Below, piece after piece: positions 1 to 64,000 of a stretch of DNA of 64,000 nt. The stretch's first letter is position 1. The number at the start of each line of letters is the position of its first letter. Source of the stretch: Bacteroidales bacterium (GTDB lineage: Bacteria; Bacteroidota; Bacteroidia; Bacteroidales; FEN-979); NCBI GenBank assembly GCA_023229525.1, contig JALNZC010000002.1, positions 33,090 through 97,089 of the forward strand, written 5' to 3'. The notes under the pieces were generated by a model that saw only the letters and a program-made list of their open reading frames with translations, did no database searches and had not been told where the DNA came from. The position numbers and the translations under genes were made by a program.

Positions 1-2
1 TT

Positions 3-2183
3 AACCTGAATTGGACAGATGCAACCGGTGATCAGGTTCCCACAGCATATCTTGTTCTTGGAAGTTCTTCAGATAATATTGAACTGCCGGTTGACGGTAT
101 TCCCGTTTCGGATGATCCTGACCTCGCCGATGGTTACGGCGCTATAAACGTTCAGGCAGGGGTTCAATCGTGTCATTTTTCAAACCTGCCATCAAACGTT
201 CCTTATTATTTTAAAATTTTTCCCTATACCAACAGCGGAATTCTGATCAACTACAAGACGGACGGAACTCCCCCGGCCGCCACTGCCACGACCCCCAATG
301 CTTACATTATCAATTCGGAAAATTTCAATAGTGGCACATTTGGCACATGGACCCAAATGACAACGGCTGGCGACACTTCATGGATAATTGATATGACCCA
401 TGGTGTCGGAGGTACTCCATGTACCAAAGCAAGCGGCTATTTTAATTCCGCAAATCATCTTACTGAGATGTGGCTGATTTCTCCGGCGCTGAATTTAAAT
501 CATTATACCAATGGGATATTTAATTTTCAAACCGCAAAGAATTATACCGGTCCGATACTAGAAGTGCTTATTTCCAATGATTACAACGGAACAGGCACCC
601 CCGATGAGTTCACCTGGATTCCACTTTCAGCGACGCTTAGCCCCGGTGGCTGGGCATGGACTTCTTCGGGAAATATAGATATCTCCGCCTATTCAGGGCA
701 AAGCGTTTATCTTGCTTTTAAATTCAGCAGTACCGACACTGAATCGGCCACCTGGGAAGTTGATGATATCCTGGTCACTGCAGTTCCAACCTTCGATCTT
801 CCCATTGTAACAACGAACCCCATCTTTACCGATGTAACATATAATTCTGCCACCGGTGGAGGAAACGTTACCGATGATGGCGGCTCTACAATAATTGCCC
901 GCGGACTTTGTTATTCGACCACATCGAATCCTACAATCGGCGATCCTCATACTACTGAACCCGGTACACTTGGCGAATTTACGAGTACCATGACCGCATT
1001 GACCGCCCAAACCACCTATTTTGTAAAAGCTTATGCAACCACAACCATAGGTACCGGTTACGGAGAGGAGGCATCCTTTTCCACTCCCTGTGAACCCATC
1101 GCACCTGTTTCCGATTTTTTTGCCGATACGTTGTTTGTCAGGATCGGGGAAACAGTTACCTTCTCTGATGCCTCTACGAATTGTCCGACCTCATGGGACT
1201 GGACTTTTGCAGGAGGCAGCCCGGAAGCATTTTCCGGCCAGACCCCTCCACCTATACAATATAATATCCCGGGTGTTTACCAGGTTTGCCTGACGGCCAC
1301 CAACGATTACGGAAATTCAACAAATTGCAAGGATGCTTACATAACCGTGTTGGGACCAACCAATGCACATATCGTCATGACCGAGATCATGTACAATCCT
1401 CCGGAAAGCGGTTCTGATTCCCTCGAGTTTATCGAATTATATAATAACGACCAGGTATCCTGGAACCTTCAAAATTTCTATTTTGACAAAGGCGTTGTTT
1501 TTACTTTTCCGGATTACGCAATGACACCCGGTTCTTATGTTATTGTAGCAAAAAATTCTTCAGCTTTCCAAAACACGTTTCATGTCCCTTCGATACAATG
1601 GACGGAAGGAGCCCTGAGTAATTCAGGTGAACCGATCGTAATTAAAGATTATCTCGGTTATATTGTTGATTCCGTATATTACAGACCCGATTTGCCATGG
1701 GATACCTTAGCCAACGGATTCGGACCCTCACTGGAACTTTGTGATCCCAGTGCAGACAATACTGACCCGTTAAACTGGCGTCATGCCATTGAATTCCAAG
1801 CAATCAATGCGGCAGGAGACTCCATCTGGGCTTCTCCCGCGGCTGGCTGTTCTTACTTTCCGGTCGCTGATTTCTCTGCCAGTGAAACAACCATCGTAGA
1901 GCATGGTTATGTAACCTTTACGGATGCTTCTTCTTCAAACACAACAGGATGGGAGTGGACATTTGATGGAGGGACTCCTTCCTCATTTTCAGGGAAGTTT
2001 CCACCTCCGGTGCAGTACAATGTTCCGGGGCAATACACGGTTTGCCTTGTTGCCAGCAACAACATCGGAAATTCAACAAACTGTAAACAGGATTATATTA
2101 CCGTACTTAGCCCGACAAATGCAAATATTGTGATTACCGAAATCATGTATAACCCACCTGGGAATGATGCAGATTCGCTTTAA
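3..2183 (+). CDS. Large T9SS-cargo surface protein, cut at its 5' end by the window edge. Contains FN3-like, choice-of-anchor-J-like beta-sandwich, PKD and lamin-tail-domain (LTD) modules. Ends at an in-frame TAA (2181-2183) inside the second LTD.
   Basis: The frame is open from nt 3; NLNWTDATGDQVPTAYLV parallels LNWVDAVGAQLPTGYLV in the next gene. PKD-like FSDASTNCPTSWDWTFAGG is present. LTD signature ITEIMYNPP..SLEFIELYNND occurs twice. The frame continues at 2184. Confidence 0.75.
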   Translation, partial: NLNWTDATGDQVPTAYLVLGSSSDNIELPVDGIPVSDDPDLADGYGAINVQAGVQSCHFSNLPSNVPYYFKIFPYTNSGILINYKTDGTPPAATATTPNAYIINSENFNSGTFGTWTQMTTAGDTSWIIDMTHGVGGTPCTKASGYFNSANHLTEMWLISPALNLNHYTNGIFNFQTAKNYTGPILEVLISNDYNGTGTPDEFTWIPLSATLSPGGWAWTSSGNIDISAYSGQSVYLAFKFSSTDTESATWEVDDILVTAVPTFDLPIVTTNPIFTDVTYNSATGGGNVTDDGGSTIIARGLCYSTTSNPTIGDPHTTEPGTLGEFTSTMTALTAQTTYFVKAYATTTIGTGYGEEASFSTPCEPIAPVSDFFADTLFVRIGETVTFSDASTNCPTSWDWTFAGGSPEAFSGQTPPPIQYNIPGVYQVCLTATNDYGNSTNCKDAYITVLGPTNAHIVMTEIMYNPPESGSDSLEFIELYNNDQVSWNLQNFYFDKGVVFTFPDYAMTPGSYVIVAKNSSAFQNTFHVPSIQWTEGALSNSGEPIVIKDYLGYIVDSVYYRPDLPWDTLANGFGPSLELCDPSADNTDPLNWRHAIEFQAINAAGDSIWASPAAGCSYFPVADFSASETTIVEHGYVTFTDASSSNTTGWEWTFDGGTPSSFSGKFPPPVQYNVPGQYTVCLVASNNIGNSTNCKQDYITVLSPTNANIVITEIMYNPPGNDADSL

Positions 2184-2192
2184 TTCATTGAA

Positions 2193-3131
2193 TTGTATAA
2201 CAACGATATCGTCACATGGAATTTACAGAATTTCTATTTTGATAAAGGAGTTACTTATGCTTTCCCGGAGACTATACTGAGTCCGGGTGCATTTCTTATC
2301 GTTGCCAAGAATTCTGCCAGTATGCAAAATACCTTTAATATACCATCACAGCAATGGACCGAAGGTTCACTCGATCACCAGGGAGAACCGATCGTATTAA
2401 AGGATCATCTTGGATTTGTTATTGATTCGGTTTATTATCATCGGGAATTACCATGGGACACTTTAGCCAACGGACATGGACCTTCCCTTGAACTTTGTGA
2501 TCCGAATTCCGATAATACCGATCCGGCCAACTGGCGTCATGCCCTCGAGTTTCAGACGGTGAATGCCACAGGTGATTCAATCTGGGCCTCACCACTTGCC
2601 GGATGTTCCTATCCGCCGACAGCTAATTTCACTGCCGACAATACCGTTATTCATTTACATGATTATGTGACTTTTACGGATGAATCTTCGTCGAACACCA
2701 CAACATGGGAATGGATATTTGATGGTGGAACACCCTCCACTTTCTCCGGACAGAATCCACCACCTATCAAGTACAATGCCTTCGGTCTCTACGATGTTAC
2801 TTTAAGGGTTTCCAATATTGCAGGACATAATACATTGATAAAATCCAATTATATAGATGTCGGATGGGTAGGGATACCGAAAGCCGAAAACCCAGCAGGA
2901 TTCTCTGTTTACCCAAACCCATCTTCAGGAAAATTCAAGGTGGTTTTGAATGGAGAAAAATCCTGTATGATCCGGATTCTGGACCCAATTGGAAATATTA
3001 TCATGGAAAGATCAACCCGTACCGAAAATAATTACTTTGACCATTCTGGTTTGACACCCGGAATTTACATTGTACAAGTAACGGAAACGGAAACCAACCG
3101 GTCATCAAACCAAAAATTAGTCATTCAATAA
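2193..3131 (+). CDS. Continuation of the same surface-protein gene: rest of the LTD, a PKD domain and a T9SS C-terminal sorting domain.
   Basis: Same reading frame as 3-2183. FIELYNNDIVTWNLQNFYFDKG directly continues the LTD interrupted by the TAA. The only start offered by the ORF track is a TTG. C-terminus FSVYPNPSSGKFKV...GIYIVQV...KLVIQ matches the T9SS type-A CTD pattern. Confidence 0.7.
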   Translation: MYNNDIVTWNLQNFYFDKGVTYAFPETILSPGAFLIVAKNSASMQNTFNIPSQQWTEGSLDHQGEPIVLKDHLGFVIDSVYYHRELPWDTLANGHGPSLELCDPNSDNTDPANWRHALEFQTVNATGDSIWASPLAGCSYPPTANFTADNTVIHLHDYVTFTDESSSNTTTWEWIFDGGTPSTFSGQNPPPIKYNAFGLYDVTLRVSNIAGHNTLIKSNYIDVGWVGIPKAENPAGFSVYPNPSSGKFKVVLNGEKSCMIRILDPIGNIIMERSTRTENNYFDHSGLTPGIYIVQVTETETNRSSNQKLVIQ

Positions 3132-3147
3132 TCTTAATTTATTACTT

Positions 3148-5634
3148 ATGAAAAATCGTATTACAGCTTTTCTCTTGATGGTCCTGCTGTTCACCGGTTC
3201 AATAACATTTGGACAGGGACTTGAAAATTTCGCTAATTACCCAGAGACAGGAAATTCCTATCATGATGGAACCTTTACCGGCCAGGATGGTTCTATGTGG
3301 TCGTATTTCCAGTGCCGGGGCGATCGGCCCATCAACCCACCGACACCTTGTATCAGAAAGAACACAGCCACAGCAACTGGTTTGATCTATTCCGGTTCAA
3401 TACCCAACGGTTGCGGAATTCTCAGTTTTGATTATAAACAAGGATTTTCCTCTGCAGTTAACCTGAATGTTCTGATCAATGGCTTGGTAGTAGGAAATGT
3501 TATCAGTCCCGGAGGAAGCGGAGACACCAGCGTGGTCCATAACTCGGGTCCTATTACAGTGAACGTTTCCGGTGATTTCATCATCCGGTTCGAGCAGGTC
3601 GACCTCTCCTCAGGACAGGTAGCTATTGATAATATTACGTGGACTGCATACAACACAGCTCCGTTGCCGGAACCCACCAATTATCCGACGGCCTTTACCG
3701 CCACCCCTTTGCCCAATACCATCGCCCTGAATTGGGTGGATGCCGTGGGTGACCAATTACCGACTGCTTACCTTTTGTTGGCCAGTGAAAATGATAATAT
3801 TGACCTGCCTGTGGATGGCGTTCCTGTACCTGATGACCCAGATTTGACAGATGGTACTGCCGCCAAGAATATCCTTCCCGGTGTTCAGACCTATCAGTTC
3901 ACCAACTTACCCAACAATAAAGCGTATTTCTTTAAAATATTTCCATACACCAATACCGGGAGTAACATCAATTACAAAACAGATGGCGTGCCACCTGCTG
4001 CTACAGCCATAACGCCAAATTATTCAATTATCAACTCCGAGAATTTCAACAATGGTAATTTTGGTTCCTGGACCAAAATGACTGTAGTGGGTGATACTTC
4101 GTGGATTATTGATTTGACCCATGGAGTTGGGGGTACACCATGCGCCAAAGCAAGCGGATTTTTTGCCAGTTCCTCGCATGTTACTGAAATGTGGCTTCTC
4201 TCTCCGGCTATGAATTTCGATCAATATACCAGTGAATTATTGAGTTTTCAGACAGCAAAGAACTATACAGGTCCCGACCTTGAGGTAATGATATCCAGTA
4301 ATTATGACGGAACCGGCAACCCCAATAACTTTACATGGACACCGCTTACAGCTACACTTTCAGCCGGAGGATGGGTATGGACTCCTTCCGGGAGTATAGA
4401 TATATCAACCATTGGTGGCACACATGTTTATGTTGGTTTTAAATATACAAGCACAGCTACCGAATCATCCACTTGGGAATTGGATGATATTCTGATCCTG
4501 GGTATCTCCGGGATCGGCCCTTTACCTGAACCAACCAATTATCCGACAAGTTTTGCTGCAGTGCCTTCTCCCTTTACTGTTAAACTGAATTGGGTAGATG
4601 CTGTCGGGGCCCAACTTCCAACCGGCTATCTTGTCAGGGGAAGTTCTTCAGATAATATTGAACTGCCTGTGGATGGGGTGCCTGTTCCGGATGACCCTAA
4701 CCTGGCTGATGGTTCGGGTGCATTGAATACTCTTCAGGGTGTACAGACCTGTCAATTTAATAATTTGCTGGGTAACACGCCTTATTACTTTAAAATTTTT
4801 CCTTACACCAACACAGGAATTACTATCAATTATAAAACCGACGGAACACCACCCAGTGCAAATGCCACCACACCCAATATTTCTATCATCAACTCCGAGA
4901 ATTTCATTAACGGTAATTTTGGTACCTGGACTAAAATGACAGTTACAGGTGATACTTCGTGGATTATTGATCTGACCCATGGAGTTGGGGGAACCCCCTG
5001 CGCCAAAGCAAGCGGTTTTTTTGGCAGTTCCTCTCATATTACTGAAATGTGGCTTCTCTCTCCGGCGATGAATTTCGATCAATATACCCAAGAATCATTG
5101 AGTTTTCAGACCGCGAAGAACTATACCGGACCCAGCCTTGAGGTATTGATATCCAGTGATTATAATGGTTCAGGTAATCCGAATAGTTTCACCTGGACAT
5201 CACTTACGGGAACACTTTCGCCAGGGACCTGGACATGGACCCCGTCCGGAAGTATTGATATTTCAGCCATTGGAGGGACACATGTTTATGTTGGTTTTAA
5301 GTATACGAGTACCGCTACTGAATCAACCACCTGGGAAGTGGATGATATTCTAATCCTTGGTGTCTCATCGGTGGGCATCCCGGAAACAACAATGAATAAT
5401 GAATTCACTGTGCTTCCAAACCCTTCGGATGGTCAGTTCCGGATACTTTTCAATGATAATTCACTCAAAGAGATCCGGATTTATTCAATGATCGGAACCG
5501 AACTCTTTCATGCCAATACCAGTCAATCTGAATTCGGTGTGTACCTTCCGAACCTTTCCGCGGGGATTTATTTCATCCAGGCGAAGAAAACAGGATCGGA
5601 TAAACCGGAAGTGAAAAAGCTCATTATCCGTTAG
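3148..5634 (+). CDS. Secreted T9SS-cargo protein with an internal tandem duplication of an FN3-like plus choice-of-anchor-J-like module. Paralogous to the upstream gene.
   Basis: Signal peptide MKNRITAFLLMVLLFTGSITFGQ. Two near-identical blocks of about 280 aa (PLPEPTNYPT...WE.DDILILG). C-terminal FTVLPNPSDGQFRILF...GIYFIQAKK...KKLIIR is a T9SS CTD pattern. Confidence 0.85.
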   Translation: MKNRITAFLLMVLLFTGSITFGQGLENFANYPETGNSYHDGTFTGQDGSMWSYFQCRGDRPINPPTPCIRKNTATATGLIYSGSIPNGCGILSFDYKQGFSSAVNLNVLINGLVVGNVISPGGSGDTSVVHNSGPITVNVSGDFIIRFEQVDLSSGQVAIDNITWTAYNTAPLPEPTNYPTAFTATPLPNTIALNWVDAVGDQLPTAYLLLASENDNIDLPVDGVPVPDDPDLTDGTAAKNILPGVQTYQFTNLPNNKAYFFKIFPYTNTGSNINYKTDGVPPAATAITPNYSIINSENFNNGNFGSWTKMTVVGDTSWIIDLTHGVGGTPCAKASGFFASSSHVTEMWLLSPAMNFDQYTSELLSFQTAKNYTGPDLEVMISSNYDGTGNPNNFTWTPLTATLSAGGWVWTPSGSIDISTIGGTHVYVGFKYTSTATESSTWELDDILILGISGIGPLPEPTNYPTSFAAVPSPFTVKLNWVDAVGAQLPTGYLVRGSSSDNIELPVDGVPVPDDPNLADGSGALNTLQGVQTCQFNNLLGNTPYYFKIFPYTNTGITINYKTDGTPPSANATTPNISIINSENFINGNFGTWTKMTVTGDTSWIIDLTHGVGGTPCAKASGFFGSSSHITEMWLLSPAMNFDQYTQESLSFQTAKNYTGPSLEVLISSDYNGSGNPNSFTWTSLTGTLSPGTWTWTPSGSIDISAIGGTHVYVGFKYTSTATESTTWEVDDILILGVSSVGIPETTMNNEFTVLPNPSDGQFRILFNDNSLKEIRIYSMIGTELFHANTSQSEFGVYLPNLSAGIYFIQAKKTGSDKPEVKKLIIR

Positions 5635-5660
5635 CAATTAACCTGATCCGGAAAGAAAAA

Positions 5661-5691
5661 GGTTGTCTTCACAATAAGACAGCCTTTTTTT
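5661..5691 (+). terminator. Rho-independent terminator after the surface-protein gene pair.
   Basis: Stem GGTTGTCTT (5661-5669) pairs with AAGACAGCC (5676-5684), one G.U pair, 6-nt loop, followed by T7 (5685-5691). Confidence 0.7.
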
Positions 5692-5698
5692 ATCTTTG
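5691..5698 (+). promoter_or_regulatory. Bacteroidota sigma-A -7 box (TAnnTTTG).
   Basis: TATCTTTG lies 20 nt upstream of the ATG at 5718. Confidence 0.4.
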
Positions 5699-5717
5699 TC
5701 CGGTCAATTCTTGGGTA

Positions 5718-7289
5718 ATGCGGTTTTACGGATTTTTCCTTTTTATTTTGTTATTCTGGCCGATGACTCCGTCAATGGCTCAGCAATCACAGCGGGTCAA
5801 GGATGAGGATCAACCGTTACGCGTTGAAATTTCTGCCAAGTCCGATAATGAAACCTACCGGGTAATACCTTGTGACAGCAACGGTATGATCATGTTTTTC
5901 AGAAGCGTAGAAGTGGCTGCTGAAAACCAGGTCAAATGGTATTTTTCTTATTATGATAAAAATCTGACCCATTTATGGACAAAAAGCCTTCCCTTGTTGA
6001 ATGACCAGGATTACCGTATTCATCAACTGATCAGCGACACACTGGCTATATTATTTGTCCACACAGGGAAACCCCGTTCTGACGCTACTGATTTTAAGAT
6101 TCTACGTATATCACTCACAAAAGGAACCTTTATTCTTAACGATGGTAAACTTCCGGAAAACGGGGAGATCGCTGCATTCGGAATCCGGATGGATAATGCC
6201 TGGTTTGGGATCAACTTTAAGGTTAACGTGGGGCAAATCGGATATCTCCGGATGAGTACAGGTCTCCTTAAAACTTTTCCTTCAGGAATCGGAGCCCAGA
6301 TTAATATTCAATGGATCCGGCCCGATTCCCTTGGTGATCATGTTTCAGCCATAGTCAGTCGAAAAGTATCGAAGAAAACCACGGAATATTATCTTGTCAG
6401 GTACGATTCTACCGGTAAAATCCAACGCGAGATCCCCATCAATACAAACAATACCGGGCAGGAGCTCAACCATTTCCAATATATTGAAGAACAACCCGGA
6501 AGAGAGATGATCATGGGAAGTTATGGTCAGGAAACAGGTTCCGTTAACCAGAAGAACAGGGTAGCAGAAGAAATGACCGGGTTGTTTTCGGGTTCTGTTG
6601 TCAACAATTCTTTAAAAGCATTTTCATTTTACAATTTCCTGGAAATGAAAAATGTCAATGCATTGGTAGATGAAAGGGAAATGCTGAATCTCAGGAAAAA
6701 ATCATCAAAAAAAAATAAAGCATTAAATGAATTCTCTGTAGATTTTTCGCTACTGTTACATGAGATCATTACGTGGAAAAACCAGTACATTTTAATCAGT
6801 GAAATATATTCTCCACAGTACCATACAGAAAGTTTTACGGAATTTGATTATTACGGCCGGCCTTATTCAAACAACTATTCGGTTTTCGACGGTTACCGTT
6901 ATCTGAATGCTGTTGTAACCGCGTTTGATGAAGATGGAAAACTTTTATGGGATAATGTTCTTGAGATCCGTAATCTTGTTTCGTTCGATCTCAACACGAA
7001 AGTCTCGGCCTTTTTTAACGGGAACGACATAATGTTGTGCTATCTTAGTGACGGGAAAATCGGATCCAAAATCATTCATGAGGACAAGGTCATTGAAAAG
7101 CCCGTCTTTGCTTCACTTGAAATGCTTTACCCCGAAGATAAACTCCTCTCGGAATCAAAAGAGCGGATCCTCCCATGGTATGGTAACTATTTTATCGCTT
7201 ATGGATATCAGGAAATAAAAAACATTGCCTTATCCGGGAATAATAAGCGCATGGTGTTTTATTTCAGTAAAGTCAGATTCGACAAATAG
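5718..7289 (+). CDS. Hypothetical secreted protein with an N-terminal signal peptide; function unknown.
   Basis: 523-aa ORF with leader MRFYGFFLFILLFWPMTPSMAQQ. A promoter box lies upstream. I recognise no catalytic motif. Confidence 0.6.
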   Translation: MRFYGFFLFILLFWPMTPSMAQQSQRVKDEDQPLRVEISAKSDNETYRVIPCDSNGMIMFFRSVEVAAENQVKWYFSYYDKNLTHLWTKSLPLLNDQDYRIHQLISDTLAILFVHTGKPRSDATDFKILRISLTKGTFILNDGKLPENGEIAAFGIRMDNAWFGINFKVNVGQIGYLRMSTGLLKTFPSGIGAQINIQWIRPDSLGDHVSAIVSRKVSKKTTEYYLVRYDSTGKIQREIPINTNNTGQELNHFQYIEEQPGREMIMGSYGQETGSVNQKNRVAEEMTGLFSGSVVNNSLKAFSFYNFLEMKNVNALVDEREMLNLRKKSSKKNKALNEFSVDFSLLLHEIITWKNQYILISEIYSPQYHTESFTEFDYYGRPYSNNYSVFDGYRYLNAVVTAFDEDGKLLWDNVLEIRNLVSFDLNTKVSAFFNGNDIMLCYLSDGKIGSKIIHEDKVIEKPVFASLEMLYPEDKLLSESKERILPWYGNYFIAYGYQEIKNIALSGNNKRMVFYFSKVRFDK

Positions 7290-7295
7290 CGGAAA

Positions 7296-8576
7296 TTATC
7301 CCTCCATGTTGGCAATGATCTCTGAACCGAATTCAGAGCATTTGAGTTTTGTTGCTCCTTCCATCTGCCGTTCAAAATCGTATGTAACCCGTTTTTTCTG
7401 GATGGCTCCTTCCAGTCCTTTCAGAATGAGACCGGCGGCTTCGTTCCAACCTATGTATTCAAACATCATCATACCGGAAAGAATTAATGAACCTGGATTT
7501 ACCTGATCTTTCCCCGCATATTTGGGAGCAGTACCGTGTGTGGCTTCAAAAACAGCGTGTCCGGTGACATAGTTGATATTGGCTCCGGGTGCAATTCCAA
7601 TACCACCCACAATAGCAGCAAGTGCATCGGAAATATAATCGCCGTTCAGATTTAAAGTGGCAATGACTGAATATTCTGCTGGTCGTGTTAATATTTGTTG
7701 CAGAAAAGCGTCGGCAATGACATCCTTAATAATGATCCTTCCTTCAGTCATTGCCTCTTTTTGTGCCGTTTCGGCTGCAGTTTCTCCCGACTTTGCCTTG
7801 ATCGCATCAAACTGATTCCAGGTAAAAACCTGGTCGCCAAACTCCCGTTCCGCAAGTTCATATCCCCATTGTTTAAACTGTCCTTCGGTAAATTTCATGA
7901 TATTCCCTTTATGTACCAGGGTTACCGACGGTTTTTTATGGGTAATGGCAAAAAGGATTGCAGCCCTGACCAATCGTTCCGTACCCTCTTTTGAGACCGG
8001 TTTGATCCCAATGGAAGAGGTTTCCGGGAAGCGGATCTTTTTTACACCCATTTCCTGGATGAGGAAATGGATTATTTTTTTAGCTTCAGGAGTTCCTTGA
8101 AGCCATTCAATTCCGGCATAGATATCTTCAGAATTTTCACGGAAGATAACCATATCTGTCGTTTCGGGATGTTTCACCGGCGAAGGAACCCCGGTGAAGT
8201 ACCGAACGGGGCGAAGGCAGGTATAAAGGTCCAGATTCTGCCGTAAGGCCACATTAAGAGAGCGGATTCCTCCTCCAACCGGTGTAGTGAGCGGGCCCTT
8301 AATTGCCACAAGGTATTCACGGATGATATCGAGGGTTTCCACCGGTAACCATTCACCGGTTTGCTTAAACGCTTTTTCTCCTGCAAGTACCTCTTTCCAT
8401 TCAATTTTCCGGTTTCCGGAATAGGCTTTTTCAACTGCGGCATCAAAAACACGCACGCTTGCATTCCAGATATCCGGCCCGGTTCCGTCCCCTTCGATAA
8501 ATGGAATAACAGGGTGATCGGGAACGTTAAGTTTCCCATTTAATAATTTGATTTTTTCTCCATTCATAATTGTCAT
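7296..8576 (-). CDS. icd: NADP-dependent isocitrate dehydrogenase.
   Basis: [43 protein letters not shown] and [11 protein letters not shown] are hallmark prokaryotic IDH motifs. Length is 426 aa. Confidence 0.95.
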
Positions 8577-8592
8577 ATTTTAAGTTGGGGTT

Positions 8593-8650
8593 AAAAACTA
8601 TAAACTCAAAAGTCAAAACTCAAAACTCAAAACTAAAACTTAAAGATTAA
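8593..8650. repeat. Tandem 7-nt repeat array (AAAACTC family).
   Basis: aaaactataaactcaaaagtcaaaactcaaaactcaaaactaaaactt, immediately upstream of the icd start. Confidence 0.8.
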
Positions 8651-8670
8651 AAATTATTTGTTACTTTATT

Positions 8671-8760
8671 TATCCATTCTCTATTATCCAGCATCCATTA
8701 TCCAGCATCTTGTATCCAGCATCTTGCATCCAGTATCTTGTATCCTGCATCTTGCATCTT
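8671..8760. repeat. Tandem 14-nt repeat array (TATCCAGCATCTTG, two 7-mers), about 6.4 copies.
   Basis: tatccattctctat / tatccagcatccat / tatccagcatcttg x2 / catccagtatcttg / tatcctgcatcttg / catctt. The array abuts the stop codon of the 1529-aa gene. Confidence 0.9.
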
Positions 8761-8761
8761 T

Positions 8762-11700
8762 TCATTTCAGTGTTTTGATAAGTGCTCCCCATTGTTTGTC
8801 CACCTCAAAATAATGTTTCAAATAATAATTGCCCAGGAGGAAGTGAGCCTTAACGATTTTCACACCCCGGGCAGCCATGCTGGTGAAGAAACTTTTAATC
8901 ATCCCGGAAGCAATTCCTTTACCCTGCAACGAAGCGGTAACAACAATACCGTCGAGAAACACATTTTCATCTTCCAGGTAACGCCAGGTCAGACCACCAA
9001 TGATCTTGTCTGTTTCATCCGTTACGATATACTGATGGTCGTTATCGGAAATATCTTTGGGATAATTTTCACGGAAAAAGAGCTGATAGAGCTGACCTGT
9101 TTCACGAGGTTCAATCGGTTCGCGCAAGGTATACCGTTTTCCTGATTTATCCTGGATCGGGAAACGTACGACCACGTGCTCTTTTTGAAGTTGGCCCACT
9201 TTCAGGAAATCGATATCACCATTTCCCTGAATACGGGGGAAAACCATCCGGTTGAATACATTTTTATCGTCACTCTCCTTCAGAACTGATTGCAGGTCGG
9301 ATAATTCTATCAATTGTATAGCCAATCCATCGTGATTTTCGTGCATACGGTCAATCAAAAAATCGAATGCTGTTTGAATTTCGGAACTGGATTCCGAAAA
9401 ATAAGTATGACGGTAAAAATAAAAGCGGACAAGTTCAAGGTATTGATTCAGTTTGTAAAGTTCCATCAATTCCCCCATGGTTTGCTCCTTGGCTGCCAAT
9501 GTCGTTAACTGGTTCATTTTGTACCAATCCTGGTACTGATCGATTGCACTGAACAGGGCGACCGGCAGATAATATTTTTTCAATGAAGACTGGATATATT
9601 GATCCAAAAACGTCTGTATATCAGCACGATCAAAACAGGTCATGGATTTTCCGCCAATATCTTGCTGCAGGTTTTTCAGGAAACCGGATGCTTCATCAAT
9701 TCCAAGTGCCTCAATACATGCATCAAAAATCCAGTTTACGTCGAGTTGTTTTCGGCACCAGGGATAAAGTGAAGCGGTTTTGCAATAATAATCCTGGAGC
9801 ATCGGAGACACAAGCGAAAGGGTGTTCTTATATTTTGACCATCCTGCCAGAGAAAGCACCAGGGCGTTTTCACGGAAATCCATTTCGGGAATTGAGACAT
9901 TGGAGGGGGAAATCGAACCTGGAACAATCTGATAACCACTATGATGCCACGCTTTAAAAATAACGGCAAATGACTTGATAAAGATTTTTTTCCAGGCATT
10001 TGCCCTGATATAACCGGAAGATCTGTGAATTTCAGATAATTCCCTGATTTTATCCCAAGCGGTCAGACCTCCGATATACTGGGTTGTAAGGATTCCCAGA
10101 TTAGGCCGGCTGCTTCCAAGCAACGGAGCAACAGCAGGTTCATGGGGGAATCCCGCCAATGAAGCAAGCCAATAAAAAGTATCCGGACTTGGCCTTTTGG
10201 AAGGATTTTCACTCATAACCATATGCAAGTCATAGTGTTTGCCCCCTATTGTATTAATACTCAACCGGTAATGCTTGAATTCCTTGTAAGCCAGCAACCG
10301 TAATATCCAGATTCCCTGATCCGGAATCCCGGCCAGGTCAAATCCCTTTTCATTAAAAGTCAGAACAATACTCTCATGAAGAAAAGTGGTGGTTCGGAAA
10401 ATTTTGGTGATACTTTGTTTTTCAGTATCGGAAATTCCATGTTCAAATACCAGTTTTGATTTCCAGGAGGCAATGGAATAAGGTTTGGATTTACTCTCAA
10501 TTTCTTTCTCGAATACGGAGGCCAGCTGATAAAAATATTTTTCTGCTATTTTTGATAAGTATGGATCTTGTTTGTGTAGGATCCATCGCGATAATTCGGC
10601 ACGCATCGGAACATAGTATTCCATGTGTGTGACGGCAAAATTATAAAGCATCCCGAGCACATCTTCAAATGCGCGCCTGCGTTTTTTTGTTGCCGGCCAT
10701 TTCAGGTTTGTACGGTAATAATAAAGTCGTTGTTTCAGGGCATCGAGCCGGTGTTTACCAAAGTTGCTGGAAGCAATTTCGCGGATCGATTTTTCATTCA
10801 GAAAAGAAAGTCCCGATTCGATAAATGGTGGCATTGCCGCAATGTCTTCAGGACGAGGAACTTTTAGAAGGATCAACCGGTATGCAAGACAACGGATCTC
10901 CTCCTCTGGATGGTATGCAAGCGCTTCAAGCCGATGTCGTAAGGTAGTGGTCAGCCGGGGTTCTGCAGTCCCCAGAATCTTACCCAATTCTTCCAGTGAA
11001 ACGAGAGCTTCCTCAAAATCACGATAATATGTATTGAAAAGTAGATTATTGGCCCGGATTAGCATATTGTCACGAACCGATTTAAATTCGGGGAAAAACG
11101 TTTGTTTTAATTTTCTGAATCCGGATAAGGAAATATTGGAAGAAATAGATCCAAGCGGGATATCCCAGCCCTCTTTGACCGGAAAGAAACTGATCAATTC
11201 AGGATTTCCGGTCCAGATTTTTGGCTGACGGGTAAAAATCCCCAAGTCGATCAGGTCAGAATTTATGAAGTACCTGAGATCTCCTACCTGAAACCAGTTG
11301 CCCTTGTATTTCTTTATCCTGAGTGCCATTCTGTTACGGCGATTCACCAAACGATGGGATTGATAAACAATGTCAGTTTCCAGAATTCCAAGATCGCGAA
11401 ATAACCATTTCGGTATATTTATCGTAAACCCGTCACCAGAAATGCGTACGGTGTTACTCTGGTAAAGCTTTTCAATGATATCTCTGAAATTGGATTCGAT
11501 GACCTTACGATTGAACGATCCTTTGGGGGTAATTTCCCCTTTTTCCCCACTGAAATCGCGGTTGAGGAGGGTAAAATTGATTACCCGTTCATACGTCGCC
11601 ACATCATTGTTTGCCTTCATGACAATCTGATGGAAATATTCTTCCTGGTTTTCACCCGACAGCGCTCTGAACAAAGAATCTTCACGATCAGGGACGATGA

Positions 11701-13351
11701 GTAAAACATTGTAGGGACGGTTATCCCCCACCAGAAAAACGTTTTTAATACCGGGAACTTTATAAAATTTCTTTTCAACAACCTGCGGCGCTACTGTTTG
11801 CCCGCGATTGTTCTTATAAATGTCTTTGATCCTGTCGATGATCTGGTAATGTCCATCTTTTGAAATTTTAAAGACGTCGCCTGTAGCGAGCCAATAATCT
11901 TTTCTCTGGGAGTCAGGATAACAAATTGTATCCCCGGGACCGGCATCTTCCAGATAACGCCCGACATAATGTCCACTGATTTCAAGTTCGGAATCACCCC
12001 TTAGCCGGGTTGAAATTCCAGGCAAAGGGATTCCAACCGAAAAATCCCGGTATGTTCCTGAAGGGGTCATAGTGATACCACCTGTTGCTTCGGTCATTCC
12101 AAAACCGCTGTTGAGATGGATCCCATAGAGGTTGAAAAAATGGAAAACGGCCGGATCAAGATAACCCGCGGCTGAAAGTCCCCAGTGTAACCGGTTACCG
12201 ACGACTTCCCTGACAGCTTTCTCACACAGATCCGGGTTCCCGACCGAACCGATGGTTTCCTGGCAACGATCGTACAGTTCCTGCCATCGCAATGGAATAC
12301 TGATAAAACCTGAAGGATTCGTTTTCGGAAAAAGGGAAAGAAGGGTCTCAGCGGAAGTGTTTCCGGTGAAAATATAGGTTCCGTCCCAGAAAATTGCACC
12401 TGTCATTTCAAGATACCTGCCAAAGGTATGATAGAGGGGAAGATAGGAAAGAAAAAGTTCATTTCCCACTTCGGGTAAAGCAGCAGCACGGGCGAAACGT
12501 TTACTGACGATATTATAAATGGAAAAAGAGACTCCTTTCGGGAAACCGGTGCTACCTGATGTGAACATGGTCGTAGCAACCATGTTGTTTTGCCGGACCG
12601 GCTGACGGGCCAGTGTAACATCGTTATCCCACCTGGAAATTTTTTTCCCTTCCTCGACAAGATAAGGAATATTCCGGGTTTTCGAGGTAGCCGGCTGTAA
12701 TGAGAATATCTGAAATTTAACATCCGTTTTATCGCGAATCTTTTCCAACAAGGCCAACCGGTCTTCGGTATCTGCGAGGGCAATGTTGATTTTCAATTCA
12801 TTGAAAATCGAAAGTAATACGTCAATTTTAAAATGTGGGCTCAACGGTGTATCGAAAATGCCAAACATCAGGCAGGCAAGATCGGTGCAGGCACCCTCCA
12901 GGCAGTTTTCGGTATAAATAGCAACCCTTGGCTGGTTGGGTACTGTCCTGTAAAAACCACCCGCAATTTCGCGCAGGTGCCGGAAAATCTGCACATAGGT
13001 CCAATCAATAGCCAGGGCCGAAGACATGTCCTTGAACAGCACAAGATCCGGGTGAGCAGCTACGCGTTGTTCCATCATGTCGCGCAGGTTATAATCTATG
13101 CTTTGGATGATCTTGAATACCCATTTGACCCATTCTTCACGCAATCTTGAAGTCTTTAGAGCCTTCAGAAATACCGGTTTTTTCGTAGTATTAAGAAAAT
13201 CAAGCCAGAAAGGTTTCTTCAATGATTTTTCCCTTTTTGTATTGAAGATCAAGGAAGTAGATTTTATGATCTGCGTTACCAGATTTCCTTCGGCGGCGTC
13301 ATCGTCTTTTTGACTTTTCCACTTTTCCAGTAAGGTCTCTAATTCAACCAT
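8762..13351 (-). CDS. 1529-aa fusion protein: an N-terminal AMP-forming acyl-CoA synthetase/adenylation domain, a central region of about 750 aa with no motif I recognise, and a C-terminal GNAT acetyltransferase domain.
   Basis: Adenylation motifs FTSGSTGFPKGV, GFGMTEATGG, GDVFKISKDGHYQIIDRIKD and PKGSFNRK. The C-terminus DGIVVTASLQGKGIASGMIKSFF fits the GNAT Q/RxxGxG/A motif. Confidence 0.8.
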   Translation of the reverse strand: MVELETLLEKWKSQKDDDAAEGNLVTQIIKSTSLIFNTKREKSLKKPFWLDFLNTTKKPVFLKALKTSRLREEWVKWVFKIIQSIDYNLRDMMEQRVAAHPDLVLFKDMSSALAIDWTYVQIFRHLREIAGGFYRTVPNQPRVAIYTENCLEGACTDLACLMFGIFDTPLSPHFKIDVLLSIFNELKINIALADTEDRLALLEKIRDKTDVKFQIFSLQPATSKTRNIPYLVEEGKKISRWDNDVTLARQPVRQNNMVATTMFTSGSTGFPKGVSFSIYNIVSKRFARAAALPEVGNELFLSYLPLYHTFGRYLEMTGAIFWDGTYIFTGNTSAETLLSLFPKTNPSGFISIPLRWQELYDRCQETIGSVGNPDLCEKAVREVVGNRLHWGLSAAGYLDPAVFHFFNLYGIHLNSGFGMTEATGGITMTPSGTYRDFSVGIPLPGISTRLRGDSELEISGHYVGRYLEDAGPGDTICYPDSQRKDYWLATGDVFKISKDGHYQIIDRIKDIYKNNRGQTVAPQVVEKKFYKVPGIKNVFLVGDNRPYNVLLIVPDREDSLFRALSGENQEEYFHQIVMKANNDVATYERVINFTLLNRDFSGEKGEITPKGSFNRKVIESNFRDIIEKLYQSNTVRISGDGFTINIPKWLFRDLGILETDIVYQSHRLVNRRNRMALRIKKYKGNWFQVGDLRYFINSDLIDLGIFTRQPKIWTGNPELISFFPVKEGWDIPLGSISSNISLSGFRKLKQTFFPEFKSVRDNMLIRANNLLFNTYYRDFEEALVSLEELGKILGTAEPRLTTTLRHRLEALAYHPEEEIRCLAYRLILLKVPRPEDIAAMPPFIESGLSFLNEKSIREIASSNFGKHRLDALKQRLYYYRTNLKWPATKKRRRAFEDVLGMLYNFAVTHMEYYVPMRAELSRWILHKQDPYLSKIAEKYFYQLASVFEKEIESKSKPYSIASWKSKLVFEHGISDTEKQSITKIFRTTTFLHESIVLTFNEKGFDLAGIPDQGIWILRLLAYKEFKHYRLSINTIGGKHYDLHMVMSENPSKRPSPDTFYWLASLAGFPHEPAVAPLLGSSRPNLGILTTQYIGGLTAWDKIRELSEIHRSSGYIRANAWKKIFIKSFAVIFKAWHHSGYQIVPGSISPSNVSIPEMDFRENALVLSLAGWSKYKNTLSLVSPMLQDYYCKTASLYPWCRKQLDVNWIFDACIEALGIDEASGFLKNLQQDIGGKSMTCFDRADIQTFLDQYIQSSLKKYYLPVALFSAIDQYQDWYKMNQLTTLAAKEQTMGELMELYKLNQYLELVRFYFYRHTYFSESSSEIQTAFDFLIDRMHENHDGLAIQLIELSDLQSVLKESDDKNVFNRMVFPRIQGNGDIDFLKVGQLQKEHVVVRFPIQDKSGKRYTLREPIEPRETGQLYQLFFRENYPKDISDNDHQYIVTDETDKIIGGLTWRYLEDENVFLDGIVVTASLQGKGIASGMIKSFFTSMAARGVKIVKAHFLLGNYYLKHYFEVDKQWGALIKTLK

Positions 13352-13468
13352 TGTTCGTTCATCTTTGATTAAAAACTTTTATAAATTTATAACCTTATTT
13401 TTAAATAAAAACTATTACATTTAAACTTCTAAATATATCGTTTATTTTACTTTCAAAATTAGTTATTT

Positions 13469-15730
13469 ATGTTACTCAATACTAAATCGATACAGGACAC
13501 TTACAAAAAAATCGAGGAGGGTGTTTCCAGAGCAAAATTGATGTTGGAAAAACCGTTGACACTTACAGAAAAGATTTTGTATGGTCATTTATTTGAAGGG
13601 AGTTTGAAAAAAACCTATATACGGGGGAAGGATTATGTGAATTTTTTGCCTGACCGGGTGGCCATGCAGGATGCCACTGCCCAGATGGCCCTTTTGCAGT
13701 TTATGACTGCTGGCAAGAGAGCGTCAGCCGTTCCGGCAACAGTTCACTGCGACCATCTGATCCAGGCTCAACTTGGCGTTAAGACTGACCTGACCACCGC
13801 CCTGGTTCAAAACAAGGAGGTTTATCATTTTCTTGAAACAGTCTCTGCAAAGTATGGTATTGGTTTCTGGAAACCCGGTGCAGGGATCATTCATCAGGTG
13901 GTTTTTGAAAATTATGCCTTTCCCGGGGGGATGATGATCGGGACCGATTCACATACACCCAATGCCGGCGGGCTTTGCATGGTTGCGATTGGTGTTGGCG
14001 GGGCTGATGCGGTTGACGTTATGGCTGCCATGCCGCTTGAACTTAAAATGCCGAAAATTCTGGGCGTTGAATTAACCGGGAAACTCAGCGGATGGGCTTC
14101 ACCTAAAGATATAATTCTGAAACTCTCCGGACTATTGACTGTTAAAGGGGGCACCGGATTTATCATTGAATATTTTGGCGAGGGTGCAGAATCGCTTTCC
14201 TGCACAGGTAAAGGAACCATCTGCAACATGGGCGCTGAGGTAGGTGCCACTTGTTCATTGTTCAGCTATGATCAAAAAATGAAGGCGTATCTTGTGGCAA
14301 CCGGACGGGAAGAGGTTGCAGCACTTGCTGATCAATACAGAGACAACCTGGTACCGGATACCGCCATTTATAAGAATCCGCAGGCTTATTATGACCAATA
14401 CATTAAACTTGATCTTTCGACCATTGAGCCCTATATCAACGGTCCCTATTCGCCGGATATAGCTCATCCCATATCGGAATTCAAAGCGTTCATTATAGAC
14501 AGTAAATATCCGGAGACATTGGAAGTAGGGTTGATCGGCTCATGTACCAATTCCTCATACGAAGATATCTCACGCGCAGCTTCCATAGCCAGACAAGCAA
14601 GAGCAAAAAATCTTAAGGTCAGGTCGGAGTTTATCATTACACCCGGATCGGAGCAGATCAGGTTTACCTGTGAACGTGACGGGTTACTTGAAGTTTTCAG
14701 CGATATCGGCGGTGTGATCATGGCGAACGCTTGTGGTCCATGTATTGGTCAGTGGTCAAGGAAAATGGATAATCCCGAACGCAAAAATTCGATACTGAAC
14801 TCCTTTAACCGGAATTTTGCGAAACGTAACGATGGAAATGCCAGTACCCACAGTTTCATCGCATCCCCGGAAATCGTCACTGCCCTGACCCTTGCAGGTA
14901 ATCTTACCTTCAACCCGCTGAAAGATACCCTGGTAAATGAACAGGGAAGGGAAGTGAAACTGGATGAACCGTCCGGTCATGAACTTCCTCCGAAAGGATT
15001 TGCCATGAAAGATACCGGATACGTGGCCCCTCCGAAGGATCCCTCCATGGTTTCCGTTCAGATAGAACCTGATTCCGATCGCTTACAGTTGCTGGAACCT
15101 TTTGAACCCTGGAATGGGAAAGATATTACCGGTCTGCGTCTCCTGATCAAGGCCAAAGGAAAGTGTACCACCGACCATATTTCCATGGCCGGACCTTGGC
15201 TCAAGTATCGCGGACACCTCGATAATATTTCAAACAACCTCTTGATGGGAGCCCTTAACTTCTTTAATGAAAAGACCAATTCCGTGAAGAATGTCGAAAC
15301 CGGTGAATATAATGAGGTTTCTAAGATCGCCAGGTATTATAAAGCGAAGTGCATACCTACGATGATTGTCGGTGATGAAAATTATGGTGAAGGATCCTCC
15401 CGGGAACATGCTGCAATGGAGCCACGACATCTTGGCGTCCGCATAGTACTGGTAAAATCGTTTGCCCGTATCCATGAAACAAACCTGAAAAAACAGGGAA
15501 TTCTTGCCCTGACTTTTACTGATCTTGAAGATTATAATAAGATTCGCGAGGAAGATCAGTTTGATCTTATCGGGTTGGATAAATTTTCACCCGGAATCCC
15601 ATTGGAATTAATCATCTATCATTCAGACGGAATGTCCGAGGTTATCGCTCTCAATCACAGTTACAACGACCAGCAGATCAAATGGTTCAAGGCAGGCGGC
15701 GCCCTTAATTTTATGAAAACCTTAAAATAG
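13469..15730 (+). CDS. acnA: Aconitate hydratase, mitochondrial-type, 753 aa.
   Basis: [46 protein letters not shown] and [10 protein letters not shown] are the aconitase Fe-S ligand and substrate motifs. Confidence 0.95.
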
Positions 15731-16141
15731 AATATCAGGAATCCTGTTTTATCTGCGGGTAATTTTTTTCCATATACCTGCTGACCCAATAACCAGCCAT
15801 CCGACGTGGCATTAACCGGGTAAGAATAAAAAACTGGAGACGGTTTTTTCATCCTGGTATGCAGACCGCTGTTTTACCGAGTTTTTTCAATCCATAGCGG
15901 GCAATATCCAGTGGATCCATAAGGCTGATATTCCTTGATAGAATATGGGGTTGTGTCGACCAGAACATCGGTGTCGAGGTGGTGCCTGCACAGCCAACAG
16001 CTCCGGCCACAACTGCCCACTCCCCATATTTATTGTGAAAGGCATCCATGGAATTTTTTATCTTTGGCAACTGTGAAAACAGTCGGTACATGATTTTTCG
16101 GAGATCAGTTTTCGTTGCAATAATACTTAAATCTTTCAATA

Positions 16142-17311
16142 ATGAAGGGATTGCTCTTTTTCTTTTTAAGGATGTTGAAATTCTTTCACAACATCCGGAT
16201 GAAACTGTCCGGAAAAACTGAAGATGATCTTCATGCTCAAAGAGTTGTTGGAGGTGAATCCTGGGAAGAGTTTTGTAATAACCTGAAAACGGCCGGCGCC
16301 TCTTTACTTTATCCGGGAACACCGCGTGATGCTTTTAACCAGGCGGAAGGGCTGAGATACCTGACACGACTTACACGCGGCGGATTGGAAGCCTTTGTGG
16401 AATTTTGCGATCCGGCATTTCCGGTATTGCGTCGCATGGCACATGAAACGATAAAACTCGGAGCCGATAACCCCGACAATTATTATTTCAATGCACAGAT
16501 CAGCGGTAAATATTCGTACCGCATCCGTGGAAAAAGAAACACAGTTCATTATATCGGTTTTTTTACTCAGAATGGAAATTACGGATCGACGGGTGGACTG
16601 GCTCCCAGTGGTGCGTTGGAAGATTCCGAACTAAAAATCGAGGAAGACGGCAGTTTCGAGATCATCCTCAGTAAATCTCGGGCTGGTAAAAACTGGTTAA
16701 AAACCGAAGATGCAACTACAATGGTTTTGGTGCGGCAGACATTCTTTGACCGGTTCGCCGAAACTCCGGCTGAAATTCTTATTGAAAATCTGGATGGCAG
16801 AACACAACCGGATCCCATTACCCCGGCTATGATCGATGAAGGATTGAAGACAGTATCCTTGTTTGTAGCCGGGGCCTCCTTGCTTTTCGCACGATGGGCG
16901 AAAGGGTTTCAAAAGCATACCAACCGGTTACCTTTGTTTGATCCTGAAGTTTCCAATGCCGCAGGTGGAGATGCACAAATTATTTATTACCACAGTTATT
17001 GGAGATTGGCTGTGGATGAAGCCCTGGTAATCGAAGTTATGCCACCGGATTGCGATTCATGGAATTTTCAACTCAACAATTACTGGATGGAATCGCTTGA
17101 TTATAGATATTTTACAATTTGTATCAATAAAGCATCGGCCCACTATGAAGCAGATGGATCAGTCAGGGTTGTCGTTGCCCATTCCGACCCGGGAATTCCG
17201 AACTGGATCAATACATGCAATCACACCGAAGGGACCATGCTCTGGCGATGGTACCGGTTGAAAGATAGTGCACAAGCGATGGAACCGGCATGTAAAGTAA
17301 TTAAGAATTAG
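16142..17311 (+). CDS. Hypothetical protein, DUF1214-like by recollection of the LGADNPDNxY motif. The start codon is uncertain.
   Basis: 389-aa ORF with EGLRYLTRLTRGGLEAFVE and KLGADNPDNYYFNA. First gene of a same-strand trio with the sulfotransferase and SDR. Confidence 0.5.
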   Translation: MKGLLFFFLRMLKFFHNIRMKLSGKTEDDLHAQRVVGGESWEEFCNNLKTAGASLLYPGTPRDAFNQAEGLRYLTRLTRGGLEAFVEFCDPAFPVLRRMAHETIKLGADNPDNYYFNAQISGKYSYRIRGKRNTVHYIGFFTQNGNYGSTGGLAPSGALEDSELKIEEDGSFEIILSKSRAGKNWLKTEDATTMVLVRQTFFDRFAETPAEILIENLDGRTQPDPITPAMIDEGLKTVSLFVAGASLLFARWAKGFQKHTNRLPLFDPEVSNAAGGDAQIIYYHSYWRLAVDEALVIEVMPPDCDSWNFQLNNYWMESLDYRYFTICINKASAHYEADGSVRVVVAHSDPGIPNWINTCNHTEGTMLWRWYRLKDSAQAMEPACKVIKN

Positions 17312-17373
17312 GTATGACGGATTAGGAATTAATTGATAATTATACATTGTTCATTAATATTACTTGAAATACA

Positions 17374-18690
17374 ATGGCTGGAGAGAGTTTCAGGAAAAGT
17401 CCATGGTGGTTTAATGGGGTGAATGTGGTATGGAAAAAAACCTATTTTTTAGGAACAAAGATCAAGCTGGACAAAGATGAAATGATCAAAACCGCCAGGG
17501 CGAAGACGGGCCTGCACGATCTCGGCAAAGAGTTCATGGATGAACCGTTGGAAAGACTTATTACTTCAATCAATAAAGAAGCTAACCTCCATCCGGTCGG
17601 AAGATTTATTACCCGGGAACGGTTTGTGAGTTTATTATGTATCCGTCTTCGCGCTGAATATTTTTTCAGGAAATATCCCCGGATCCTTGAACAAGATCTT
17701 TACCCTGCCTGGATCATCATTGGATTGCAACGTACCGGTACCACAAAGCTTCAACGTCTGCTGGCAGCCGATCCGGATCACCGGGTCATCCCCAGTTGGG
17801 AAGTGATCAACCCCGTTCCCATCAACATGGATTATTTTGAAAATACACATCAACTCCTGGATCATAATCCAGAATCCAGTATCCAGAATCCAACATCCAG
17901 CATCCTTTATCCTGATCCTCTCCGCGTGAAGATCGCCAATACCTCCGTCAATGCTGTGAAATTCATGTCACCCGGTTTCTTTGCCATTCATCCGATCGAT
18001 ACAATGGAGCCCGAAGAAGATATTCTGTTGCTTGACATCAGTTTTTTAAGCACCACTCCGGAAGCTATGATGCAGGTGCCTTCCTATGCATCCTGGCTGG
18101 AACAAACCGATCAATCGCCGGCCTACGCTTATGCCGTGAAACTGCTGAAATTTCTGCAATGGATTAAACCGGCCAGAAGGTGGGTGCTGAAGACACCGCA
18201 CCACCTGGAATTTCCCGATCTGATCGAAAAGTATTTTGGGAAAGTGCACTTCCTTTGGCCTCACCGGAGGATCTATGAGTCGGTTCCTTCATTCCTAAGT
18301 ATGGTCACATACAACCAGATGATTTTCAGTGATCATGTGGATGAGCAACAGGTTGCCCAGCACTGGATCAGGAAGACCGGTTATATGCTACAGAAAGCGC
18401 TCGATTACCGGAACAAGGGAAATAATCAAGAGAAGTTCCTCGATATATACTACAAAAATTTCATAAATGATCCAATCGATACATTGTCAGGAATTTACTC
18501 AATGGATGGCGGGTTAACTCCCGAACTTATTACACGGTTTAATCAGCATGAACGTGATCATCCGCATCGAAAATATGGTGCCCATCAATATTCGCTTGCC
18601 GATTTCGGGTTGACCGAGGCCGATATCGACCAACATACCACTTCCTATCAACAATTTATTTTGCAACACAATGGCTGGGATCAGGCATAA
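17374..18690 (+). CDS. Sulfotransferase family protein.
   Basis: A PAPS 5'-phosphosulfate-binding loop-like GLQRTGTTKLQRLL, with VLKTPHHL downstream. Carries an in-frame heptamer-repeat insertion at 17864-17919. Confidence 0.7.
   Translation: MAGESFRKSPWWFNGVNVVWKKTYFLGTKIKLDKDEMIKTARAKTGLHDLGKEFMDEPLERLITSINKEANLHPVGRFITRERFVSLLCIRLRAEYFFRKYPRILEQDLYPAWIIIGLQRTGTTKLQRLLAADPDHRVIPSWEVINPVPINMDYFENTHQLLDHNPESSIQNPTSSILYPDPLRVKIANTSVNAVKFMSPGFFAIHPIDTMEPEEDILLLDISFLSTTPEAMMQVPSYASWLEQTDQSPAYAYAVKLLKFLQWIKPARRWVLKTPHHLEFPDLIEKYFGKVHFLWPHRRIYESVPSFLSMVTYNQMIFSDHVDEQQVAQHWIRKTGYMLQKALDYRNKGNNQEKFLDIYYKNFINDPIDTLSGIYSMDGGLTPELITRFNQHERDHPHRKYGAHQYSLADFGLTEADIDQHTTSYQQFILQHNGWDQA
17864..17919. repeat. 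In-frame tandem heptamer array (NNNATCC x8) inside the sulfotransferase CDS.
   Basis: ataatcc agaatcc agtatcc agaatcc aacatcc agcatcc tttatcc tgatcct, translated as NPESSIQNPTSSILYPDP. Confidence 0.85.
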
Positions 18691-19774
18691 AAAATATGAT
18701 AATCCTTTCATCGCGACGGTTACGGGGATAACCGATCTTTTCAGAAAATATGAACCGGCGGGAACCCTTAAACACAGCGACAGGCTTGAAGGAAAAACCG
18801 TACTTGTTGACGGATCCAGCTCAGGACTTGGATTTGCTGTTGCCACTGAATGTGCACGCCGGGGCGCCAGGGTGATAATGGCGTGTCGGAGCGGAATACC
18901 AGAGAAAGGGGAGAAGATAAAACAATTGACCGGGAACCCGAAGATACACATGCTTCCCGTCGACTTTTCCGATATCAATTCGATACGTCATCTGGCAGTT
19001 GTCATCCATAATCAGTTTGCCCCGATTGACATTTATATCTGCAATGCAGGCATTGTTCCTAAACAAAGTCGCAAAACGAGTCAAGGACTTGAAGAGATGT
19101 TCATGGTCAATTATTTCTCGAAATTCATCTTTGTTAACCTTCTGTTTGGGAATAGACTTTTGAACAAAAGAACAAAAGAACAATCGAATATTGAAGTCCG
19201 TACGAAGCATAACAGGAATCATGAATCAGCTCTAAATCAACCGAAACCTGCATCCTGTATCCTTTATCCTGCATCCGGTATCCAGCATCCGGTTCCACGA
19301 ATCATCTTCATTGCCTCGGAAAGTCACCGCAATCCGGAAAAGTTTGAATGGGATGCTTTCGGGAAATATCAAGATTACTCTATCGGCAAATCAGTTGAAT
19401 TGTACGGTTATTACAAATTATTACTGACGACCTTTGTGAAAGAACTTTCGCGGCGATTGAATCCGGATCCGGAAATCCGGTGTCCGGTATTTGTATTGTG
19501 TCCCGGACCGGTGAACTCAAATATCGCACGTGAGGCGCCCGGATTTTTTAAACCTCTTTTAAAACTTGTTTTTACTATTTTCTTTAAATCACCGGTCAAA
19601 GCTGCAATACCGGTGATATACCTGGCAGCCTCCCCGGATGTTGAAGGTAAACCATTTGACTACCTTTTCCTGATGAACCGTAAATCGATCGATGAAAAAG
19701 CAGCCGCTCCGGAAAACGGTAAACGTTTATGGGAATTATCCGAAAAACTATTGCAAAGTATTGAAAATGCGTAA
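18671..19774 (+). CDS. Short-chain dehydrogenase/reductase (SDR) family oxidoreductase with a long internal low-complexity insertion.
   Basis: GKTVLVDGSSSGLGFAVA is the TGxxxGxG Rossmann motif, and NAGI is present. Overlaps the sulfotransferase stop by 20 nt. Heptamer insertion at 19249-19290. Confidence 0.75.
   Translation: MAGIRHKKYDNPFIATVTGITDLFRKYEPAGTLKHSDRLEGKTVLVDGSSSGLGFAVATECARRGARVIMACRSGIPEKGEKIKQLTGNPKIHMLPVDFSDINSIRHLAVVIHNQFAPIDIYICNAGIVPKQSRKTSQGLEEMFMVNYFSKFIFVNLLFGNRLLNKRTKEQSNIEVRTKHNRNHESALNQPKPASCILYPASGIQHPVPRIIFIASESHRNPEKFEWDAFGKYQDYSIGKSVELYGYYKLLLTTFVKELSRRLNPDPEIRCPVFVLCPGPVNSNIAREAPGFFKPLLKLVFTIFFKSPVKAAIPVIYLAASPDVEGKPFDYLFLMNRKSIDEKAAAPENGKRLWELSEKLLQSIENA
19249..19290. 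repeat. In-frame tandem heptamer array (NNNATCC x6) inside the SDR CDS.
   Basis: tgcatcc tgtatcc tttatcc tgcatcc ggtatcc agcatcc, translated as ASCILYPASGIQHP. Confidence 0.85.
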
Positions 19775-19801
19775 AATGGCCTTAACGGTAAGGATTGTTA
19801 T

Positions 19802-20638
19802 CTACATTTTATATAGCATCTGAATTTCTTCTTTCCACAAGGTTTCATCGGGTGTTTCGAGGATCAAAGGCATATTGTCGAACCTGGGATCATGCATCAG
19901 GTACCTGAACATATCAATGCCAAGGACTCCTTTCCCTAAATTATCATGTCTGTCGACCCGGCTGTTCAACCCTTTTTTCGAATCGTTAAGGTGTACTCCT
20001 TTAAGGAACCGGAAACCGATGATTTCATCAAAGGAATGAAAAGTTGATTTAAATCCTGCTTCAGTCGAGAGGTCATAACCTGCGGCAAAAGTGTGACAGG
20101 TATCAATACAAACACCGACGCGGCTTTGATCTTCGACAAGGTTGATAATGAAACGAAGTTGTTCAAATTTAAAACCCATATTACTTCCCTGTCCGGCCGT
20201 ATTTTCAATGACTGCGATAACTCCTTTGGTTTTTTCCAATGCCATATTTATAGAGGTAGCAATTCGTTTAAGGCATTCCTCTTCACTGATTTTGCCCAGG
20301 GAACCGCCTGGATGGAAATTCAGACGATCGAGACCCAATTGTTCACAACGCTGCATTTCATCGAGGAAGGCTTCCCTCGATTTTTCCAACCCTTCCTTTT
20401 CGGGATGACCCAGATTGATCAGGTAGCTGTCGTGAGGTAGGATCTGAAAAGGAAGATATCCCAACTTTTCGCAATTTTCACGGAAAGAGGTGATATTGTT
20501 TTTACCGAGAGGCGCTGATTTCCATTGACGCTGATTTTTGGTAAATAGGGCAAACCCCCTGGCTCCGATTTCATGGGCGTTGAACGGTGCATTTTCGACA
20601 CCACCCGATGCACTGACATGTGCTCCGATATATTTCAT
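19802..20638 (-). CDS. nfo: Deoxyribonuclease IV (endonuclease IV).
   Basis: [13 protein letters not shown]...FTKNQRQW...NFHPGS...IENTAGQGS...[11 protein letters not shown] matches the Nfo metal-binding motifs. Length is 278 aa. Confidence 0.9.
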
Positions 20639-20653
20639 ATTCTGTTTTTTTTA

Positions 20654-20661
20654 CAAAATTA
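20654..20661 (-). promoter_or_regulatory. Bacteroidota -7 box (TAATTTTG on the minus strand) upstream of nfo.
   Basis: Plus-strand caaaatta is the reverse complement of TAATTTTG, 16 nt upstream of the nfo ATG at 20638. Confidence 0.4.
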
Positions 20662-20803
20662 AAAGTAAAAAATTGGTTGTTTTAAAATCGGGGATTGATA
20701 AAATTTTTATAAAAATATTAGATACTTGAAAATGTGATATTTATGTTAAGTTCGGATTTATAAATAAGGTCATGAGTTCCTTTCAAATATGATTTTTCAT
20801 CTT

Positions 20804-20811
20804 TATTTTTG
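20804..20811 (+). promoter_or_regulatory. Bacteroidota -7 box (TAnnTTTG).
   Basis: TATTTTTG lies 29 nt upstream of the ATG at 20840. Confidence 0.35.
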
Positions 20812-20839
20812 TTTTTCAACTCAAAACTAAAATAAAACT

Positions 20840-22435
20840 ATGAAAAATGTCGTCAGATTCTGGGTGTTATTTGCATCAATTTTATTTGTTCAATCTATCT
20901 GGGCACAATCGGAAGTCCAGGTAAGTGGTTTAAAGGCCGATGAGGTTTGGCCGGTAATCCGTTTTGTGTTAAAAGAGAGCAATCTCGGGGTTGCCACAAT
21001 GGATCAGCAGGCGGGTGTACTTGTCACAGCGCCCAAAGAATATTCAACTGCATTAGCCAAGTTCAGAGCCTGCGTGGTGTTTACTTATAAAAATGATAAC
21101 CTGGTGATAACCATGAAAAATAAACAATCCGCTACCAGTACCGGTTGGGAAAATTCGATTTTACCTTCAAAAAAAGCAGACGATAAGCTGGTAGGTGGCT
21201 TCGCGGATGCCATTAAAGGAGTAATTGCCAATCCTGAACAGATCAGCAAACTTAAGGATTCGGGCGCTCCTGCTGCCACTACAACCAAACCTGTTGCTGG
21301 TAACCAGGCGGTTCAGACATCTGCGCTAAAGCCCGAACCCCCAAAACCTTCACTGGCAAACGCCAAAGAACTGCGTTTCGATGATGAAGATAATTATACA
21401 TTTAGTGATGGAATGTGTGCCCTGAAAAAAAATGAATTGTGGGGATTTATTGATACCACGGGGAAAGTGGTCATCGATTTCACGTTATTTAAATTGGGGA
21501 ACAAGATTCCTAAATTTTCTTCTGGGATCGCTTTAATGGCTAACCAGGAATCATCAGGAATGCGCATGCCTGTCTTCATCGATAAAAAAGGGCAGCAATT
21601 GTTCAAACCACAGAAGTTCTCGGCGGCTACTCCTTTTGAGAACGGGATCGCCATTGTAGAAAAAACCAATGAAAAGACCCGCATGAGAACCTATTCATTT
21701 ATCAATAAACAGGGTCAGCCCATACCCGGCGCCATTGAACCGGGATCGGGTAGGGGCTTGTCTCTTGAATTAAAACCTTTCCATGAAGGAGTGACACCAC
21801 TTTATAATAATAAGGCCAGTGCCTGCGGGTTCATCAACTCCCAAGGAAAATGGGTAATCCCTCCGACTGCTTATGGTGAAACAGGAGATTTCGGGGATGG
21901 TCTTGTATCTGTTCAGAATAAAGTGAACTGGTACTGGGGATATATCAATAAAAAAGGGGAAGTAAAAGTACCTTTTGATTACAAAAAGCAACCGGGTGTT
22001 TTCTCCGAAGGTTTGGCTGCCGTTGAAAACTCACAGGAAAAGGTGGGTTTTATTGATCAAAATGGGAAAACAGTATTGCCATTCATTTATGAAGAAGGTC
22101 GTTCTCCTTTTAACAACGGTCATGCTATTGTTTATCTGAAAGACAAAGCGCCCGGTTATACCATTATTGATAAATCAGGAAACGTTGTTCGTAAGCTGGG
22201 CCCCGATCCCATTCAGGTTTTCGATAACGGTTGGATTTACTACAAAGAATGGCACAAAAAATGGGCGATCGGTATTTTATCCCCGGATGGAAAGGACATC
22301 CTTCTTCCTGAATATTTTACTTATATCGGTGAGTTCGCGAACGGACTTGCTTATGCCGTTGCCATTATTGATAATAAGCAGGTGAAGGGATTCATTAACC
22401 TGAATTTTGATTTTGTGATCATTCAGACGTATTGA
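20840..22435 (+). CDS. Secreted WG-repeat (KWG-type) protein.
   Basis: Signal peptide MKNVVRFWVLFASILFVQSIWAQ. Repeated motifs WGFIDTTGKVVI, CGFINSQGKWVIPP, WGYINKKGEVKVPFDY and VGFIDQNGKTVLPFIYE. Confidence 0.75.
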   Translation: MKNVVRFWVLFASILFVQSIWAQSEVQVSGLKADEVWPVIRFVLKESNLGVATMDQQAGVLVTAPKEYSTALAKFRACVVFTYKNDNLVITMKNKQSATSTGWENSILPSKKADDKLVGGFADAIKGVIANPEQISKLKDSGAPAATTTKPVAGNQAVQTSALKPEPPKPSLANAKELRFDDEDNYTFSDGMCALKKNELWGFIDTTGKVVIDFTLFKLGNKIPKFSSGIALMANQESSGMRMPVFIDKKGQQLFKPQKFSAATPFENGIAIVEKTNEKTRMRTYSFINKQGQPIPGAIEPGSGRGLSLELKPFHEGVTPLYNNKASACGFINSQGKWVIPPTAYGETGDFGDGLVSVQNKVNWYWGYINKKGEVKVPFDYKKQPGVFSEGLAAVENSQEKVGFIDQNGKTVLPFIYEEGRSPFNNGHAIVYLKDKAPGYTIIDKSGNVVRKLGPDPIQVFDNGWIYYKEWHKKWAIGILSPDGKDILLPEYFTYIGEFANGLAYAVAIIDNKQVKGFINLNFDFVIIQTY

Positions 22436-22516
22436 TAAAATTATAAATGCCAGATGATTTAATCAAAAGTTTTTGTAAGTTTGCACCTCAATTTTCTGAC
22501 TTTTGTCGGAAAATAT

Positions 22517-22590
22517 CGGGGCGTGGCGCAGTTGGCTAGCGTACTTGCATGGGGTGCAAGGGGTCGGAAGTTCGAGTCTTCTCGCCCCGA
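22517..22590 (+). tRNA. tRNA-Pro, anticodon GGG.
   Basis: Manual cloverleaf: acceptor CGGGGCG/CGCCCCG, D-arm GCGC..GCGT, anticodon stem CTTGC/GCAAG with loop A-T-GGG-G-T (U33, G37), T-arm GGAAG-TTCGAGT-CTTCT. 74 nt, CCA not encoded. Confidence 0.9.
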
Positions 22591-22604
22591 CAAAAAAACA
22601 AATT

Positions 22605-22655
22605 CCCAAATCATATAATATTCCAAATTTAAATATTATGTGGTTTGGGTTTTTT
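22605..22655 (+). terminator. Long hairpin plus T-run terminator after tRNA-Pro.
   Basis: cccaaatcatataatatt pairs with aatattatgtggtttggg (one mismatch), followed by T6 (22650-22655). Confidence 0.6.
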
Positions 22656-22745
22656 GTTAAAACAACGGATTGGCTAATTCCCAATCTATCTTCCGCATCC
22701 TATATCTGGCAAGATATATCCAGTCTCCGTCATCTGAAAAATTCT

Positions 22746-22753
22746 TACCTTTG
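22746..22753 (+). promoter_or_regulatory. Bacteroidota -7 box (TAnnTTTG) upstream of trxB.
   Basis: TACCTTTG lies 21 nt upstream of the ATG at 22774. Confidence 0.45.
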
Positions 22754-22773
22754 CATCGCATTAAAAGGTTAAT

Positions 22774-23709
22774 ATGTCTGAAAATATTGAGAATGTCCGT
22801 TGTCTGATCATTGGTTCCGGTCCGGCAGGTTTTACCGCCGCCATTTATGCATCCCGCGCAGATCTGAAACCCGTTATTTACCAAGGTATGCAGCCTGGAG
22901 GTCAATTGACCATCACTACCGATGTAGACAATTTTCCGGGCTATCCAAAAGGGATAACCGGTCCTGAAATGATGGAAGAATTCAAACAACAAGCCGAACG
23001 GTTTGGCACTTTAGTGCGTTCCGGAGTTGTGACCCGGGTCGACTTTTCACAGCGACCATTTATTGCCGTAGCTGATGATGGTAAGACAATCTTTGCTGAG
23101 ACAGTAATCATAGCTACCGGGGCATCCGCAAAATGGATGGGCCTTGAATCGGAAAAAAAATTCATGGGTATGGGTGTATCGGGTTGTGCCACCTGCGACG
23201 GCTTTTTCTATCGAGGCCAGGATGTGGCTATCGTGGGAGGAGGAGATACCGCTGCTGAAGAAGCTACCTACCTTGCCAAGCTTTGTAAAAAGGTTTATCT
23301 GATCCATCGCCGGAATGAGTTGCGTGCTTCCAAAGCAATGCAGCATAAGGTTTTAAAAACAACCAACATTGAAATATTCTGGGATAGTATTCCCGAAGAG
23401 GTTCTTGGTGATAGTAGCGGTGTGACCGGATTACGGATTCGTAATGTAAAAACCGGTGAATCAAAAGATTTATCAGTGATGGGATTTTTTGTTGCCATTG
23501 GCCATAAGCCCAATACTGAAATCTTTGCCGGACAACTGGAACTAGACGAAATGAATTATATCAAGACCAAACCTGGTACTACCCAAACCAGTGTCCCCGG
23601 GGTATTCGCCTCAGGCGATGTTCAGGATCATTATTACCGCCAGGCCGTTACCGCTGCCGGCACAGGATGTATGGCAGCAATTGAGGCGGAAAGATTTCTT
23701 TCCAGTTAA
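22774..23709 (+). CDS. trxB: Thioredoxin-disulfide reductase.
   Basis: IIGSGPAGFTAAIYA (FAD-binding), redox-active CATCDG, GGGDTAAEEA (NADPH-binding) and GVFASGDV. Length is 311 aa. Confidence 0.95.
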   Translation: MSENIENVRCLIIGSGPAGFTAAIYASRADLKPVIYQGMQPGGQLTITTDVDNFPGYPKGITGPEMMEEFKQQAERFGTLVRSGVVTRVDFSQRPFIAVADDGKTIFAETVIIATGASAKWMGLESEKKFMGMGVSGCATCDGFFYRGQDVAIVGGGDTAAEEATYLAKLCKKVYLIHRRNELRASKAMQHKVLKTTNIEIFWDSIPEEVLGDSSGVTGLRIRNVKTGESKDLSVMGFFVAIGHKPNTEIFAGQLELDEMNYIKTKPGTTQTSVPGVFASGDVQDHYYRQAVTAAGTGCMAAIEAERFLSS

Positions 23710-23717
23710 AGATGTAT

Positions 23718-23753
23718 GATTTGAAAATTTGAGGATTTGAAAATTTGAAAATG
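23718..23753. repeat. Tandem 8-nt repeat array (RATTTGAR family) between trxB and purL.
   Basis: gatttgaa aatttgag gatttgaa aatttgaa aatg. Confidence 0.8.
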
Positions 23754-23814
23754 AATCAATTGATTTTATTATTGAGATGAGTTTTTTAACTTCTGGTTTT
23801 TATCCTACTGAAAA

Positions 23815-26800
23815 ATGATAACTTTTTTCAAAACCCCCACCAATTTCTATGCAGTCGAAAGCCTTGACAAACTGTCTGGTGAAGATTTGAAGAAACTCTC
23901 ATGGTTATTTGGCAGTGCGGACTATGTGACCGAACCGGTTGTAGCGGGACATTTCATCGGTCCCCGCCCTGAAATGATCACCCCGTGGAGTACCAATGCA
24001 GTTGAGATTACTCAAAATATGGGAATCACAGACATTACGCGAATAGAAGAATTTTCCCAATTCCCCTCGTCCCTCGTCCCTCCTCCTTCGTCCTTCGTCC
24101 CTACATTTGATCCGATGCTTCAGCATATTTATGAAGGTTTGGATCAGCATATTTTCAAGGTTCACCGGGAACCGGATTCCATCCGGTACATTGAAGATAT
24201 TTCAGCTTATTCCGACCAGGAAGGTCTGGCGCTCAGCGCGGAAGAGATCGGTTACCTGCTTCAAATCAGTCACAAACTTGGCCGCCCGCTTACCGATAGC
24301 GAAGTTTTTGGATTTTCACAGGTCAATTCAGAACATTGCCGGCACAAAATTTTTAACGGCACTTTCATCATTGATCGTAGGGAGATGCCGGAATCTCTTT
24401 TTGAACTGATCAAAAAAACAGCCAGGGAGCATCCCAACTTCCTGGTTTCTGCTTATCATGACAATGTCGCCTTTATCCTCGGACCTGAGATTGAACAATT
24501 TGCCCCTGCTATCCAGAACAAGGCAGATTTTTTCGTCATCAAGGACATCCAGACCGTCATTTCATTGAAGGCCGAAACACATAATTTCCCGACAACGGTT
24601 GAACCATTTAATGGAGCCGCGACTGGTTCCGGTGGTGAGATCCGCGACCGGATGGCGGGAGGAAAGGGGAGCATTCCCCTTGCAGGCACTGCCGTCTACA
24701 TGACTTCTTACCCCCGGTTTGATGGCGGACGAAGCTGGGAGAAGCAGATCGATGCCCGTTCGTGGCTCTATAAAACCCCGGAAGAGATACTGATAAAAGC
24801 TTCCAATGGCGCCAGCGATTTCGGGAATAAGTTCGGGCAACCATTAATTTGCGGTTCCCTATTGACTTTCGAACATGAAGAAAACGGAAAGACTTTCGGT
24901 TATGATAAGGTCATCATGCTGGCGGGTGGTATCGGTTATGCCCGGAAATCAGATAGCCTGAAAGGTATACCGGAACCGGGGCAACGTATCGTTGTTCTGG
25001 GTGGCGACAATTATCGCATCGGTATGGGTGGAGGCGCAGTCTCCTCAGTTGCAACCGGTGAATTTGGAAACGCGATAGAGCTGAATGCCGTACAAAGATC
25101 GAATCCCGAAATGCAGAAACGGGTCTTCAACGCGATCAGGGCCTTGACAGAAATGGATACAAACCCAATTATTTCAATCCATGATCATGGCGCCGGAGGA
25201 CATCTCAATTCGCTGTCCGAACTGGTTGAATCAACTGGTGGTACGGTCTATATTGATGCTTTACCACTTGGTGATCCGACGTTATCGGATAAAGAGATCA
25301 TCAGCAACGAATCGCAGGAACGGATTGGCCTTATTGTTGGGGAAAATGATGTGGAGATGCTCCATGAAATTGCCGAACGCGAAAGGGCTCCAATATATGA
25401 GGTTGGAATAACAACAGGAGACCATCAACTGGTTTTTCTTAACAGAAAAAATGAAAGCAAGCCAATTGACCTGAATTTGGAAGATTTCTTCGGTAAACCT
25501 CCCAGAACCCAGATCCGGGATTCCTCCTATGCAACCCGTTTTTCACAACTTACCTATAAACCCTCCCGGTTGCATGAATATCTTGAGGAAGTTTTACAAT
25601 TGGAAGCGGTTGCCTGTAAGGACTGGTTGACCAATAAAGTGGACCGTGCCGTTTCTGGAAAAATTGCAAAACAGCAAACCTGCGGAGCGATTCAATTACC
25701 CCTTAACAATCTGGGAGTTGTAGCGCTAGATTACACAGGTAGGAAGGGAATAGCCACATCGCTCGGGCATGCACCGATCGCGGGTTTGGTAGATCCCTCT
25801 GCCGGTTCCAGGTTATCCATTGCTGAAGCGCTGACCAACATCATCTGGGCGCCACTTACTTATGGGTTGAAAGGCGTGTCCCTGTCTGCCAACTGGATGT
25901 GGCCTTGCAAAAATGCCGGAGAAGATGCGCGCCTGTATGCTGCCGTTAAGGCGGTAAGTGATTTTGCAATTGAATTGGGAATTAATATCCCAACTGGTAA
26001 GGATTCTTTATCAATGACACAAAAATATCCGGGGGGCAAGATGGTATTCTCTCCCGGAACTGTGGTCATTTCAGCCGTTGCAGAAGTATCTGATGTAAAA
26101 AGGGTTGTCAGCCCTGTATTGATCGAAGAACCTGGTTCATACCTTATTTATATAGATTTTTCAAGGGGAATGCTGAAGCTTGGAGGAAGTAGTTTTGCTC
26201 AGGTTGTCAACGCAATCGGAAATGAAGTTCCGTCAGTGAACGACAGTGGATATTTTATCAGGGCTTTCGACGTCATTCAGCAGTTGATCATGGATCAACT
26301 GATTCTCGCCGGTCATGATATTTCAGCGGGTGGACTTATCACAACACTACTTGAAATGACTTTTCCAAACGAAGGTTCCGGAATTAATGCCGACCTGACC
26401 CAACTGAAAGAAAGGGATATTATTAAATTGCTTTTCAATGAAAATCCCGGGATCATCATTCAGGTAAAAGATATCGATACGATAAAGAAATATCTGGCAA
26501 AAGCACGGGTAGATGGTATCCACATTGGATCGGTGAGTAATGAAAGAAATATAACCATCAGAAATAGTACGGATAGTTATTCCTTCGACATTGAATCGTT
26601 ACGTGATATTTGGTATCGGACATCCTATCTGCTCGACCGGAAACAATGTGGTGACAGCCTTGCATTGAAGCGATACACCAATTACAAAAACCAACCGTTG
26701 AAATTCCGGTTTAAGGAAAATTTTAAAGGGACATTTGCATCCTATGGGATTGCTTCCAAACGCCGTATCCCATCCGGAATCAAGGCCGCTATAATCCGCG

Positions 26801-27555
26801 AAAAAGGAGTTAACCGTGATCGTGATATGGCGTGGGCACTGTACCTTGCCGGATTCGACGTAAAAGATATCCACATGACCGACCTGATTTCCGGCCGGGA
26901 AAATCTTGAAGACGTTAACCTCGTCGCTTTTGTCGGGGGGTTCTCAAATTCAGATGTACTGGGTTCAGCCAAAGGTTGGGCCGGAGCCTTCCTTTACAAT
27001 GAAAAAGCAAAGATGGCGCTGAACAACTACTTTAAACGCGATGATACCCTTAGTCTGGGTGTGTGCAATGGCTGCCAGTTGCTCGTCGAACTGGGTCTGA
27101 TCTATCCGGAATCTGAAATACAACCAAAAATGTCGTGGAACGATTCACATAAATATGAATGTACATTCGTGAGTATAGATATAGTGAAAAATAGTTCGGT
27201 GATGTTGCAATCGCTGGCCGGATCCAAACTCGGCATCTGGGTGGCTCATGGTGAGGGTAAATTTAACTTTCCGGCACCGGAAAACCAGTATCATATTCCG
27301 GCAAAATTCAGTTATCATGAATATCCGGGAAATCCAAATGGTTCGCAGTATGATGCTGCCTGTATCGCTTCCCACGATGGACGGCATCTTGCCATCATGC
27401 CTCATCTGGAAGATTCGGTTTTACCCTGGCAGTGGACTTATTATTTGCAGGATCGCAAAAACGATGAAATAACTCCATGGATCGAAGCGTTTATCAATGC
27501 AAAAAAGTGGATCGCAAAAACAAATAAGAGTGAAGATTCAGAAATAGGGAATTAA
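23815..27555 (+). CDS. purL: Phosphoribosylformylglycinamidine (FGAM) synthase, single-chain large form.
   Basis: 1246 aa. SEHCRHKIF, ETHNFPT.VEPF.GA.TG.GG.IRD, DHGAGG, and a C-terminal glutamine amidotransferase with GVCNGCQ. Heptamer insertion at 24064-24101. Confidence 0.95.
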   Translation: MITFFKTPTNFYAVESLDKLSGEDLKKLSWLFGSADYVTEPVVAGHFIGPRPEMITPWSTNAVEITQNMGITDITRIEEFSQFPSSLVPPPSSFVPTFDPMLQHIYEGLDQHIFKVHREPDSIRYIEDISAYSDQEGLALSAEEIGYLLQISHKLGRPLTDSEVFGFSQVNSEHCRHKIFNGTFIIDRREMPESLFELIKKTAREHPNFLVSAYHDNVAFILGPEIEQFAPAIQNKADFFVIKDIQTVISLKAETHNFPTTVEPFNGAATGSGGEIRDRMAGGKGSIPLAGTAVYMTSYPRFDGGRSWEKQIDARSWLYKTPEEILIKASNGASDFGNKFGQPLICGSLLTFEHEENGKTFGYDKVIMLAGGIGYARKSDSLKGIPEPGQRIVVLGGDNYRIGMGGGAVSSVATGEFGNAIELNAVQRSNPEMQKRVFNAIRALTEMDTNPIISIHDHGAGGHLNSLSELVESTGGTVYIDALPLGDPTLSDKEIISNESQERIGLIVGENDVEMLHEIAERERAPIYEVGITTGDHQLVFLNRKNESKPIDLNLEDFFGKPPRTQIRDSSYATRFSQLTYKPSRLHEYLEEVLQLEAVACKDWLTNKVDRAVSGKIAKQQTCGAIQLPLNNLGVVALDYTGRKGIATSLGHAPIAGLVDPSAGSRLSIAEALTNIIWAPLTYGLKGVSLSANWMWPCKNAGEDARLYAAVKAVSDFAIELGINIPTGKDSLSMTQKYPGGKMVFSPGTVVISAVAEVSDVKRVVSPVLIEEPGSYLIYIDFSRGMLKLGGSSFAQVVNAIGNEVPSVNDSGYFIRAFDVIQQLIMDQLILAGHDISAGGLITTLLEMTFPNEGSGINADLTQLKERDIIKLLFNENPGIIIQVKDIDTIKKYLAKARVDGIHIGSVSNERNITIRNSTDSYSFDIESLRDIWYRTSYLLDRKQCGDSLALKRYTNYKNQPLKFRFKENFKGTFASYGIASKRRIPSGIKAAIIREKGVNRDRDMAWALYLAGFDVKDIHMTDLISGRENLEDVNLVAFVGGFSNSDVLGSAKGWAGAFLYNEKAKMALNNYFKRDDTLSLGVCNGCQLLVELGLIYPESEIQPKMSWNDSHKYECTFVSIDIVKNSSVMLQSLAGSKLGIWVAHGEGKFNFPAPENQYHIPAKFSYHEYPGNPNGSQYDAACIASHDGRHLAIMPHLEDSVLPWQWTYYLQDRKNDEITPWIEAFINAKKWIAKTNKSEDSEIGN
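24064..24101. repeat. In-frame tandem heptamer array (CCYTCGT family) inside purL.
   Basis: ccctcgt ccctcgt ccctcct ccttcgt ccttcgt ccc, translated as PSSLVPPPSSFVP. Confidence 0.85.
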
Positions 27556-27560
27556 AAAGT

Positions 27561-28319
27561 ATGGTTAAAATTGTTTTGATAACAGGAGCAACAAGCGGAT
27601 TTGGAAAAGCCATCGCGATTAAATTTGCACAAAATGGAAACAATCTGATCATTACAGGAAGAAGAAAAGAATTGCTCGATGAGGTTGCCAAAGAACTTGT
27701 GCTGAGCTTCAATATCGAAGTTCTGCCACGCTGTTTTGATATAAGAAAACCGGAAGAGGTGAATGAAGCCATCCACACTTTACCGGAAAAATGGAAAAAG
27801 ATCGATATACTCGTAAACAATGCAGGCCTTGCTGTGGGATTAAATCCGATTCACGAGGGCGTTCTTGATGACTGGGAGCGCATGCTCGATACCAATGTCA
27901 AGGGATTGCTGTATATGACACGGCTGGTTGCTCCGATGATGGTGGCCCGCAAAAAGGGACATATTATTAATATCGGTTCTATTGCTGGCAGGGAATTGTA
28001 TCCCATGGGAAATGTATATTGCGCATCAAAATTCGCGGTCGACGCAATTACCAAAGGTACACGCATCGACTTGTTGGCTCATAACATCAAAGTCACTCAG
28101 ATTGCCCCCGGCGCTGCCGAAACAGAATTCTCTCTGGTCCGTTTCAAGGGCGATAAAGAACGAGCCGACAATTTTTATCAAGGTTATAAACCCCTTACCG
28201 CTGAAGATGTCGCGGAAGTTGTTTATTATTCGACTACCCTTCCGGACCATGTTAATATCAACGACCTTGTATTAATGCCCACGGCTCAGGCCAACGCAAC
28301 ATATTTCCACAAGAAATAG
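27561..28319 (+). CDS. SDR family NAD(P)-dependent oxidoreductase (YdfG / serine 3-dehydrogenase-like).
   Basis: LITGATSGFGKAIA, NNAG and YCASKFAV (the YxxxK catalytic motif). Length is 252 aa. Confidence 0.85.
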   Translation: MVKIVLITGATSGFGKAIAIKFAQNGNNLIITGRRKELLDEVAKELVLSFNIEVLPRCFDIRKPEEVNEAIHTLPEKWKKIDILVNNAGLAVGLNPIHEGVLDDWERMLDTNVKGLLYMTRLVAPMMVARKKGHIINIGSIAGRELYPMGNVYCASKFAVDAITKGTRIDLLAHNIKVTQIAPGAAETEFSLVRFKGDKERADNFYQGYKPLTAEDVAEVVYYSTTLPDHVNINDLVLMPTAQANATYFHKK

Positions 28320-28404
28320 AAGGTCCGTCAGGTAATTATTTCACTATTTTCTTTATTATTGCACTGCAAATCAGGAAATAATTCCCGGTTATAAATTTAT
28401 TGAT

Positions 28405-30171
28405 ATGGAAGTTACCCGCATCTTTGACCTTTTACCATACCACGAAATTACCTTCAAACCCAAAGAAGACGTCATTTCATCCAAAGAAAACGGTGAATGG
28501 GTCAGGTATGGCATTAAACAATACAGGGAAATCGTAGATAATATCAGTTACGGTTTCCTGGTATCCGGCGTACAACCCGGGGATAAGATTGCCCAGATCA
28601 GTACCAACAGGGCTGAATGGAACTTTGTCGACATGGCGATTTTACAAGTTGGTGCCATTCACGTGCCTATCTATCCTACTATCAGTGAATCCGATTATAA
28701 ATATATCCTTGGCCATGCCGAGGTCACGTATATATTTGTTTCAGGGATGGAATTGCTACGCAAAATCCAGCATATTCTCCCGGAAATTTCACATATTAAA
28801 GGGGTATACACTTACAAGGAACACGACGGGTTAAAGCACCTCAATGAACTCATCGATTTAGGTAAGAAAAACCCAAACCCTGTGCTTCTGGAACAACGAA
28901 AATCAGCCATTACAGAGAAGGATGTTGCCACCATCATTTATACATCCGGAACGACCGGAAATCCCAAAGGTGTAATGCTGACTCATCATAATATTATTTC
29001 GAATTTTAAGGCATGTGCACACATTCCGCCTTTTGGTGAAGAGGCTAAGGCTGTAAGTTATTTGCCTTTATGCCATGTGTATGAGCGGATGCTGAATTAC
29101 CTTTATCATTACCTTGGATTTTCTATTTACTACGCTGAGAACCTTGGAACCATCACCGAAAACATAAAGGATGTAAAACCGGATATCTTATCAACTGTGC
29201 CGCGGTTACTCGAAAAGATCTACGATAAATTGTTTGCCACCGGGCACAAACTTACCGGTGTAAAACGATGGATATTTTTCTGGGCGTTGCATCTTGCACT
29301 GAGGTATGAACTGAAAGGCGCTAATGGCTGGTTTTATGAATTGAAACGAAAACTCTATGACCAGCTGGTCTATTCAAAATGGCGTGATGCACTGGGAGGG
29401 AAGCACCTGTTGGTAGTATCTGGTGGAGCTGCATTACAGCCACGTTTGGCGAGAATGTTTACTTGTGCCGGCATCAACGTGTTGGAAGGTTACGGATTAA
29501 CAGAGACTTCCCCTGTGATTGCAGTAAACGAACTTAGCGAAAACGGAATGATGTTCGGAACAGTGGGTAAGGTTTTAAAGGGAGTTCAAGTGAAAATTGC
29601 CGGCGATGGAGAAATTTTATGTAAAGGGCCGAATGTGATGTCAGGATACTTCAAAGCACCTGAAATGACCCTTGATGCCATCGAAGCTGACGGTTGGTTC
29701 CATACCGGTGACCTGGGTCGTATTGAATCCGAAGGTCATCTGAAAATCACCGGGAGAAAAAAAGAGCTCTTCAAAACTTCCTTTGGCAAGTACGTTAGCC
29801 CACAACCCATCGAGGATACTTTTAAGGAATCCCTGTTTATTGATCAGATCATCGTTGTTGGTGAAAATCAGAAATTTGCCGGAGCTCTCATCGTCCCCGA
29901 TTTCACCTTTTTACAATCATGGTGTAATGTGAAAGAGATTTCCTATACCACAAATACTGAAATGGTCCAACTGCCCAGGATCCGTAAACGTTTTCAAACT
30001 GAAATCAATCGTTTTAATAAATTATTCGGTGATACGGAAAAAATAAAAAGCTGGGATCTTCTGGAGGAAGAATGGTCCTTTGAATCGGGAGAAATTACCC
30101 CTACACTGAAATTAAAGCGGAATTTTATCCTCGGGAAATACAAAAACCGTATTGAGAAATTATTTGCCTAA
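28405..30171 (+). CDS. Long-chain-fatty-acid--CoA ligase (AMP-dependent synthetase), paralog 1.
   Basis: IIYTSGTTGNPKGVMLTHHN, EGYGLTETSP, GWFHTGDLG...LKITGRKKELFK and ITPTLKLKR. Confidence 0.85.
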   Translation: MEVTRIFDLLPYHEITFKPKEDVISSKENGEWVRYGIKQYREIVDNISYGFLVSGVQPGDKIAQISTNRAEWNFVDMAILQVGAIHVPIYPTISESDYKYILGHAEVTYIFVSGMELLRKIQHILPEISHIKGVYTYKEHDGLKHLNELIDLGKKNPNPVLLEQRKSAITEKDVATIIYTSGTTGNPKGVMLTHHNIISNFKACAHIPPFGEEAKAVSYLPLCHVYERMLNYLYHYLGFSIYYAENLGTITENIKDVKPDILSTVPRLLEKIYDKLFATGHKLTGVKRWIFFWALHLALRYELKGANGWFYELKRKLYDQLVYSKWRDALGGKHLLVVSGGAALQPRLARMFTCAGINVLEGYGLTETSPVIAVNELSENGMMFGTVGKVLKGVQVKIAGDGEILCKGPNVMSGYFKAPEMTLDAIEADGWFHTGDLGRIESEGHLKITGRKKELFKTSFGKYVSPQPIEDTFKESLFIDQIIVVGENQKFAGALIVPDFTFLQSWCNVKEISYTTNTEMVQLPRIRKRFQTEINRFNKLFGDTEKIKSWDLLEEEWSFESGEITPTLKLKRNFILGKYKNRIEKLFA

Positions 30172-30182
30172 AAATCAGGCCT

Positions 30183-31979
30183 ATGCTGAAAATAACCCGA
30201 CTTTTTGATCTATTGGAGCTTTACCGAAACGAATTCAAATCCCTGACCAACGTATTTAATGTCAAAAAAGAAGGGAAATGGATTTCTTATTCCGCTTCGG
30301 ATTATTGTGAATACAGTAGATTAATCAGCCTGGGTTTGTTATCGATGGGTGTGAAGGAAGGGACTAAAATAGCCACGGTGATGTTAAATTGTCCCGAATG
30401 GAATTTTTTCGATATGGGCATCATGCAGGCAGGTGCAGTTCAGGTTCCTATCTATCCGACCGTAAGTGAAGATACTTACCGCTATATCTTTGTTGATGCA
30501 CAGGTTGAATATCTCATCGTGTCCAATAAAACCATTTATGAACGGTTATCTAAAATAGTCAAAGATATTACTTCGCTTAAAGCAGTTTATTCGATTGAAC
30601 CGGTACCTGGATTACGCAGTTGGACTGAAATACTTGAACAGGGAAAAAACTTTAGCAGACCGGATGACCTTGAAACGATCAAAAAATCGATTCCGCCCTG
30701 TCAGATGGTTTCCATCATTTATACATCCGGAACGACCGGCAGGCCCAAAGGAGTTATGTTGTCGCATCACAACTTCGTTACCAATTACCAGGCAATGAAG
30801 GAGATCCCGCCTTTGGAATACGGAAACCGGATTCTCAGTTTCCTCCCACTTTGCCATGTTTATGAACGAACGGCCAGTTATGTTTTTCAGTCTTTCGGGG
30901 TCTCGATTTTTTATGTCCAGGACCTGGATGAACTTGCAGATTATATCGGAGAAGTAAAGCCCCATGCATTTGCAGCGGTACCAAGGGTATTGGAGAAAAT
31001 TTACAACCGGATTGTCGCTCGTGGCCGGGCTCAGAGATTACCGATCAAGGTCCTGTTTTTCTGGGCTCTGCGACAAGGCCACAAATATGAGATAAATCAT
31101 GCCAGGGGATGGTTTTATGAAATCAAATTATGGGTCGCCAACCTGCTGATATTTACCAAATGGAGAAAAGCCCTGGGAGGAAATATAAAATTCATCGTTT
31201 CGGGAAGCGCTGCGCTTCATCCGCGACTTACCCGTATTTTCTGGGCTGCCCGGATTCCGGTACTGGAAGCCTATGGTTTAACGGAGACTTCACCCGGTAT
31301 TGCCCTTTTCCGTTTTGACCCCGGAGGAATTAAATTCGGAACTGTTGGTCCCCTTCTTAAGAATGTCCAAGTGAAAATCGCTGATGATGGCGAAATCCTG
31401 GTTAAAAGCCCGGGAGTAATGATGGGCTATTTTAACCGTCCAGAAAAAACCGCGGAGGTCATGGACAAAGAAGGATGGTTCCATACCGGTGATATTGGCG
31501 TGATGGAGGATGGTAAGTACCTCAGGATTACCGATCGGAAAAAAGAAATTTTCAAAACATCTACTGGCAGATACATTGCCCCTCAAGTCATTGAACAGAA
31601 ATTCAAGGAATCTCCTTTTATCGAGAACATTATGGTTATCGGTGAAAACAGACCTTATGCAGCAGCGCTGATCATTCCCAATTTCGAGTACCTGATGAAT
31701 TGGTGTGAAGTAAAACATGTCGGGTTCGGTTCAAGGGAGAAAGTAATCCGGAATCCACGGATCATCAAGAGGATCAAACAGGAAGTTGACAGGTTCAACC
31801 AGGACCTTGGGCAAACCGAAAAAATCAAGAAATTCCGGTTAATGGCTTGCGAATGGAGTGTGTCATCGGGTGAATTATCCCCGACCTTGAAACTCCGCCG
31901 TAAATATATCCTGGAACAATATAAAAAAATCATTGATGAAACATATCGTTCCCCGGAATACAATTACCGTTCGGAATAA
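30183..31979 (+). CDS. Long-chain-fatty-acid--CoA ligase (AMP-dependent synthetase), paralog 2, in tandem with paralog 1.
   Basis: IIYTSGTTGRPKGVMLSHHN, EAYGLTETSP, GWFHTGDIG...LRITDRKKEIFK and LSPTLKLRR. Collinear with the upstream paralog. Confidence 0.85.
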   Translation: MLKITRLFDLLELYRNEFKSLTNVFNVKKEGKWISYSASDYCEYSRLISLGLLSMGVKEGTKIATVMLNCPEWNFFDMGIMQAGAVQVPIYPTVSEDTYRYIFVDAQVEYLIVSNKTIYERLSKIVKDITSLKAVYSIEPVPGLRSWTEILEQGKNFSRPDDLETIKKSIPPCQMVSIIYTSGTTGRPKGVMLSHHNFVTNYQAMKEIPPLEYGNRILSFLPLCHVYERTASYVFQSFGVSIFYVQDLDELADYIGEVKPHAFAAVPRVLEKIYNRIVARGRAQRLPIKVLFFWALRQGHKYEINHARGWFYEIKLWVANLLIFTKWRKALGGNIKFIVSGSAALHPRLTRIFWAARIPVLEAYGLTETSPGIALFRFDPGGIKFGTVGPLLKNVQVKIADDGEILVKSPGVMMGYFNRPEKTAEVMDKEGWFHTGDIGVMEDGKYLRITDRKKEIFKTSTGRYIAPQVIEQKFKESPFIENIMVIGENRPYAAALIIPNFEYLMNWCEVKHVGFGSREKVIRNPRIIKRIKQEVDRFNQDLGQTEKIKKFRLMACEWSVSSGELSPTLKLRRKYILEQYKKIIDETYRSPEYNYRSE

Positions 31980-31981
31980 TG

Positions 31982-33004
31982 TTAATGCAGGATTTTGAAA
32001 ATAATTTCCTTCATCAATTCACCATCCCCGGCGTAAGTTGCATTGTTTTCAACTCCTTTTGATTTCAAATCATATTCCCGTAGGATCGAAATGATCTGAA
32101 TAATCCTGGCCACGGGGAAACTTCGGGCTGCCTGCAGATAGTCGTTTACGAAAAAGGGATTTACGGAAAGTGCGGATGCCACTGAATTCCGCGATTTGTC
32201 AGTAAGATAATGGTAGGTCAACACTTTCGAAAAGTAAGCAAAGAGGATGGGAATCACTTTCACCAGCGGGTTTTCGCGGGGATTTGCAGCAAAATGGAGG
32301 ATGATCCGGTTTGATTTTACAATATCCTTTTGAGCGAGGGCCTTTTGAAGCTCAAACACATTGTAATCCTTACTTATCCCGATATTTTTTTCAACGTCTT
32401 CTTCGGTAATCGCGGAGCCGGGAGCTAAATTGATCAGCAGTTTTTGAATCTCATTGACGATCTTTCCAAGGTCGGATCCGAGAAATTCTGCTAACAAGGC
32501 TGCGGCTTTTGGATTGATGGTATAGTTCTGCTGATGTAAATAATTATTGATCCAATCCGGAATTTTATTGTCGTACAATCTGGCTGATTCAAAAACAACC
32601 CCCTGTTTTTCTATGGATTTGTAAAACGTCTTTCGTTTATCAACTTTCCCATATTTGTAACAAAGTACCAGGATCGTGGAAGATAGCGGTTTATCAACAT
32701 AGGATTGAAGCTCTTCGATTTTGTCGAGCTCTTGTGCTTCTTTTACAATGAGTACATGGTAATTGGCCATCATGGGAAAACGCCTGGCATAACTCGCCAG
32801 GGTCGGCACGTTCGAATCTTTTCCATAGACAATGGTCAGGTTGAACTCTTTTTCAAGGTCATTCAGGATATTTTGTTCAATAAAATCAGAAATTACATCG
32901 ATGAAATAAGGCTCTTCGCCATGAAGGAGATAAACCGGATGATAGATCTTGTTTTTCAGATCATTCATCAACTGATCAAAACTGAATTCATTTTTTCCGG
33001 CCAT
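31982..33004 (-). CDS. holA: DNA polymerase III subunit delta.
   Basis: 340 aa. The N-terminal YLLHGEEPYFID and overall layout are typical of Bacteroidota HolA. Family-level recognition only. Confidence 0.7.
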   Translation of the reverse strand: MAGKNEFSFDQLMNDLKNKIYHPVYLLHGEEPYFIDVISDFIEQNILNDLEKEFNLTIVYGKDSNVPTLASYARRFPMMANYHVLIVKEAQELDKIEELQSYVDKPLSSTILVLCYKYGKVDKRKTFYKSIEKQGVVFESARLYDNKIPDWINNYLHQQNYTINPKAAALLAEFLGSDLGKIVNEIQKLLINLAPGSAITEEDVEKNIGISKDYNVFELQKALAQKDIVKSNRIILHFAANPRENPLVKVIPILFAYFSKVLTYHYLTDKSRNSVASALSVNPFFVNDYLQAARSFPVARIIQIISILREYDLKSKGVENNATYAGDGELMKEIIFKILH

Positions 33005-33034
33005 ATGCTCGTGTCTGAATTGACAAACCTGGGA

Positions 33035-33808
33035 TTAATCGAACCTTAAATGTCTGACCAAAAGTTTTTTCTCGATCAGGTCGTTCATCGTATCCACTCC
33101 AATTTTCAGATGTTCCTCGGCAAATTTCTCTGTCACTCTTTTATCGCTGATCTGGGTTTTGATTCCACTGCCGACCATGGGCTGATCGGAAACCAGAAGC
33201 AACGCCCCTGTGGGAATCTGGTTGGCAAATCCAACAATAAAAAGGGTAGCTGTTTCCATGTCGATAGCGATTGACCGGGTAACGCGAAGGGCATCCTTGA
33301 ATTCTTCATCATATTCCCATACCCTGCGGTTTGTCGTGTATACCGTACCGGTCCAGTAGTTTTTCCTGTGGTTGAGAATGATGGTCGACATGATTTTCTG
33401 GAGGTTGAACGCCGGCAATGCCGGAACACGTTCAGGAAAATAATCATCCGATGTGCCATCTCCCCGGATGGAGGCAATGGGTAAAATCATGTCGCCCACT
33501 TTGCACTTTTTCTTGAGCCCGCCGCATTTGCCCAGAAACAGCGCCGCTTTGGGCGTTATTGCACTAAGTAAATCCATGATGGTAGCGGCGTTCGGACTTC
33601 CCATGCCAAAGTTGATCAGGGTAATTCTACCGTGTGTTACACTGGGCATGGCTTTATCTTTCCCGTTAATCGGAACATTGTACCATTTAGAAAACATTTC
33701 AAGATACCGGGTAAAATTCGTTAACAGGATGAAATCACCGAAAGCATCAAGATTTGTTCCGGTGTAGCGGGGTAACCAGTCATCAACGATCTCTTTTTTC
33801 GTCTTCAT
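33035..33808 (-). CDS. amn: AMP nucleosidase, short Bacteroidota form, nucleoside phosphorylase family 1.
   Basis: INFGMGSPNAATIMDLL, GKCGGL and IAIDMETATLF are PNP_UDP_1-type motifs. Length is 257 aa. Confidence 0.75.
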   Translation of the reverse strand: MKTKKEIVDDWLPRYTGTNLDAFGDFILLTNFTRYLEMFSKWYNVPINGKDKAMPSVTHGRITLINFGMGSPNAATIMDLLSAITPKAALFLGKCGGLKKKCKVGDMILPIASIRGDGTSDDYFPERVPALPAFNLQKIMSTIILNHRKNYWTGTVYTTNRRVWEYDEEFKDALRVTRSIAIDMETATLFIVGFANQIPTGALLLVSDQPMVGSGIKTQISDKRVTEKFAEEHLKIGVDTMNDLIEKKLLVRHLRFD

Positions 33809-33902
33809 AGTTCTCTTTTTTTTAGTTTGTCCGAAAATTAACGCTATCGCAAACTTACATAATTATACGTAATTATACAATCCGATTTCCCGGTTTTTTC
33901 CG

Positions 33903-33910
33903 TAAGTTTG
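33903..33910 (+). promoter_or_regulatory. Bacteroidota -7 box (TAnnTTTG).
   Basis: TAAGTTTG lies 11 nt upstream of the ATG at 33921. Confidence 0.4.
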
Positions 33911-33920
33911 TATCTGAACC

Positions 33921-34385
33921 ATGATACATCAACTTAACTTACCGGAATTTAAACCACGCATACGTGACGATAGCGGAAAAAAGGAAATCTTTGACCGGTT
34001 CCGGAAAAAATTTATCCGTCTCACACCCGAAGAATGGGTTCGGCAGCATTTCCTTGATTTTATGGTTACCCGTCTGAAATTCCCGGCTTCACTGATCGTG
34101 GTGGAAGCATCATTGATCTTTAACGGGATGACCAAACGGTTTGATATCCTGGCATACAACACAAGTGGCAATCCCTGCCTGGTGGTTGAATGCAAAGCGC
34201 CTTCCAGAGAAATTACACAGGATGTTTTCGACCAGGTGGCTATATATAATATGACCCTTGCGGTGAATTATCTTGTTGTTACCAATGGGTTGACTCACTA
34301 TTGCTGTCGGATTGACCATCAGGCCCGAGCGTACACTTTTCTGAAAGAGATTCCCACGTTTGAAATCGTGAATCGTACATCGTAA
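33921..34385 (+). CDS. Stand-alone type I restriction enzyme HsdR N-terminal-like domain protein with a PD-(D/E)xK fold.
   Basis: FDILAY...PCLVVECKAP gives D...E-x-K spacing. Length is 154 aa. No M or S partner gene is adjacent. Confidence 0.6.
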   Translation: MIHQLNLPEFKPRIRDDSGKKEIFDRFRKKFIRLTPEEWVRQHFLDFMVTRLKFPASLIVVEASLIFNGMTKRFDILAYNTSGNPCLVVECKAPSREITQDVFDQVAIYNMTLAVNYLVVTNGLTHYCCRIDHQARAYTFLKEIPTFEIVNRTS

Positions 34386-34391
34386 ATCAAA
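34364..34391. repeat. Short tandem heptamer array (AATCGTA family) spanning the stop codon of the HsdR_N-like gene.
   Basis: aatcgtg aatcgta catcgta aatcaaa. Confidence 0.6.
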
Positions 34392-34399
34392 TATAATCC

Positions 34400-35671
34400 A
34401 TGGAAATCATTGGCAACATCCCTCAAAACCTGATCAGTTTTCTGCTGGTTACCGTATTTTCCTTGCTGATCGGGTTATCGCAGCGGCAGATTCACAGCCT
34501 GGCGCATGAAACCGGCCGTACTTTCGGTACCGACCGGACCTTTACATTCATCGGTATACTGGGATTTATTCTTTACCTGCTCGACGGACAAAATGCCATA
34601 CTTTTCATGGGTGGTGGATTTGTGCTGGTAGTTATCATGGGTATCTCTTATTTTTACCATATCCGCGAATTTAAAGATTATGGTGCCACTACCATTGTTG
34701 TAGCCCTCATCACATACTGTCTGGGTCCCCTGATCCTGACCCAACCCATGTGGATGGTTTTGCTAATTGTAGTTACCGTACTGATTTTCACTGAGCTGAA
34801 GGAAACTTTTGCTTCCATTTCAAAAAAGTTTGATCGATACGAATTCATCACCCTGGCCAAATTCCTGATCATTGCAGGAGTGATACTGCCGGTATTGCCC
34901 GACGAGCCCATCATCAGAGGATTAAGTTTGACTCCCTATAAAATATGGCTGGCAGTTGTGGTGATCTCCTCCATATCTTATTTCAGTTATTTGCTGAAAA
35001 AGTTTGTTTTTACCCATGCGAGTATCATTCTATCCGGTATCCTTGGCGGTTTATACTCCAGTACTGCAACAACCATAATTTTGGCCAGGAAAAGCAAACA
35101 AGAACCACAGCATATCAATCAATATATTGCCGGGATTATTTTTGCTACCGCGATGATGTATCTGCGGATACTGATCCTTATCCTGATTTTCAGTCAATCG
35201 TTATTCTCGCGCGTATGGCCGTTCTTTCTTATTCTTTTCATTTTATCGGTGTTTACCGGAGTGGTTATTCTTTTTTACAGGAACCGGGTGATCACGACCC
35301 ACGATCAGGAGCTGCAAGCCGATACAAACCCACTGGAGTTCAAGGTAGCCCTTATCTTCACTGCGCTTTACATTGCCTTTACGTTTATCACTTATGAAGT
35401 ATTGTCCCGCTTTGGAACCCCGGGACTGAATGTATTATCGTACATTGTCGGATTGACGGATATCGATCCTTTCCTGATCAATTTATTTCAGGGGAAATAT
35501 AGTGTTTCACCTGATGCTGTTGCGCTGGCTACACTTCAGGCTATCATCAGCAACAATGTCCTGAAGATGATTTACGGATGCTTTTTTACCGGTAAAAATG
35601 CCCGTTTTTACCTTATTTCGGGTTTTCTTCTTATCATTGCAGCAACCATTCTAGCGGCATTTATTGTTTAA
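34400..35671 (+). CDS. Polytopic inner-membrane protein, possibly MgtC/DUF4010-like.
   Basis: 423 aa with about 10 or more hydrophobic segments. The family assignment is from general resemblance only. Confidence 0.5.
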   Translation: MEIIGNIPQNLISFLLVTVFSLLIGLSQRQIHSLAHETGRTFGTDRTFTFIGILGFILYLLDGQNAILFMGGGFVLVVIMGISYFYHIREFKDYGATTIVVALITYCLGPLILTQPMWMVLLIVVTVLIFTELKETFASISKKFDRYEFITLAKFLIIAGVILPVLPDEPIIRGLSLTPYKIWLAVVVISSISYFSYLLKKFVFTHASIILSGILGGLYSSTATTIILARKSKQEPQHINQYIAGIIFATAMMYLRILILILIFSQSLFSRVWPFFLILFILSVFTGVVILFYRNRVITTHDQELQADTNPLEFKVALIFTALYIAFTFITYEVLSRFGTPGLNVLSYIVGLTDIDPFLINLFQGKYSVSPDAVALATLQAIISNNVLKMIYGCFFTGKNARFYLISGFLLIIAATILAAFIV

Positions 35672-35680
35672 CTCCTGACG

Positions 35681-36574
35681 ATGGCTGATCTTTTTACCCT
35701 CGTGGTTAATAAACTTGATGAGTCGTTTGATATTCAGGAAACCCGGAACTACGGACTTTCACTGGTGTTCAGCGAAACCGGTTTCTCCTATGCTGTTCTG
35801 GATTTCAGGCATAATAAATATTTAGGAATCCAGCAGGTCAAAAAGAATGATCATTCACACGGACAGGGTGTTCCTGCCGTTAAACCTTCCTTTGATGATT
35901 TCCTGATAAACGCTTTCGATGCCATGCCCTGGCTTAAAAACCAATATAAAACAATAAAAATTGCCTATGAAGGGAAAAAATCGACGCTGATACCATCGCT
36001 TCTATACGATGTAAAAGAGCGAGAGCATTACCTGCAGTTCGGATTTTCAAACAGCCTTGAGGAAAAAACATTTTCTGATCACCTGGTACCCCTGGATATC
36101 CAGCATGTTTTCACGATTCCGGTCGCTATCTTTAATTCCATTAAAGTACATTACCCATCGGTCAATATAGTTCATTTTTCCAGTGTAGTCATCAAAAGTA
36201 TCTGGATCAATTATAAAAACAGGATCAATACCGCCAGGGTATTCCTTCACATTCGCGAAAACAGGTTTGATCTGATGATATTCGATGGCCGCCAGATGAG
36301 CTATTTTAATTCTTTCCCCTTTCAAAACGGGGAAGATATCTGCTACTACCTGATCTTTGTAATAGAACAATTGAATCACAATCCCGAAATCATGCCCCTT
36401 GTTTTACTCGGCAATATTGAGAAGAGCGCTCCCGATTTTGAATTGCTTTATAAATATATACGGAACATTGAATTTGCACACCGGAACGATGCTTTTATAT
36501 ACAGCAACACGTTGAATCAATTTCCTCCCCATTTCTTTTATCCACTGTTAAATTTCCAGGCATGCGGATTGTAA
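35681..36574 (+). CDS. Hypothetical protein. A DUF3822-like protein is commonly found upstream of rsmD in Bacteroidota; this is from recollection.
   Basis: 297-aa ORF whose 3' end overlaps the rsmD start by 13 nt. No catalytic motif recognised. Confidence 0.5.
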   Translation: MADLFTLVVNKLDESFDIQETRNYGLSLVFSETGFSYAVLDFRHNKYLGIQQVKKNDHSHGQGVPAVKPSFDDFLINAFDAMPWLKNQYKTIKIAYEGKKSTLIPSLLYDVKEREHYLQFGFSNSLEEKTFSDHLVPLDIQHVFTIPVAIFNSIKVHYPSVNIVHFSSVVIKSIWINYKNRINTARVFLHIRENRFDLMIFDGRQMSYFNSFPFQNGEDICYYLIFVIEQLNHNPEIMPLVLLGNIEKSAPDFELLYKYIRNIEFAHRNDAFIYSNTLNQFPPHFFYPLLNFQACGL

Positions 36575-37098
36575 GCGGAATATACCGGGGGCGGCGATTG
36601 CAACCGCCGGCAAATCTGCCGGTACGGCCAACAACTGATTTTGCCAAGGAAGGATTGTTCAATGTACTCAGCAACATCGTTGATTTTGAGTCGCTGTCCA
36701 TACTTGATCTCTTTACCGGAACAGGAAGTATCTCTTTTGAGTTTTTATCCCGTGGCGCAAAGGAAGTTACTGCTGTAGACGCCAATCACAGGTGCATCGA
36801 TTTTCTTAAGAAAAGTGCGGCTGAATTCGGAATAACGAATCTGCAGGCGGTCAAATCCAATGCTTTCGTCTTTTTAAAGCATATGGTTGCAAAGTATGAT
36901 CTGATATTCGCCGATCCACCATACGATCTGGTCGGGATAACTGAAATACCGGATTTTGTTTTGGATTCTGGTTTGCTCGACAACGACGGACTATTTATCA
37001 TGGAACATTCTGCCCGCTATCAATTCGAAAAACATCCCAGCTTTTTCCAGACCCGCGCTTATGGCAGTGTCAATTTTTCCTTCTTTAAAAAAAGCTGA
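36562..37098 (+). CDS. rsmD: 16S rRNA (guanine966-N2)-methyltransferase.
   Basis: MRIVSGIYRGRRL..P....RPTTDFAKEGLFNVL, DLFTGTGSISFE (motif I) and FADPPY (motif IV). Length is 178 aa. Confidence 0.9.
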   Translation: MRIVSGIYRGRRLQPPANLPVRPTTDFAKEGLFNVLSNIVDFESLSILDLFTGTGSISFEFLSRGAKEVTAVDANHRCIDFLKKSAAEFGITNLQAVKSNAFVFLKHMVAKYDLIFADPPYDLVGITEIPDFVLDSGLLDNDGLFIMEHSARYQFEKHPSFFQTRAYGSVNFSFFKKS

Positions 37099-37148
37099 AA
37101 GAAAATCCTGCGAAAGAAATTTGTATTCAATCGTAAATCGTAAATAGT

Positions 37149-37370
37149 TTAATATTCGTCTTCATGGAAGAAGAAATCGTCTTTGGTGGGATAATCGGGC
37201 CAGATATCTTCGATTCGCTCATAAGATTCGCCTTCGTCTTCGATTTCTCTTAGATTTTCAATAACTTCCTGAGGCGCCCCGGATCGGATCGCCCAATCGA
37301 TCAGCTCATCCTTGGTTGCAGGCCAGGGAGCGTCTTCCAGTTTTGAGGCCAATTCGAGTGTCCAATACAT
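37149..37370 (-). CDS. DUF2795-like small acidic protein.
   Basis: 73-aa ORF with PATKDELIDWAIRSGAPQEVIENL. Family-level recollection. Confidence 0.55.
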   Translation of the reverse strand: MYWTLELASKLEDAPWPATKDELIDWAIRSGAPQEVIENLREIEDEGESYERIEDIWPDYPTKDDFFFHEDEY

Positions 37371-37463
37371 TTCTGAGTGGATTTGTTAAATTCGTGCAAA
37401 AGTATAAAAAAAAAAATCAAATAAACAAACGAAAAATTTTCGATAATTGTTGCTGGATATTGG

Positions 37464-38546
37464 CTACTGGTTGTTTACTTTTTTAAACAGACCATAAATT
37501 TCATGTCCGATATTTAACTCAGGGTTAATAGTGATTAACGAAAGGTGATGGTAAAGACTATACAAACAGGTAATCCATTTTGCTTTCTTTTGTATATACC
37601 ATTTATCAAGGATTTTTCCCTTGATAAATTCACTCTTTAAAACTTCCTTAGCTTTTTCTTTTATCAATAGATCAGCATTTTTCCTTTTCGAAACAGGGCT
37701 CATCAATTTTTGATTTTTCTTCCATCCTGATCCATGCAAAGTAGTTTTGAATTGATAGGTAAAATAATCAACCGGGATGAAACCTTTCTGAACCAGGATT
37801 TTATTCAGCCCTTTCCCATCATAGTAATTCACATGATTAATGAGTAGTTCAGATGACGAATGCGTTAATATTGCCGTCAAATAATGTTTCCAGACATCTT
37901 CATGTCCATTCGGGGTAATAAAATGGAAATATCCATTGGGGGTTAGGTACTGATTTACATTGCTCAAAACTTTTGATATATCGGTTACATGCTCGATTAT
38001 GTCACGGGCAATCACCAGATCAAATTTTCCGACAAACTCAACTACGAAATTATCCGGGATTCCACGTATTATATTGTATTTGTGATGTTCCTGATTGAAA
38101 TTAAGTACCTCCCGGTTAATATCCATCACCGTTATTTCGATACCGGGAAAAACAAACTGTAAACCAGCAGAAAAATAACCCGATCCTGGACCTAATTCCA
38201 AAATGGAATGAGGTCGAATTTTTTTAGATTTTAGTGAATAGCCAAAAATAACTCCCCGCCTAAAGTTCCTTTCACAATTTTTAAATTGTTCTTCATTACT
38301 TGTTATCAGGGATTCTTCAATGTAATAAGCGAAACAACCTTTTGACGTTTCCGCATCGTTCAGCATTGGATCCAATTGAATGTGGTCGCATGTCGGGCAT
38401 TTGATAAGTCTTGATGTTTTAATGTCCCAGTAATCCACTACAGCAATCTGCTTTCCGGTTTTTCCATTACAAATCCTGCAATTTTCCTCTCTCTCGATAA
38501 GTTCTCCGTCAATGACGGCCGGTATTTTCCTTAACAGGCTTTTCAT
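37464..38546 (-). CDS. Class I SAM-dependent methyltransferase with an N-terminal four-Cys zinc ribbon.
   Basis: CRICNG...CPTCDH zinc ribbon; ILELGPGSGYFS (motif I). I prefer the ATG at 38546 over the TTG at 38597. The local sequence is visibly AT-rich. Confidence 0.7.
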   Translation of the reverse strand: MKSLLRKIPAVIDGELIEREENCRICNGKTGKQIAVVDYWDIKTSRLIKCPTCDHIQLDPMLNDAETSKGCFAYYIEESLITSNEEQFKNCERNFRRGVIFGYSLKSKKIRPHSILELGPGSGYFSAGLQFVFPGIEITVMDINREVLNFNQEHHKYNIIRGIPDNFVVEFVGKFDLVIARDIIEHVTDISKVLSNVNQYLTPNGYFHFITPNGHEDVWKHYLTAILTHSSSELLINHVNYYDGKGLNKILVQKGFIPVDYFTYQFKTTLHGSGWKKNQKLMSPVSKRKNADLLIKEKAKEVLKSEFIKGKILDKWYIQKKAKWITCLYSLYHHLSLITINPELNIGHEIYGLFKKVNNQ

Positions 38547-38825
38547 TTTTTTTCTGAAATCAAATCCCAATGTTAAAAACAACCTGTTCAAACACAATCT
38601 ATCCCTTTATATTATACAAACACCACCAAAGTTATGAAAAACATCATAAACCAGCCTTGTATAGCTCAAATCATGAGATCCATTGCTTGCGAAAGGTGTA
38701 CATTGGAAAGCAATTATTTTTACGGTTGAAAAGCTCATGACCGGATTTCCGCACCGTTTTTATCAGGACAACTTACCTAAGAATTTGTGTGAATAGGGTT
38801 TACCGTTTAAACGCAACCGAACCCC

Positions 38826-39389
38826 TTATTTTGTTTTCGGTATCCAGCATACTTCCTGGGCGCCAAGATCTTTTCCGGTTTTCCTTGCCAGTACGAACAG
38901 GTAATCGGATAAACGGTTCAAAAAGTGAATTATTATTTCATCCACTGGACTGAATTGGTTCAGACGGATTACAGAACGTTCAGCGCACCTACATACTGTT
39001 CGTGCCACGTGACAAATAGAGACCACCGGATGACCACCTGGAAGGATAAAATGCTGTAATAAAGGAAGTGCTTCATTCATTGCATCAATCTCGTTTTCAA
39101 GCAATATGATGACTTCTTCTTTCAGAATCGGCAAATCACGGACTATTTTATCAGGATCACGGGCAATCAATGCCTCGGCGATGAACAGGTTTTCTTGTAT
39201 GATAAGTAATATCTCGCGGTAATGTGCATCGATATTCTGATCACGGACAAGCCCGATAAAGCTGTTCAATTCATCCAGGTTACCATAAGCTTCCACCCTC
39301 TCGTGACTTTTCGCAACACGAGCCCCACCCAGCAGAGAGGTTTCCCCCTTGTCGCCACCTTTTGTATAAATTTTAAATTTCTCAGCCAT
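38826..39389 (-). CDS. ATP:cob(I)alamin adenosyltransferase, PduO type.
   Basis: KIYTKGGDKGETSL..G.RV.K...RVEAYG..DELNS.IG and FILPGG are PduO-type motifs. I prefer the ATG at 39389 (MAEKF) over the TTG at 39401. Confidence 0.85.
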   Translation of the reverse strand: MAEKFKIYTKGGDKGETSLLGGARVAKSHERVEAYGNLDELNSFIGLVRDQNIDAHYREILLIIQENLFIAEALIARDPDKIVRDLPILKEEVIILLENEIDAMNEALPLLQHFILPGGHPVVSICHVARTVCRCAERSVIRLNQFSPVDEIIIHFLNRLSDYLFVLARKTGKDLGAQEVCWIPKTK

Positions 39390-39403
39390 ATCAAAGTTCA
39401 AAA

Positions 39404-39438
39404 CAGGATGCAGGATGCAAGATACAGGATACAGGATA
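39404..39438. repeat. Tandem heptamer array (CAGGATR family), 5 units, directly upstream of the adenosyltransferase start.
   Basis: caggatg caggatg caagata caggata caggata. Confidence 0.85.
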
Positions 39439-39512
39439 TCGATTATTGTTTATGATTTTCATTATAAATGAATGATAATGAGATTTATGTGTGAGAACAC
39501 AAAGATAAGAAT

Positions 39513-39546
39513 AAATCTAAAATCGTAAATCTAAAATCGTAAATTT
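39513..39546. repeat. Tandem 14-nt repeat (AAATCTAAAATCGT), about 2.4 copies.
   Basis: aaatctaaaatcgt aaatctaaaatcgt aaatttgt. Shares the AATCGTA core with arrays at 34364 and 37129. Confidence 0.75.
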
Positions 39547-39566
39547 GTTATTAAATTGTAAGACCT

Positions 39567-40115
39567 ATGCATGCTTCTATTGATCAACCTTTTATTTTCC
39601 ACCTTCTGGGTGGAGTCGTGCGTTTCATCTTTATATTTGGTGGCGCCTTTTTTCTGCTCTGGTATTATCTTAAGTATTCAAAAAAACTGGTACAATCTGC
39701 TATCACCCCGGATGTTCAAAATATCCTACTTCCTTTGAAGTTGCAGGCATATGAAAGGTTTGTACTTTTCCTTGAGCGTATCCATCCCTCCAATCTTGTG
39801 ATGCGGCTCAACAATCCTGATCTAACATCCGGACAGTTGCAATCACTGCTGGTTCGTACCATCCGCGAAGAATTTGAATACAATCTTTCCCAGCAACTCT
39901 ATGTTTCTACTCATACATGGGAATTGATCAAAAATGCCAAAGAGGAAATGGTGGCGCTGATCAATAAAGCATTCGCCAAAACCGGAGACCAGCTTATGGC
40001 CAACGACCTGGTCAAAACTATTTTTGAGGACGTGATCGAAAAAGGTAAATTACCATCGGAACTGGCACTCGATGAAATTAAGAAAGAGGTAAAAAACCAA
40101 TTTCCACAGAGTTAA
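39567..40115 (+). CDS. Hypothetical protein with one N-terminal transmembrane segment.
   Basis: 182-aa ORF with hydrophobic segment VVRFIFIFGGAFFLLWYYL. No motif recognised. Confidence 0.45.
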   Translation: MHASIDQPFIFHLLGGVVRFIFIFGGAFFLLWYYLKYSKKLVQSAITPDVQNILLPLKLQAYERFVLFLERIHPSNLVMRLNNPDLTSGQLQSLLVRTIREEFEYNLSQQLYVSTHTWELIKNAKEEMVALINKAFAKTGDQLMANDLVKTIFEDVIEKGKLPSELALDEIKKEVKNQFPQS

Positions 40116-40181
40116 TTCAGGTATTCATGCAATTGAACGGGAGATTGTTTGGGAACCTCCGATACTATTCAACAGAGTGGT

Positions 40182-40799
40182 TTATTTTTTAAAGCGGTAA
40201 GCAATTGTAATACTGGCCACCGTATTTGTAAAACCGAAAGAAAAATTACTGGTTGTCATTTCCTGAGAATATGTATTCTGCTCATATTTTACCACACCAT
40301 AAGTGTATACTATGGAAGGATTTATTTCGGCAGAAATCACCAGGACATCATTTACAATATACCCGGCACCAATCTGCAATGAAACGAGCGGTGAAACTGA
40401 CCACATTGTAGTTTTGGAGTCATTTACGTATCCTTCTTGCTGGTTTTTCCCAAAGCTATAACTGCATCCGCCATCAAGTCCCCAAAGGAAATATAAGCTT
40501 TTTACAAGTGGAATTCTTCGTTCAAAGCCAAGGCGAATACCAACCCCGCAGTTTGTCAGTTTGTTATCCAATGAATCCTCCTTGCGACCCCAACTTTTAT
40601 TCAATCCGAGATTCAGGGATAGCAGACTCAGTCTGAACATGGTATTGGATTTGCCTGTTTTGTAGTTGATCCCGAATGAGTTTAAACCGGAAAAGTTCAA
40701 ACCGATTTCATGGTTGCGTAAGGGTTTTTCAGTTTGTCCGATGCTTAGCAATGGGAAGCAAAATACTAAAATTAAAACTGCAATAAATAGTCTTTTCAT
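40182..40799 (-). CDS. Outer-membrane beta-barrel protein.
   Basis: Signal peptide MKRLFIAVLILVFCFPLLSIGQ. Alternating hydrophobic beta-strand pattern and a C-terminal aromatic residue (..IAYRFKK). Confidence 0.55.
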   Translation of the reverse strand: MKRLFIAVLILVFCFPLLSIGQTEKPLRNHEIGLNFSGLNSFGINYKTGKSNTMFRLSLLSLNLGLNKSWGRKEDSLDNKLTNCGVGIRLGFERRIPLVKSLYFLWGLDGGCSYSFGKNQQEGYVNDSKTTMWSVSPLVSLQIGAGYIVNDVLVISAEINPSIVYTYGVVKYEQNTYSQEMTTSNFSFGFTNTVASITIAYRFKK

Positions 40800-40847
40800 G
40801 AGATTAGGTTGTTGGTTTGAATTATCGGGTTAGTTGTAATATGAAAA

Positions 40848-41684
40848 TCAATGATGTTTCAGCCTGTAATGGTACTGATATATTTCGGAAAAACCAAACT
40901 TTTTATATAATTTTATTGCGGGGATATTATCAGTGAGTACCTGCAAATATGCTATTTCTGCACCCTGATTTCTTCCCCATTGCAGAATATTTGCTACAAT
41001 CCGCATTCCCAGACCGGTATTCCGATAAGGTTGACCTACAACAATATCAAATAACCCGAGAAAATTTCTTTCCAGCACCCCCAATCCAACACCAAGCGTA
41101 TTATCTCCCTGCATTACAGAAACCAGGCATTTCGGAGTGAGTGTTTGTTCCATGATATTTATATAGGATGACTTCCGTGAAGGATCAAATCCGTTCATAC
41201 GGATAAATTCATCGAGCCAACGAACATTTATGGTTTCTTCTATTGTTACTTTAACAGTTTCCGGATGATGAACGTTTTCAGGTTGGGGCGGCTTTGAAGG
41301 ATCACAATTTTTTAACCCATCAAGCATACCGGACTCCTTCCTGTTCGCTTCATCCGTTGACACATTGTTCAGAACAGAAAATTGAAGGATTTGAAAAGAG
41401 ATATGGGAATGAATAAAGTAGCCCCGTTTTTCAAGCCGCAGATCGATATCCTGTGGATCAGCGATGGATGTTATTTTAAAACATGGTGCAATGCCCTGAT
41501 TTGTATACAGGCCTTCGCAAAAAGTGATCTTTTCATCAGGATCGATCGTAGAAGGATAGAGCATATTCACACTGTTGGAGCGTTTGGTCACACCGTTTGC
41601 AAATCGCAGAAGCCATCCGTCGTATTGCAAGGTTTGCAGGGCCGGCCAAGCGTTGTTGGAGATCTCTTCAAACCGCCGGATCAT
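40848..41684 (-). CDS. GNAT family N-acetyltransferase.
   Basis: The C-terminal VVGQPYRNTGLGMRIV...AYLQV...N..A..LYKKFGF matches the acetyl-CoA-binding motif A. Confidence 0.75.
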   Translation of the reverse strand: MIRRFEEISNNAWPALQTLQYDGWLLRFANGVTKRSNSVNMLYPSTIDPDEKITFCEGLYTNQGIAPCFKITSIADPQDIDLRLEKRGYFIHSHISFQILQFSVLNNVSTDEANRKESGMLDGLKNCDPSKPPQPENVHHPETVKVTIEETINVRWLDEFIRMNGFDPSRKSSYINIMEQTLTPKCLVSVMQGDNTLGVGLGVLERNFLGLFDIVVGQPYRNTGLGMRIVANILQWGRNQGAEIAYLQVLTDNIPAIKLYKKFGFSEIYQYHYRLKHH

Positions 41685-41687
41685 AAT

Positions 41688-41778
41688 GAAAACTTAAAAC
41701 TTAAAGTGTAAAGCTCAAAACTTTATTTCAAAAGTCAAAACAATTGATTTATCCTTAAATCCTCAAATCTTCAAATTT
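41688..41778. repeat. Degenerate 7-nt (AAAACTT/AAAGTCA) and 8-nt (ATCYTYAA) tandem repeats between the GNAT and alkylation-repair genes.
   Basis: gaaaact taaaact taaagtg taaagct caaaact ... atccttaa atcctcaa atcttcaa. Confidence 0.6.
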
Positions 41779-42487
41779 TCCCCCGTTTGAATCGCTGTTT
41801 CCCTTCTGGGGTCATCTTTTCACATGCATACTGAAAAATAAGCCTCGGTGAAGTATCTTTGTATTTCAATAAAAAAAATTCGGCAGGTTCTGGCTGTTTT
41901 TTCCAGGCTTCGCGCAGGAACCAGCCAAGTCCCTGATGTACTTCACGTTCGGGATCTTGCATCAGGGGTGCAATGAACTGGAACCAGGGTTGAAAATCAC
42001 TGGAAAGTTTCATTGGTTTGATCAGGCTGACGGCAGCCGCTCTTCGCTGGAATTTATTCTTAGCCGAACGCCAACCGGCAATACTATCCAAGGTTATGAA
42101 CTCTTTTTTAAAAAAGAGCGCCATGATTTCTCCACAGATATAATCGGTATGTGCCCAGTTTGTAATGCCTATCGAAAACCAGCTTTCCACATCTTTAAAG
42201 GTATCGGGGGTCCACTGTTTGTGTAATTTCAGTGTCATCAGAATGGCCATGCTCACCTCTTCATATTTGGGAGACTTCACAAGGATCTCCGCCATAGATA
42301 AAACAGAAGGAAGATCCATTCCGGGCAATGCAAGGATTTCAGCCACTTTGGCCTCGAACATTCCGGAAGGTAACCCCCAGCCATTGTACCCCTCTTTAAA
42401 ATAACGGGAATATTTCTGAACAATGGCAGGATCGGAATGCTCCATGCAAAATTCACGGAAGTTGTGGATGATTTCGTTAGTGTTCAT
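41771..42487 (-). CDS. DNA alkylation repair protein (AlkD-like HEAT-repeat family).
   Basis: MNTNEIIHNFREFCMEHSDPAIVQKYSRYFKEGY... resembles the family N-terminus. The ORF-track start at 42610 reads through a heptamer array, so I prefer the ATG at 42487. Confidence 0.65.
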   Translation of the reverse strand: MNTNEIIHNFREFCMEHSDPAIVQKYSRYFKEGYNGWGLPSGMFEAKVAEILALPGMDLPSVLSMAEILVKSPKYEEVSMAILMTLKLHKQWTPDTFKDVESWFSIGITNWAHTDYICGEIMALFFKKEFITLDSIAGWRSAKNKFQRRAAAVSLIKPMKLSSDFQPWFQFIAPLMQDPEREVHQGLGWFLREAWKKQPEPAEFFLLKYKDTSPRLIFQYACEKMTPEGKQRFKRGKI

Positions 42488-42499
42488 AGGCTGGGTGTT

Positions 42500-42576
42500 G
42501 GATGCAGGATGCAGGATGCAGGATACAGGATACAGGATACAGGATACAGGATACAGGATACAGGATGCAGGATGCT
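42500..42576. repeat. Tandem heptamer array, 11 units (GGATGCA x3, GGATACA x6, GGATGCA, GGATGCT), between alaS and the alkylation-repair gene.
   Basis: Counted directly: 77 nt of uninterrupted 7-nt periodicity. Confidence 0.95.
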
Positions 42577-42655
42577 GGGGACAAGATGTAAAATAATTAA
42601 GAGCTATCAAATTTAGTAAATCTAAAACAAACAGATATAGTATACAACACGATTG

Positions 42656-45357
42656 TTATTCCGCAAGGTACTCCCGTGCTTTTTCCAATGCCTTAGGTAT
42701 TCCTGCCGGATTTTTTCCACCGGCCGTGGCAATGTGGGGTTGTCCGCCGCCACCGCCCTGGATCTCTTTAGCCAATTCCCGGATGATTTTCCCGGCATGC
42801 AGATCATGTTCCTTTACTAAATTATCAGCAAGCATAACGGTAAGCGAAGCTTTGCCTCCGTTTTCGGAAGCAAACACAAGAAATAAATTGGGGATTGCGC
42901 GATTCAGCTCATGGGCCAGGTTCTTAACAGTTTCGGCATCAAGATCAACAAGGACAGCAAGGAAGTTGATTCCATTAATGGATTGCACCTGTGTTATATA
43001 CTCTTCTTTGAGTTGGTGCAGCTTTAATTTCCCCAATTCAGCCACCTGGCGTCTCAACTCCTGGTTTTCTTCCTGTAGATTCTTAACGCCTTTTATAAGG
43101 TCTTTCGGATTTTTCAGCAGTTCGCCCACTTCGTCCAGAAGTGTTTCTTTCGCATTCCAGTATTTTTCTGCTTTTTCGGCAGTGATTGCTTCAATCCTTC
43201 GGATTCCAGCAGCGATGGCGCCTTCGGATATGATTTTAAACATTCCGATTTGCCCGGTCGCTGCAACGTGGGTTCCTCCGCAAAGTTCAACGGAGTAATC
43301 AGGATCAAAAACGATAACGCGAACAAGGTCACCGTATTTCTCACCAAACAGTGCCATGGCTCCCATTTCACGCGCTTTCTCAATGGGAATTGCCCGTTCT
43401 TCCTTCAGGATGATATTCTCACGGATTTTGGCATTCACCAGCGTTTCCACTTTCGTGATTTCTTCCTTTGTCATCCTGGCGAAATGAGTGAAATCGAACC
43501 GGAGATGCTGATCATCGACAAGCGATCCTTTTTGTTCGACATGGGTACCCAGAATATTTCTCAGAGCAGCATGTAACAAGTGGGTCGCCGAATGGTTGTT
43601 GGCTGTATTTGTACGTTTTACAGTATCAACCCTGGCATCAACCGGCAAATTCGGATTGCTGAAAATGGAGGGTGTAATATGTATGAAAAGTTCATTTTCT
43701 TTGAGGGTATCCAATACTTCGAGTTTTTCTTCCCCCGATACCAGCCAACCCTTGTCGCCTACCTGACCACCGATTCCGCATAAAAAGGGGTTTTATCCAA
43801 AACGATGTGATAATGCTCCCGGCCTTTGGTTGTAACCATGCGGAATTTGGTGATTCTGGAGTTAGTTTCCAACATATCGTATCCTTTAAATTCTGACATT
43901 CCGGCATCGCTTACTAAAACAGTCCAATCGGATGCATCCAATGTAGCATCCTGCCGCGAACGGGCTTTTTGTTCCTCCAATCCTTTTTTAAACCCTTCCA
44001 TATCGACCGTCCACCCGAATTCCCGGGCCATGAGTTGCGTTAGATCGATGGGAAACCCGAACGTATCATAAAGTTCAAAGGCAAAAGCACCCGAAATAGC
44101 TGGTGAGCTGGTGAACTGGTGAGTTGGTGAGCCAATGAGTTGTTCAGTTTTGAAATTTGAATCGAGGTTTTGAATTTTGAGTTTTGAGTTTTGAACTGAC
44201 TCAACATAATTATTAAACCGTTGAATCCCTGCGGAAAGTGTTCTCATGAAAGCGGCTTCTTCTTCACGGACCACATTGTTTATCAACTTTTGTTGTGCAA
44301 TAAGTTCGGGAAAAAACGGACCCATTTGGGCGACCAGAACGGGAAGCAACCTGTAAAGGAATGGTTCTTTGATCCCGAGAAACGTATATCCATAGCGAAC
44401 TGCCCGCCGGAGGATGCGACGGATCACATAACCTGCTTTCACGTTCGATGGCAATTGTCCGTCGGCAATTGCAAAAGCTACGGCACGCAAGTGATCGGCT
44501 ATGACCCGCATAGCGATATCGGCTTTGGGATCTTTGCTGTATTCTATCCCCGCCTTCAACGCAATAGCTTGTATAATGGGTTGGAATACATCGGTATCGT
44601 AATTTGACTTTTTACCCTGCAACACCATACACAGGCGTTCGAATCCCATACCGGTATCAACATGTTTGTCCGGCAGTGGAACTAATTTTCCGTCCGACTG
44701 ACGGTTAAATTCGATGAATACAAGGTTCCATATTTCGATAACAAACGGGTTCCCGGTATTGACAAGTGAGGCGCCCGGGATTTTATTACGGTCAGCATCT
44801 TCGCGGATATCAGCATGAATTTCCGAACAAGGGCCGCAGGGACCCGTATCACCCATCTCCCAGAAATTATCTTTTTTTGATCCGAACAGGATTTGTTCCT
44901 CTGGAATCATGGCTTTCCAGTACCCAAAGGCATCATCATCCCGTGACAATCCTTCGGTTTCATCCCCTTTAAAAACAGTAACATACAATCGTGTTTTATC
45001 AATTTTCAGGACTTCTGTCAGCAGTTCCCATCCCCAGGAAATGGCTTCTTTTTTAAAATAATCTCCAAATGACCAATTACCAAGCATCTCGAACATGGTA
45101 TGGTGATAAGTGTCATGGCCTACTTCCTCCAGATCGTTGTGTTTTCCCGACACCCGAAGACATTTCTGAGTATCGGCAATCCGCTTGAATTTAGCTTCCC
45201 GGTTACCAAGGAAAATATCCTTGAATTGGTTCATGCCGGCATTGGTGAACATCAAAGTAGGATCGTTTTTTATCACCATGGGGGCCGAGGCGACAATTTC
45301 ATGTTGCTTCGACCTGAAAAATTCGAGAAAGGTCTGTCGGATACTTGTAGAATCCAT
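42656..45357 (-). CDS. alaS: Alanine--tRNA ligase, split into two ORFs (43759-45357 and 42656-43714) by an apparent 1-nt deletion near 43770.
   Basis: N-terminal part: FF..K.H....S..V...[15 protein letters not shown]. The upstream ORF ends ...[10 protein letters not shown]. Shifting one base restores the canonical [13 protein letters not shown] and runs into the downstream ORF, which has [12 protein letters not shown] and a C-terminal DHHA1-like GGGG region. Confidence 0.9.
44099..44196. repeat. In-frame 8-nt (GYTGGTGA) and 7/8-nt (TTTTGAR) tandem repeat arrays inside alaS.
   Basis: gctggtga gctggtga actggtga gttggtga gccaatga ... ttttgaattttgagttttgagttttgaac. Sense translation is [33 protein letters not shown]. 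Confidence 0.85.
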
Positions 45358-45438
45358 CTAATTATAAGATTAACAATTCGTTAACAATCTTTAACATTTT
45401 TTAAAAACCCCAAACGGCTGCAAAGTTAATTATTTACT

Positions 45439-45446
45439 TAATTTTG
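45439..45446 (+). promoter_or_regulatory. Bacteroidota -7 box (TAnnTTTG).
   Basis: TAATTTTG lies 47 nt upstream of the ATG at 45493. Confidence 0.35.
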
Positions 45447-45492
45447 TAGACGTTAGCTTGCCTGTTTTGATTAATTCTTTATTTAGCTATTG

Positions 45493-46467
45493 ATGAGCAA
45501 AGTAAAGTACAAATTCAATAAAAAATTATTAACTTTCGACCGGGTGCATACAACATTCCGGAAGAGGTTGTTGTATTTTTTCTCGCATTTATCAACAGGT
45601 GTTGTGTTTGCCGCAGCTGTGCTTATCCTGGCCTATAATTTTCTGGATTCTCCAAAGGAAAAGGCACAGAAACGGGAAATTGATGAATTAAAACTCCAAT
45701 ACCAGATTCTGAATGATCAGCTTGACAGGGCAACAAAGATAATGGCCGATTTGCAGGACCGGGATGATAATATTTACCGGGTGATTTTCGAAGCAGAGCC
45801 GATCCCGAATTCCATCCGGGAAGCGGGTATCGGTGGAATTGACCGATATGAGCCTCTGAAAGGCTATTCCAATTCTGATGTCGTAATCGAAACAGCAAAG
45901 AAAATGGACAGGATACTGGGAAAGCTTTATGTTCAGTCAAAATCTTTTGATGAAGTTTTTGGCCTTGCTAAAAATAAGGAAAAGATGCTGGCATGTATCC
46001 CGGCCATTCAGCCAGTGAACAATAAAGATTTGAGAAGGATCGGCTCTTATTTTGGCACCCGGATGGATCCTTTTTATAAAGTCAGGAAATTTCATGAAGG
46101 GATGGATTTTTCGGCATCGGTTGGTACCGAGATTTATGCAACCGGAAATGGTATCATTGTTGATGCCGGCCGGGATACCCAGGGAGGATATGGTAATGAA
46201 ATAATCATTGATCATGGTTATAATTATAAAACAGTGTATGCCCATCTTTCAAGGATTTTTGTTAAATCAGGTCAAAAAATATTGCGTGGACAAATCATTG
46301 GATATGTCGGCAACACTGGAAAATCAACATCCCCGCATCTCCATTATGAGGTACGGAGAAACGGCGTACCATTAAATCCTATTTATTTCTTTTTCAATGA
46401 TTTAACATCAGAGCAATTTCAGATGATGTTGGACCTTTCTTCCCGGCCTTCTCAAACCATGGACTAA
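45493..46467 (+). CDS. M23 family metallopeptidase (peptidoglycan endopeptidase) with an N-terminal membrane anchor and coiled coil.
   Basis: HEGMDFSA (HxxxD) and GNTGKSTSPHLHYEV (HxH) zinc-ligand motifs. ATG at 45493, one codon after the track's TTG. Confidence 0.9.
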   Translation: MSKVKYKFNKKLLTFDRVHTTFRKRLLYFFSHLSTGVVFAAAVLILAYNFLDSPKEKAQKREIDELKLQYQILNDQLDRATKIMADLQDRDDNIYRVIFEAEPIPNSIREAGIGGIDRYEPLKGYSNSDVVIETAKKMDRILGKLYVQSKSFDEVFGLAKNKEKMLACIPAIQPVNNKDLRRIGSYFGTRMDPFYKVRKFHEGMDFSASVGTEIYATGNGIIVDAGRDTQGGYGNEIIIDHGYNYKTVYAHLSRIFVKSGQKILRGQIIGYVGNTGKSTSPHLHYEVRRNGVPLNPIYFFFNDLTSEQFQMMLDLSSRPSQTMD

Positions 46468-46481
46468 CGGAACTTCGGTTG

Positions 46482-46817
46482 ATGCTAAAAACAAACAAGA
46501 AAATAGAAAAAATCTACTATTCCATTGGGGAAGTGGCTGAATTATTTGAGGTAAACACGTCGCTCATCCGATTTTGGGAGAAAGAATTTGATATTTTACA
46601 GCCACAAAAAAACAAAAAGGGAAACCGGTTATTTACCCGGCAGGATTTAAATAACCTTCGTATCATTTATCATCTGGTGAAGGAGAGGGGGTATACGTTG
46701 CAGGGAGCAAAAGAAAAGCTTCGACAGAATAAAGAGGATGTTGGGAAACAGGTGGAGATCATCGATTCTCTTAATCAGATCAAGGGCTTCCTGCTTGATT
46801 TGAAAGAACAGATGTAA
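46482..46817 (+). CDS. MerR family transcriptional regulator.
   Basis: YSIGEVAELFEVNTSLIRFWEKEF is a MerR-type helix-turn-helix. Length is about 111 aa. Confidence 0.8.
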   Translation: MLKTNKKIEKIYYSIGEVAELFEVNTSLIRFWEKEFDILQPQKNKKGNRLFTRQDLNNLRIIYHLVKERGYTLQGAKEKLRQNKEDVGKQVEIIDSLNQIKGFLLDLKEQM

Positions 46818-47170
46818 TGCGGGAAACATCGATGCCGGGTTCAGCTTCATTTTTTGAAAATGTTTATGATGTCGTTCGTCAAATCCCGGCCGGCCGGGTC
46901 ACATCGTATGGAGCAATTGCAGAATATCTGGGGTTGCGGGGGTCAGCCAGGATGGTTGGCTGGGCGATGAATGCAGCCCAGACACCGGACAACGATGTTC
47001 CTGCACACCGGGTAGTGAACCGAAACGGGATGCTTACCGGAAAACATCATTTCGGTGGTCCGTTGATAATGCAGCAACTTCTTGAGAGTGAGAATATAGA
47101 GATCATTGATGACCAGGTGGTACGGTTCGGTGAATTGTTTTGGGATCCGGCTAAGGAGTTGACAAGTTAA
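46817..47170 (+). CDS. MGMT-family DNA-binding protein lacking the acceptor cysteine (alkyltransferase-like, ATL).
   Basis: IPAGRVTSYGAIA and VPAHRVVNRNG, where PAHR replaces the catalytic PCHR. The start ATG overlaps the MerR stop (TAATG). Confidence 0.75.
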   Translation: MRETSMPGSASFFENVYDVVRQIPAGRVTSYGAIAEYLGLRGSARMVGWAMNAAQTPDNDVPAHRVVNRNGMLTGKHHFGGPLIMQQLLESENIEIIDDQVVRFGELFWDPAKELTS

Positions 47171-47209
47171 AAGTGAAAAGTGATAATGGATTTATTAAGT
47201 GAATTGCAC

Positions 47210-47265
47210 AACATCCTATATCCTGTATCGTGTATCCTGTATCCCGTATCCTGTATCCAGCGTCC
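47210..47265. repeat. Tandem heptamer array (NGTATCC family), 8 units, between the ATL gene and mrp.
   Basis: aacatcc tatatcc tgtatcg tgtatcc tgtatcc cgtatcc tgtatcc agcgtcc. Confidence 0.9.
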
Positions 47266-47271
47266 TTTTTT

Positions 47272-47279
47272 TAATTTTG
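47272..47279 (+). promoter_or_regulatory. Bacteroidota -7 box (TAnnTTTG).
   Basis: TAATTTTG lies 14 nt upstream of the ATG at 47293, immediately after the heptamer array. Confidence 0.4.
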
Positions 47280-47292
47280 TAGATGACATAAT

Positions 47293-48384
47293 ATGAATAT
47301 AGAAATAAATATCTCCCAAATAACTGAAGCGTTACGACATGTTGATGATCCCGATCTCCATCAAGACCTGGTAACGCTCAAAATGATCGAAAATATTCAG
47401 ATCGAGAGTCCGGTCGTCCGTTTTGATGTTGTACTCACAACACCGGCTTGCCCGCTGAAAAACCAGATCCGACAAACCTGTATCGATGCTATCCATCAAT
47501 ATGTACATCCTGAGGTGGAAGTAGTTATAAACATGACTTCCCGGGTCACTTCAAGACGAAAAGAGACTGATTTGATGCTGAAAGATGTAAAGAATATTAT
47601 CGCCGTTGGATCCGGCAAAGGGGGTGTCGGAAAATCGACTGTGGCTGTAAATCTCGCAGTTGCCCTGTCTCAAACGGGTGCCCGCGTAGGCCTCATAGAT
47701 GCTGATATTTACGGACCTTCTGTCCCGATGATGTTCGGGATGGTCAATGAGCGCCCAAAGGGTTTCGATAAGGATGGAAAAACATTTGTCTATCCGTTTG
47801 AAAGGTTCGGAATTAAAATATTATCCATAGGATTTTTTGTCGATCAATCGAAAGCCCTGATATGGCGAGGTCCGATGGCTTCGATGGCTCTGCGTCAGCT
47901 TTTTACGGATGCAGAATGGGGTACACTCGATTACATGATCGTTGACCTTCCACCCGGAACCGGCGATATTCCACTGACCCTGGTCCAGGATTTCCCACTC
48001 ACAGGCGCGATCATTGTGAGTACTCCGCAAGAAGTCGCTATTGCTGACGTGCGAAAAGCGGCCGATATGTTCCGTAATGATAAAATCCACATCCCGGTGC
48101 TCGGATTGGTCGAAAATATGTCATACTTTTCGCCACCTGATCAACCTGAGAAAAAGTATTATATCTTTGGTATGGGAGGATGCCGTAAATTTGCTGCAGA
48201 ATTGAATATTCCTTTGCTGGGGCAAATACCGATCGTTGCTGCCATTGCCGAATCAGGTGATGCCGGAAATCCGGTTGCGACCGATCCGGAATCCCCGATA
48301 ACCGCTACTTTTAATGAGTTGGCCGAAAAAGTAGCACAACAGATAGCGATAAGCAATACAATAAGGGAATCATTTGAAAATTGA
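47293..48384 (+). CDS. apbC: Mrp/NBP35-family iron-sulfur cluster carrier ATPase.
   Basis: N-terminal DUF59-like V.DP.L..DLV.L. The deviant Walker A is GSGKGGVGKST. Length is 363 aa. Confidence 0.9.
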   Translation: MNIEINISQITEALRHVDDPDLHQDLVTLKMIENIQIESPVVRFDVVLTTPACPLKNQIRQTCIDAIHQYVHPEVEVVINMTSRVTSRRKETDLMLKDVKNIIAVGSGKGGVGKSTVAVNLAVALSQTGARVGLIDADIYGPSVPMMFGMVNERPKGFDKDGKTFVYPFERFGIKILSIGFFVDQSKALIWRGPMASMALRQLFTDAEWGTLDYMIVDLPPGTGDIPLTLVQDFPLTGAIIVSTPQEVAIADVRKAADMFRNDKIHIPVLGLVENMSYFSPPDQPEKKYYIFGMGGCRKFAAELNIPLLGQIPIVAAIAESGDAGNPVATDPESPITATFNELAEKVAQQIAISNTIRESFEN

Positions 48385-48420
48385 TAACTTAACCCGACCT
48401 AACTGATAATTCCAATAAAT

Positions 48421-48669
48421 ATGTCTGTAAACGAAGAACTGGTATCGAAAGTAAAAAATGTTATTGAGCAGATACGTCCTTACCTGCAAGCTGATGGGGG
48501 AGATGTTGAATATATTAATCTAACCGAGGATAATGTGGTGAATATCCGACTTCTCGGAATGTGTGGAAATTGTCCCCACAGCCGGATGACACTGAAAAAC
48601 GGCATCGAAGCTGCCGTTGTCCGGGCCATTCCGGAAATCAAGGCTGTAGAATCCGTTATGGTTGAGTAA
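48421..48669 (+). CDS. NifU C-terminal-domain (Nfu-type) Fe-S scaffold protein.
   Basis: IRPYLQADGGDVEY......V.IRL.G.CGNCPHS contains the CxxC motif. Length is 82 aa. Confidence 0.85.
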   Translation: MSVNEELVSKVKNVIEQIRPYLQADGGDVEYINLTEDNVVNIRLLGMCGNCPHSRMTLKNGIEAAVVRAIPEIKAVESVMVE

Positions 48670-48681
48670 AAACGCAGTTTA

Positions 48682-50370
48682 TCACGAAAGATACCTGGCT
48701 ACAATAGGCATGCGACGCCCCATACCGAATGCTTTAGGAGAAACCCTGAGGATGGGAGGTGTCTGATAACGTTTGTATTCGGAAGTGTTGACCAGTTTCA
48801 GAACCTTTCTTACTGTTGATGCATCAAATCCCTCCCGGATCAGTTCTTCAGGTCCAGTGCGTTGTTCTATGTATTTAAAAAGAATCTGATCAAGGATATC
48901 ATAACCAGGTAAAGAATCAGAATCTTTCTGGCCAGGCCGCAATTCTGCCGAAGGAGGCTTAAGGATAGAATTTTCCGGGATGACCAACTGGTTTGAATTG
49001 ATGAGCCTTGCCAGTTCGTAAACCTGGGTTTTGTATACATCACCAAGTACCGACAACCCGCCGCTCATATCCCCATACAATGTCCCGTACCCCACCGCAG
49101 CTTCACTTTTATTGGAAGTATTAAGCAGGATGTACCCGAATTTATTTGATAATGCCATCAGGATAACAGCCCGGAGACGAGCTTGAATATTTTCTTCTGT
49201 CAGGTTAAATGGCAGATTGCCGAATTGTGGTTCCAGGGTGTGCTTCAGCGCTTTAAAGCCTTCCTCAATGGGGATAATTTCGTATGGAACACCCAGATTT
49301 TCGGCTAAAGTGCGTGCATCTGTAATGCTGTGATCCGAAGAAAATTGCGAAGGAAGGAGAATCGCCCTGACATTTTCGGGACCAAGTGCTTCCGCTGCAA
49401 GGACAAGTGTTACTGCTGAATCGATTCCTCCCGAAAGACCAATTATCGCTTGAGCAAATCCCATCTTATTGAAATAATCACGAATACCAAGGACCAGGGC
49501 AGAATGGATCATCTGTATACTGGATGCTGGATACTGGATTTTTCTCTCTTCCAGAGGTGAAAAATCTGGGAATGATCTTGATGTATGATGCAGGATGCAG
49601 GATTGATTTTCTGGATTAAAATCGATGATCTGAAGATCTTCTTCAAAGCGTTTGAGCCCGGCAATTACGTCTCCGTTCGGAGCGATAACCATGGAATCGC
49701 CGTCGAAAATGAGCTCAGTCTGGCCACCAACCTGGTTAACATATATCACAGGAAGATGGTAGGTAATGGCATTTCTGGAAAGTACTTCACGACGGATAGC
49801 CGGTTGATCGTAATTAAAGGGTGAAGCTGAAATATTGATGACCAGATCGGGATTCAAGGAGATCAGCTCATCCATGGGATTGCGTACGTATAGTGGGTCA
49901 TCGGCTACATTCCAAAGATCTTCACAGATAGTTACTGCAAACCGGCAGCCGAGGTGTTCTATCAGAGAGTAGGGGAGCCGGTTTGGCTCAAAATAACGAT
50001 ATTCGTCAAAAACATCGTAATTGGGCAAAAGGGTCTTATTTGTCATTGCCTTTATGGCGCCGTCGGCAAGGAAATAAGCGGTATTATAGAGCGGTTTACC
50101 ACGCGGAGCAGGATTAATCGAAGGAGCGCCGACTACGGCAGCAATTCCCTGACACGCCAATGCAATGGTTTCAACTGCCTGCCTGCACTGACGGATAAAA
50201 TCATCAAATTCAAGAAAATCGCGAGGCGGATAACCGCAAACTGAAAGTTCAGCAAACACAACGACATCGGCTTGCAGAATTTTGGCTTGGTTAATTGCCG
50301 AGATGATCCGGGCTGTATTACTCGCGAAATCACCTACATGATAATTCAGTTGTGCCAGTGCAATTTTCAT
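48682..50370 (-). CDS. nadE: Glutamine-dependent NAD+ synthase.
   Basis: N-terminal CN-hydrolase (MKIALAQLN...VVFAELSVCGYP...ICEDLW) and C-terminal NAD synthetase with GLSGGIDSAV (SGGxDS PP-loop). Heptamer insertions lie in the interdomain linker. Confidence 0.95.
   Translation of the reverse strand: MKIALAQLNYHVGDFASNTARIISAINQAKILQADVVVFAELSVCGYPPRDFLEFDDFIRQCRQAVETIALACQGIAAVVGAPSINPAPRGKPLYNTAYFLADGAIKAMTNKTLLPNYDVFDEYRYFEPNRLPYSLIEHLGCRFAVTICEDLWNVADDPLYVRNPMDELISLNPDLVINISASPFNYDQPAIRREVLSRNAITYHLPVIYVNQVGGQTELIFDGDSMVIAPNGDVIAGLKRFEEDLQIIDFNPENQSCILHHTSRSFPDFSPLEERKIQYPASSIQMIHSALVLGIRDYFNKMGFAQAIIGLSGGIDSAVTLVLAAEALGPENVRAILLPSQFSSDHSITDARTLAENLGVPYEIIPIEEGFKALKHTLEPQFGNLPFNLTEENIQARLRAVILMALSNKFGYILLNTSNKSEAAVGYGTLYGDMSGGLSVLGDVYKTQVYELARLINSNQLVIPENSILKPPSAELRPGQKDSDSLPGYDILDQILFKYIEQRTGPEELIREGFDASTVRKVLKLVNTSEYKRYQTPPILRVSPKAFGMGRRMPIVARYLS
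49513..49607. repeat. Two in-frame heptamer arrays (CTGGATR x4 and GATGCAG x4) inside the nadE linker.
   Basis: ctgtata ctggatg ctggata ctggatt (49513-49540) and gatgtat gatgcag gatgcag gattgat (49580-49607). Sense translation is ...CILHHTS...QYPASSIQ... Confidence 0.8.
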
Positions 50371-50378
50371 GGTCTCAT

Positions 50379-51089
50379 TTAGAAAAGAAAACCAAGATTC
50401 AACTCTAGATAATTCAATGTACTCTTTTCATTCAGTTTCGATTTATCGTTCACTCCTCCGTTAAGGACATTATTGAGTGCGTTAGAATAAGAGAGGCCAA
50501 AAAAGATTCTGGAAGAGAGATCGAGATGGTACTCAAACCCCAACCCGATAAGCAACGATTCCCGGATTAAGGAGGTTGCCTCATTGATATCATATTGCTG
50601 ATCAAAAGAATCCCCGCGATCGGGTTGGAAAGTTTCTTTGGCGATAACTTTCAACCGGATTCCGGTACCGAAACCAATCTGGCCGAAAAAAGAAAAACGT
50701 CCAAAATCTTTTGTTTGCATCTTGATCATGAGCGGGATCTCGAGATAAATAAAGTTATATTTACGGATAACTTCACCTGTTAACACAATGGTATCGTTAG
50801 GCTTAAGTCGTTTATCCGGATAATTTAATTTTCCATTAAGGAATTGAAAATTAAAACCGGTCGAAAAAGCATATCGTTCTGCAAAATAAATATCGCTCAC
50901 AAAGCCAATGGTGGCTCCCATTCTGGCGCCATCGTAAGAATAATCCTTCGTGCTTGGATTCATCCAGCCGATATTCGGTGATACCTTCAGTCCAAGTTTT
51001 ACCGGAAGATTTTTTAACTGGGGATAGCCTGTAAAAGGAATAAGCAATATCAGGACAGACCATAGGATTATTCGGTATGCTTTTTTCAT
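50379..51089 (-). CDS. Outer-membrane beta-barrel protein (PorT/porin-family-like).
   Basis: Signal peptide MKKAYRIILWSVLILLIPFTGYPQ, amphipathic beta-strand pattern, C-terminal ...LNLGFLF. Confidence 0.55.
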   Translation of the reverse strand: MKKAYRIILWSVLILLIPFTGYPQLKNLPVKLGLKVSPNIGWMNPSTKDYSYDGARMGATIGFVSDIYFAERYAFSTGFNFQFLNGKLNYPDKRLKPNDTIVLTGEVIRKYNFIYLEIPLMIKMQTKDFGRFSFFGQIGFGTGIRLKVIAKETFQPDRGDSFDQQYDINEATSLIRESLLIGLGFEYHLDLSSRIFFGLSYSNALNNVLNGGVNDKSKLNEKSTLNYLELNLGFLF

Positions 51090-51221
51090 GATTTCTTTTT
51101 TTAATGATAATTAGGAATGTCGAAAAAACAAAAATAAGTATTAATATCCCGACCCGGTAGGAGATTTCCATAATTTTATCCAAAAATAATTAACCGGGAA
51201 ATGCGTTTGAGATTTGGGTGG

Positions 51222-51306
51222 GGAATGGGAGGAAGGAATGAAGGAATGAAGGAATGAAGAATTGAGTGATTGAGTGATTGAGTGATTGTGTGATTGTGTG
51301 ATTGAA
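51222..51306. repeat. Two abutting tandem 8-nt arrays (GGAATGAA x3, then TGATTGAG/TGATTGTG x6).
   Basis: ggaatgaa ggaatgaa ggaatgaa gaattgag tgattgag tgattgag tgattgtg tgattgtg tgattgaa. Confidence 0.9.
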
Positions 51307-51317
51307 TAAGTAAGGTA

Positions 51318-52388
51318 GTGAGCAAGCGAGAAGCATATTTTGAATCAGCTAATTTTTTCTTGGGTTTATATTTCGAAAGGGTGAGGATTTTCAGATTTTT
51401 CTGGATTTTATCGGGAATTTGGCTGGTAACGGACATTGGATGTGTTTCTCACAACGATCGTATTAGCATAGATGTATCAAAAGTTGATGTTCCTGCTGTA
51501 AAAATTCACAGGTATGATTTGGATTTATTTAAAGTCAGACCGGGCTTTCTCCGGCAGGACCTGGAAAAATTAAAACCCGGATACCGGTTTTTTCTTGACA
51601 CTGACCTAAACGATTCATCGAAAATTCAGCAGATAAAAATATACCTTGAAACTCCCCGTAATATTGACTTTCATGCAGCAGTACAAGCCCGATTTAAGGA
51701 TGTTACTTTCTTGGAAACTTCGATCAGAGAGGCTTTCCGTCATGTAAAATTTTATTATCCTGGTGTAAAGATCCCCAGGGTATACACTTATATTTCGGGG
51801 GGCGATTATGATTTTCCGGTCCAGCTTGCCGACAGTGTACTGTTGATTGGCCTGGATAATTATCTCGGTAAAGATTTTAAAGCTTTTATGGTGGATGGTA
51901 TTCCGCTTTACCGTATCGCGAGGATGACTCCGGATTATATCCTTCCCCAGGTTTTGAAAGTGATGCAGGCCAACCTGGTTCCAGAACCATTGCCAGGAAA
52001 TAATTTGCTCGAACAAATGATCGAGGGCGGCAGACGGCTTTATTTCGTCCAGGCCATGATTCCTCAGACTGATCCGCGTTTTATTATAGGATATAGCGTT
52101 GAACAGTACGAATGGATAATCAATAATGAGGCCCCTGTATGGAGCGCTATCATCGAAAACCAAATCCTCTATTCTACCGATGGCAGGATCATCCGCTCAT
52201 TCATGGCCGATGGCCCTTTTACACCGGAGTTTTCCAAAGAGGCACCCTCCCGTCTCGGCGAATTTCTCGGGTGGCAAATCGTAAAGAACTATATGGAAAA
52301 TGAGCCACAAGTTACGCTACCACAGATGATGGCTGAAAAAGATTTCCAGAAAATTCTCACCCTTTCGAAGTATAAGCCTAAGAAATAG
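51318..52388 (+). CDS. gldB: Gliding-motility lipoprotein GldB-like protein. The start is uncertain: GTG 51318, or GTG 51381, which gives the lipoprotein-like leader MRIFRFFWILSGIWLVTDIGC.
   Basis: Overall resemblance to GldB (..LGWQIVKNYME...SKYKPKK C-terminus) and position next to nadE, both from recollection of Bacteroidota synteny. No search was run. Confidence 0.55.
   Translation: MSKREAYFESANFFLGLYFERVRIFRFFWILSGIWLVTDIGCVSHNDRISIDVSKVDVPAVKIHRYDLDLFKVRPGFLRQDLEKLKPGYRFFLDTDLNDSSKIQQIKIYLETPRNIDFHAAVQARFKDVTFLETSIREAFRHVKFYYPGVKIPRVYTYISGGDYDFPVQLADSVLLIGLDNYLGKDFKAFMVDGIPLYRIARMTPDYILPQVLKVMQANLVPEPLPGNNLLEQMIEGGRRLYFVQAMIPQTDPRFIIGYSVEQYEWIINNEAPVWSAIIENQILYSTDGRIIRSFMADGPFTPEFSKEAPSRLGEFLGWQIVKNYMENEPQVTLPQMMAEKDFQKILTLSKYKPKK
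51356..51392. repeat. Left arm of a 37-nt inverted repeat bracketing the gldB-like ORF.
   Basis: tttcttgggtttatatttcgaaagggtgaggattttc matches the reverse complement of 52349-52385 at 33 of 37 positions. Confidence 0.85.
52349..52385. repeat. Right arm of the 37-nt inverted repeat. It encodes the last 12 codons of the gldB-like ORF.
   Basis: gaaaattctcaccctttcgaagtataagcctaagaaa. All 4 mismatches to the left arm are G.U-compatible on the plus-strand RNA. Confidence 0.85.
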
Positions 52389-52425
52389 AGTGTGGTCAAG
52401 TAGACAAGTCAACCAGTTCATCCTG

Positions 52426-52545
52426 CCACCTGCCCACTTGTCCACCTGCCCACTTGTCCACCTGCCCACTTGTCCACCTGCCCACTTGTCCACCTGCCCA
52501 CTTGTCCACCTGCCCACTTGTCCACCTGCCCACTTGTCCACTTGT
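52426..52545. repeat. Perfect tandem 16-nt repeat (CCACCTGCCCACTTGT), 7 full copies plus a half copy.
   Basis: Counted directly from 52426. Lies between the gldB-like stop (52388) and the comM start (52614). Confidence 0.95.
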
Positions 52546-52613
52546 TAATAACTTTTTTCCGTTAATGTATTACTTTTCTTATTCCAGGGGGATTAATCTA
52601 GAAATCTGTTGAT

Positions 52614-53669
52614 ATGCTGGTAAAAACATATGGCAGTGCCGTATTTGGAATCACAGCTATGACCGTAACTGTGGAGGTTCATATGGATCAGGGTATCCAG
52701 TTTTTTATGGTGGGATTGCCCGACAATGCCGTCAGGGAAAGTCATCAGCGCATTGAATCAGCCTTACGGACAAACGGGTATCGGATTCCCGGGAAAAAGA
52801 TCACTATAAATATGGCGCCGGCTGACATCCGAAAAGAGGGGTCATCATATGATCTTACCATTGCTATGGGAATACTGGCCGCGAATGAAGTAATAAAACC
52901 GGATAAACTTGAACATTACATGATCATGGGGGAGCTTTCGCTTGACGGAAGCCTGCTGCCGATCAAAGGAGCCATATCCATTGCCCTTGAAGCCCAGCAA
53001 AAGGGATTCAAGGGGATTTTACTTCCTGTTCAAAATGCGAGGGAGGCAGCCATTGTACGTGAACTTGAAGTTTATGGGGTTCAGACAATCCGGGAAGTTA
53101 TTGATTTTTTTAATGACGCCTGCATTTTATCGCGTCAATTTCCTGAAGTAACAAACGAAACCGATCAAGCCTTTTCTGAACATGAATATGATTTTGCGGA
53201 TGTCAGGGGTCAGGAGAACATAAAACGTGCAATAGAAATAGCCGCTGCTGGTGGCCACAATGTCATTCTGATCGGACCTCCCGGAGCTGGAAAAACAATG
53301 CTGGCAAAACGGCTTCCATCCATTCTGCCCCCATTGAATTTCAGGGAAGCCATTGAAACAACCAAAATACATTCCATTGCAGGGAAACTTGGAGTAAACC
53401 GGTCACTGGTATCGATGCGACCTTTCAGGGCGCCTCACCATACAGTTTCGAACACGGCTCTTGTCGGTGGTGGTAGTATTCCGCAACCGGGAGAGATCTC
53501 TCTTGCTCACAATGGTGTTTTATTCCTCGATGAACTGCCGGAATTCAAAAGATCGGTTCTGGAAGTCTTGCGTCAGCCAATGGAAGATCGTGTCGTGACA
53601 ATCTCCCGCGCCAAGGTAGCCATTGAGTATCCATCCAGCTTTATGCTTGTGGCAGCAATGAACCCTTGA
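52614..53669 (+). pseudogene. comM: comM/yifB (Mg-chelatase-like AAA+ ATPase), truncated after about 351 codons by island insertion.
   Basis: N-terminal Lon-protease-like domain; Walker [10 protein letters not shown]; Walker [10 protein letters not shown]. The ORF ends ...FMLVAAMNP*, where family members continue with a Cys-rich CPCG zinc motif and about 150 more residues. Confidence 0.85.
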
Positions 53670-55140
53670 AGTTGCATTGCTTATTTCCCAGCTTTCCTAA
53701 ATTGGATGGAATATACGCAAGCTTGATTGCAATGTCTTCACGTCCAACGGTTATTTTCTCGGTAATGACTTCAATGATTGTCCGTTTTTCTTCAAAGGGC
53801 ATTTGGGGCCAGCGGTCATAGAGGTCTTTGGCGTCTCGTAATATGGTGTCTGATGATAGGGTTTGAATTTTAAGGAAATCGACTTCGGCCATGAGTTCAG
53901 GGAGCTGATTTTCGATTTGAGCTAATTGTTCTTCAATGGGTTTGTAGTGACGGGGGAAGCTGTCCTTGGAGATTTCGCCGGACAGTCTCATGGCCACTAG
54001 TTCATTCATTTCTTTGCGGATTCTGTCAGCTTCGCTAGTTTGCCGGGACAGCATGGTTTCCTTTTCTTGAATAATTGAATCTGTTTGGGAAAGATAGGTT
54101 TTGATGTCCTGATCAGTGAGTAAAAAGGCTTTAAGTTGTTCATGATAGATTTCATCAATGTCTGCGGCCAGAATTCTGTTTTTGCAGGCTTTACAAGTAA
54201 ATACGTTGGAAGGATGGAAAACATACATCTTTTTACCGCAAGAGCAGGACAATAGACCGGAAAGAAGGTGGGCTGGTTTAGGTCCCGGTTTCCGGCGTTT
54301 GATTTCCTGTTCTTCTAAAATTCGATTACATTCATTCCAAAGCTTATCAGAAACTACAGCCGGACAAGCGGTAACAATCCATTCACTTTCCGGTTTAAGA
54401 GTCCAATGTTTACCCTCCCCTAAGCTTTTTGTGTAGTTGGCCCGGCGTTCACCTTTGGCCGTTGGGTCTTTAATCAATCGATCAACAGTTGTGTCAGAAA
54501 ATTTTGAGCCGTTCCGGGTCCGGTATCCGAGGTCGTTTAACTCTTTGGCCGTAGTTTTTTTTCGTTTATGCTTTAAAAATATCTCGTAAAGGAGTTTCCG
54601 GATTGGGGCTTCTTTTTCATCAACCACCAGCTCCTTTCCGTCCCAACGATAGCCAAACGAGCCGGCCCCACCCAGTGGCTTGCCTAATTTAGCGCGGACG
54701 GGAACTGAAGCGGCTACCCGGCTGGAAATTTCTTCCCGTTCCCATTGAGCCATAGCCGCTATCATGGTGTAAAAGAGTCGTCCAGCCGGGGTGCTCGTGT
54801 CTATGGCTTCCTGAAGCGATATTAGGTCAGCATTGCTTTCCCGAAAGAGGTCAGCAAAGTCGAGCAGTTCTCTGGTATTTCGGGCTAATCGGGCCAGCTT
54901 GGAAAAGATAAGTCCGGTAATGTTACCATGTTTAATATCTCTTAACATCCTCTTGGTTTCCGGGTGATCCATCACGGATTTGCCGGAAACTGCTTCTAAA
55001 TGATAGACCTCAACAACATTCCATTCTTTGGCTTCAGCATATAATCGAGCCCGTTTTTCGTGATGTTCAGGCGATTCTCCTTTTGCCTGATCTTCGGTAC
55101 TGACACGAATCCAGATACCGACTTCTTTCTTGGTTTCCAT
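53641..55140 (-). CDS. Large serine recombinase (integrase).
   Basis: Resolvase-type catalytic region [12 protein letters not shown], a recombinase domain, the zinc-ribbon [25 protein letters not shown], and a C-terminal coiled coil. I prefer the ATG at 55140 (METKK) over the TTG at 55173. The last 9 or so codons read into comM antisense sequence. Confidence 0.9.
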
Positions 55141-55302
55141 TCTATTGTGTTGCCGTGAGCCAAAATTACTCAATTGTTATGATCGTGAAGCAGCTAAAGG
55201 GGCGAATTTTTATATATTTGCCGGGTTATTATCGTTCCTAATCCAAATAATTGCTGAAGTTACCCCCATCATTGGAAAGCAAACCAAATCTACTCATTAA
55301 CC

Positions 55303-57813
55303 ATGACAGAAGAAATAAAAGAAGGCTATATACACGATTATGTTTCTGGTGTTGAAATAAAAGCCACACCTGAAGAAATTGAAGCCGTCCAAGTTTATTC
55401 AAAAATTCTTGTCGAGGACTATGAGTACCCAAAAAACCACCTTCAAACTCGACCTCAATGGAGGGTAAAAGTAAGACCTTCTGATAACAAAAAAGAGTAT
55501 CCTGTTGATATCGTTATTTTTGAGAATAACAAAAAGGAAGATGGAGCGGAGATCATTATCGTTGAATGTAAAAAAAGGAACCGTAAAGACGGTAGAACAC
55601 AGCTAGAAGATTACTTAAGATTTTCTAGAGCCAGTATTGGTGTGTGGTTCAATGGTGATGAAAAATTATTTCTTAAGAAATCTGAAAAAAAAGGAAAGGT
55701 TCTGTTTGAAGAAATACCAAATATTCCAAAGTATGGTGAGAAGCTTGAAGATATTGGACTGTACAAAAGGAAGGATTTAAAAATAGCCCATAACCTTAAA
55801 AGTGTTTTTAAAACGATAAGAAACTACCTGGCCGCCAACGCAGTTGGAATTACGCGAGACGAAGTATTCGCTCAACAAATTATCAATGTGATCTTCTGCA
55901 AGATTTACGATGAGCGCTTTACTAAACCGGAGGAAACAGTTAATTTTCGTGCGGGGATTGAGGAAGACTCAAATATTATAGCTAACCGAATAAAGGATAT
56001 TTTCGAAAAGGTTAAAACACAATACGGTGATGTTATTGAGAAAAATGACAGAATATTATTAGATGATTCCTCATTAACATATGTTGTAGGTGAGCTGCAA
56101 ATATATTCAATCACTCAAAGTGAGAGGGATGCAATAGCGGATGCCTTTGAAACATTTATTGGCCCCTCTTTAAAGGGTGGCCAAGGTCAGTTTTTTACTC
56201 CACGCAATATTGTCAGGCTAATAATTGAGATCGTCAATCCGTCTGAGACCGACAAAGTAATTGATCCGGCCTGTGGTAGTGGCGGATTTCTCGTTGAAGG
56301 GTTACGACATGTTTGGCGGAAGATTGACCAAAATGGTAAAAAATTCAACTGGCCTGATCCTGAGATTTATGCTGAGAAACAGAAGGCCGCCATTCAGAAT
56401 TTTAGGGGAATCGATAAGGATAATTTTCTTAGCAAGGTTGCTAAGGCTTACATGGCGATAATCGGTGACGGTCGCGGGGGCGTGTTTTGCGAAAACTCTC
56501 TTGAGAATTTTAAAAACTGGAAGGTCTCAACCAGAAATGGAATTAGTATTGGCGAATATGATGTGGTTGTTACTAATCCACCGTTTGGAAAAAAACTTAA
56601 GATTGATGACATCGGAATTCTAACTTCTTTTAATCTTGGCCATAAATGGAAAAATGACAAGAAAATAAAAACTTTCGAATTGACCAATATCCTTCAAGAT
56701 GCCCAGGCTCCTCAAATTCTTTTTGTTGAGAGATGCTTAGAGTTATTGAAGGATGGAGCTAAAATGGGATTTATTGCCCCGGAAAGTATGTTTTGTAACC
56801 CAAGTCATAGATACATCGTTCAGTATATTAAGTCTATAGCCAAAATAAAGGTAATAATTTCGTTGCCTGAGGAGTTGTTTCAACCATATACCCATGCTAA
56901 AACTTGCCTGGTTGTTCTTGAAAAGGACCTAAAAAAGGCGAAAGCTGATCACGAGATATTTATGGCTGTTGCTAAGTGGTGCGGTCATGATTCAAGGGGC
57001 CTTGAAATCCCCTTTGATGATATCCCCAAGATTCAGAATAGATATAATCAATATGTGACAGATGGGAAGATTGAATATGATCATTTAGGATTTACAATTT
57101 TAGAATCTCACATTAAAAGTAATGTTTATTTACCTAAATATTACAATCCGGAAATGCAGGATAAATTGAAAATTCTATCAGAAACTCACGACTTGGTCGA
57201 ATTTAAGGACTTAGTTAAAGCAAAGATTATTAGAGTATCAACTGGTGATGAAGTTGGCAAATTGAGTTATGGAACTGGTAATATCCCTTTTATTCGGACG
57301 TCTGATATCGCAAACTGGGAAATTAAAAGTGACCCAAAACAGGGTCTGAGCAATGAAATCTATGAGTCATTAAGGGAGAAGCAAGATGTTTGTGAAAATG
57401 ATGTCTTAATGGTTAGAGATGGAACATATTTAGTTGGCACCTGTGCTATTGTCACCAAACTCGAAACAAAGATTCTTTATCAGAGCCATTTGTACAAAAT
57501 CCGGTCACTTGACCCTGAGAAATTGCATCCATATTTGTTATTGGCGTTACTTTCCGCACCAATCGTTAAAGAACAAATAGCCGCTAAGCGTTTTACTCAG
57601 GATATTATTGACACGCTTGGGGAACGATTATATGAGCTCGTTTTACCTATACCGAAGAATGCCAAGGATAAGGAGAAAATTATAAAAAACATTGAAGATG
57701 TAATTTCTTATAGGATAAAAGCGAAGGAGATTGCTCGAACCACTATCTTAGAGTTAGCTCCTGATGGCACTGATTTTACAGATGAATATGATTTCTTGAC
57801 TATGAGCAAGTAA
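55303..57813 (+). CDS. Single-chain Type IIG-like restriction-modification enzyme: HsdR-N-like PD-(D/E)xK nuclease, N6-adenine methyltransferase and an HsdS-like target-recognition domain.
   Basis: Nuclease YPVDIVIF...IIIVECKK. Methylase FFTPRNIVRLI, VIDPACGSGGFLVE (motif I) and VVVTNPPFGKK (motif IV NPPF). The C-terminal single TRD has GNIPFIRTSDI. Confidence 0.8.
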   Translation: MTEEIKEGYIHDYVSGVEIKATPEEIEAVQVYSKILVEDYEYPKNHLQTRPQWRVKVRPSDNKKEYPVDIVIFENNKKEDGAEIIIVECKKRNRKDGRTQLEDYLRFSRASIGVWFNGDEKLFLKKSEKKGKVLFEEIPNIPKYGEKLEDIGLYKRKDLKIAHNLKSVFKTIRNYLAANAVGITRDEVFAQQIINVIFCKIYDERFTKPEETVNFRAGIEEDSNIIANRIKDIFEKVKTQYGDVIEKNDRILLDDSSLTYVVGELQIYSITQSERDAIADAFETFIGPSLKGGQGQFFTPRNIVRLIIEIVNPSETDKVIDPACGSGGFLVEGLRHVWRKIDQNGKKFNWPDPEIYAEKQKAAIQNFRGIDKDNFLSKVAKAYMAIIGDGRGGVFCENSLENFKNWKVSTRNGISIGEYDVVVTNPPFGKKLKIDDIGILTSFNLGHKWKNDKKIKTFELTNILQDAQAPQILFVERCLELLKDGAKMGFIAPESMFCNPSHRYIVQYIKSIAKIKVIISLPEELFQPYTHAKTCLVVLEKDLKKAKADHEIFMAVAKWCGHDSRGLEIPFDDIPKIQNRYNQYVTDGKIEYDHLGFTILESHIKSNVYLPKYYNPEMQDKLKILSETHDLVEFKDLVKAKIIRVSTGDEVGKLSYGTGNIPFIRTSDIANWEIKSDPKQGLSNEIYESLREKQDVCENDVLMVRDGTYLVGTCAIVTKLETKILYQSHLYKIRSLDPEKLHPYLLLALLSAPIVKEQIAAKRFTQDIIDTLGERLYELVLPIPKNAKDKEKIIKNIEDVISYRIKAKEIARTTILELAPDGTDFTDEYDFLTMSK

Positions 57814-57827
57814 AACGATAATGTAGT

Positions 57828-59675
57828 CTATTTTTTCGTAAAATTATGTAGCTCCGGCGTCCTTGCCGTAAATAATGCATATTTACTTAGCAGATTTCTG
57901 GCATATGGATTATGTAATCTTCTTACCCGCTTTATTCCATATTTAATCGAATTTTCTTCTAAAGAAATGATCTTCCCTAAGGAGGAGTTTAATGATATCT
58001 TTTTTGCTTTAAGCAAAAGGATGGTTCCGGCAGTTTCAGTGGCTAGATTTTTAATATCTTCTCTCAAATCTTTAATAGTTTTGAACATTTTTTCAAAATC
58101 GGTTTTCAGTTTTGGCAATCGTGATTCCCAGGATGAACTTATTAAATTCTGGTCAAAATCGATTAATGCTAAACTTGAAGCCTCCCCATCTTGATTAAAA
58201 ACACATAAATCTAATACGTTTAAATCGACTAGGATGGGCTTTTTGAGGTTTACTACCCCTATGTTCTGGTTGTCATCAGAATAACAATCAAGGAGAAATT
58301 TATTGGCTAAATAGGAATTTTGATTTCTATAAAGTTTTTGAAAGTTCATTATAAGTTTATCGACCTCATCATTATTTTTCTCATCGATCTTTAGTAATGT
58401 CGCAAATTCAGCGCCTCTTTTCCCATCACTCCTCATCATTAAATCACATTCTTGGGCAACAAGTATATAATTACCTTTATTATCTCCTTCGTAAACTTCA
58501 AAAATATCTCCATTTCCTAAAGGTAAATGAAGTGAGTTTAGTATTTTACTTTCAAGATAAATTTCAGCCCTTCTTAGTTTATCGCTGTCTTTATTTGGCT
58601 GACTGTCAAATTTGACCTCAAAACGAATATCACTTATTTTTTTTGCTTGTTTAATATCCGGATTAACAGTTTTGGGATAGGAGCTTGAAAACATAAATTC
58701 TCTAATCTTCTGATTATAAAGAATGTCGAAAAACCTTAATAGTGTTTCCACTTCCCAGACACCTTCTTCATTTGAAGAAATAAGGACTGATTGATCAAAA
58801 TCGTATGTATCAATGGATTTTATCCCCTCTAACACATCTGTTTGTACCTTAGTAACAAGTTCCAGGGATTCAGATTTTATTTTCTCGAAATATTTATCCA
58901 GAATTGCCTTTTTTATTCCATCACATATTAATTCTGGTGTTGAAATTCTTTGTTTTGTTAATGCAAAAAAATCTTTTGTATCCAGGCCAATCTCCTTTGC
59001 TAACTCTCCTCGCTTTTGAAATTCTTCATGCACCGAACTGATAGTATGGGTGATTAGAATACAAAAAGCTTTATCTCCCAGGCCCGTGTTTTTCACTTCC
59101 AATATTAGACTATTTCCCTTGGTTCTTCCTGTTGTGAATTCCTCATCAATAGCCTTGGTCAAATCTTGATCAAAAATAAGTAATACTTTTTCCGTTCCAG
59201 TTATTTTCTTATCAATATCCTTTGAAATAGTGCGCCATTCTTCAGGACCAATCAACTTTAAATACCTCTCTTCAAATATATTCTTTAATTCATGTGTCTT
59301 ATCATAATCATCTGGTTCGAAGGTTGTATCATTTAATCCGGCAAAACTCTTATAGATTGCAGATTTTTTAGGATCATCAAAGGTTTCCCATTTTTTAAGG
59401 AAATCCTCCAAAATAACATCGATGTCTGGTAAAGTAAAATTTATATCATTATTTAAAATTGCGATCACCTTTTCAGTTTGACTAGCTCCGTGCAATGTTC
59501 TGATATGACCTGCAATAATCGAATATACATCATTAATATTGTAATCATCAATAAAATATGCTTCTTTTATCCCTACCTGATTGAGTAAGTGGCCTAGTTT
59601 TTTTATAGTCTCCGGCAGGACATTTTGTTGTATAACTTTTAGTTCAGGCTCTTCACTCATAAGATCAATTTTCAA
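57828..59675 (-). CDS. 615-aa protein of unknown function, third gene of the methyltransferase/GHKL operon and a candidate effector or partner.
   Basis: A long AT-rich ORF. Its start (TTG 59675 or ATG 59660) overlaps or abuts the stop of the upstream gene (TGA 59665-59667). No catalytic motif recognised. Confidence 0.75.
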   Translation of the reverse strand: MKIDLMSEEPELKVIQQNVLPETIKKLGHLLNQVGIKEAYFIDDYNINDVYSIIAGHIRTLHGASQTEKVIAILNNDINFTLPDIDVILEDFLKKWETFDDPKKSAIYKSFAGLNDTTFEPDDYDKTHELKNIFEERYLKLIGPEEWRTISKDIDKKITGTEKVLLIFDQDLTKAIDEEFTTGRTKGNSLILEVKNTGLGDKAFCILITHTISSVHEEFQKRGELAKEIGLDTKDFFALTKQRISTPELICDGIKKAILDKYFEKIKSESLELVTKVQTDVLEGIKSIDTYDFDQSVLISSNEEGVWEVETLLRFFDILYNQKIREFMFSSSYPKTVNPDIKQAKKISDIRFEVKFDSQPNKDSDKLRRAEIYLESKILNSLHLPLGNGDIFEVYEGDNKGNYILVAQECDLMMRSDGKRGAEFATLLKIDEKNNDEVDKLIMNFQKLYRNQNSYLANKFLLDCYSDDNQNIGVVNLKKPILVDLNVLDLCVFNQDGEASSLALIDFDQNLISSSWESRLPKLKTDFEKMFKTIKDLREDIKNLATETAGTILLLKAKKISLNSSLGKIISLEENSIKYGIKRVRRLHNPYARNLLSKYALFTARTPELHNFTKK

Positions 59676-62175
59676 TAACCGAAGATAAGTTTAGTTGAAA
59701 TATATATCGATGATTATACTGATTAGTTTCATTAAGTAGTAAAATTTCACATCCAGATGATTCAAGTAATTGCTGAACAATAAATAGCCCCAAGCCTCTT
59801 CCGATTCTTTTAGGCTTAGTTGTTATAAATGGTTGGAATAGACTGTCTTGAACGTTTGGGTCTACTCCCTTGCCATTATCAAATATCCTCAAGAAAGGTT
59901 CCTTTAGCTCAATGGTAATTAATGGATCAAAACTGGATTCAATACTTTTTTTCTCTTTGAGCCAATATTCAGAATTAATAATAATATTATCAATCACTTG
60001 GGTAATTTTCCCTTTGTTTATGCGAATGCTATAATCCTGCCCAGGTTTAACGAAAACAATTTGAATTTTTCCTGAAAATCGTTCTTTATAATAATCGATG
60101 ATTTCATCAAGAAAACTTGTCATGCCAAGTAATTCCTTACTTTCTCTTACATATTTCAAGGAAGGGGAAATATGACTTAATTGTTTTCTAAATGATTTTG
60201 TGGCATTTTTAATGTATTCGATATAAATGTTGATAGAAAGTTTATCAAGGGTATCCTTGCTATTAGTCTTTTTTATTATCCGATCAGTTTCAAGAACGAT
60301 CCTGTCAACAATATTAAGTAATTCGTGAGAAAGAGCTTCGGAAGTAAGTCCTAGTCCGGCTAATTCTGCAAATTCCGAAAGTTGCTGTTCTAGGTTTTCT
60401 ATTTGTGGCTGTAAGAATTCAATATGTTCGTCTATTTTTTTCGTTTCGGCTAAGGTTGACATAACTTCCTCTAGCATAGCTTGCGCCTCTTCAATAATCT
60501 TGGCTAACCTTTGTAAACGGTCTGTAAACTCATGGTTATCTCCTGGAATTGATTGGCCCGTCGGGTTTTCAGATAAGTCAGAGACTTCATTCTCAATCGA
60601 TTTTAAGTTCTCCTTTATTAAAGTTGCTCTTTGACTTAATCTTTTCGCGGACAATGAAGTATCTCGCAATTGCTTAAAGGAATCTTTGATGTCCTTAACT
60701 CCGGTTGATTGTTGGGCGATTTTTATTTTATATTCATTATAACTTCTTCTAGTCCCTTCCAAAATGTTATTGATTTGTTCAATAAAATAATCCATAATTC
60801 GATTAAAATTTCTTGAATATGGATTATCCATAAAACCTTCTCTATCAGTCTTCTCTTTTAAGTTGTAATTGTCTCTAGCACTGATAGATACGAATCCAAT
60901 GATGTTTTTTGGTCGCAAGCCATAAAAAGAACTTCCAGATGTTTGCAAATTTGCTAAATTGAGCCAGTCTTGCCCATTTATTCCATATGGTTTAATCCCA
61001 AAGCCATCTCTAAATACCCGTACTCCAACTTGGTTCTGTACAATCCTCTTAAACTCTGAGAAAGAATCAAATACACTTTCAATGGCTTTAGAAGTTTGAA
61101 AATAGAAATCATCCATTTCACCATTAAAATTTCCAGGGTGGGCGATAACCTCTTCATTTTTGTTTTCGTCATGAAGTACCGCCATCTTATCAAGATCACG
61201 CAAATTAACCTCTTTCTTAAAACTAAAAAACCCGCCATGTAATTTTGAATATTCCAAATTTTGAATAGAATACCTTTTATTATGGCTTGAACTTGTGAGA
61301 TACGAAAAAAAATCCTTTCCACTATCTGGAAGAATGAATTTCTCATAAAAGGCAGTGTTCTCTATTGAATTTGAACCATTTATTTTTTGCAGTTTAATTT
61401 CACCTTCAAAAAATAGTTTATCCTCAGTTACTTTAAAGGAGTACCGAGAAACTGCGTTTTCTCTAATACTGTCATTAAGTTCATCAAGATCAACATTTTG
61501 TCCATTCAATTTTAAATAAACGGTAAAAACTCGCTTCTCCTTATAGGGGAATATCATCTGAGAAACTTGCCCTCGGAATCTATCCCAGGAGCTTCCTTCC
61601 CACCTTAAGGGTTCTTTAAGATTAGTTATTACGAGTACTGTGCCTTTCTCGTTTTTCGCCTTTGGAAAAGTGCCGAGATGAACTGGAACGGAAGTTAGCC
61701 ATATATCATCATTAAAATCATTCCAGTCAAAGGCAACGTGATTTTTTGTGTCGCTGTCAATTTTCCCGGTAAACAGTTCTAACCTGTTTCCCAATCGTTG
61801 GGTGCTTAATCTTCCAACCCCTTTCTCTCCAATCGGAGTGCGTCCTTTGGGAGTAACCTTACCGTCTTCTCTAAATTTCTTTTTCGCAGAAAGAGATATT
61901 TTCATCCAACTATTCCAAATGTCGCTGTCCGACATCCCGAATCCATTATCCTCAATCTTTATATATCCCTTGGCTGAGTCTTGATAAAAAGCATTGGGAT
62001 TTGATAGGTAGTCTTTTGTGTTTACTTCGACCTTAACCCAATCGGCATCAGCGTCATATGAATTTTTAATCAATTCCATGATTGCTGTAACTTCATCGGT
62101 AACCAGCTCTTCGCCAAGTTGTCGAATGACAGCGGCACTAATGTCGAAATGCGTAATATTGTTTTGATCAGCCAA
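59665..62175 (-). CDS. 836-aa dual-GHKL protein: an N-terminal MORC/MutL/Hsp90-like ATPase, a coiled coil, and a C-terminal histidine-kinase core (DHp H-box plus HATPase).
   Basis: N-terminal Bergerat motifs MELIKNSYDADA (ExxxNxxD), IEDNGFGMS and GEKGVGRLS. C-terminal H-box ALSHELLNIV, N-box VIDNIIINSEYW, G1 FDNGKGVD, F LFQPFITTK and G2 GRGLGLFIV. The TTG start overlaps the methyltransferase stop by 8 nt. Confidence 0.8.
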   Translation of the reverse strand: MADQNNITHFDISAAVIRQLGEELVTDEVTAIMELIKNSYDADADWVKVEVNTKDYLSNPNAFYQDSAKGYIKIEDNGFGMSDSDIWNSWMKISLSAKKKFREDGKVTPKGRTPIGEKGVGRLSTQRLGNRLELFTGKIDSDTKNHVAFDWNDFNDDIWLTSVPVHLGTFPKAKNEKGTVLVITNLKEPLRWEGSSWDRFRGQVSQMIFPYKEKRVFTVYLKLNGQNVDLDELNDSIRENAVSRYSFKVTEDKLFFEGEIKLQKINGSNSIENTAFYEKFILPDSGKDFFSYLTSSSHNKRYSIQNLEYSKLHGGFFSFKKEVNLRDLDKMAVLHDENKNEEVIAHPGNFNGEMDDFYFQTSKAIESVFDSFSEFKRIVQNQVGVRVFRDGFGIKPYGINGQDWLNLANLQTSGSSFYGLRPKNIIGFVSISARDNYNLKEKTDREGFMDNPYSRNFNRIMDYFIEQINNILEGTRRSYNEYKIKIAQQSTGVKDIKDSFKQLRDTSLSAKRLSQRATLIKENLKSIENEVSDLSENPTGQSIPGDNHEFTDRLQRLAKIIEEAQAMLEEVMSTLAETKKIDEHIEFLQPQIENLEQQLSEFAELAGLGLTSEALSHELLNIVDRIVLETDRIIKKTNSKDTLDKLSINIYIEYIKNATKSFRKQLSHISPSLKYVRESKELLGMTSFLDEIIDYYKERFSGKIQIVFVKPGQDYSIRINKGKITQVIDNIIINSEYWLKEKKSIESSFDPLITIELKEPFLRIFDNGKGVDPNVQDSLFQPFITTKPKRIGRGLGLFIVQQLLESSGCEILLLNETNQYNHRYIFQLNLSSVIEN

Positions 62176-63574
62176 GCTTCCTAAATATTAGAATGTCTTC
62201 ATTATTCATTAAAGCCGTGTCTTTATTTCGCTTAGCCATCCGCTTATTGATTATTTCGCGCTCGACCTGAGTTACTAACTTTCCACCCTTGCTCTCGATT
62301 AATTCAATAAGAATTTTGCTGTTAGGGATAGTAAGCCCGGCCACCCTTCTATTGCCAATAGTCCATATCTGGTAGCTATTCTTTTTTAATACCTGGAAAA
62401 TATTATCCAAAGTCTTATTTAGGTCCAAAATAAAAGCCGCCACCTTATTATGTTTATTTTCGTTGGTATTAATAATACTCTGATAAGTATTTCTAAAGGT
62501 TGGGCTTATTTCAAGTAAAGATATCAAATCTACTTGATTTAACTGTGATGTGATCCCCCCTAATGATCTTCTATCAATTTCGCTAGTTGTCCTTAAGAAA
62601 TCCCTTGTTGCAGTCTCATCAATATCTGGGAGATCAATCCATTGCAGCGGCAAATATGAGTGTTGTCCATAAGTGACGGTCGTCTTATTATCCCCATACG
62701 GTGGAGAAGTAACTAATAGATCGTAAAAGGGTTCAGCGGTAGGGTTGAATATCCCATCTTTCGAATTTAAAAGCTTGATTTCTACGTTTCCAGTATAACT
62801 TCCATTATGAACCATCCCAAATTTTGTCAGATAGTCCACGTGAGTCCTGTAGTCCTCAAGGCTTTTCGCTAAATGATATTTGAAAAGATCAGTGGCAGAT
62901 AAGTTACGGTTCAGTATTTCTTCTTGAGGTCTAGCGTGCAACTTAAAGGTGGAAGTTCGATCATTAGAGGTTAACCGAACGGTTTCTGAAAGTATCACCC
63001 ATAAGAACCTTCTGATAGAAAGATTATCCACTTTCCGAATGGCTCTAACGAGCCTGGAAAGTTCTTTGGCAATTTCCGGCTTAAACCATTTACTTAGCCC
63101 ACGGAAATCCACTTCAATATATTCGGACTTATCGGCTCCGATATTTTCTACCAGTTGAGATTGGCTATGCTTCAGGTCATTCAGAAAATATGGCCCAGTC
63201 CGAACTTTTGCTATAAGTATCGCTAATGGGTTGATGTCGAACCCATAACAATCAATGCCAGTTTCCATGCAAGCCGCTAAAGTTGTTGCTGATCCCATAA
63301 ATGGGTCCACCATGTTTTTGATCTCTGAGTCCGCCTGAAGTACAATTTCGATGAGCTTTCGTTGGACAACCGGGACCATCATTGCCGGGTACTGAAAGAA
63401 ATTACGGAGATATTCTCTTCGGTTAAATTCCGGGCAGGTCCATATATTTGAGTTCTCCCCAGTGGCTTTGGTAACCTCAGATATGATCCTCTTGTCTATT
63501 TCAATATACCTATCTACAACCCCTATTTTATTAGGAATCAGTTCATAAAAAGTGATTTTGCGTTGTGATAACAC
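62168..63574 (-). CDS. SAM-dependent DNA methyltransferase (N6-adenine or N4-cytosine class), first gene of the operon.
   Basis: Motif I VDPFMGSATTLAAC at about aa 90 and motif IV LVTSPPYGDN at about aa 290, with a variable region of about 200 aa between them (alpha-like order). GTG start. Confidence 0.8.
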   Translation of the reverse strand: MLSQRKITFYELIPNKIGVVDRYIEIDKRIISEVTKATGENSNIWTCPEFNRREYLRNFFQYPAMMVPVVQRKLIEIVLQADSEIKNMVDPFMGSATTLAACMETGIDCYGFDINPLAILIAKVRTGPYFLNDLKHSQSQLVENIGADKSEYIEVDFRGLSKWFKPEIAKELSRLVRAIRKVDNLSIRRFLWVILSETVRLTSNDRTSTFKLHARPQEEILNRNLSATDLFKYHLAKSLEDYRTHVDYLTKFGMVHNGSYTGNVEIKLLNSKDGIFNPTAEPFYDLLVTSPPYGDNKTTVTYGQHSYLPLQWIDLPDIDETATRDFLRTTSEIDRRSLGGITSQLNQVDLISLLEISPTFRNTYQSIINTNENKHNKVAAFILDLNKTLDNIFQVLKKNSYQIWTIGNRRVAGLTIPNSKILIELIESKGGKLVTQVEREIINKRMAKRNKDTALMNNEDILIFRKLG

Positions 63575-63599
63575 GATAGTACATAATTAGCCTTGAGTA

Positions 63600-63607
63600 C
63601 AAAAATA
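63600..63607 (-). promoter_or_regulatory. Candidate Bacteroidota -7 box (TATTTTTG on the minus strand) for the three-gene operon.
   Basis: Plus-strand caaaaata is the reverse complement of TATTTTTG, 26 nt upstream of the GTG at 63574. Confidence 0.35.
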
Positions 63608-64000
63608 GTCTATTGGTACGATAGATCCTTAACCCAGGATGATTTTTTTTAACATTCTGCTGTTTGCTTCTAGCTTCGAGTTAGGAGAATGTGTGGTTAT
63701 GCCCGTTAAGAAAAGACCCCGACCAGGTAAAACGGTGTTCACTCCAGCCCTATCAACAAAAAATCCGCCAAGCCATCGCCCTGCGGGTTCGTACCTCAGC
63801 TTGTCATATTTTTTGCCTTTTATAGGGCATCCATTCACTACAGCCTGCTTTGTCTTGTAGCTATCTCTTTCTTTCCGCTTCGCTCCAGTCAATCAATAGC
63901 TACAATCCACCGGCTGATAATGTTTTGCTCGCCTGCGAGCTCATTCGGCTTCGGAATTATATTTCATTTTCCTAACTCACAAGCTTTTATATAAAATGGA

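Follow-up and report, generated by a model that had tools for sequence, protein, structure and literature searches.

A three-gene cassette on the minus strand of the window, the whole 64,000-nucleotide stretch of a Bacteroidales genome analysed here, reads best as a phosphorylation-gated, restriction-modification (R-M)-like defence or addiction module, in which the last gene would encode a response-regulator-like effector. We put the probability of this reading at roughly 0.55, and consider a defence or addiction role for the cassette about equally probable. In brief, the cassette encodes a DNA methyltransferase, then a GHKL-ATPase/histidine kinase and then the receiver-effector protein (Table 1).

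The longest open reading frame of the receiver-effector gene runs from a TTG at 59675 to the TAG stop at 57828-57830 on the minus strand and has 615 codons. Checking the codons confirmed that this frame, reported earlier in a sequence-only reading of the same DNA, is real. The start codon is probably the ATG at 59660, since the identical database protein has 610 amino acids and 31 aligned homologues begin at Met6. This ATG sits 4 nt past the kinase stop TGA (59665-59667), and a start at the TTG would mean an 11-nt overlap with the kinase gene. Residue numbers of the target protein are nevertheless counted from TTG 59675, that is, in the 615-aa reading.

Table 1. Features of the cassette, with positions in the window and the basis of each assignment.
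Feature	Position	Strand	Basis
DNA methyltransferase (N6_N4_Mtase), 468 aa, first cassette gene	62168..63574	(-)	Pfam PF01555, E 5.6e-15
Partner gene, 836-aa soluble GHKL ATPase-histidine kinase	59665..62175	(-)	Pfam and PDB profile matches
Kinase MORC/Hsp90/MutL-type Bergerat ATPase, residues 10-190	61606..62148	(-)	Pfam PF13589, E 2.6e-18
Kinase DHp and catalytic domain, residues 570-836	59668..60468	(-)	Alignment to solved HisKA kinases
Receiver-effector CDS, 610 aa from ATG 59660 (probable start)	57828..59660	(-)	ORF list and homologue alignment
REC-like domain, residues about 30-286	58818..59588	(-)	AlphaFold2, Foldseek, CheY-quintet conservation
D43-D44 acidic pair, end of beta1, predicted Mg2+ ligands	59544..59549	(-)	Codons checked
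Helical insertion, residues 46-134 (about 85 residues)	59274..59540	(-)	AlphaFold2
D169, end of beta3, predicted phospho-acceptor	59169..59171	(-)	Invariant; hhalign puts D169 on CheY D57
T209, Thr/Ser switch residue, end of beta4	59049..59051	(-)	Homologue alignment
K241, conserved lysine after beta5	58953..58955	(-)	Homologue alignment
Output module, residues 287-615	57831..58817	(-)	Modelled alone: pLDDT 84.9, pTM 0.81
Beta-rich core, residues 373-500	58176..58559	(-)	Weak MazF/CcdB-type barrel resemblance, Foldseek

Direct scans of Pfam, PADLOC, NCBIfam, PHROGs and PDB sequences gave zero matches for the target protein, in agreement with the earlier statement that it carries no nuclease, TIR, SIR2, PLD or protease motif. 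Profile searches of the PDB sequences, using either an N-terminal alignment or a diverse full-length alignment, gave chance matches only. The protein is not the orphan it had been called. A word-indexed search found 31 relatives, and an exhaustive profile search found 1,360 cluster representatives at E<=1e-3, 663 of these at E<=1e-30. A repeat homologue search with a 40-sequence alignment again returned the close set only, and 2.9 million viral contigs gave a single match. The relatives span at least 12 phyla, including Bacteroidota, Proteobacteria, Chloroflexota, Planctomycetota, Actinomycetota and Acidobacteriota, and are annotated as hypothetical, with one annotated as cytochrome P450.

The N-terminal domain is likely a genuine phospho-accepting receiver paired with the adjoining kinase, judging from its predicted structure and its conserved residues. 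In the AlphaFold2 model of the target (pLDDT 86.6) this part forms a (beta/alpha)5 domain with strands predicted at residues 36-42 (beta1), 139-142 (beta2), 163-169 (beta3), 203-209 (beta4) and 237-240 (beta5), helices between them, and a long alpha5 (residues 247-286) that runs into the output module. The sequence-only reading had suggested a divergent receiver-like N-terminus, an idea that a predicted structure lacking such a fold would have undone; the model has the fold, and the DD, D, T/S and K residues are placed as in CheY and are near-invariant. The four peptides quoted in support of that idea are present at the ends of beta1 (EAYFIDDY, with D43 and D44), beta3 (KVLLIFDQDL, D169), beta4 (KAFCILITHT, T209) and beta5 (FFALTKQR, K241), and their conservation in 163 full-length homologues (16-50% identity) makes them more than chance resemblances. 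In this set D169 and K241 are kept in 163 of 163 sequences and D43 in 162; position 44 is D in 156, E in 6 and N in 1, and at position 209 there are 94 T and 69 S.

The spacing of these motifs had been described as longer than in CheY-type receivers, and this is mainly because of the insertion between beta1 and beta2, where AlphaFold2 predicts five helices (residues 50-63, 67-77, 85-96, 101-115 and 121-133) in place of the single alpha1. In canonical receivers, alpha1 is the helix that docks on the DHp domain of the kinase. Foldseek matched the domain to the receivers of Spo0A and PhoB with target-normalised TM 0.49-0.61, probability 0.57-0.75 and E 0.4-1.1. Aligning the full domain against six canonical receivers with hhalign gave E 0.013 and a probability of 3%; after deleting the insertion, E fell to about 0.001 (to 0.0008) and the probability rose to 21-25%, a marginal similarity. 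The weak profile match to CheY, PhoB and Spo0F is in register. Pfam Response_reg did not match the target, and other REC models in Pfam gave single weak matches in 2 of 36 relatives. It should be noted that the receiver idea is not new, as a related family was called RR-like in 2021 (PMC8011034).

Judged by its motifs, the partner protein is a complete HisKA-type kinase joined to a MORC/Hsp90-type GHKL ATPase. Pfam places HATPase_c_3 at residues 30-154 and HATPase_c at residues 724-813. Hsp90/TRAP1 is among the PDB matches of the N-terminus, and residues 562-827 match PDB profiles of LvrB, ThkA, HK853 and EnvZ with E down to 5.5e-19. The N-terminal ATPase motifs consist of E34 (catalytic), N38 and D41, D76-G78-G80 and G116-R122, and these residues, the catalytic Glu included, are 97-100% conserved among 64 homologues. 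The kinase core has the H box S-H617-E618-L-L-N (H617 codon at 60325-60327), the N box N730/N734, the G1 box D766-G768-G770, the F box F780/F783 and the G2 box G792-G794-G796. Among the 64 kinase homologues H617 is 100% and E618 97% conserved, and every ATP-lid box is kept. The kinase also retains H-E-x-x-N, the HisKA phosphatase motif. No nuclease domain was found in it with Pfam, NCBIfam or PDB profiles.

The lack of a match to the Pfam receiver models, the low hhalign probabilities and the large insertion in place of alpha1 could instead point to a pseudo-receiver, or to some other flavodoxin-like domain that is never phosphorylated and is linked to the kinase only structurally. PMC12632262 defines pseudo-receivers by the loss of catalytic residues, whereas the target keeps all five, with D169 and K241 invariant in the 163 homologues. 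The partner moreover keeps the phospho-donor His and the H-E-x-x-N motif, and by our reading the residue order DD, D, T/S, K is that of a receiver rather than a HAD phosphatase. We regard such a domain as very improbable. A HAD phosphatase, considered separately for the N-terminal domain, was rejected on the same motif order.

The methylase has the motif IV sequence SPPY and matches the PADLOC type II MTase model PDLC03360 at E 8.5e-99. It overlaps the start of the kinase gene by 8 nt, and the gap between kinase and receiver gene is 4 nt; by this spacing, the cassette genes are translationally coupled. Promoter-like sites are not enriched inside the cassette, and it contains no terminator-like site. 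Tight coupling of the target to the kinase gene had been claimed for the window and is found well beyond it, as the kinase is kept in 74 of 80 species-representative loci. Homologues occurring mostly without a kinase neighbour would have spoken against the pairing; the kinase was also present in 7 of 7 contigs looked up and on a Hymenobacter plasmid. A homologous methylase was found in 68 of the 80 loci. All three genes are intact in 58 of the 65 informative loci, which are those with enough upstream DNA, and none of these 65 has an intact kinase and receiver gene without the methylase. The cassette genes are kept together across at least 12 phyla.

Where the cassette decays, it does so in an R-M-like pattern. 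In the Maribacter contig, one of the 7 looked up, the methylase is intact but frameshifts have split the kinase gene as well as the receiver gene, and loci L024 and L063 have kept the methylase next to a truncated kinase. An apparent kinase-receiver fusion in locus L056 was rejected as a Rosetta-stone fusion; it is an in-frame deletion, in which the catalytic domain of the kinase and the N-terminal ~130 residues of the receiver protein are missing.

Pairwise divergence of the receiver protein correlates with that of the kinase (r=0.95) and of the methylase (r=0.83). The receiver protein evolves fastest, its median pairwise identity being 25% where the kinase has 37% and the methylase 41%. No fourth conserved gene was found across the 80 loci (HNH-like in 4, Vsr in 4, integrase in 7), and thus no other candidate effector is available. 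The same loci contain no small conserved flanking gene family, such as an antitoxin. No HNH gene is linked within the cassette, only 4 of the 80 loci have an HNH-like ORF at a distance of up to 3.5 kb, and an XRE/HTH-like ORF recurs in only 3. The window has only 426 nt upstream of the methylase, and a more distal HNH or XRE gene is possible there.

At E<=1e-3, neither a sequence family nor a solved structure matches the C-terminal 330 residues, in line with the earlier proposal of an unfamiliar output domain. The output module had no Pfam, PADLOC, NCBIfam, PHROG or PDB-sequence match, and Foldseek searches of PDB and BFVD gave nothing at E<=1e-3. AlphaFold2 predicts three helices (residues 290-348), the beta-rich core, a helical hairpin (514-556), a beta-hairpin (569-587) and a last helix (591-604). 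Invariant or near-invariant residues are R314, E371, G389, D390, Q408, C410, D411, R415, R420, D489, G497, R583 and R605, with C410 and R415 kept in 163 of 163 homologues. The signature of the beta core is G389-D390-I-F ... [YF][IV][LV]x[AG]-Q408-[PE]-C410-D411-L-x-x-R415-x-x-G418-x-R420. With invariant E371, D390, Q408, C410, D411, R415, R420, D489, R583 and R605, the module looks like an enzyme. The invariant Cys within a constellation of Asp and Arg residues, combined with the lack of a structural neighbour, suggests that it may be a new catalytic fold. That it is of the nuclease type is a tentative proposal.

The sole coherent structural resemblance of the modelled output module is a weak one, to the SH3-like barrels of MazF-type toxins. 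Five different MazF structures are within the top 50 Foldseek matches of the module. For the beta core, the matches are to MazF of S. aureus, M. tuberculosis and E. coli, with probability 0.47-0.96, E 0.025-0.84, target-normalised TM 0.41-0.51 and rmsd 3.8-6.7 A. Set by eye beside the EndoA and CcdB sequences, the beta core appears to share a 'G-D-I-hydrophobic' first strand and the pattern 'hydrophobic strand, then Q-x-(x)-D ... G-x-R'. Homology to MazF by profile was rejected, as hhalign against MazF/Kid gave a probability of 0.3-0.4% and aligned only the G-D-I segment; we claim only a weak fold resemblance. Pfam PemK_toxin and CcdB matched neither the target nor 20 C-terminal sequences. For MazF, PemK, Kid or CcdB an antitoxin gene would be expected, whereas the target cassette has none and its barrel-like core is only one part of a 330-residue module. 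By our reading, the catalytic Arg and Thr of MazF have no conserved counterparts in the target family.

Several other assignments of the output module were tried and rejected. A PD-(D/E)XK nuclease (E371 ... D390 ... Q408-x-C410/D411) would have its (D/E)xK triplet after a strand and not inside it, position 409 is mostly Pro, and Foldseek gives no restriction-endonuclease neighbour. A caspase-like 'Q-x-C' or other Cys protease has no invariant His to draw on (H610 in 123 and H210 in 124 of 163 homologues). A PTP/rhodanese-like 'C-x4-R' loop and an RNase H-like topology, both considered from the secondary structure, have no Foldseek support.

The output module has no recognised catalytic motif, and the target could instead be a transcriptional response regulator: on phosphorylation, it would bind DNA through its C-terminal module and activate the methylase gene or unlinked genes for restriction or defence. 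Such a role has been suggested for the RR-like proteins (PMC8011034) and for AbrC of the Ambrosia system, which is said to have a winged helix and whose cluster reporters were induced on infection (10.1101/2025.09.30.679545). The last 100 residues of the target consist of helices and a conserved, Arg/Lys-rich beta-hairpin (F-G-I-K-R583-x-x-R586-L) that could be a wing. However, no helix-turn-helix (HTH) or winged helix was found in 20 C-terminal sequences searched against Pfam at E<=1, or among the 50 best Foldseek PDB matches of the module. A module of 330 residues, in which an invariant Cys, five invariant Arg and four invariant or near-invariant acidic residues are scattered across many secondary-structure elements, is also atypical for a DNA-binding output of roughly 100 residues. 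Further, no conserved nuclease that might be regulated is linked to the cassette across the 80 loci of the target clade, and the fact that kinase and receiver never occur intact without the methylase in the 65 informative loci is more easily explained if the pair harms unmodified cells. On balance we consider a transcriptional role unlikely, though it is the alternative to be taken most seriously.

It is less likely still that the C-terminal module is a sensor of a phage protein or nucleic-acid feature, with the receiver feeding back on the kinase and the GHKL ATPase or unlinked factors executing defence. As the fastest-evolving of the three gene products, the receiver protein would fit a surface under arms-race selection, and true restriction enzymes have an N-terminus homologous to that of the kinase. 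Yet the kinase has no nuclease domain, and what is invariant in the output module is a set of polar residues that looks catalytic and does not resemble a variable binding surface. Receiver feedback of this kind could take the form of a phosphate sink or a scaffold. Phosphate-sink receivers are normally single-domain proteins, which also argues against a sensor.

The closest described counterparts are the R-M-linked Response_reg_2 (PF19192)/HEF_HK (PF19191) modules, identified computationally by Bellieny-Rabelo, Pretorius and Moleleki (2021, Genome Biol Evol, PMC8011034). These share gene order and logic with the target cassette, including a methyltransferase upstream (PMC8011034). The HEF_HK kinase, like that of the target, is soluble and has an N-terminal HATPase_c_3 (paraMORC-like), a DHp domain with a His-Glu/Asp H box and a C-terminal HATPase_c. 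Both the RR-like Response_reg_2 protein and the target retain the acidic pair along with the acceptor Asp, Thr and Lys; in both, the loops around alpha1 are extended and no other known domain is present (PMC8011034). Such modules have the RR-like gene within three genes of a HATPase_c_3 + DHp + HATPase_c gene, and in the window and in 74 of 80 loci the two genes are adjacent. Hymenobacter, Rhizobium, Agrobacterium and Desulfovibrio-type genomes contain relatives of the target as well as members of the PF19192/PF19191 family. The methylase is always N6_N4-type (SPPY) in the target clade but mostly C5 in PMC8011034.

Pfam scans of the target, its kinase and about 55 diverse relatives gave neither PF19192 nor PF19191, and PF19191 is absent from the precomputed Pfam annotations of the best 120 kinase homologues; in both cases the presence of the models in the Pfam copy is unconfirmed. 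A tblastn search of plasmids returned two records only, and hence no bridge to the enterobacterial family of PMC8011034. That study, made without experiments, proposed a regulatory role and did not analyse the C-terminal module.

Ambrosia (AbrR-AbrA-AbrB-AbrC-AbrD) is a five-gene anti-phage system, experimentally validated in 2025, that protects Pseudomonas and is found mainly in Pseudomonadales (bioRxiv 10.1101/2025.09.30.679545). Mutating any of its predicted functional domains, including the acceptor Asp (D60A), abolishes defence, and methylation gave phages no protection (10.1101/2025.09.30.679545). In Ambrosia as in the target cassette, a single cluster encodes a REC protein together with a histidine kinase/Hsp90-like HATPase and an N6-type methyltransferase. 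The five genes of Ambrosia include an XRE regulator and a type IV HNH endonuclease, the presumed effector, whereas the target cassette has three genes and no linked HNH. The Ambrosia REC protein is described as transcriptional, with a winged helix, whereas the target has no HTH detectable by Pfam or among the top Foldseek matches. The two systems were compared by their descriptions only.

In Detocs, an intracellular kinase reportedly senses infection and passes a phosphoryl group to a receiver domain, whereupon a fused enzymatic effector halts the infection. This is the mode of action that we propose for the target cassette. The Detocs effector is said to be a PNP-type ATP nucleosidase, and the system reportedly has a separate buffering receiver protein and neither a methyltransferase nor a MORC-type ATPase. 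Detocs has been described as a defensive two-component system (bioRxiv 10.1101/2023.01.24.525353). The target gave no match to any PADLOC model.

Over roughly its first 190 residues, the kinase matches the GHKL ATPase N-terminus of the restriction enzymes BbrUII/HgiDII (NCBIfam NF050001, E 2e-18); the match covers residues 10-190 only and scores 66 bits against a family cut-off of 550 bits. BbrUII/HgiDII and the paraMORC GHKL restriction enzymes are paired with a methyltransferase (Iyer, Abhiman and Aravind 2008, PMC2292703). BbrUII/HgiDII have a fused nuclease, whereas the kinase of the target has a histidine-kinase core in its place, and the presumed role of effector falls to a separate protein gated by a receiver.

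We suggest that the cassette works as follows. The methyltransferase would mark host DNA, and the MORC/Hsp90-type ATPase of the kinase, together with its conserved middle region, would act as an intracellular sensor, most likely, we speculate, of unmodified or foreign DNA. The HisKA-type core, whose H, N, G1, F and G2 boxes are intact, would then autophosphorylate on H617. The phosphoryl group would pass to D169, with D43/D44 binding Mg2+ and T209 and K241 as switch residues; the fold, the invariant residues and the strict gene linkage support this transfer. The five-helix insertion that replaces alpha1 is probably a private docking surface that would insulate the pair from other two-component systems. 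Phosphorylation would release or dimerise the 330-residue C-terminal module, and the freed module may attack nucleic acid, either cutting unmarked DNA or cutting RNA and so arresting growth.

A more far-reaching and rather doubtful version is that the cassette is a 'two-component restriction enzyme', in which a MORC-type DNA-clamping ATPase-kinase reads methylation and Asp phosphorylation activates a nuclease or toxin of a previously unseen fold. If true, a major class of methylation-linked immunity would have gone unrecognised: the three-gene form, which occurs in at least 12 bacterial phyla, would stand apart from R-M types I-IV, BREX, DISARM and MADS. In restriction-type systems, DNA recognition and cleavage are normally coupled in one complex. 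The cassette would instead signal via a His-to-Asp phosphorelay, the logic of bacterial signalling, which would allow amplification, reset by the phosphatase activity of the kinase, and a diffusible effector. The large family to which the target belongs goes undetected by Pfam, PADLOC, NCBIfam and PHROGs, and the three-gene cassette is widespread and barely studied. Since it is without the HNH nuclease of Ambrosia, its validated relative, the three-gene form offers a clean test of whether the REC protein is a transcription factor, as proposed, or an executioner.

The setting of the cassette is mobile and defence-related. In the window, it is carried by a GC-poor island that a serine recombinase inserted into comM, and a second R-M-type enzyme adjoins it. 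Elsewhere, the cassette is found beside type I R-M genes, toxin-antitoxin genes and relaxases.

The receiver protein is encoded by the third gene of a three-gene cassette, in which a methylase gene is followed by the gene of an 836-aa kinase. By sequence comparison, ATG 59660 is most likely the true start of the receiver gene, because an identical database protein has 610 aa and 30 of 30 aligned homologues begin at the equivalent of Met6 (residues are numbered here from TTG 59675). This ATG lies 4 nt downstream of the kinase stop TGA 59665-59667, and the kinase gene overlaps the end of the methylase gene by 8 nt. In the stretch covering the three genes, promoter-like sites were not in excess and no terminator-like site was found, and the genes therefore fit one operon.

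Features of the cassette, its products and the neighboring genes (residues refer to the receiver protein unless the kinase is named)
Feature	Position	Strand	Remark
comM/Mg-chelatase-type gene	52614-53669	+	ends after 351 codons, mid AAA+ domain
Large serine recombinase, 510 aa	53641-55173	-	begins where comM stops; GC-poor stretch starts here
HSDR_N_2 + N6_Mtase + type I specificity-like domain protein, 836 aa	55303-57813	+	single chain
Receiver protein ORF, 615 codons	TTG 59675 to TAG 57828-57830	-	codon positions verified
Methylase gene, 468 aa	62168-63574		
beta1	residues 36-42		AlphaFold2
Five-helix insert	residues 50-133		AlphaFold2
Strand, then helix	residues 139-142, 144-157		AlphaFold2
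Strand, then short helices	residues 163-169		AlphaFold2
Strand, then helix	residues 203-209, 215-229		AlphaFold2
Strand, then long helix	residues 237-240, 247-286		AlphaFold2
D43	end of beta1		kept in 162/163 homologues
D44	end of beta1		D in 156/163; E in 6, N in 1
D169	end of beta3		kept in 163/163
Position 209	end of beta4		T in 94, S in 69 of 163
K241	after beta5		kept in 163/163
Kinase HATPase_c_3	kinase residues 30-154		Pfam
Kinase conserved middle block	kinase residues 347-477; 60745-61137		between N-terminal ATPase and coiled coil
Kinase HATPase_c	kinase residues 724-813		Pfam

The sequence-only reading had proposed a receiver-like N-terminus from four short peptides, all of which are found in the ORF. 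An AlphaFold2 model of the protein, built from a 31-sequence alignment, has a mean pLDDT of 86.6 and a pTM of 0.73. In this model the N-terminal elements follow one another as in a (beta/alpha)5 receiver, except that a five-helix insert expands alpha1. Placing an alignment of 163 full-length homologues on the model, with identities between species-representative members down to 16%, showed that the receiver-defining residues sit at the correct topological positions. The predicted structure, with its element order and conserved quintet, supports the proposal. A Foldseek search of the PDB with the whole model gave the receiver domains of Spo0A and PhoB (target-normalised TM 0.49-0.61, probability 0.57-0.75). 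A Pfam scan of the protein reported no receiver family. Compared by hhalign with hand-entered sequences of six canonical receivers, the protein gave an E of 0.013 and a probability of 3%, with D169 placed onto CheY D57; after deletion of the insert the E was ~0.001 and the probability 21-25%, over a span from beta1 to alpha3. The sequence profiles are far weaker evidence for a receiver than the structure match. A HAD-type reading of the domain is excluded by motif order. Pseudo-receivers are defined by the loss of the receiver catalytic residues (PMC12632262). From the model and the alignment we conclude that the N-terminal domain is a predicted receiver, highly diverged yet catalytically complete.

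By its sequence, the 836-aa partner is predicted to be a real histidine kinase with an additional ATPase. Using a profile from 25 kinase homologues, residues 562-827 align with the solved HisKA-type kinases LvrB, ThkA, ZraS, HK853 and EnvZ, with E down to 5.5e-19. Residues 24-142 align with the ATPase domains of Hsp90/TRAP1, and the N-terminus matches that of the BbrUII/HgiDII restriction enzymes with an E of 2e-18, far under the family cut-off. Among 64 homologues of 24-61% identity, the following motifs are 91-100% conserved. The N-terminal Bergerat fold keeps E34, N38, D41 and A42, D76, G78 and G80, G116-K118-G119-G121-R122, and T179. The H box keeps H617 (100%) and E618 (97%), and reads S-H-E-L-L-N in the window, the HisKA kinase/phosphatase motif. 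The ATP-lid boxes keep N730/N734, D766-G768-G770, F780/F783 and G792-G794-G796. The middle block keeps the invariant residues P347-G348-x-F350, R389-D390-G391-F392, T412, S416, R445-E446-G447-F448 and R477; we did not find Pfam or PDB-sequence matches to this block, which may be a transducer or DNA-reading portion of the sensor.

The order methylase-kinase-receiver was found in all seven contigs located by exact protein, including that of the most distant relative (24% identity) and that of Maribacter, where the kinase and receiver genes are split, and on a Hymenobacter plasmid. Scanning one genome per GTDB species gave 80 loci, of which 74 have a kinase homologue and 68 a homologue of the N6_N4 methylase; those lacking either are mostly interrupted by contig ends. 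Both the predicted fold and the kinase neighbor, the tests that the sequence-only reading had named, support its hypothesis. For 65 informative loci, with at least 4.3 kb of upstream DNA, all three genes are intact in 58, and an intact methylase accompanies a truncated kinase or receiver gene in four. An intact methylase is absent from three (two with all three genes degraded and one with a lone receiver gene), and an intact kinase and receiver without a methylase were found in none of the 65. Two more loci keep the methylase gene next to the others, but in divergent orientation. Pairwise identities co-vary between receiver and kinase (r=0.95) and between receiver and methylase (r=0.83), and the receiver protein is the fastest-evolving member, with a median identity of 25% vs 37% for the kinase and 41% for the methylase. 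The cassette has its three parts with intact catalytic residues, and their linkage is obligatory. Within 3.5 kb of the cassette we found no fourth recurring gene family in the 80 loci; integrases occur in seven, HNH-like genes in four and Vsr in four.

In Maribacter halichondriae CP107030 (loci L005/L012) the kinase is split into 116 + 696 aa and the receiver into 152 + 458 aa, with the methylase called intact, and the cassette is flanked by a tyrosine integrase and a relaxase/HipA region. This is the kind of decay known from restriction-modification systems, and it fits an R-M-like module that is losing its harmful part on a mobilisable element. An Armatimonadetes MAG (L056, 4442-8242) has one 1,266-aa ORF, in which kinase residues 9-703 are in frame with the receiver from approximately residue 130. 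It lacks the catalytic HATPase_c, and looks like a deletion derivative and not a natural fusion. In another locus (L038, 5317-6643) the kinase and receiver genes are separated by ~1.3 kb, most of which is covered by a 411-aa ORF on the opposite strand (5394-6629) that may be an insertion element.

In the methylase the motifs stand in a permuted order compared with the Pfam model, the catalytic SPPY motif coming later. SPPY is found more often in N4-cytosine than in N6-adenine methylases, and therefore the mark may be m4C.

The C-terminal module (residues 287-615), modelled alone, has a pLDDT of 84.9 and a pTM of 0.81. In the model, three helices lead into a beta-rich core (373-500); a helical hairpin follows, then a beta-hairpin (569-587) and one last helix. 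We found no structural match at E<=1e-3 in PDB or BFVD and no family match by Pfam, in agreement with the new output domain that had been suggested from sequence. The only coherent group among the weak structural matches by Foldseek is MazF of S. aureus, M. tuberculosis and E. coli (probability 0.47-0.96, E 0.025-0.84, TM 0.41-0.51). Profile comparison with MazF/Kid aligned only a G-D-I segment, with a probability below 1%, and a Pfam scan of 20 C-terminal sequences gave no PemK, CcdB or HTH family. Across the 163 sequences R314, G389, D390, Q408, D411, R420, G497, R605 and D611 are invariant or nearly so, C410, R415 and R583 are each kept in 163/163, and E371 (E/D) and D489 (D/E) are acidic in all. 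This conservation has the pattern expected of an enzyme. Readings of the module as PD-(D/E)XK, caspase-like, PTP-like or RNase H-like were considered and set aside.

The finding is not categorically new. A comparative genomics study from 2021 (Bellieny-Rabelo et al., PMC8011034) described a methylase upstream of a soluble kinase-like protein, followed by an RR-like protein. In brief, the kinase-like protein combines HATPase_c_3, a new DHp (HEF_HK, PF19191) and HATPase_c, and the RR-like protein (Response_reg_2, PF19192) keeps the quintet and has no further domain. Linkage was 91.6% over 644 regions, and a regulatory link to R-M systems was proposed (PMC8011034). The five genes of Ambrosia, a system validated in Pseudomonas aeruginosa in a 2025 preprint, encode an XRE regulator, an N6 methylase, a HATPase kinase, a REC protein reported to have a winged helix, and an HNH nuclease of type IV; defence needs all of them and the acceptor Asp, and the REC protein was read as a transcriptional activator (bioRxiv 10.1101/2025.09.30.679545). 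The present cassette shares the Response_reg_2/HEF_HK architecture, and is probably a sister clade of the described kind and not a member of PF19192/PF19191 as currently defined. We file it so because of four differences. Neither PF19192 nor PF19191 was reported for the receiver protein, the kinase, ~55 diverse relatives or the best 120 kinase homologues, in a Pfam copy that may lack both models. The methylase is uniformly of the N6_N4 type and carries the motif SPPY. Ambrosia has five genes, the present cassette three, with neither HNH nor XRE among them. Finally, no HTH is detectable in the present receiver protein, whereas a winged helix is stated for the Ambrosia REC protein. That last difference bears on the main rival reading, in which the module acts as a transcription factor, the role proposed for Ambrosia, and which we consider unlikely. 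The size and conservation pattern of the module, its weakly toxin-like fold, the lack of another candidate effector gene and the absence of loci with kinase and receiver intact but no methylase argue for an effector over a DNA-binding regulator. The best-supported reading is a five-step phosphorelay with the module as the executing enzyme. A methylation mark would be set on host DNA, the MORC-type ATPase of the kinase would sense a signal, the kinase would autophosphorylate on H617, the phosphoryl group would pass to D169, and the module would then be activated; here we infer the direction of the methylation logic, what is sensed and the output chemistry.

Both the output domain and the cassette in its minimal three-gene form are widespread and so far uncharacterised. 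The protein had been called an orphan; this label does not hold, as relatives are numerous. A word-indexed search of 5.8 billion proteins gave 31, every one unnamed or 'hypothetical'. An exhaustive HMMER profile search over 1.84 billion cluster representatives gave 1,360 matches at E<=1e-3, 1,132 at E<=1e-10 and 663 at E<=1e-30, and the best 150 of the 1,360 are nearly all full-length (560-690 aa). Named organisms with homologues are Rhizobium, Agrobacterium and Pseudodesulfovibrio. The 80 loci come from Bacteroidota, Chloroflexota, Alpha-, Gamma- and Deltaproteobacteria, Campylobacterales, Planctomycetota, Actinomycetota, Acidobacteriota, Gemmatimonadota, Nitrospirota, Lentisphaerota, Armatimonadota and Verrucomicrobiota. 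As 2.9 million viral contigs gave a single match, the gene belongs to cells or mobile islands rather than to phages. On the Hymenobacter monticola plasmid NZ_CP094538 (L009, 6995-8791) the homologue, with 29% identity over 96% of the length, is named 'cytochrome P450' in RefSeq, a name without support in the present analysis; its neighbors are a site-specific methyltransferase and an 842-aa 'ATP-binding protein'.

The cassette has the setting of a mobile defence island. It lies on a GC-poor stretch (0.32-0.37 vs 0.42-0.46 in the flanks), and the comM/recombinase junction resembles the left boundary of an island that has inserted into comM, with the right end outside the window. Between the recombinase and the receiver gene lies the HSDR_N_2 + N6_Mtase enzyme, with a PD-(D/E)XK-like N-terminus, which converges on the receiver gene with stop codons 14 nt apart. 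Its highest-scoring NCBIfam model is that of the MADS methyltransferase MAD2 (384 bits vs a cut-off of 720), and the protein is apparently a further, independent enzyme of the R-M type carried by the same island. Related loci adjoin type I R-M genes, RelE and HipA toxins, relaxases and integrases. In the JGI metagenome contig of the most distant relative (L002, 24% identity), another N6_N4 methylase gene and one resembling a small terminase precede the cassette and a complete type I R-M system (HsdM, HsdS, HsdR) follows it; these surroundings are a dense defence island, possibly prophage-derived.
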